The notes below the pieces were generated by a model. It did no database searches, was not told the DNA's origin, and saw only the letters and a program-made list of their open reading frames with translations. Below, one piece after another: positions 1 to 24,000 of a stretch of 24,000 bases of DNA. The translations under genes and the position numbers were made by a program. Every line of letters begins with the position of its first letter. Within the stretch, counting starts at the first letter, position 1. The stretch is from an uncultured Collinsella sp. Its GTDB lineage: Bacteria; Actinomycetota; Coriobacteriia; Coriobacteriales; Coriobacteriaceae. Location: the NCBI GenBank assembly GCA_900556875.1, contig USQQ01000001.1:118450-142449 (forward strand). The letters are read 5' to 3'.

Positions 1-133
1 CGGGCCGAAAATCTCGATCTGTAACATCTAGCCGAGGTTTTTGGTCCTACCTGTTACAGATTGAGACAATTCGACGATGCTGAGTATTTGATGCGCCGTG
101 GTACAATTGTGTCCCAACGCAAAGGAGGTACCC

Positions 134-400
134 ATGCCCACCTGTGTGCCCGTCCGAGACATGAAGGACACCGCTGCATTTACCGCGCTTGTTGATTCTG
201 AGCGCGACGTCACCGTAACCAAGAACGGCTACGAGGCCATGCACTGTATCAGCAATGACCAATATCGCCTCATGCAAGACGAAATCGCCAAGGCAAAGCT
301 GCTGTCTCGCATGATGTTGGCAGAAGACGAGATATCGCAAGGCGACTACAGCGACTATGACACCTTCGCGACCGCGATACGAGACAAATATGGCCTATAG
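134..400 (+). CDS. Type II antitoxin, Phd/YefM-like (copy 1)
   Basis: AAGGAGG at 122-128 lies 5 nt before the ATG at 134, which I prefer to the ORF-track start at 98. The N-terminus VPVRDMKD..F..LV....DVTVTKNG.....ISNDQY fits the Phd/YefM fold pattern. The gene overlaps the downstream toxin by 11 nt, which is typical TA coupling. Confidence 0.8.
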   Translation: MPTCVPVRDMKDTAAFTALVDSERDVTVTKNGYEAMHCISNDQYRLMQDEIAKAKLLSRMMLAEDEISQGDYSDYDTFATAIRDKYGL

Positions 401-695
401 CGTCGTAATACTCAAAAGCGCACGATATGAGTACGAGAGTATCGTTGGATACCTTGCCCAAATCCTCAAGAATCCGCGCGCAGCGGGCAATTTTGTCGCT
501 GAGTTTGAATATCAGCTTGATTTGCTTCGCGAGCAGCCGCTCCTACGACCTCTCTCACACATACGAGAGCTGGCGGCACGTAATTACCGATCGTTTCCCG
601 TCAACAACTACACCTGTCTTTACAAGTTTGAGCACGATACGATCTATATCGCCCATGTCTTTCACCAGTCACAGGACTACGCCCGCCTGATCTAG
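390..695 (+). CDS. Type II toxin, RelE/ParE superfamily (copy 1)
   Basis: The 101-aa ORF starts at ATG 390, inside the antitoxin's 3' end. Its size and C-terminal pattern (..YRSFPVNNY.CLYKFE.D.IYIAHVFHQSQDY) are typical of ParE/RelE toxins. Confidence 0.8.
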   Translation: MAYSVVILKSARYEYESIVGYLAQILKNPRAAGNFVAEFEYQLDLLREQPLLRPLSHIRELAARNYRSFPVNNYTCLYKFEHDTIYIAHVFHQSQDYARLI

Positions 696-709
696 CCCCG
701 CGGCATCGG

Positions 710-750
710 CTAGCAAATGACCTGCGTGTGTTCCTCGATGGCGGCGCGAC
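710..750 (-). pseudogene. Remnant of a deoR 3' end (last 12 codons plus stop)
   Basis: The reverse complement reads ..AAIEEHTQVIC*, matching the C-terminus of the intact DeoR at 14210-14974 (..AAIEEHAQVIC*). Homology breaks at 750. Confidence 0.85.
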
Positions 751-763
751 CGCATGCCATCGA

Positions 764-2134
764 TCAGATAAAGATCGTCATATACAGAGGAAGATATATC
801 CTATGCCCTTCAGCCCTGAGCTGTTTTGGGTGAAGAACTATCTCCTCTCCGACTCGTCGTTCAAATCTTCTGCCGAAATCGTCAAGTGAGATTGTTGAAT
901 ACGATTTGGAAGATTTAACTTCAACAGGAGTGACCCGCGGTTTTCTAGCCGCATCTTCAAAGCCGCGCGAAACAAGAAAATCAATCTCACGCGTTCTGGG
1001 ACGACTCCCCTCCGTTTTGGAAGGCTCCTGCCAGCTGTAATAAAAAAGCGAATGCCCCAGACTCTTGAGCTGCTGTGCCACGATATTCTCGATCAACATT
1101 CCTTTATTAATCGAAATTCTTCCAAACTGAATATCTCTATGGACATCCATAAGGTCCGGACCATCATCAAACGCCAAGCTCACGAGCAATCCCGTGTCCG
1201 CCATATAGCATTTAAGCGAAGACGCGTCCTCGTGCAAGCGGTAACCCACGCTCGGATCGCTGCATAAATAGCAACGGTTAATCAGTCGCGCATCCTCAAG
1301 CCAAATTAACGCCGACTCATATGTCTCAAAACGGGACCCTTTCTCCAAGCTGTCAAATTTAAACCGTTTATTTGCCGCAGATAATTGACCCGGAATGTCG
1401 TCATAAACCGCCCGCGCACGTCTAGCGTCCGAACCTCCAAACTTGGCAATGTCCTCCCTGTACAGCGCGATAATCTGCCGTTTAACCCTGTCGCTTCCTC
1501 TAAAATCATTCTCTGCCACAAAGGAATCTACCGACTGAGGCATACCGCCGACAAGCATATACTCATCAAACAATCTCATGCACGTCGCATGAGCACCGTC
1601 CGGAAGCGCGGTCCGAGATTCGCACGCTTTACGGATCTCTTCCGCGTAAAGATCCTTTCCGGTCGCCCAAAGATACTCCTCAAAATCGAGGGGCTCGAGA
1701 GGGATTCTTTCTTCCTCTGACGGAATAACAATGCTTTCGACATTCTTTTTGATGGAGACGAGAGAGCCCGTCTCGATGTAATCAAATCTGCCGTCTTCTA
1801 CAAGATGCTTTATGTATTCGCGCGCGATGGGAAACCGCTGCACTTCATCAAAAATGACCAGTGATTCTCTCGGCACGAGGGCCTTGCCATACTGCAGCTG
1901 AAGCATGCGTAAAAAAAGATCGACATCTTCACGATGATTCAGAAATATATCGAGCGTGGCTTTGCTTGCAGCCGAAAAGTCAATGTAAAGGTAGTCCTTG
2001 TATTCATTTTGCGCGAAGCACTTTACGAGTGTCGTTTTGCCAACGCGTCTTGCACCCTCAATAAGCACCGCAGTGCGCCCTTGCGAGCGTTCTTTCCACT
2101 CCTGCAGACGCTCATATGCCTTCCGTTTAAACAT
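764..2134 (-). CDS. AAA+ ATPase of the AAA_14/DUF4143 (COG1373-like) type with a C-terminal PD-(D/E)xK-like nuclease motif
   Basis: 456-aa ORF. Walker A is GARRVGKTT (aa 27-35) and Walker B is VIFDE (aa 93-97). The C-terminal motifs are GMLIEN (E349), EIDFLV (D385) and VEVK (E405/K407, nt 914-922). GAGGTG lies 6 nt before the ATG. The region is visibly more AT-rich than its flanks. Confidence 0.85.
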   Translation of the reverse strand: MFKRKAYERLQEWKERSQGRTAVLIEGARRVGKTTLVKCFAQNEYKDYLYIDFSAASKATLDIFLNHREDVDLFLRMLQLQYGKALVPRESLVIFDEVQRFPIAREYIKHLVEDGRFDYIETGSLVSIKKNVESIVIPSEEERIPLEPLDFEEYLWATGKDLYAEEIRKACESRTALPDGAHATCMRLFDEYMLVGGMPQSVDSFVAENDFRGSDRVKRQIIALYREDIAKFGGSDARRARAVYDDIPGQLSAANKRFKFDSLEKGSRFETYESALIWLEDARLINRCYLCSDPSVGYRLHEDASSLKCYMADTGLLVSLAFDDGPDLMDVHRDIQFGRISINKGMLIENIVAQQLKSLGHSLFYYSWQEPSKTEGSRPRTREIDFLVSRGFEDAARKPRVTPVEVKSSKSYSTISLDDFGRRFERRVGEEIVLHPKQLRAEGHRIYLPLYMTIFI

Positions 2135-2167
2135 AAGCTCACCTCAGCATAAATTACCTGCTAGTTT

Positions 2168-2250
2168 ACAAAAATACCGACCCTTATATATATCGAATAA
2201 TACAAAAATACCGACCATTGCAATGGTCAGAATACACAATAATACCGAGC
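2168..2250. promoter_or_regulatory. AT-rich upstream region of the ATPase gene with three direct repeats at 34-bp spacing and a 16-bp perfect palindrome
   Basis: ACAAAAATACCGACC occurs perfectly at 2168-2182 and 2202-2216, and at 13/15 as ACAATAATACCGAGC at 2236-2250. The palindrome GACCATTGCAATGGTC is at 2213-2228. Confidence 0.6.
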
Positions 2251-2407
2251 TTTATGTATAACAGATGCTATGCCGCACCGTGAAACAGCCGCAACTCGTC
2301 GCAAAGGGAAACCTATATCTGCGTGCGTACCTATTTGAAAGACAGAAAATGTTGACGCAACAATCCCCTGTGACGGCAGGGGGCAGAAGCATCTCTCGCG
2401 ACGCCAG

Positions 2408-2704
2408 CTAGCAAATAACCTGCGTATGCTCCTCGATGGCGGCGCGATCCTAATCGTCAATATCCGGCTCGCACACCACGGCGTCCAAATTGTCCAAGCG
2501 GCTGAACGTGTAGAAGTCACGCTTGCCGATTTTGCTGGAGTCGGTGATAAGATAGCGCGAACTATCAGGAACCTCGGCGGACGTGCCACTCAAACTCACA
2601 ATAAAATGCCCCTCCCCGATTGCTCGGAGAAGGGCATCTGCATTGGCGTTCTTGCCAAAATCGACGGCGCGCAAGAACGCGCACCCGTCCGCATCAAGAG
2701 TGCG
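2408..2704 (-). pseudogene. Decayed deoR copy: C-terminal sugar-binding-domain fragment with no HTH and an internal TAG
   Basis: Positions 2407-2560 align at the nucleotide level with 14209-14360 of the intact deoR. The translation ..RYLITDSSKIGKRDFYTFSRLDNLDAVVCEPDIDD*DRAAIEEHTQVIC* has an in-frame TAG at 2450-2452. The N-terminal ~160 codons are missing, and the fragment abuts the HPr stop codon. Confidence 0.8.
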
Positions 2705-2977
2705 CTACTCGCCGAAACCGCCCTCAATAAGAGCGACCAACGTGTCAACGGCGGCAACCTCGTCGTCGCCCTCGGCACGCAACTCGACCTCATCGTTCTG
2801 GGTAATACCCGAGGTCATGATGGCAATCATGGACTTAGCGTCCTTGAAGTCACCATCCTTGGAGGCGTTGCGAACCTCAATCTTCGAGGCAAACTTAGCA
2901 GCCTCGGTCGCCAGCGTCGCTGCAGGGCGAGCGTGCAGACCAGTGGGGTTAACGACCATAACGTTCTTGCTATACAT
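2705..2977 (-). CDS. ptsH: PTS phosphocarrier protein HPr
   Basis: 90-aa ORF with the active-site motif GLHARPA (His15 region) and KSMIAIM (Ser46 region). AAGGAG precedes the ATG. Confidence 0.9.
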   Translation of the reverse strand: MYSKNVMVVNPTGLHARPAATLATEAAKFASKIEVRNASKDGDFKDAKSMIAIMTSGITQNDEVELRAEGDDEVAAVDTLVALIEGGFGE

Positions 2978-3115
2978 TTCTAACTCCTTCGTCGTAGACC
3001 GACCAATTCATTTAGCCCAACGCGCGCGTTAGGCAAGGTAGAAGCATGCCGGACATTACGCATGCATACAACAAGTAGGCCGCGGACAACGTCGCCGCGG
3101 CAAATTCACAGGTGA

Positions 3116-3802
3116 CTAGTCCTGATACAGCGGATGCCCCTCAGTGGGAACCACGCGCGTGCCAGCCAGGCAATCGTGAACGCACCGGCGCGCGGGGACG
3201 ATCAGGAACATGAGCAGAGACACCGCTGTAATAATCATGCCCGCGATTTCCCAGTAATAATTCACGTCAACGCGGGTGACAAGCACCATTGTCTCGCGAA
3301 TATATCGGGACACCACATACCCGCTGCCTTCAAGCAAAAAGCCAACGATAACCTGACGCCAAATCAAGCGTCCGACGGAAGGCAAGCCGCCATCAAGCGT
3401 TGCGACACGAACATGCGCGATGCGCTTGCCCGGCGTTTGCCCCGGCCACGCCAGCAACGGAATCAGCACAAAGTATGCGATAGCGGCGAGCACGCACGAT
3501 AGTCCGACCACGATACCGACGCTCCAGGGATACCCCATTGCCTCAAACACGTACAAGTCGGGGAGCATCGCGTTCTTGTGGGTCAGCGCAAGATAAACCA
3601 ACACGGCTGGCAAGCCAGAGACAATACCACCCAAAATCCAGTCGATAACGTACGCGTACAAACGCGACAGCGGGGGCGCCGGCAGAATCGAGGATGCATT
3701 AGCCTTCGATTCCTTGTGAATCTTGCTCACAGTGCTCGCCGCAGGAGAAGGCATCTGCTCCGCGGTCGCCGCACGCGGCCGTTCCTTGCGCTTTTTAGCC
3801 AT
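3116..3802 (-). CDS. RDD-family integral membrane protein
   Basis: It has several hydrophobic helices and a GQTPGKRIAHVRV motif typical of RDD-domain proteins. Its start lies 3 nt after the upstream M24 peptidase stop, suggesting translational coupling. Confidence 0.7.
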   Translation of the reverse strand: MAKKRKERPRAATAEQMPSPAASTVSKIHKESKANASSILPAPPLSRLYAYVIDWILGGIVSGLPAVLVYLALTHKNAMLPDLYVFEAMGYPWSVGIVVGLSCVLAAIAYFVLIPLLAWPGQTPGKRIAHVRVATLDGGLPSVGRLIWRQVIVGFLLEGSGYVVSRYIRETMVLVTRVDVNYYWEIAGMIITAVSLLMFLIVPARRCVHDCLAGTRVVPTEGHPLYQD

Positions 3803-3805
3803 GCG

Positions 3806-4879
3806 CTACCTCACATTCAGAATGCGCAGCTGCTTATCAGTATGGTTAAGCGGGCATGCAACGCCGTCTTTCAACAAGACGTCGTCTTCAATGCGCACGC
3901 CTCCGACTCCAGGAATATATACGCCCGGCTCGCAGGACATGATCATTCCGTTGTCGAGCACAATCTCACCAGAGGGGTTTAGCAGCGGCAAGTCGCCACC
4001 CATGCCGATACCATGACCAAGACCATGGGTGAAATACTCACCGTAACCCGCTTCGTTGATTACACGACGTGCGGCCGCATCCACATCGCGCGCCACCACA
4101 CCGCAACGAATGGTATCGATGCCTGCAAGATGAGCATTCAAAACGGTCTCGTACACATGAGCCATCCGGTCGGTCGGGGCGCCCAGGAAGCACACGCGCG
4201 TCATATCTGACTGATAACCGTTGATCTGCACACCGAAGTCAATCAGGATCGGCTCATGTGCTTGGACCCGACGGTCGGTAGGACGGCCATGAGGCATGGC
4301 GCTGCGCTCGCCGGTGGCAACGATGGTATCGAACGACATTGCCTCGGCACCGGCGGCAATCGAGTAATAGTGCACGAGTGCGGAGATTTCAAATTCAGTC
4401 ATATCCACGTGCAACTGCTCGATCACCTTGGCGTACACGTCATCGGCAACATCGACCGCATGCTGGACCGCAGCAATCTCAGCCTCGTCCTTGCGCAGGC
4501 GCATCAGCGCCATCTCGCTGCCCAGCAGCGTGGTGCCAAAGCCCAAGCCCTCCAAGTTGCGATACTCCGAGATTGAGATTTCGGACTCCTCGATGCCCAC
4601 CGTGGCACAGCCGCACTCCTTGAGTGCACGCTCGAGCTCGACCAAATAGCTCTTCCCCTGTTCGTGAACACGGAACTCCAGATCGAACTCGCGACCCTGG
4701 GCCTCGTTCACATAGCGGCCGTCCATAATGAGAAAACCGCGGTCACGCGTGATGAGCACCTTGCAACCGCTACCGGTCAACGTGCCCAGGTAGCGCTTCA
4801 TGGTTTTACTCTTGATCAGCAATGCGTCGAGCTCGTGCTCGTCCAAGAAGGTACGGATATTATCCACATGTGCATTCAT
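3806..4879 (-). CDS. M24 family metallopeptidase (Xaa-Pro aminopeptidase/dipeptidase, PepP/PepQ/YpdF-like)
   Basis: It has an N-terminal creatinase-like region followed by the pita-bread motifs DFG..ING..SD.TR, HGLGHGIG and EPGVY.PG.GGVRIED. Confidence 0.85.
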   Translation of the reverse strand: MNAHVDNIRTFLDEHELDALLIKSKTMKRYLGTLTGSGCKVLITRDRGFLIMDGRYVNEAQGREFDLEFRVHEQGKSYLVELERALKECGCATVGIEESEISISEYRNLEGLGFGTTLLGSEMALMRLRKDEAEIAAVQHAVDVADDVYAKVIEQLHVDMTEFEISALVHYYSIAAGAEAMSFDTIVATGERSAMPHGRPTDRRVQAHEPILIDFGVQINGYQSDMTRVCFLGAPTDRMAHVYETVLNAHLAGIDTIRCGVVARDVDAAARRVINEAGYGEYFTHGLGHGIGMGGDLPLLNPSGEIVLDNGMIMSCEPGVYIPGVGGVRIEDDVLLKDGVACPLNHTDKQLRILNVR

Positions 4880-4984
4880 CGAACGTAGCGCCTTTCAAAG
4901 GAGCCCGACAATGAAGTCTCCCCCCATCGCCGGGCTTTCATACTTTCAAATTCAGCAGGTACAGGCGCCTGCTATTCCACTTGA

Positions 4985-6352
4985 TTAGAAGTCGAGGTCA
5001 AGATCCTCGAGCAGAGCCTCGTCCTCAGCAGAGATCTCGGAATGTTTCTCGGCAGCCATACGAGCCTCTTCAGCCAATGCACGCTTCTCGGCAACCTTGC
5101 AGAAGGGGTAGTACACGATCAGTGCGAGGACCAGCTGAACCACGTTGGCCGCAATCGAGGTCCAAGACATGTTGGTCAGGAAGCCTTCCAGGAACACACC
5201 GACGTAAGGAGGCGTGAAGGTAGAGCAGGGTACCCAGCCCCAGCTCATGAACCAGAACGGGATGGAGGACAGGATGCCGCCGAAGATAACGAACGGGATA
5301 AAGAAAATCGGATTCAGAACAATCGGAGCACCGAACAGAATCGGCTCGTTTACGCCGAACAGCGACGGGATGAAAGCGATGCGGCCGATCTCGCGCTGGA
5401 CCTTGGACTTGGAGAACATGAACCAGATAACAACGCCCATGGTCACACCCAGGCCGGTGAAACCGCCAAATGCGGACATGGGGCCAGGGGTGAAGATGTG
5501 GGTAGCGACACCACCGGCCTGAACCGCAGCGATGTTCTCAGCCAGGAACTGCGTGGAAATCGGCTGAACAATCGGCGACAGAACGGAGGGGTGAATGCCG
5601 AAGAAGAAGATGAAGCAGCGCAGGATGTGGTAGAAGGTAACCGCGAGCGGGCTGTCCATCGAACCGACGAGCGGGGCCAGGATGATCGAGAAGATCTCGT
5701 TGGGCATGATGCCGAAAACGCCCTGACACAGAACACGGATACCCAAGAACAGGCCGATGACGATAGCGGTGACCGGGATGATCTCGAAGGAGCTCGAGAT
5801 GAAGTCGGGCACGGTATCAGGCATCTTGATGGTGAAGTGACGCTTCTTGCACCAACGGTACACCTCGACCGCGAGTAGCGAAGCGACCATGGCAACAAAC
5901 AGACCCTTGGAACCCATGCCACGCAGCGCGATGCCGCCGGCCTCGTCCATTTCCATGCCGAGCAACAGGAAGGCAACGAGGGCCATGGACATGGAGCCGG
6001 GAGCGTCCAGCTCATAGGACTTGGCCAGGTGGTAGGCGGTAACGACGGAAACGAAGACCGACATCAGGCCCATGGAAACGTTATAGGCCAAATCGAAGTA
6101 CTGGGTGTTGTTCAGAATCCAAACGGAGATGGGGTTGGTCTCGCCAATCATGTTGGGAATGGCGGCCGGGATCAGGCAGAACGAACCAATCAGTAGCAGC
6201 GGGGTCATGGCGATCATGGCCTTCTTAACTGCGGACAGGTGACGTTGCTTGTCCATCTTCTCGGCAACAGGGCCAAGATAGGTGTTCAGCAGGTTTTCGA
6301 ATTTATCAAAGGCACTCTGCTTTTTCTCTACAGCTTCCGACATACGTCGCAT
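4985..6352 (-). CDS. PTS EIIC, lactose/cellobiose family
   Basis: 455-aa polytopic membrane protein whose N-terminus F.K.E..L..Y..P.A....Q.HL.A.K..M is typical of CelB/LicC-type EIIC. It follows EIIB by 30 nt. Confidence 0.85.
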   Translation of the reverse strand: MRRMSEAVEKKQSAFDKFENLLNTYLGPVAEKMDKQRHLSAVKKAMIAMTPLLLIGSFCLIPAAIPNMIGETNPISVWILNNTQYFDLAYNVSMGLMSVFVSVVTAYHLAKSYELDAPGSMSMALVAFLLLGMEMDEAGGIALRGMGSKGLFVAMVASLLAVEVYRWCKKRHFTIKMPDTVPDFISSSFEIIPVTAIVIGLFLGIRVLCQGVFGIMPNEIFSIILAPLVGSMDSPLAVTFYHILRCFIFFFGIHPSVLSPIVQPISTQFLAENIAAVQAGGVATHIFTPGPMSAFGGFTGLGVTMGVVIWFMFSKSKVQREIGRIAFIPSLFGVNEPILFGAPIVLNPIFFIPFVIFGGILSSIPFWFMSWGWVPCSTFTPPYVGVFLEGFLTNMSWTSIAANVVQLVLALIVYYPFCKVAEKRALAEEARMAAEKHSEISAEDEALLEDLDLDF

Positions 6353-6382
6353 CCTCCACTTCAGGAAATATCAAACAGGGGC

Positions 6383-6745
6383 TTACTGGTTTGCCTCGGC
6401 GGCCTCGCGGGCCATGTCAGCCTTCTTCTTGGCGATGAGCAGCTGCTTAAACACGGTAGCACCGTCCATCTTGCCGTAGGTCTCCTGATCGACGATCACG
6501 TATGGGATGTGACGAGGCTCAATCAGGGGCTTGATGGACTCGAGCTTATGGGCGATCTGAGGACCCATAATCAACGCGTCCATGTGGTCGACCTCCTGGT
6601 CCAGCAGGTCGGCAGCGATGGCCTTGAGCTCAAAGTCATCGTCGTTGAGCTTCTGGCTGTTGTGGATCGTCTGCTTGATGCGATCCATCAGCATGGTGGT
6701 GGAGAAACCACCGGCACAGCACAAAACGATGTTCATCTTTGCCAT
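6383..6745 (-). CDS. PTS EIIB, lactose/cellobiose family
   Basis: 120-aa ORF. MNIVLCCAGGFSTTML contains the conserved phosphorylatable Cys of EIIB-Cel. Confidence 0.85.
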   Translation of the reverse strand: MAKMNIVLCCAGGFSTTMLMDRIKQTIHNSQKLNDDDFELKAIAADLLDQEVDHMDALIMGPQIAHKLESIKPLIEPRHIPYVIVDQETYGKMDGATVFKQLLIAKKKADMAREAAEANQ

Positions 6746-6838
6746 TGTTTATCCCTTTCTAACGGCAATTGAATACTGTTGGAGAAGGAACGGACCGCAG
6801 CGCTCGTAGCGCGCATCGCTCCTTCGCAGACGTGTTTC

Positions 6839-7171
6839 TTACGCCTGCTTGGCCTCGGCGTCGCGCTCCTCGAAGATCTTGACGATCTCCTCGATGAGGT
6901 CACGGGCGAGCTGAGAGGTCATGTAGTGATCCTGGGCATGGACCATAAGTAGGCTCGCAGCGGCGGCGTTCTCCGCGCCGGACAGGGCCTGGGTAATCAC
7001 CTCGGTCTGGGCGGCATGGGCGGCCAGATCGGCCTCCTTGGCTTCGGCAAGCAGCGCACGGGCGCCCTCGTAGTCGCGCTCACGCACGCAAGCGAGCGCG
7101 GCGAACGCCTTGCCCTTGCTGGCGCCGGCAGAGCCGATGATGGTCATGATTTGCTGTTCGTTGTTTTCCAC
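6839..7171 (-). CDS. PTS EIIA, lactose/cellobiose family
   Basis: The core ..QQIMTIIGSAGASKGKAFAAL......DYEGA..LL.EA...L..AH..QT..I......LLMVHAQDH.M fits the EIIA-Lac/Cel helical bundle. I chose the GTG start at 7171, preceded by GAAAGGG. The ORF-track start at 7345 would overlap the M42 gene by ~95 nt. An alternative start is the ATG at 7147. Confidence 0.75.
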   Translation of the reverse strand: MENNEQQIMTIIGSAGASKGKAFAALACVRERDYEGARALLAEAKEADLAAHAAQTEVITQALSGAENAAAASLLMVHAQDHYMTSQLARDLIEEIVKIFEERDAEAKQA

Positions 7172-7250
7172 CGGGATAATCCCTTTCTGCTCGGCGGGCA
7201 CGTCACCGCTTTGACGGCGCGCCCGATTGAAACCGTTGACTGCCGAAGCG

Positions 7251-8297
7251 CTACTCGAAGCTCTTAAGCTCCTCATAGGTGACGCGATCGATCGAGGTTG
7301 CCAGCGCGCATACCAGATCGACTGCCGCGTCCAAATCGGCACCACGCATGACAGACCACGAACCGTGGCAGTAGCGCAACGGCACGCCGATCACCGTTGC
7401 CAGCTTGCCGTCTCCCACTAGATGAGCGGTGCCGGCATCGGTGCCGCCGCCCTTGAACAGGTCACGCTGGAAGGGGATGTTGTTCTTCTCGGCGGTGTCC
7501 ACGATGAAGTGCAGCAGCTTCTCGTTGGGGACATGCATGCGGTCGTAGTGCACGATCATGGGGCCGTGGCCGTTCTTGCGGCTGTTATTCCAACCGCGAT
7601 CGAACTCGGGCGGATTAGCGATGTCCACTGGGATGACGATATCGGCATCCAGGTGCGCCGCAGCCGTCTGAGCACCACGGCAGCCAACCTCCTCGGAAGA
7701 GGAACCGGCGAACCACAGCTCGGCTGCGTGCGGGGTGTTGGCCAGGCGCTTCATGGCCTCGGTCACCACATACACACCGGCGCGGTCGTCGAACGCCTTG
7801 CCCAGCAGAATGTCACTCACGGGCTTGAGCTCGCACTCGGCCGCAAAGGTTCCCCAGTCGCCAATCTCAATGCCCAGCTCACGGACTTCTTCAGCCGTCT
7901 CGCAGCCAAAGTCGATGTACATATCGGTCGGAGTGCCGTCGGTATCGCGCTTGGCAAACAACACGCCGCGAACTTTCTCGCCGCTACGCGTCTTGATGCG
8001 CACAATCTGGCTCTCGACGCTGTTCTTACGCGGGCCGCCCACGCCGATCACATGAACCATGCCGATATCGGAAATATAGCGAACCATAAAGCCGGCCTCG
8101 TCCATGTGGCCGGTGAACAGAATGCGGACCGGATTCTCTTCGGTACCCGCGCTCTTAAACATGATCGAACCGAGTTTGTCGTACTCGACGGCGTCGGCGA
8201 TATCGTCAAGCTCGGCATGCATGATGGAGCGGACCTCGCCCTCGCGGCAAGCGACAGCGTCGGCGTTGCTCAAGGCGAACATAAGCTCCTTGTTCAT
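7251..8297 (-). CDS. M42 family metallopeptidase (FrvX/YpdE/CelM-like aminopeptidase)
   Basis: 348-aa ORF with GHMDE.GFMV, FDDR.G and SSEEVG.RGA motifs, which are the M42 metal ligands. It is the first gene of the minus-strand PTS operon. Confidence 0.85.
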   Translation of the reverse strand: MNKELMFALSNADAVACREGEVRSIMHAELDDIADAVEYDKLGSIMFKSAGTEENPVRILFTGHMDEAGFMVRYISDIGMVHVIGVGGPRKNSVESQIVRIKTRSGEKVRGVLFAKRDTDGTPTDMYIDFGCETAEEVRELGIEIGDWGTFAAECELKPVSDILLGKAFDDRAGVYVVTEAMKRLANTPHAAELWFAGSSSEEVGCRGAQTAAAHLDADIVIPVDIANPPEFDRGWNNSRKNGHGPMIVHYDRMHVPNEKLLHFIVDTAEKNNIPFQRDLFKGGGTDAGTAHLVGDGKLATVIGVPLRYCHGSWSVMRGADLDAAVDLVCALATSIDRVTYEELKSFE

Positions 8298-8391
8298 AGG
8301 TAACCCCCCTTGTGGTCGTATGGCGGCGCCCGTAGTGGCGGCGTCTGTATGCGAGTGTATCGACAGCGCGCCGCAAATGATGTATCCGGGC

Positions 8392-8435
8392 TTTCACCGT
8401 AGCGGTGAAACGGTGAAAGCCCCTCCCCTTTCACC
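8392..8435. promoter_or_regulatory. Cluster of four TTTCACC/GGTGAAA half-sites in the divergent M42-operon/malY promoter region; candidate operator
   Basis: TTTCACC is at 8392-8398 and 8429-8435; GGTGAAA is at 8404-8410 and 8412-8418. The outer 12-bp arms GGGCTTTCACCG/CGGTGAAAGCCC (8388-8422) are perfectly complementary. The same TTTCACC-N5-GGTGAAA palindrome recurs at 11918-11936. Confidence 0.55.
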
Positions 8436-8577
8436 ACGGCCGTGCAATTACTGGGGATGGGGCTCCATATGCATCTTTGTCATACTTATCTGCAACATAC
8501 GCCGCTGATGCGAACCACGCCGGCGGTGTGCGACCCACATCCGCGGGTCGCGCCTATATCGCCGAGGAGGATACCTT

Positions 8578-9765
8578 ATGCCGGTTTACGACTTCGATTC
8601 CATGGCTGACCGCTCGCTCGATCACGCTCGCAAGTGGGACCCCGCCATCATCAAGCAGAAATTCCCTAAGGCTGGGGATGACTACATTCCCATGTGGATC
8701 GCCGACATGGACTTTGCCGCCGCCCCCGCAATCTGCATGCGTCTGGCCGAGGTAGCCCAAAACGGAGCATACGGCTATGGCTATGCGCACGACGGCTTTT
8801 ACAACGCCGTCATCAACTGGCAGCGCCGCCGCCATAACAACGAGGTCAAGCGCGAGTGGATCACACTCGCCTATGGAACCGTCCCGACCATCCACTACCT
8901 GTATCAGGCATTCTGCCAGCCCAACGACTGCGTCATCCTCAACACGCCGGTCTACGACCCCTTTGGCTACGCGGCGCACAACAACGGGTTCCGCGTAATC
9001 GAAAACCCGCTCATCTATCGCGATCGCACCTATCGCATCGACTTCGACCTGCTCGAGGAACAGATGGATCGTTTCCGTCCACGCGTGCACCTGTTCTGCT
9101 CGCCGCACAACCCCGGTGGTCGCATCTGGACGCTCGATGAAATCACCCGCGTCGCCGAGATCTGCCACAAGTACAACTGCTTACTGGTGGTCGATGAGGT
9201 TCACTGCGAGCACATCATGGCCGGCTCGTTCATCTCGGCCCTGCAGCTGCCCGAGCGTTATCTGGACAACCTTATCGTACTCACCTCGCCCAACAAGGGC
9301 TTTAATCTGGGCGGCCTCAAGACTTCCTACTCTATGATCCCCAGCGAGCGCATCCGCACTATCTTCCGCCATCGCCTGGAGATGAACTCTATTACCTCTC
9401 CCAACACGTTTGGCTGCGCCGCCATCATCGCCGCTTACGATGAGTCCGAGGAGTGGCTGGACCAGATCACCGACTATCTGCGCGAGTCTTATGCACAGAC
9501 CGCCGCCTTCATCGAGGAGAAGATGAAGGGTTGGGAGCTCATGCGTATGGATGCATCCTACCTACCGTGGGTGAACATCGCTGGCACGGGCGCCACGGCA
9601 ACCGAAATCTGCAACCACATGGCAGCGAAGGCGGGCGTCATCGTGGGCGATGGCACCTTCTATGTCGCGAACGGCGCCGACTTCGTGCGCTTGAACCTGG
9701 GCATGCCTCGCAAGCTGGTCATCGAGGCCATGGATCGCATGGCTACCCACCAGCTCATCAAGTAG
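8578..9765 (+). CDS. PLP-dependent C-S lyase / aminotransferase class I-II (MalY/PatB family cystathionine beta-lyase-like)
   Basis: 395-aa ORF with GAGGAGG upstream. Motifs include W.ADMDF, NPHNP.GR.W and SPNKGFNLGGLK (PLP lysine). Confidence 0.85.
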   Translation: MPVYDFDSMADRSLDHARKWDPAIIKQKFPKAGDDYIPMWIADMDFAAAPAICMRLAEVAQNGAYGYGYAHDGFYNAVINWQRRRHNNEVKREWITLAYGTVPTIHYLYQAFCQPNDCVILNTPVYDPFGYAAHNNGFRVIENPLIYRDRTYRIDFDLLEEQMDRFRPRVHLFCSPHNPGGRIWTLDEITRVAEICHKYNCLLVVDEVHCEHIMAGSFISALQLPERYLDNLIVLTSPNKGFNLGGLKTSYSMIPSERIRTIFRHRLEMNSITSPNTFGCAAIIAAYDESEEWLDQITDYLRESYAQTAAFIEEKMKGWELMRMDASYLPWVNIAGTGATATEICNHMAAKAGVIVGDGTFYVANGADFVRLNLGMPRKLVIEAMDRMATHQLIK

Positions 9766-9801
9766 ACCTCGCCCGCGTATCAAAGGCCCTCCTTTCATGC
9801 A

Positions 9802-9842
9802 ACGCCCGCCCGAGTATGTGCTCGAGCGGGCGTTGTTATTTA
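9802..9842 (+). terminator. Rho-independent terminator after the malY-like gene
   Basis: A 13-bp GC-rich stem (ACGCCCGCCCGAG / CTCGAGCGGGCGT, one mismatch) is followed by TGTTATTTAT. Confidence 0.6.
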
Positions 9843-9932
9843 TGAGTTGAAATGTCGCGAAGCGACAAGCGAGAAGGCGACCACCCGACGGAGGGCCTTT
9901 TTGACGTAGCCACCCCCGCTTGTACGCAAACC

Positions 9933-11843
9933 CTACGCACAACGCAACAGGGCGTCCAAGAACTCCTGGTAGCTTTTTGCATGGGAGATGGCGCGCACAG
10001 CACCGGGCTTGAGTAGCACACCCGAGATGTAATTGAACAGCTCGCCAAAAAACGCCCGGTCATCACGGGTAATCGACAGCATGATCACCGCATGCACCGT
10101 CGCGTTGTTCCACGCAAGGCCGCGCGGAAACAGAGCGACCGAGACGGCAGTGCGCTTGGCGTCCATATCGAGCGGGTGTGGCATCGCGATGTCACAGTAT
10201 GCACTGGAGCTGATGTCCTCACGCTCCAGTAGGCGCTCAGTAAAATTCTCAAACGCGTAGCCACCCTCGATCAGCGGCGCACTCATCTTGCAAATCGCAT
10301 CGCGCCAATCGTCAACCTCGGGCTCGATCGCAAAGAAATCCTCGGTGAAGAAGGTGCGCATGCTGCACTCAAGGTTTGTCCGCAGGCGCGCCTTAAGCAG
10401 CGCTTCGACACGCTCACGCATCAGCGAAATATCTTGCTTGCTAAAGAACGGAGAGACATTAACCACCGGTACCGGGCAATACCCCGACAGCGGCACGGTT
10501 GAAATCACGAGGTCAACGCGCGAGATGTCACCCGCCGCGTCGATGGCAGGCACGATACCCTCAACCACCACACAAGCATCAAGGGCATCGAGGAAACTGT
10601 CGATATGAGTCTCGTAGGCGTTGTGACGTGTGCACACCACCAGCGCATGCAGTTTATCGGCATTGGCGCGCTGCCCCTCCACCAAGCACCCCACGTGGAG
10701 CGCGATGTAGGCGATTTCGTCTTCGTTGACAGAAACGCCGGTCTCCGCAGCGATGACATCGGCGACAAACACCGCAACATCGTAAATAAACGGTTGACTG
10801 CTCTTGATGGCCTCGAGCTGCGGGTTACGCAACAGCATCCCGCAGCGCACGCGGGATAGCATATTGGCCAGATGCAGAGAGAAACGAAGCTCAAACTCGC
10901 CATCGCTCAAATTAAGCCCGAATTGATCGTGCACGCGCTCCACAATCGCACCCAACAGCTCGCGCGCATGCCGGTGCTCCGGGTCACTTGGTTCAAAACG
11001 ATTCGCATGAATCAAGTTTGCACCCAGCATCAAGCGGACGGCATCGCGATCGGCATCGGACACGAGCACAGAGAAAAGGTCCTCGATAGCCGCGCAAACC
11101 TCACCCGCCACCTCGTCAAGACCCTCGCGCGCCTCGTTACCGGCGGGCTGAGCCGCCTTGACCGTCGTCGGTACCGACTCGAACCCATTGCTTGTGCGCT
11201 CCACGAAGATGGCAATATGTATGATGAGGCTCGAGAGCGCATAGCCGTTGATGTAGAACCCGCGGCGCTTCAGGCATGCGTCGATGCGCTCCTGCAACTG
11301 CGCGAGGTCGAGCTTGGGGAAATAGCGATTGATAAGGTCGATTTGGCTGAAATAGTCCTTCGTCTCGTCAAAGATCAGCTGGTTGACCATCTTCTTCTCA
11401 CCCGATGCACTGCCCTCGATATACAGCGAGCCCGCGCGCGAACGCAGCACCAGGCCGTACCCGGACAACTCTCGTTTGATGGCAACCAGCTCATTATCGA
11501 GCGTCGCAAGCGAGATATAGAGGCTTTCCGCCAAATCAGCCGCGCGCACCTTGCGGTGGCGCATCAGCAGTTCAAACAGAATATAACGCTTGCGCGCCTC
11601 GGCCGTCTGCGGCACCTCGTTCGCCTGCTGCGACAGCAGCTGCGCCGCTGCTGTGGCATCCTCGATACGATAGCCCTTCGAGCTGGCAACAATCATGCCC
11701 TCATGGGTGCGATTCAGCGCGGTGATGTCGCTTTTGACAGTACGGGAAGAGCATCCAACCTGCGAAGCGATCTGAGACGCCGTGGTCCAGGACGCCCCGC
11801 TTTCGAGAATACGAACAATTTCCCTGCTTCGATCGGAACTCAC
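9933..11843 (-). CDS. PRD-domain PTS-controlled transcriptional activator (LicR/MtlR/ManR class: HTH, Mga-like wHTH, PRD1, PRD2, EIIB-like, EIIA-Mtl/Fru-like)
   Basis: 636-aa ORF. The N-terminal HTH is (..TASQIASQVGCSSRTVKSDI..). PRD-like histidines occur in IIHIAIFVER and YIALHVGC. There is a Cys-containing EIIB-like segment (ALVVCTRHN). The C-terminal EIIA motif is DIAMPHP. Confidence 0.8.
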   Translation of the reverse strand: MSSDRSREIVRILESGASWTTASQIASQVGCSSRTVKSDITALNRTHEGMIVASSKGYRIEDATAAAQLLSQQANEVPQTAEARKRYILFELLMRHRKVRAADLAESLYISLATLDNELVAIKRELSGYGLVLRSRAGSLYIEGSASGEKKMVNQLIFDETKDYFSQIDLINRYFPKLDLAQLQERIDACLKRRGFYINGYALSSLIIHIAIFVERTSNGFESVPTTVKAAQPAGNEAREGLDEVAGEVCAAIEDLFSVLVSDADRDAVRLMLGANLIHANRFEPSDPEHRHARELLGAIVERVHDQFGLNLSDGEFELRFSLHLANMLSRVRCGMLLRNPQLEAIKSSQPFIYDVAVFVADVIAAETGVSVNEDEIAYIALHVGCLVEGQRANADKLHALVVCTRHNAYETHIDSFLDALDACVVVEGIVPAIDAAGDISRVDLVISTVPLSGYCPVPVVNVSPFFSKQDISLMRERVEALLKARLRTNLECSMRTFFTEDFFAIEPEVDDWRDAICKMSAPLIEGGYAFENFTERLLEREDISSSAYCDIAMPHPLDMDAKRTAVSVALFPRGLAWNNATVHAVIMLSITRDDRAFFGELFNYISGVLLKPGAVRAISHAKSYQEFLDALLRCA

Positions 11844-11917
11844 GGCACCCTCCTATCATCGTCTCAGATAACTATACCTTCCGTCATAGGACCTGCCAAT
11901 TTCACGCGCATTCAAAT

Positions 11918-11936
11918 CTTTCACCGCGTAGGTGAA
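11918..11936. promoter_or_regulatory. TTTCACC-N5-GGTGAAA palindrome upstream of the PRD regulator / ldhA-like divergent pair
   Basis: TTTCACCgcgtaGGTGAAA lies 75 nt upstream of the regulator start (11843). It has the same architecture as TTTCACCgtagcGGTGAAA at 8392-8410. A further half-site-like TTTCACG lies about 20 nt upstream of it. Confidence 0.55.
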
Positions 11937-12102
11937 ATAGCAATCGTGGAAGTGCTGGTTATGCGATGTTGCAGCACGAAAAACCCGCCTATTATCGTAA
12001 CGACGATGAACGCGCCACGGGAACGGTATCCCCGAGCGCGGCGGACGGGCCACACGGGCACCGGCCGCGACGTATCATACGCCGACATAGAAAAGGAACG
12101 CT

Positions 12103-13092
12103 ATGAACATCAGACTGTTCGAATTGCGCGACGACGAGGTCGCCGCCTACATGCGCGCTGCCGCCAATCTTCCAGCAGGCTACTCCATCTCCTTTGACAC
12201 TCAAATCCTCTCCGAAGCTAACATTGACTCCGTTGCAGGCTGCGAGGGAATCATCATCAACAACAAATCCGTGATGTCCGCCGCTTTGGTGGAGCGCGCG
12301 CACGAGCTGGGCGTTCGTTACATCGCTATCCGCTGCGTCGGCTTCAACCACGTGGACGTCAAGCGCGCCCAGGAGCTGGGCATCAAGGTGTGCAACACCG
12401 CCTATCCGCCCTACGGCGTTGCCGAGTTCACCGTTATGCTCATCCTGATGGCCTTGCGCCGCTGCAAGGCCGCCATTTGGCGCCAGCAGGTGAATGACTA
12501 CTCCCTGGACGGGCTGCTGGGCCGCGAACTGCGCACGCTGACCGTGGGCGTGGTTGGCACCGGCCGCATTGGTCGCACCGTCATCGACAACCTCTCCGGC
12601 TTTGGCTGCAAGATCTTGGCCTACGATCCCTACCCCAATGCCGAGCTGGCAAACCGCGACAGCCTCGAGTACGTTGACATGGATACGCTCGTTGCCAACT
12701 CCGACGTCATCACCCTGCACGTGCCCCTCATGGACTCCACCCGCGGCATCATCAATGCCGATGCCATCGCCAAGATGCGCGAAGATGTGACCATCGTCAA
12801 CGTCTCGCGCGGTGAGCTCATCGACACCGATGCCGTCATCGAGGCGATTGAGTCCGAAAAGATCGGTGCGCTTGCTATGGACGTCTTCGAGGACGAAGTG
12901 GGCATCTACCATGAGAACCGTATGCACGACATTCTTGCCAACCGCAAGATGGCTTACCTACGCCAGTTCCCCAACGTGCTGCTCACCAACCACATCGCGT
13001 TCTACACCGATATCGATGTAAACTGCATGGTCGAGCAGGGCGTTGCCGCTGTTCCCGCTATGGTTGAGGGTACCTGTGCCACTCAATTGTAA
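12103..13092 (+). CDS. D-isomer-specific 2-hydroxyacid dehydrogenase (D-lactate dehydrogenase-like)
   Basis: 329-aa ORF with the NAD-binding motif VGVVGTGRIGR. The catalytic-domain pattern ..N.SRG.L.D..A..... E..G....DV.E.E is typical of LdhA-type enzymes. Confidence 0.8.
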   Translation: MNIRLFELRDDEVAAYMRAAANLPAGYSISFDTQILSEANIDSVAGCEGIIINNKSVMSAALVERAHELGVRYIAIRCVGFNHVDVKRAQELGIKVCNTAYPPYGVAEFTVMLILMALRRCKAAIWRQQVNDYSLDGLLGRELRTLTVGVVGTGRIGRTVIDNLSGFGCKILAYDPYPNAELANRDSLEYVDMDTLVANSDVITLHVPLMDSTRGIINADAIAKMREDVTIVNVSRGELIDTDAVIEAIESEKIGALAMDVFEDEVGIYHENRMHDILANRKMAYLRQFPNVLLTNHIAFYTDIDVNCMVEQGVAAVPAMVEGTCATQL

Positions 13093-13124
13093 TCACACCC
13101 ATTCAGCGCGATAGCGCACCGTAG

Positions 13125-13160
13125 CCCCCGTCGGAACTTAGGTCCGACGGGGATACTTTT
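13125..13160 (+). terminator. Rho-independent terminator after the ldhA-like gene
   Basis: A perfect 10-bp stem, CCCCGTCGGA (13125-13134) / TCCGACGGGG (13142-13151), is followed by ATACTTTTGTTCTT. Confidence 0.75.
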
Positions 13161-13509
13161 GTTCTTGGGCTTTGCCTTCTCAGCATGATATGGGCTCATA
13201 ACTCGTCGCAACGCGCCAGCGTGCAGAGCAATCTGGCAACGAAGGCGATGAACACACCACCGGATGAACTGCATCCTGGCCTTTTTGTTTTTAGAATCGT
13301 GTTGAGCGTGTCACTTGCCCCTGCTTGCAAGCCTGCTCCACCGGCCGCCGCGACTATCGCGCGCGATTGAGCACCTTACCAATCCCGATTGCATGGGCGC
13401 TGCGTCCATGCGCCTCTTTCCGTGTGGCGGATACGACCTTCCCGGTAGATGCCCCGCATCCTTGGTCGTATCTGCCTTTTTTGCTTTTGAGCGGCCCGCG
13501 CCGCACGTT

Positions 13510-13568
13510 TGTCTCAATCCGTAACATCTAACCGAACTTTTCGGTCCTACCTGTTACAGATTGAGACA
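13510..13568. promoter_or_regulatory. 17-bp inverted repeat at the left boundary of the TA repeat, overlapping a putative -35 element
   Basis: TGTCTCAATCCGTAACA (13510-13526) pairs with TGTTACAGATTGAGACA (13552-13568) at 16/17. The 25-nt spacer contains a nested ACCGAA/TTCGGT hairpin. TTGAGA in the right arm could serve as a -35. A degenerate version lies at 10-68. Confidence 0.5.
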
Positions 13569-13633
13569 ATTCAGCGGCGCCGACAATTTTTTATGACGTG
13601 GCACAATTATGTCCCAATGCGAAGGAGATACCT

Positions 13634-13900
13634 ATGCCCATCTGTGTGCCCGTCCGAGACATGAAGGACACTGCCACATTCACCGCACTTGTTGAGTCTG
13701 AGCGCGACGTCACCGTAACTAAGAACGGCTACGAGGCCATGCACTGCATCAGCAGCGACCAGTATCGCCTCATGCAAGAAGAAATCGCCAAAGCCAAGCT
13801 GCTGTCTCGTATGATGCTGGCAGAAGACGAGATATCGCAAGGCGACTACAGCGACTACGACTCCTTCGCGACCGCGATGCGAGACAAATATGACCTATAA
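13634..13900 (+). CDS. Type II antitoxin, Phd/YefM-like (copy 2)
   Basis: It differs from copy 1 at 8 of 88 residues and is intact. GAAGGAG precedes the ATG at 13634. Confidence 0.8.
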   Translation: MPICVPVRDMKDTATFTALVESERDVTVTKNGYEAMHCISSDQYRLMQEEIAKAKLLSRMMLAEDEISQGDYSDYDSFATAMRDKYDL

Positions 13901-14195
13901 CGTCGTAATACTCAAAAGCGCACGATATGAGCACGAGAGTATTGTCGGATACCTTGCTCAAATCCTCATGAATCCACGTGCAGCGGGCAATTTTGTCGCT
14001 GAGTTTGAATATCAGCTTGACCTGCTTCGCGAGCAGTCGCTCCTACGGCCCCTCTCCCACATACGGGAACTGGCGACACGCAATTATCGATCGTTTCCCG
14101 TCAACAACTACGCGTGCCTTTACAAGTTTGAGCGCGATGCGATCTATATCGCCCACGTCTTTCACCAGTCACAGGACTACGCCCGCCTGATCTAG
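13890..14195 (+). CDS. Type II toxin, RelE/ParE superfamily (copy 2)
   Basis: It differs from copy 1 at 9 of 101 residues and is intact. It has the same 11-nt overlap with its antitoxin. Confidence 0.8.
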   Translation: MTYNVVILKSARYEHESIVGYLAQILMNPRAAGNFVAEFEYQLDLLREQSLLRPLSHIRELATRNYRSFPVNNYACLYKFERDAIYIAHVFHQSQDYARLI

Positions 14196-14209
14196 CACGG
14201 CGGCACTCG

Positions 14210-14974
14210 CTAGCAAATGACCTGCGCGTGCTCCTCGATGGCGGCGCGATCTCCGTCAGCAATACCCGGTTCGCACACCACGGCGTCTAAATTGTCCAGG
14301 CGACAGAAGGTATAGAAATCGCGCTTGCCGATCTTGCTGGAGTCGGCGATCAGATAGCGCGAGTCCGCCTTGCTAAAGGCGAGCTGCTGGATACGGCCCT
14401 CGTCCATGTTGGACGTGGATACGTCACCGTCCAAGATACCGTTGGCGCCGATAAACGCCGCATCGATGCCCAGCGCACGTAGGGTATCCTCGGCCGTCGG
14501 CCCCACAAAAGCGGCAGTGCGGCGGCGGTACATACCGCCCACGAGGCACAGCTCGCAGTCTTCGCGCGCCTCGAGCAGGTTAAACACCGAAAGCGAATTG
14601 GTCACAATGCGCAGGCGAAACGTCGGCAGCATCGAGGCCATCTGCTCAACCGTGGTGCCCGTACCCAAGAAGATGGTCGAGCCTTCCTCGATAAGCTCCA
14701 CAGCGCGGCGCGCGATCTGCAGCTTTTCCTCGGCATGCTTAGTGCGCTTTTCGCTGTGCGAATACTCATGGCGCAGCATAGCGTGGGGACGGCCCTGTGC
14801 ACTGCGGGCTCCGCCATGCACGCGCTCGATCTCGCCTAGGCTCGCAAGTTCTTCGAGGTCGCGGCGAATCGTCATGTCCGAAACGCCCAGCGCATCCGAA
14901 ATCTCTTTGACCGAGACCGTACCCTGCTCCTCGAGCAGCTGACGAACCTTATCCTGTCGCTCTGCCTTAATCAC
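14210..14974 (-). CDS. DeoR/GlpR-family transcriptional repressor (AgaR/LacR-like)
   Basis: 254-aa ORF with an N-terminal HTH (..VSVKEISDALGVSDMTIRRDLEEL..) and a DeoR C-terminal sensor domain (..FLGTGTT..., ..AFIGANGI.., ..ADSSKIGKRDF..). Confidence 0.9.
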   Translation of the reverse strand: MIKAERQDKVRQLLEEQGTVSVKEISDALGVSDMTIRRDLEELASLGEIERVHGGARSAQGRPHAMLRHEYSHSEKRTKHAEEKLQIARRAVELIEEGSTIFLGTGTTVEQMASMLPTFRLRIVTNSLSVFNLLEAREDCELCLVGGMYRRRTAAFVGPTAEDTLRALGIDAAFIGANGILDGDVSTSNMDEGRIQQLAFSKADSRYLIADSSKIGKRDFYTFCRLDNLDAVVCEPGIADGDRAAIEEHAQVIC

Positions 14975-15180
14975 GATGAATCCTCGCCGTTCTTTGCGCG
15001 CATATCATTCAAACAGTAACGAACAAATTGTATCAGACTCGTACGCGTCAAAAATGAACGCCCGCACAGCTCCAATCATCACTTTTTTGAGAAAAATACC
15101 CCCAGCTTTAGTGGGGTGTAGTGATAATCTCGCCTGTTCGCGCTACAGTTTGTCGGAAATACCTCGATGTTAGGAACCAA

Positions 15181-16233
15181 ATGATCACTTCCGAGCTTTT
15201 CGGCACCGCGCCGTGCGGTACCCCCGTTCATCGTTACACCCTCGACGGGCCCGAGATCTGCGTTCGCATTATGGACTATGGCGCCACGGTGCTTGGTATC
15301 GATGTGCCCGACATTCCCGGCAACGTGCGCGATGTGGTGCTGGGCTTCGATAAGCTCGAGGATTACTTTGACAACCCCGCCTGCTTTGGCGCGACCATCG
15401 GCCCTGTGGCAAACCGCACCGCTGGCGCCACGATCGCCATCGACGGCACGGACTGGCATATGCCCGCCAACGAGGGCGCCAACAACCTGCACAGCGACCT
15501 TGAGCACGGCCTGCACAAACGTGTGTGGGATGTTGAGCTCGACGAGGTCCATAACGCCGTGCGCATGACCACCTCGCTTAAGGATGGCGAGCTGGGCCTG
15601 CCCGGCAACCGAACCTTTACGGCCGTGTTTACCGTTACGCGCACCGGCGTCTTCCGCATCGATTATGGCTGCGAGAGCGACCGCGCCACCTACGTGTCCA
15701 TGACCAACCACACGTACTTTAACCTTGCAGGCCATAACGCCGGCATGGACTGCGAACATTTCTTTGTCGCCAACGCCGCCCACTACCTGCCCATTAACGA
15801 GCAGAACATCCCCACCGGCGAGATTGCTCCGGTCGAGGGAACACCGTTTAACTTTCGCGAGCTTCGCCCCGTCGCACCCGGCATGGAGGCCGACGACCCG
15901 CAGATCAAGCAGGCCCGTGGCTACGATCACTGCCTGTGCATCGATGGCTATCAGTACGGCCGCAACCTGCGCCGCGCGATGCACGTCGAGGAGATGTGGA
16001 CCGGTCGTGAGATGGACTACTACACCACTGCCCCGGGCGTGCAGCTCTACACCGGCAACTGGCTGGGCGACGAGCACGCCAAGGACGATGCCAACTATGG
16101 CTGGGGCGCCGGCTTTGCCCTCGAGGCCGAGATGTACCCCGACACGCCGCACCAGCCTCTGTTCCCGCAGGGCATTGTGGGCCCGGGCCATCCCTACAGC
16201 AATGTGATCGAATACCACTTTATGAGGCACTAA
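15181..16233 (+). CDS. galM: Aldose 1-epimerase (galactose mutarotase)
   Basis: Motifs include GATI.., N.G.N.LH.. (NNLHSDL), TNHTYFNL, and GF.LE....PD. I prefer the ATG at 15181 (MITSELFG...) to the ORF-track start at 15121. Confidence 0.85.
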   Translation: MITSELFGTAPCGTPVHRYTLDGPEICVRIMDYGATVLGIDVPDIPGNVRDVVLGFDKLEDYFDNPACFGATIGPVANRTAGATIAIDGTDWHMPANEGANNLHSDLEHGLHKRVWDVELDEVHNAVRMTTSLKDGELGLPGNRTFTAVFTVTRTGVFRIDYGCESDRATYVSMTNHTYFNLAGHNAGMDCEHFFVANAAHYLPINEQNIPTGEIAPVEGTPFNFRELRPVAPGMEADDPQIKQARGYDHCLCIDGYQYGRNLRRAMHVEEMWTGREMDYYTTAPGVQLYTGNWLGDEHAKDDANYGWGAGFALEAEMYPDTPHQPLFPQGIVGPGHPYSNVIEYHFMRH

Positions 16234-16260
16234 GCCCGCAACGCGACATATCGCACAGCA

Positions 16261-16296
16261 GCGCCCGCCGGCACCACCGCCAGCGGGCGCTTTTTC
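16261..16296 (+). terminator. Rho-independent terminator after galM
   Basis: A GCGCCCGC (16261-16268) / GCGGGCGC (16283-16290) stem is followed by TTTTT. Confidence 0.75.
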
Positions 16297-16340
16297 ATCT
16301 TTTAGGCTCGTTTTTTCTGTGACTGTATGAGTGACATATC

Positions 16341-16492
16341 AAAACTATGCCCATTTACTACGTTTAGCCCGGGATGCTCGACCATGCACCGGTTTTTGTT
16401 ACATTTGTGAGCAGTATACCTGCGGTTTTGTTTATCTCAAATTCGACATGCTCGACGATAGCCAATCAAACGTAGTAAATGGGCATAGTTTT
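16341..16492. repeat. 25-bp perfect inverted repeat separated by a 102-bp AT-rich spacer (MITE-like or long-hairpin element)
   Basis: AAAACTATGCCCATTTACTACGTTT (16341-16365) has its exact reverse complement at 16468-16492. The spacer carries a direct repeat ATGCTCGAC (16374-16382 and 16448-16456). The element sits between convergent genes. Confidence 0.8.
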
Positions 16493-16559
16493 TGACAGGC
16501 GGCATCGCGCGCGTCCCTCGCAAGGGCAAAATGATCCGTTTTCCTCCGTCCCCAAGGGA

Positions 16560-17042
16560 TCAGTTGAACAGATTGCCAATGGGGTCGGGGGCGGAACTGG
16601 GGAGATAGCGGATTTCTAGCTCTATGCCGAGCTTTTGCAACTCTTTGAAGGCGGCGATGTCCGTATCGTCTACGGCAATGGTAGGCGTTGCAGAGCGCTT
16701 GCCCTCCCCTGCCTGCATATGGCCAATGCTGATCTTGGTTATTGGCACACCACCCTTAACCAGCGCGAGCGCATCGGCGGGTGAGGCCACTATGATCAAG
16801 ATCCATTGACGCGGCGTTGCGGTATGAATGATGTCGATAGTCCTTTGCACCGAGAAAAACCGCGTCCAAACGCCTTCTGGCACCGCCACCCTCATTGGTG
16901 CCCATTGGCGCGAATCCGCCGCGATCTCATCGTTGACGATAAGGACAAGGTTGGAACCCACGGCTTCGTTCCACAGCTCAACGTCTTGCCCGTAAATGAA
17001 ACGGTCATCGATACGCGTAAGAAGAATCTTGGGTTGAGCCAT
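16560..17042 (-). CDS. Orphan PTS EIIB-like protein, mannose/sorbose family, lacking the phosphorylatable His
   Basis: ILLTRIDDRFIYGQ aligns with the family signature RIDDR(L/F)IHGQ, but the His is Tyr (codon TAC, 16992-16994). No EIIA, EIIC or EIID gene is adjacent. The start is uncertain: ATG 17042 is preferred, with 17069 as an alternative. Confidence 0.7.
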   Translation of the reverse strand: MAQPKILLTRIDDRFIYGQDVELWNEAVGSNLVLIVNDEIAADSRQWAPMRVAVPEGVWTRFFSVQRTIDIIHTATPRQWILIIVASPADALALVKGGVPITKISIGHMQAGEGKRSATPTIAVDDTDIAAFKELQKLGIELEIRYLPSSAPDPIGNLFN

Positions 17043-17249
17043 GGCTGCCCCATTCTGTTTGAGACCCATACGAGCGGGACGTCGACCACCAACTCAACAG
17101 CAGGTCAAGTAACAAATGGGCACTGCAGACATCACGCCTCTAATATTAGTGCATTTAAAGTGAGAAAAGCCGTCAGAACACTTGCGCGGATGTGCGATGT
17201 CCCGTATCATAGACAGCCGTTGACGCCTCAGTTGCGTCATCATATGGCC

Positions 17250-17325
17250 GCCAGCGTAGCTCAGTTGGTAGAGCACCGCTCTCGTAAAGCGGGGGTCACC
17301 GGTTCGAGCCCGGTCGCTGGCTCCA
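17250..17325 (+). tRNA. tRNA-Thr (anticodon CGU), with encoded CCA
   Basis: The sequence folds by hand as a cloverleaf. The acceptor stem is GCCAGCG/CGCTGGC and the D arm is GCTC-AGTTGGTA-GAGC. The anticodon stem is CCGCT/AGCGG with loop CTCGTAA. The T arm is ACCGG-TTCGAGC-CCGGT. The discriminator is T, followed by CCA. Confidence 0.9.
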
Positions 17326-17336
17326 TTACACAAGAT

Positions 17337-17360
17337 AGCCGCCTTCGGGCGGCTTTTTTG
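17337..17360 (+). terminator. Rho-independent terminator after tRNA-Thr
   Basis: The hairpin AGCCGCC-TTCG-GGCGGCT is followed by TTTTTTG. Confidence 0.8.
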
Positions 17361-17582
17361 TTGCCGATTTTGAGTGCGTGCGCGCCAATCCAAACATCGC
17401 CACGTCAACGGCGGCCCACTCGGTGGACTTCGGGTTTAATGCTTAGGGGCGGGGATTTACCAAAGTGAAATCTTAATGAAAAGAAACCCAGCTGCAACAA
17501 TTGCCATGGTGAGGGCTCAAATTGGCCATATAGATCTAAAATAGTCACAATATACAAATGTCGAGAGATATTGGCGATATAG

Positions 17583-18008
17583 ATGAAAAGAACTAAGGGT
17601 TTTCTTTTGCTGGTATTGATGCTGCTCGGACTGTTCTGCCTGAGTGGCCCTTCTTGGGCCAAGGCTGCCTGTCCTGAAGGTGAGCCTTAGCAGTCTTATA
17701 CGGGCAGCCTGCTGATAACTGCTAAGGAGGGCGATGCCGACTCTCAGTCTGGGGTAAATCCCCTTGCCACTTTTGAGGGGGACGGCGGAACGGTCAAGCT
17801 TGACCATATTGGTAGCGGGATTTTGAGGTGGCAAGTTCTTCCGGACAAAATTGCGAACGATCCCTTCTCTTTTGCTGGAACGATTTATCTATACAAGGTT
17901 GTGAGCGGAAAACAAAAATACGTCGATTGCTATCCGACAAACGGGTCTGGAATTGCATTCACCGGCATTTCGGGGCAGATTGATACACATGTACGAAAGG
18001 GAACCTAA
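17583..18008 (+). pseudogene. Small secreted protein gene interrupted by one in-frame TAG (17688-17690)
   Basis: The ATG at 17583 encodes a signal-peptide-like N-terminus, MKRTKGFLLLVLMLLGLFCLSGPSWAKAA.., then TAG. The same frame stays open for 105 more codons to the TAA at 18006-18008. There is no clear SD. The region is AT-richer than its surroundings. Confidence 0.5.
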
Positions 18009-18102
18009 GTGGTGCGTTGGGTTGGAGCTGCTGCAGGTCCGATATGGATTGCGGTCTTGCGCCCCGATGTCCAAATAGGTCTCTCTAGACGGGAAGTTGC
18101 TC

Positions 18103-18468
18103 ATGGACGCCATATATGACGGAGACGACTGGGTCGATCATTATAGTTGGCGACTAGTCGGCTCGGATGACAATGGGGATGTGGTGTTTGATGGACTATG
18201 TCCAAAGCATCTCCATCCTTTTGTTTCGTCGTTAATTGAGAGTTCCGCTCGTGTTGCCCCCTACAGCTCGGCGTCGCTTCATGATACGGACGTTTTGAAG
18301 ACCATAAGGGAATCAATTGACGAGGGCACGATGAGCGGCCCGCTGTTTTCTCAGCTTGTGGGGCTAGATGAGATTGGCTCGAAACGACTGCTTGCGGGCG
18401 AAAAAGTGGAACTCACTTATCGGTCGATGATTTCAATCCTGCGGCTAGCCGATGTTCTTCGCAAATAA
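18103..18468 (+). CDS. Hypothetical protein (121 aa) with a possible C-terminal HTH-like segment
   Basis: Open frame with GGGAAG 6 nt before the ATG at 18103. I recognise no family. The C-terminal ..FSQLVGLDEIGSKRLLAGEKVELTYRSMISILRLADVL resembles a helix-turn-helix only loosely. Confidence 0.45.
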   Translation: MDAIYDGDDWVDHYSWRLVGSDDNGDVVFDGLCPKHLHPFVSSLIESSARVAPYSSASLHDTDVLKTIRESIDEGTMSGPLFSQLVGLDEIGSKRLLAGEKVELTYRSMISILRLADVLRK

Positions 18469-18485
18469 ATGAGGCTTCCCTATTC

Positions 18486-18542
18486 AAAAAACCGAAAACC
18501 CCGCCAAACGTGATTTCCCTAGGGAAAAAACGCTTGGCGGGG
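18486..18542 (-). terminator. Rho-independent terminator for the yhcH-like gene; possibly bidirectional
   Basis: The stem is CCCCGCCAAACG (18499-18510) / CGCTTGGCGGGG (18531-18542). On the minus strand it is followed by TTTTCGGTTTTTTG. Confidence 0.65.
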
Positions 18543-18604
18543 TCCTGGCGTGTTTTCCCTAAGGGGATCACGCCATCAGACGAGCAGCTCAGCCGAGCAG
18601 CGCG

Positions 18605-19078
18605 CTACTCCTCCCAGTAAGCGTCGGCAAGCAGCTTAAAGCAGATCTTCTTGACCGGCTGTGCGCCATCGCCCGGGAACTCGAGCGTGGGCATGTGGGG
18701 CTCGCCGGCAACGAACAGTGCGAATTTGTCGTCGGCAAGATCGCCGGCGATCGAGGCGTCGGAATCGACCAGATCATAGTCGTCCTTCTCGTCAAACTCC
18801 TGGACCAGCGTCAGGCTGCCCGTAGCGACCTTGAAGGCCTCGCGACCCTCGACGTCGATCTGCAGGTCGTGATAGCGCTGATGCGTCTCATAGTGAGCCT
18901 CAGCCTCGGGACGCGTCGTGGGAGCCATGACGTTCGCAAAGACCTTCTCACCCAAAATCGGATGGCTGCCGACCTCGAGCTGTGCCGGGTCGTTCTCCTC
19001 GAGCCAGTCGATCAGCACGTCGAGGCCCTTGAGCATTCCGCGGTACTCCTCGATATCGCCCAATGCACCGTAAATCAT
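18605..19078 (-). CDS. YhcH/YjgK/YiaL (DUF386) family protein, a cupin-like sugar anomerase/EbgC-like protein
   Basis: 157-aa ORF. MIYG.L.....Y......L...IDWL.......L..G.H.I.G....ANV......P......E.H..Y.D.Q matches the family pattern. GAGAGGGG lies upstream of the ATG. Confidence 0.75.
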   Translation of the reverse strand: MIYGALGDIEEYRGMLKGLDVLIDWLEENDPAQLEVGSHPILGEKVFANVMAPTTRPEAEAHYETHQRYHDLQIDVEGREAFKVATGSLTLVQEFDEKDDYDLVDSDASIAGDLADDKFALFVAGEPHMPTLEFPGDGAQPVKKICFKLLADAYWEE

Positions 19079-19109
19079 CTAAATCCCCTCTCGGATCGCT
19101 TCTTTGGCG

Positions 19110-19240
19110 GCTACTCGGCAAACGCGTTACCGACGCTGTTGCCACCCACATACGCCTCGACCAGGGTAAGGTCGGGATTGAACACGACAAACTCGGCGTC
19201 GCGCCCCAGCATAATGCTACCGCACTTGTCGTCGACATGA
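19110..19240 (-). pseudogene. Remnant of a nagA paralogue (last ~43 codons plus stop)
   Basis: The reverse complement reads AHVDDKCGSIMLGRDAEFVVFNPDLTLVEAYVGGNSVGNAFAE*. The intact NagA C-terminus reads AHIEDKCGSIMPGRDADFVVFDHELTLVETYVGGQSVGNAFTE* (21969-22100). There is no upstream continuation. Confidence 0.85.
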
Positions 19241-19275
19241 GCTAGCAAGCAATGCCGGGGCCGACGCTCAGGCTT

Positions 19276-20211
19276 TTACAGCTCGGTCACGACAACGCCG
19301 TTGTAAACCTCGTCCCAACGATCCATAACCAAGTGGCCAGTCATGGGATCCATGGCATTGAGCTTGCCGCAGGTGTTGGCGGTACGCAGCACCGTCTCGT
19401 CGTCCGCGCCAGCAGCAATGGCATGCGCGAAGCCAGCGATAGTGGAGTCGCCAGAGCCCGTAGCGTTAACGGCGGGGATATCGGGGGTCTTGGCGCGGAA
19501 TGCACGGCCATTATGGAAGCCCACGGAGCCGGCAGCGCCCATGGACACGACGACCCAGGGGATATCGGAGAAGCGGGCATCAGAGGCGAGCGCGGCGCGG
19601 AGCTCGTCCACATCGTCGGTGGTAAAGCTCGTACCCAAAAGGCCGTTGATCTCGGTCAGGTTAGGCTTGACCAGCTCGGGCTTAATTTCGGACTTAAGGG
19701 CGGCCTCGAGCGAAGCACCCGAGGTATCGAGCAGCACCTTGGCGCCGGCGTTCTCGGCAATACCCGTGATCTTGGCGTAGTAGCCCGCCTCGACACCACG
19801 GGGCAGCGAACCCGAGATGGTAACGACAGCGGCCTTGCTCGCAAGCTCGGCGAACTTGGCGGTAAAGGCATCGAGCTCCTCGGGGGCAATCGTCGGGCCG
19901 CTCTCGAGTAGCTCGGTCTGGTTGCCGGCGTGGAGGATGTTAAGGCAAATGCGAGTCTCGCCCTTGATGGGTACAAAATCATTCTTAATGCCGTTGGCAT
20001 CCATGAGCTCGGCCATGTAGGCGCCCATGTGGCCGCCGAGTAGACCGGTTGCCACAACGTCGTCGCCCAGCTGACCCAGTACACGGGCCACGTTGAGACC
20101 CTTGCCGCCGGCGGTCTTTTCGGGCGTCACACGGTTAACGTCGTCGATAATGAGCTCATCGAGCTGATAGCGTGTATCGACGGACGGGTTCATCGTAACG
20201 GTGAGGATCAT
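19276..20211 (-). CDS. PfkB-family hexose-phosphate kinase (1-phosphofructokinase / tagatose-6-phosphate kinase LacC-like)
   Basis: 311-aa ORF. MILTVT.NPS.D matches the N-terminus of the FruK/LacC subfamily. It also has GGKG.NVARVL and the C-terminal ATP-site motif TGSGDSTIAGF. Confidence 0.85.
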   Translation of the reverse strand: MILTVTMNPSVDTRYQLDELIIDDVNRVTPEKTAGGKGLNVARVLGQLGDDVVATGLLGGHMGAYMAELMDANGIKNDFVPIKGETRICLNILHAGNQTELLESGPTIAPEELDAFTAKFAELASKAAVVTISGSLPRGVEAGYYAKITGIAENAGAKVLLDTSGASLEAALKSEIKPELVKPNLTEINGLLGTSFTTDDVDELRAALASDARFSDIPWVVVSMGAAGSVGFHNGRAFRAKTPDIPAVNATGSGDSTIAGFAHAIAAGADDETVLRTANTCGKLNAMDPMTGHLVMDRWDEVYNGVVVTEL

Positions 20212-20270
20212 TTTTAGCTCCTTATCTCGCAGGCTCCTTGTGCCTCGCGATACGAGTCGACAAAACGGAA

Positions 20271-21152
20271 TTACAGAATCTCAATCGTGAACGAGCGAAC
20301 GACGGTCTCCTTGGGCTTGGCGACAAGGCAGCCGCGCTTATGCTCAAGCACGTCGTCCTCATCGGAGCAGGTCGAAAGGCCGTCCCAAGGCTCAACTGCC
20401 ACAAAATCACCCTCGGGCTTACTCCACACGATGAGGTACGGAAAGCCCTCAAAGCTCAGGCGAACGCCCTTGTCCTCGCCCTTTTTGGAAAGCGTGACCT
20501 GACGACTCTCGAGTACGTCAAAGATGGTCTCCGCAAAATCGAAGAGCTCGTGCGACAGGGGCAACGTCTTCCCCACCATGGGGTTCTTGGAGCGGTTTGC
20601 CACATCAATCAAGCCAGTCGAAGGAACGGCGGTGCAGAGCTCCGCAGCCTCGTCCTTCTCAAAGCGCAGCTCGTAGTCCGTATAGACCTCGCCCTCATCG
20701 AGCGGGCACCTAAAGCCGGGGTGTCCACCGATAAAGAACGGCATGTCCTCGGTGCCCTCGTTGGTCACCTCATAGGAGACGCGCACGGTATCCCCCTCAA
20801 GCGCATAACGAGCGACAAGCTTAAACGGGTACGGATAATCACTCAGCAGCGCGGCGTTATCCTCCGAAGCCAGGCACATCGCCAGCTCGTTCTCGCTCTG
20901 GCTCAGCAGCTTCCACTCCTGTTTGCGCGCAAACCCGTGGCGAGCGAGCTTCACATGATGCCCGGCAAACGTCATGGCGCTACCATCACGCAGGCCTCCG
21001 CAAATCGGGAAGCAAATCGGTGCCTGGCCGGACCACACGGCGGGATCACCCTGCCACAGGTACTCGCGACCTCCAGCCTCAATCGAGGTAAACGAGCCGC
21101 CGGCCGTGGAGACCTTGATAGAAATCGAATCGTTGGAGAGAGCGTATTCCAT
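20271..21152 (-). CDS. Aldose 1-epimerase family protein (LacX/YihR-like)
   Basis: I chose the ATG at 21152, preceded by AAAGGA. The protein begins MEYALSNDSISIKVSTAGG...EYLWQGDP..W.G.AP..FP..G.L. and contains HGF.R and GGHPGF motifs. The ORF-track start at 21287 adds 45 unsupported codons. Confidence 0.75.
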   Translation of the reverse strand: MEYALSNDSISIKVSTAGGSFTSIEAGGREYLWQGDPAVWSGQAPICFPICGGLRDGSAMTFAGHHVKLARHGFARKQEWKLLSQSENELAMCLASEDNAALLSDYPYPFKLVARYALEGDTVRVSYEVTNEGTEDMPFFIGGHPGFRCPLDEGEVYTDYELRFEKDEAAELCTAVPSTGLIDVANRSKNPMVGKTLPLSHELFDFAETIFDVLESRQVTLSKKGEDKGVRLSFEGFPYLIVWSKPEGDFVAVEPWDGLSTCSDEDDVLEHKRGCLVAKPKETVVRSFTIEIL

Positions 21153-21308
21153 TGTCCATCCTTTCGAACAACTGCTTTTTGCTCGCAAGAACCCGTCTCG
21201 GCCCTGACCAAAGGACAAACCCGCACGTTCATCGATGCGTCCGGTATCCCGGCCATGCAACGGGGTACCATACAGACATTGATGCAATTACAGCTGAAAG
21301 GCCTTCTT

Positions 21309-21893
21309 ATGCGAACCATCATCCTTTATGCCTCACGCCACCACGGCAATACGAAAAAACTCGTGGACGCCATCGTCGAGGCGCACCCCGAAATCGATAC
21401 CCTCGACGTGAAGTCACTCGGTAAAAACGAGTACCCCGACCTGCACGAATACCATCTGATCGGCGTCGCCACGGGCATCTATTACTCCGAGATCGACAAG
21501 GACATGGCACGCGTGCTCACGAACGTGCTGCAGCCGCAGGACAAGGTGTTTGGCCTTATGACCTACGGTGGCAAAAACAAGTGGTACGGCAAGGATATCG
21601 ATGGCATCTGCCGCATGAGGCAGGCCATCTTTATGGGCGTCTACGGCTGCCCCGGCTTTGATACGTGGGGGCCGTTCAAACTCACCGGCGGTGTCCAAAA
21701 GGGGCACCCGAACGCTGAGGAAATTAAGGGCGCCGTCGACTTCTTCGACAAGATCGAAGACGAGTATGGCGACATCATCGTCGAAGAGTATGCCAAGCGC
21801 GAGAAGCGTCTAGCCTACGAAAAGGAGCATCCTGCAGGAGGCCTGGTGGCCGGCGTTAAGCGCACGGCAAAGAAGATCGCTAACAAGCTGTAA
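21309..21893 (+). CDS. Flavodoxin-like fold family protein
   Basis: The 194-aa ORF starts at ATG 21309, with GAAAGG 8 nt upstream. MRTIILYASRHHGNTKKLVDAI is a typical flavodoxin-like N-terminal FMN-loop pattern. The rest of the 551-aa ORF-track entry is antisense shadow of the epimerase gene. Confidence 0.65.
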   Translation: MRTIILYASRHHGNTKKLVDAIVEAHPEIDTLDVKSLGKNEYPDLHEYHLIGVATGIYYSEIDKDMARVLTNVLQPQDKVFGLMTYGGKNKWYGKDIDGICRMRQAIFMGVYGCPGFDTWGPFKLTGGVQKGHPNAEEIKGAVDFFDKIEDEYGDIIVEEYAKREKRLAYEKEHPAGGLVAGVKRTAKKIANKL

Positions 21894-21924
21894 CTGTAAA
21901 GGTGCTTTTGAGCGTTTAACCCAT

Positions 21925-21962
21925 ACGGCGGGTCCGAGCAGATTCGGGCCCGCCGTCTTTTT
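21925..21962. terminator. Bidirectional terminator hairpin between the convergent flavodoxin and nagA genes
   Basis: A 13-bp stem ACGGCGGGTCCGA / TCGGGCCCGCCGT (one mismatch) is followed by CTTTTTC on the plus strand. Confidence 0.6.
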
Positions 21963-21968
21963 CTATCG

Positions 21969-23144
21969 TTACTCGGTAAAGGCGTTACCGACGCTCTGAC
22001 CGCCAACATACGTCTCGACGAGGGTGAGCTCGTGGTCGAACACGACAAAGTCGGCGTCGCGACCCGGCATGATGCTGCCGCACTTATCCTCGATGTGCGC
22101 GGAGCGTGCCGGCACCTCGGTTGCCATGCGAATGGCGATATCGGCGCTGGCGATGCCCCAGTCGACGATGTTCTTGACACCCTGGGCAAGCGTGAGCACC
22201 GAGCCGGCAATGCTCTTGCCGTCGGCGAGCCAGCACAGGTTGTCCTTCATGATGACGTCCATGCCGCCGCTGGTGTAGCTGCCCTCGGGCATGCCGCCGC
22301 AGCCCAGGCAGTCGGTGATGAGTACCGTGTGCTGCCAGCCCTTGGCCTGCAGCAGCGCCTTGATGGCGGCAGGGTTTACGTGCTTGCCGTCACAGATGAT
22401 CTCGGCGTAGGTCTCGGACGTGGACATAGCAGCACCCACGACACCGGGCTCACGGTGATGCAGCCCGCGCTGGCCGTTATAGGTATGCGTAAAGCAGCTG
22501 GCACCGGCGTTGATGGCGGCGATGCACTCATCGTAGGTGGCGTCGGAGTGACCGATGCTGGTCACCACACCCTTGGCGTTCAGAGCAGCCGCATAAGCAG
22601 CGGCACCGTCGCGCTCGGCCGCCATGGCGCTCTTAACGATGCGACCGCCCGCAGCCTCCTGCCACTGATCAAAGACCTCCTCGGAGGGATCGATAAGATA
22701 AGCGGGGTTCTGCGCGCCCACGTGCTTCATGGTAAAGAAGGGGCCCTCCAGATAGATGCCCTGAATGCGAGCACCGCAGAAGTCGGGGCCGCGACCCTCG
22801 TCCGCCTGAGCGATGGCGGCGCAGGCGTCCTTGATCTGCTCGACGCCATCGGTGAACGTCGTGGGTAGCCAGCTGGTGGTACCGCGACGGGCGAGCTCAG
22901 TCGAGCTGATATCGATACCCTCGGGGTCGTTATCGGTAGTTGAGTGGTTGTAGAAGCCATGGATGTGGGTATCGACCATACCCGGTGCGATCCACGATCC
23001 CGTGTAGTCCTTGATCTCGCAAGAGGGCTCGTCGGCCTGCCAGGCGCCAAAGACGCCATCCTCGACCATAAGATAGCCGCCCAGCTGCGGACCTGCCGGC
23101 AAGAAGAACTTGTCAGCCTTAATTGCGTACGTGCTCATATGCAC
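21969..23144 (-). CDS. nagA: N-acetylglucosamine-6-phosphate deacetylase
   Basis: 391-aa ORF with motifs PG.VD.H.HG (MVDTHIHGF), GI.LEGPF, IGHSDAT, TH.YN.M-like (THTYNGQ) and I.DG.H. Confidence 0.9.
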   Translation of the reverse strand: MHMSTYAIKADKFFLPAGPQLGGYLMVEDGVFGAWQADEPSCEIKDYTGSWIAPGMVDTHIHGFYNHSTTDNDPEGIDISSTELARRGTTSWLPTTFTDGVEQIKDACAAIAQADEGRGPDFCGARIQGIYLEGPFFTMKHVGAQNPAYLIDPSEEVFDQWQEAAGGRIVKSAMAAERDGAAAYAAALNAKGVVTSIGHSDATYDECIAAINAGASCFTHTYNGQRGLHHREPGVVGAAMSTSETYAEIICDGKHVNPAAIKALLQAKGWQHTVLITDCLGCGGMPEGSYTSGGMDVIMKDNLCWLADGKSIAGSVLTLAQGVKNIVDWGIASADIAIRMATEVPARSAHIEDKCGSIMPGRDADFVVFDHELTLVETYVGGQSVGNAFTE

Positions 23145-23194
23145 TCCTTGCTTCTAAAGCAGTTGACTGTGGTGATGCTTATACCCGGTCCAAG

Positions 23195-23240
23195 TGAAAA
23201 CAAAAAGCGCCCGCCCGCCGTTATGAGCGGACGGGCGCCC
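23195..23240 (-). terminator. Rho-independent terminator between the agaS-like gene and nagA
   Basis: A 12-bp GC stem (GCGCCCGCCCGC 23207-23218 / GCGGACGGGCGC 23227-23238, one mismatch) is followed on the minus strand by TTTTTGTTTTC. Confidence 0.7.
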
Positions 23241-23260
23241 TTACAGGGGGGGGGACGCGA

Positions 23261-24000
23261 TTAAGCGGTGAAGGGGTGAATCGTCACGCCCTTAACCACG
23301 CGGTTGACCGTGCCGGTGGGGCTCGGCGTATCGGGCGTGTTGCCCACGCGCACGGAGTTGAGCAGGCTGATGGCCTGGGCAAACATCACGAACGGCAGGG
23401 CAAGGTAGCCCTCGGGGAGTGCCTCATAGCCCTTAAAGGTGAAGGACTCGCCCTCGTAGACGGTAGCGCCATCCTGCTGAACGGCAACGGTGTGCTGAGC
23501 GATCTCGTCGCCACCGATCTCGTTGAGGATGTCGATATCGTACTGACGGGTGTAGGCATCGTTGTTGACGAACACGAACACGAGGGTCTTGTCGTCGACG
23601 AAGGACTTGGGTCCGTGACGATAACCCATAGAGGTGTCGTAGGAAGTAGCGACCAGACCGTGAGCGAGCTCGAGGATCTTGAGCTGGCTCTCCTGGGCAA
23701 GGCCACCGAAGGAGCCGGAACCCAAGTAGGTCACGCGGTTGAAGTCGCCAGCCAGGTAATCGGCAACCTCGGACTCGCGAGCGATGACCTCCTCGCCCAT
23801 CTTGGCGATGGTCTCGACCCACTCGGCCTTCTGCTCGTCGGAAGCCTCGTCAAAGATGAGGGTAGAGAGCAGGGTCATGCAGGTGTAGGAACCGGTCATG
23901 GCGAAGCCCTTGTCGTTGGCGCGCGGGATGAGCAGCGTCAGCGCATTGGGGTCATCAGCGGACTCGACAGCGAGCTTGCCCTCGGGAGCGCAGGTGATGT
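23261..24000 (-). CDS. SIS-domain sugar-phosphate isomerase/deaminase, AgaS-like; 5' end lies outside the window
   Basis: The frame stays open to the window edge (..ITCAPEGKLAVESADDPNALTLLIPRANDKGFAMTGSYTCM..). NDKGFAMT.S.T.M and YLGSG.....A.E..LK..E are typical of AgaS/GlmS-type tandem SIS proteins. The stop TAA is at 23261-23263. Confidence 0.8.
   Translation of the reverse strand, partial: ITCAPEGKLAVESADDPNALTLLIPRANDKGFAMTGSYTCMTLLSTLIFDEASDEQKAEWVETIAKMGEEVIARESEVADYLAGDFNRVTYLGSGSFGGLAQESQLKILELAHGLVATSYDTSMGYRHGPKSFVDDKTLVFVFVNNDAYTRQYDIDILNEIGGDEIAQHTVAVQQDGATVYEGESFTFKGYEALPEGYLALPFVMFAQAISLLNSVRVGNTPDTPSPTGTVNRVVKGVTIHPFTA

Follow-up and report, generated by a model that had tools for sequence, protein, structure and literature searches.

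Direct repeats spaced at 33 or 34 bp upstream of the gene are a near-universal trait of the AAA_14/DUF4143 (PDC-S01) family of predicted ATPase-nucleases, and an array of this type precedes the family member encoded in the window (the whole 24,000-nucleotide stretch of DNA that was analysed). No description of promoter repeats in this family was found in the searchable literature, and the promoter array as a hallmark of the whole family is a new, previously undescribed observation. Taken as a whole, it is rather probable that the locus consists of a fixed PDC-S01 ATPase-nuclease gene with an autoregulatory promoter array, lying beside duplicated pieces of a deoR-ParE/Phd region. The gene and its parts are located as follows.

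764-2134, minus strand: AAA_14/DUF4143 (PDC-S01) open reading frame of 456 residues, assigned from Pfam, PADLOC, the AF2 model and alignment
2134-1655, minus strand: AAA+ module, residues 1-160, Orc/Cdc6-like
1654-1442, minus strand: helical lid, residues 161-231
1441-1199, minus strand: winged helix, residues 232-312
1117-767, minus strand: PD-(D/E)XK-like domain, residues 340-456

A sequence-only reading had described a single 456-residue gene at 764-2134 on the minus strand of an AT-rich interval, and both statements are borne out: the GC content of 751-2406 is 0.477 compared to 0.578 for 2407-24000, the GC3 of the ATPase gene is 0.51 compared to 0.68-0.76 in the adjoining genes, and the base composition of the gene is foreign-looking. 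The profile search which that reading had called for returned AAA_14 (E 3.3e-22, 79.3 bits, cut-off 27) and DUF4143 (E 6.1e-21, 75.2 bits, cut-off 28.1), both above the curated cut-offs, and the PADLOC model for PDC-S01 (PDLC04786) matched residues 1-454, which is the full length, at E 3.5e-102. The residues that it had singled out, namely K33 of Walker A (GARRVGKTT), D96 and E97 of Walker B (VIFDE), and E349, D385, E405 and K407, which make up the PD-(D/E)XK signature, are invariant across 56 aligned homologues.

The AF2 model of the ATPase has a pLDDT of 89.2 and a pTM of 0.90. When the whole model was searched with Foldseek, ORC/Cdc6 chains gave the best matches, including the archaeal Orc1-DNA complexes 2qby_B and 2v1u_A, with 380-417 aligned columns and E values of about 1e-5 but low whole-chain TM scores (0.23-0.31). 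By sequence, no Pfam or NCBIfam match to the Cdc6/ORC families was obtained; the related profiles were ATPase_2 (E 4e-4, below the cut-off) and an RFC model (15 bits, where 280 are required), and a sequence search of the PDB returned no solved-structure relative. In the model, the winged helix consists of helices 234-251 and 269-281 followed by a hairpin at 285-311, and the C-terminal domain adopts an αβββαβ topology formed by helix 344-358 (carrying E349), strands 363-370, 380-392 (D385) and 398-406 (E405, then K407), helix 415-427 and strand 431-435. The best structural matches of this domain alone were PD-(D/E)XK nucleases, namely MspJI, AspBHI, Bax1 and Can2. The profiles and the model thus support an AAA+ ATPase fused to a predicted nuclease domain of the PD-(D/E)XK type, whose catalytic signature is complete as judged from the alignment.

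Both the nuclease assignment and the label of defence candidate are already published for this family. DUF4143 was listed as PD-(D/E)XK in 2012 (PMC3424549), and PDC-S01 was derived by 'guilt-by-embedding', its defence role being a prediction (bioRxiv 10.1101/2024.01.29.577857). It is reported to rank fourth among the 'defence' types of prokaryotes, some 39,000 copies having been detected (PMC12988326), and to be more frequent in rumen genomes than any other single locus (PMC13356809). Another PDC-S01 member introduced into E. coli B gave no protection against T4, T5 or T7 (bioRxiv 10.1101/2024.09.26.614923). This very common ATPase-nuclease gene is represented at 764-2134 by an ordinary copy that is not mobile and that is a phage-defence candidate by family. 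It shares with PDC-S01 (AAA_14 plus DUF4143, COG1373) the full-length HMM match, the single-gene layout, the intact ATPase motifs and the PD-(D/E)XK signature; on the other hand, the Collinsella copy lies outside restriction-modification, BREX and DISARM loci, its neighbours being a toxin-antitoxin copy as well as PTS and peptidase genes, and its promoter array is absent from the descriptions found. The region upstream of the gene contains the following elements.

2135-2167, minus strand: short leader, read from the sequence, in which a Shine-Dalgarno element GAGGTGAG precedes the ATG by 5 nt and TAATTT is a candidate -10 element
2168-2260, minus strand: three direct repeats with an exact spacing of 34 bp, the proposed operator array, from a repeat scan, alleles and homologue arrays
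2168-2182, 2202-2216 and 2236-2250, minus strand: cores of the array, (G/C)TCGGTATT(T/A)TTGT on the sense strand
Within 2135-2290: TCGGTATTTTTGT cores of the array
2213-2228, no strand: perfect 16-bp palindrome GACCATTGCAATGGTC within array unit 2, hairpin z -2.4

The 15-bp motif and its exact 34-bp period had been noted before at 2168, 2202 and 2236, and were found again in the repeat scan. Three matches to the 13-15-nt motif occur compared to 0.41 expected, and it is found nowhere else in the 24 kb. The unit nearest the ATPase gene overlaps the likely -35/spacer region; the Collinsella promoter is a putative one, and a consensus scan gave no sigma-70 match on the ATPase strand. In Collinsella alleles the array has 3 or 4 units, which are 34 bp apart every time. 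The palindrome at 2213-2228 is present and perfect in the window as described earlier, and other alleles carry degraded versions of it (L024, L026 and L004 have imperfect ones), so that it was rejected as a conserved operator or terminator. Two further candidates were discarded. For an RNA element upstream of the ATPase, Rfam gave nothing up to an E of 1, and the fold was no better than those of shuffles (z -1.5); a CRISPR-like mini-array is at odds with 'spacers' that are kept between strains and with units of only 13-20 nt. The array region had no match in the plasmid collection.

Upstream arrays were then called across the family as repeated 10-mers with a period of 32-35 or 63-70 within 200 nt upstream of the gene. 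By this definition they are present at 72 of 80 homologue loci, compared to 2 of 81 downstream controls, 0 of 61 far-upstream controls and 0 of 80 shuffles. After dereplication at 90% identity, 44 of the 48 homologue clusters (44-72% identity, loci with GC of 0.32-0.65) carry 2-6 upstream units at 33/34 bp, the spacing being 33 bp in 59 instances and 34 bp in 33. Arrays also occur in distant members (29-32% identity) from Actinomycetota, Bacteroidota, Bacillota and Pseudomonadota; one distant paralogue, with a spacing of 23 bp, is an exception. The motif itself varies strongly among homologues and also among paralogues within Collinsella. In many homologues the gene-proximal unit forms the -35 element of an obvious TTGnnn-17-TATAAT promoter, and the upstream units mostly have no -10 element at the right distance. 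The arrays comprise up to 6 units, reaching far upstream of the promoter, and two units are enough in several homologues.

It is likely that the repeats are read by the ATPase itself, because no conserved partner is present, the motifs of paralogues differ, and the motif tracks the winged helix. With respect to the first point, no common family was found among 131 neighbouring ORFs of the dereplicated homologue loci (51 clusters at 90% identity). A few of these ORFs match defence models (3 AriA, 2 GmrSD and 2 HEC-06), and a defence-island context of the homologues was rejected as weak and inconsistent among the neighbourhoods examined. With respect to the third point, the similarity of array motifs tracks the identity of the winged helix (partial beta 0.255, reached in 0 of 300 permutations) and does not track the identity of the AAA+ module or of the nuclease domain; these statistics ignore phylogeny and use a crude motif alignment. 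Arg occupies position 270, which lies at the N-terminal end of the predicted recognition helix, for 24 of 24 arrays with CGTG units and for 8 of 21 others. Among all 456 positions this link is the strongest, and the winged helix accounts for 11 of the 20 highest-ranking ones. The covariation suggests that the repeats are probably the protein's own DNA-binding sites, arranged as an autoregulatory operator array.

In the proposed mechanism, each protomer would bind one unit of the array through its winged helix, and the protomers would oligomerise cooperatively through the AAA+ module. Binding at the array may set the gene's own transcription, because the gene-proximal unit overlaps the -35/spacer region, and repression would be the most likely outcome. 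The nuclease would be the effector against some target, and a defence role is plausible. The co-varying array provides the first concrete, testable handle on the PDC-S01 family, in that it defines a DNA ligand and predicts both a reading head (the recognition helix around residue 270) and the pitch of an oligomer. It also implies that, in defence screens, it should be made clear whether a cloned gene was accompanied by its native upstream region.

Several known systems resemble this arrangement in part. Archaeal Orc1/Cdc6 proteins share the AAA+ module, the lid and the winged helix as well as repeated DNA elements beside their own gene, but the ATPase lacks sequence membership in that family and has an additional C-terminal nuclease domain. 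Its repeats differ from origin recognition boxes in that every one of them is direct, the spacing is a regular 33/34 bp and an unwinding element is not evident, and the presence of several paralogues per genome argues against an origin function. MalT (8bob_C), the second-best Foldseek match, represents the MalT-type STAND proteins, which are likewise ATP-dependent oligomerising NTPases with a DNA-binding domain and with sites in the same orientation, the nearest of which lies on the -35 element. However, MalT controls a regulon of other genes and has sensor repeats and a LuxR-type HTH, whereas the sites of the ATPase are seen in its own promoter only (3 in 24 kb) and the protein carries a nuclease domain. 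MalT-type activators also occupy the -35 position, so that position alone fits repression or activation. Direct repeats that are evenly spaced and adjoin the gene of an autoregulatory binder are likewise seen in plasmid Rep iterons and in the DnaA boxes of the dnaA promoter, although the fold and family of those binders differ from those of the ATPase, whose binding is predicted. Iterons are usually about 22 bp apart and are located in replication origins. An NTPase fused to a PD-(D/E)XK effector is also found in Avs3/Avs4, and Avs4 (8dgf) is among the whole-chain matches; MspJI and AspBHI, for their part, match the C-terminal domain. These matches are weak (E 5e-3, TM 0.39), and the domain order and sensor parts are unlike those of the ATPase.

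Two other explanations of the array were weighed against autoregulation. The repeats may act as a loading platform, that is, a cis DNA cofactor of an ATP-dependent, ORC-like oligomer that would hold or license the nuclease and set its expression. The top structural matches to ORC/Cdc6 on origin DNA are consistent with this, as are the units lying far upstream of the promoter, and the 33/34-bp pitch stays constant across phyla while the motif drifts, which points to oligomer geometry rather than promoter architecture as the constraint. The negative phage test of another member in a heterologous host, whose clone may have lacked the native upstream DNA, also fits, since its inactivity could be explained in this way. 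If the platform exists, the functional unit would be the gene together with a private cis DNA array, an arrangement that is undescribed for defence or selfish systems. The idea is purely inferential, however; fixed spacing is equally kept by cooperative autorepressors, and several homologues make do with two units, so that a platform is a tentative and rather unlikely alternative. It is improbable that the array is not read by the ATPase at all and consists instead of sites for a host transcription factor or of tandem promoter or UP-like expression elements. Many units do look promoter-like, with TTGnnn cores and A/T-rich spacers, and a generic TTTCGTG-like core that recurs in many homologues would be readable by a conserved factor. 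Against this reading stand the strong differences between the motifs of homologues and even of paralogues of one species, the occurrence of arrays in hosts of four phyla with GC from 0.32 to 0.65, the lack of a conserved neighbouring gene, a motif class that follows the ATPase's own winged-helix residues, and upstream units that usually have no properly spaced -10. Autoregulation by the ATPase is thus retained as the preferred reading of the array.

The flanks of the gene bear on a different question, namely whether 751-2406 is a self-contained mobile or selfish cassette inserted into the tail of deoR, with 42-nt repeats as attL and attR, whether site-specific or of Campbell type. The relevant features are listed below.

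12-749, plus strand: toxin-antitoxin duplicate B, 739 bp, ending in a deoR tail, 89.7% identical to 13512-14249
12-66: 55-nt hairpin element of duplicate B, z -5.9
134-400 and 390-695: Phd-like antitoxin and ParE of duplicate B, overlapping at 390-400
709-750, minus strand: repeat copy Y, which corresponds to the final 40-42 nt of deoR and forms the inner end of the ParE/Phd duplicate
2374-2406, minus strand: native 3' flank of deoR, carried with the relic; module A homology of L035 reaches 2374
2407-2560, minus strand: relic copy X, comprising the final 154 nt of deoR and holding the repeat 2407-2448, 85.7% identical to 14209-14362
13512-14249, plus strand: master copy A (hairpin, Phd-like antitoxin and ParE), adjoining the true end of deoR
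14210-14974, minus strand: full DeoR-family regulator of 254 residues, source of all three tail copies (HTH_DeoR E 3.1e-19, DeoRC E 1.4e-48)

The two flanking repeats, 709-750 and 2407-2448, are indeed 38/42 identical as reported earlier (the longer match, 699-749 against 2397-2447, is 51 nt at 86%). However, the 'deoR' beside the supposed cassette is the 154-nt relic, with an in-frame TAG at 2450-2452 and a DeoRC match of E 1.7e-4 on the fragment, and the third, true copy lies at 14210-14974. At 2561 the relic is joined to the DNA downstream of HPr, and the homology of L040, which lacks the ATPase, ends exactly there. The tail copies diverge by 7-14%: 7% between the two flanking copies, and 10% and 14% compared to the copy at the end of deoR. 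The hairpin at 2365-2382 had been taken for a T-tailed insulator of the cassette; it has a 6-bp stem, no adjoining T run and a z of -1.2, and its DNA is homologous to the deoR 3' region of other genomes, so that it does not belong to a cassette. The neighbouring pair is a ParE toxin (ParE_toxin E 3.7e-10) with an upstream, overlapping antitoxin gene, which is the type II arrangement. As claimed, its ParE ends close to the ATPase gene, with 68 nt between the two stops (ParE stop at 695), but the antitoxin matches Phd_YefM only below the Pfam cut-off (E 0.012 in duplicate B, 0.0015 in the other copy).

A mobile cassette would account for the direct repeats on either side of the gene, for the low GC and GC3 of the interval and for homologues that are solitary genes in unrelated contexts. 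The partial deoR copies overlap by 40-64 nt, which is the topology that an insertion would yield, and the more distant relatives L040-L044 lack the ATPase gene; synteny also breaks there, after HPr. The reading is nevertheless improbable. Exact-protein look-ups (ATPase, ParE, HPr) and an M24 scan of species-representative genomes yielded no empty site in 27 Collinsella aerofaciens-group loci picked irrespective of the ATPase (10 of 10 via HPr and 17 of 17 via the M24 peptidase, at 99% identity or more), all 27 of which carry the gene. As already noted from the sequence, there is no recombinase or transposase in or beside the interval, which has a single gene with ParE/Phd and HPr as neighbours, and neither a copy of the array motif nor a terminal inverted repeat is found at the far end of the gene. 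The att-like character of the repeats is likewise not supported, since deoR-locus homology passes the repeat and the junction varies. The homology of the deoR 3' flank, which was also aligned by eye to the DNA downstream of deoR in L035 and L036, runs inside the interval to at least 2374; the DNA after the two tails represents different module-A types, with a long and a short spacer; and the tail at 709-750 is merely the end of the 739-bp duplicate. The same 15-bp-repeat cassette was not recovered elsewhere, since homologues at other loci share the array and the gene alone, with differing motifs and no common ends. Carriage of the family on phages or plasmids is rare: it occurs in 59 of 72,556 plasmid records, mostly very large replicons, at 8 loci when 2.9 million viral contigs were searched in one pattern scan, and in 13 of 50,697 phage records. 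These phage records are short fragments of metagenomic origin except for one, which matches residues 1-159 only. In the Collinsella aerofaciens group the ATPase gene is chromosomally fixed and stands alone.

The 42-nt repeats instead appear to be pieces of the deoR-ParE/Phd junction 11.7 kb away, which was partially duplicated at least twice. Campbell-type insertion into an older duplicate is another possible source of the flanking repeats, for which the ancestral state was not found. In L036 and L016-L022, the part of deoR retained in copy Y is 64 nt long, and the ATPase terminator lies ahead of it. Relative to this type, the ATPase-ParE junction of the window has a deletion of about 90 nt, and the difference of 64 and 42 nt between strains results from this secondary deletion. 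Among the loci picked irrespective of the ATPase, ParE/Phd is absent from this site in L014, L015, L023-L035, L037 and L043, and the ATPase-selected loci L002, L007 and L008 are likewise without it. Between strains, only the ParE/Phd copy varies in presence, and what had appeared to be a mobile element is a fixed gene beside a duplicating ParE/Phd module.

The ATPase gene lies in a Collinsella aerofaciens-group genome, and identical or near-identical loci are present in many human-gut assemblies and Collinsella genome records. In minus-strand order from the HPr gene, the arrangement is as follows, with the intact regulator of the window placed last:

2977-2705, minus strand: HPr gene
between the HPr gene and the deoR relic: spacer of 144 nt
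2560-2407, minus strand: 154-nt relic of the deoR 3' end, with an in-frame TAG at 2452-2450
between the deoR relic and the ATPase ORF: about 270 nt of non-coding DNA
2134-764, minus strand: ATPase ORF, 456 codons
750-709, minus strand: second deoR tail, a copy of the gene's final 42 nt
390-695, plus strand: ParE gene, convergent with the ATPase gene
134-400, plus strand: Phd-like gene, convergent with the ATPase gene
14210-14974, minus strand: full DeoR regulator, 254 aa, source of the tail repeats within the window

The sequence-only reading, which proposed 751-2406 as a mobile cassette between two deoR tails, was largely accurate in what it observed, although it missed a third deoR tail and a 739-bp duplication. 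The interval is indeed AT-richer, with a GC content of 0.477 against 0.578 for 2407-24000, and the GC3 of the ATPase gene is 0.51 against 0.68-0.76 in neighbour genes. The two flanking tails are identical at 38 of 42 positions, or 86% across 51 nt. Motifs of 13-15 nt (unit TCGGTATTTTTGT) recur at 2168, 2202 and 2236 with an exact 34-bp spacing; three matches were obtained, compared with 0.41 expected by chance.

The real finding at this locus is the promoter array, of which the 34-bp repeats of the window are one example; this conserved array is the part that deserves follow-up. Among Collinsella, two promoter alleles segregate, with three or four upstream repeat units, and the spacing is exactly 34 bp in every case. 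Homologues from other genera and at unrelated genomic positions share this layout: a 72% identical homologue beside GmrSD genes has two units, a 68% homologue among sugar genes has three, and a 67% Adlercreutzia homologue has three units of a different motif (ATATCGCGAATTTTG). Scanning metagenomes added 80 loci at 44-64% identity. Of all the homologue loci, 80 had at least 200 nt of sequence upstream, and in these the 200 nt before the start codon were searched for 10-mer repeats with a period of 32-35, or double that. Repeats at the array period were present at 72 of these 80 loci; among the controls, they appeared in 2 of 81 regions downstream and 0 of 61 far upstream, and in 0 of 80 shuffled sequences. 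After the proteins were clustered at 90% identity, 44 of the 48 clusters had arrays, with 2-6 units (three being commonest), and in the four "negative" clusters weaker repeats at 33/34 bp can be made out by eye. The spacing was 33 bp in 59 instances and 34 bp in 33, in loci with a GC content of 0.32-0.65. Arrays with a spacing of about 33 or 66 bp occur even in members with no more than 29-32% identity, which come from records of Collinsella, Bacteroidales, Vibrio and Vescimonas. The array is family-wide, with a fixed pitch and a drifting sequence. An exception to this pitch is a distant 425-aa AAA_14/DUF4143 paralogue in comparison locus L004 (L004:1621-2898), near the master deoR-ParE/Phd module, whose upstream 90 nt hold three AAAT(A/T)TGGTTAA-type units at 23-bp spacing just before the ATG.

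The array units are always oriented as the gene and share a core of approximately TTGc-N3-TTTCGTGcA, with wide variation in the motif. In many Firmicutes-type loci, the gene-nearest unit overlaps the promoter, providing the -35 element of a textbook TTGnnn-17-TATAAT promoter. In the same register, a candidate -10 element, TAATTT, lies 17 nt after the last core in Collinsella, where it would mark the promoter. The array region matched no Rfam family and showed no unusual RNA fold, and no mention of a promoter array in the PDC-S01 family was found in the searchable literature.

The protein itself is typical of its family, which is known but uncharacterised. As had been anticipated, both Pfam AAA_14 and DUF4143 are matched above curated thresholds, and the PADLOC PDC-S01 model matches end to end (E 3.5e-102). 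When 56 homologues at 59-77% identity are aligned, K33 (Walker A), D96/E97 (Walker B), E349, D385, E405 and K407 show no variation; the ATPase and nuclease signatures are intact. The AlphaFold2 model (pLDDT 89.2, pTM 0.90) consists of four parts:

aa 1-160: AAA+ module
aa 161-231: helical lid
H234-251, H269-281 and β-hairpin 285-311: winged helix
C-terminus: αβββαβ domain, with four acidic/lysine residues positioned as in PD-(D/E)XK nucleases

The proposal of an AAA+ ATPase with a PD-(D/E)XK-like tail is therefore upheld, and the idea was already known, since DUF4143 has been listed as PD-(D/E)XK since 2012 (PMC3424549). In a comparison of the whole chain with PDB structures, ORC/Cdc6 subunits rank first, including the archaeal Orc1/Cdc6-DNA complexes 2qby_B and 2v1u_A, followed by MalT, RFC, MuB, TnsC and Avs4; no solved structure related by sequence was found. 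When the C-terminal domain is modelled alone (pLDDT 80.5), its first matches, MspJI, AspBHI, Bax1 and Can2, are all PD-(D/E)XK enzymes, but their scores are weak (E 5e-3, TM about 0.4).

Which protein reads the array may be indicated by how the motif varies. The 131 flanking ORFs taken from dereplicated homologue loci (51 clusters at 90% identity) include no conserved neighbour gene; metabolic and regulatory genes are mixed with a few of defence type. Paralogues within Collinsella have different motifs. In pairwise comparisons of 45 representatives, motif similarity correlates best with winged-helix identity (Spearman 0.28; partial coefficient 0.255, a value that none of 300 label permutations reached), the partial coefficients being -0.135 for the AAA+ module and 0.06 for the nuclease domain. 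Each of the 456 alignment positions was also tested for a link to whether the units contain CGTG. The best-associated position, 270, lies at the N-terminus of the predicted recognition helix and is Arg in 24 of 24 CGTG arrays compared with 8 of 21 others (p 2.8e-6); at this position the window protein carries Glu, and the core of its array is TTTTTGT. The winged helix makes up 18% of the protein but holds 11 of the top 20 associated positions. The motif thus appears to track the ATPase's own winged helix; as these tests are uncorrected for shared ancestry, they are supportive rather than proof.

Based on these results, one protomer may bind each unit through its winged helix, and the AAA+ modules would make binding to the array cooperative and nucleotide-dependent. 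The resulting complex would control the gene's own promoter, most simply by repression, with the PD-(D/E)XK domain as the putative effector; MalT-like activation of that promoter is also compatible with this arrangement. That the 33/34-bp pitch is constant from phylum to phylum suggests that oligomer geometry constrains it, and it leaves room for the array being a loading platform by which the nuclease is also held or licensed. For the PDC-S01 gene here, phage defence is a putative role, with evidence on both sides. The family entered PADLOC as a phage-defence candidate through "guilt-by-embedding" (bioRxiv 10.1101/2024.01.29.577857), it reportedly ranks fourth in frequency among the "defence" types of prokaryotes (PMC12988326), and defence genes occasionally adjoin it. 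On the other hand, the neighbours are mostly housekeeping genes, and according to one preprint, E. coli B was not protected from T4, T5 or T7 by a PDC-S01 representative (bioRxiv 10.1101/2024.09.26.614923).

The deoR tails have an origin of their own. Next to the full deoR lie a convergent ParE/Phd pair and then a 55-nt hairpin element. The segment 12-749 is a direct duplicate of 13512-14249 (739 bp, 89.7% identical) that takes in the hairpin, both Phd and ParE, and the final 40 nt of deoR, and 2407-2560 copies the final 154 nt of deoR at 85.7% identity. The window therefore holds three tail copies, and those flanking the ATPase gene are parts of two different partial copies of the deoR-ParE/Phd junction. 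Homology to the deoR loci of other Collinsella genomes runs past the repeat into the "cassette", to at least 2374, and the weak hairpin once taken for a cassette insulator lies within this stretch. The DNA after the two tails is of two types, a long spacer with a hairpin (as in comparison loci L035 and L036) and a short 13-nt spacer (as in the window's own master copy). In L036 and L016-L022, the ATPase gene is followed by its own terminator, 31 nt and then 64 nt of deoR; the window-type junction is a deletion of about 90 nt relative to this, so the "42 nt" is a secondary boundary. The terminator (GGTCCTGCGGCTCATTGAACCGCAGGACC in L002 and L036) is lost from the window allele (751-766 vs L036:14113-14200), and ATPase transcription would consequently run antisense into ParE.

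An empty site was sought among related loci, and the ATPase gene was carried by 27 of 27: all 10 found via HPr and all 17 found via the M24 peptidase at ≥99% identity. The downstream ParE/Phd copy is present in about 10 of these 27, and the presence/absence polymorphism is that of this copy, not of the ATPase gene. Locus L040 (M24 identity 93%) is without the ATPase gene, and its homology to the window stops exactly at 2561, followed by unrelated genes; in C. tanakaei, synteny is also lost after HPr. No recombinase is present at the ATPase interval, and none of the end motifs was found a second time. With homology past the repeat, two spacer types, a variable junction and ParE/Phd as the variable unit, a mobile cassette with att-like repeats, or an insertion with target duplication, is not supported. 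With tail copies that are all 8-14% diverged, a Campbell-type insertion at this locus in the distant past is conceivable but unlikely.

Between Collinsella "species", the ATPase gene and array (757-2219 vs L024:12687-14149) are 95.2% identical in nucleotides, compared with 98.5% for the flanking operon, despite a protein identity of about 98%; the alleles are either older than their surroundings or exchanged. In L031, one of the 27 loci, the gene is split by a 4.8-kb insert (L031:13534-18300) with an erm-type rRNA adenine methylase (RrnaAD E 2.9e-57), NikA/MobC mobilisation proteins and IS66-type fragments; this is a small mobilisable resistance element, or else the assembly is chimeric here. 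L004 is without the PTS/peptidase block of about 11 kb, and its module A hairpin joins window position 2281 directly.

The palindromic element of about 55 nt (TCTCGATCTGTAACAG...CTGTTACAGATCGAGA; fold z -5.9) stands at the outer end of both ParE/Phd copies (12-66 and 13512-13566) and recurs at L002:7640-7940, L008:7433-7651 and L036:14900-15120. It forms tandem arrays of 1-4 copies, strain-variable in number, between the ATPase or ParE/Phd region and the GH1 gene. It resembles REP- or MITE-type repeats and may serve as the recombination substrate that moves the toxin-antitoxin module. In L035, the master module has a deoR-ParE spacer of about 250 nt (L035:480-690) that is dense with TGACGCG(C/T)AAA copies, both direct and inverted, and the spacer of L036 is a shorter version of it.
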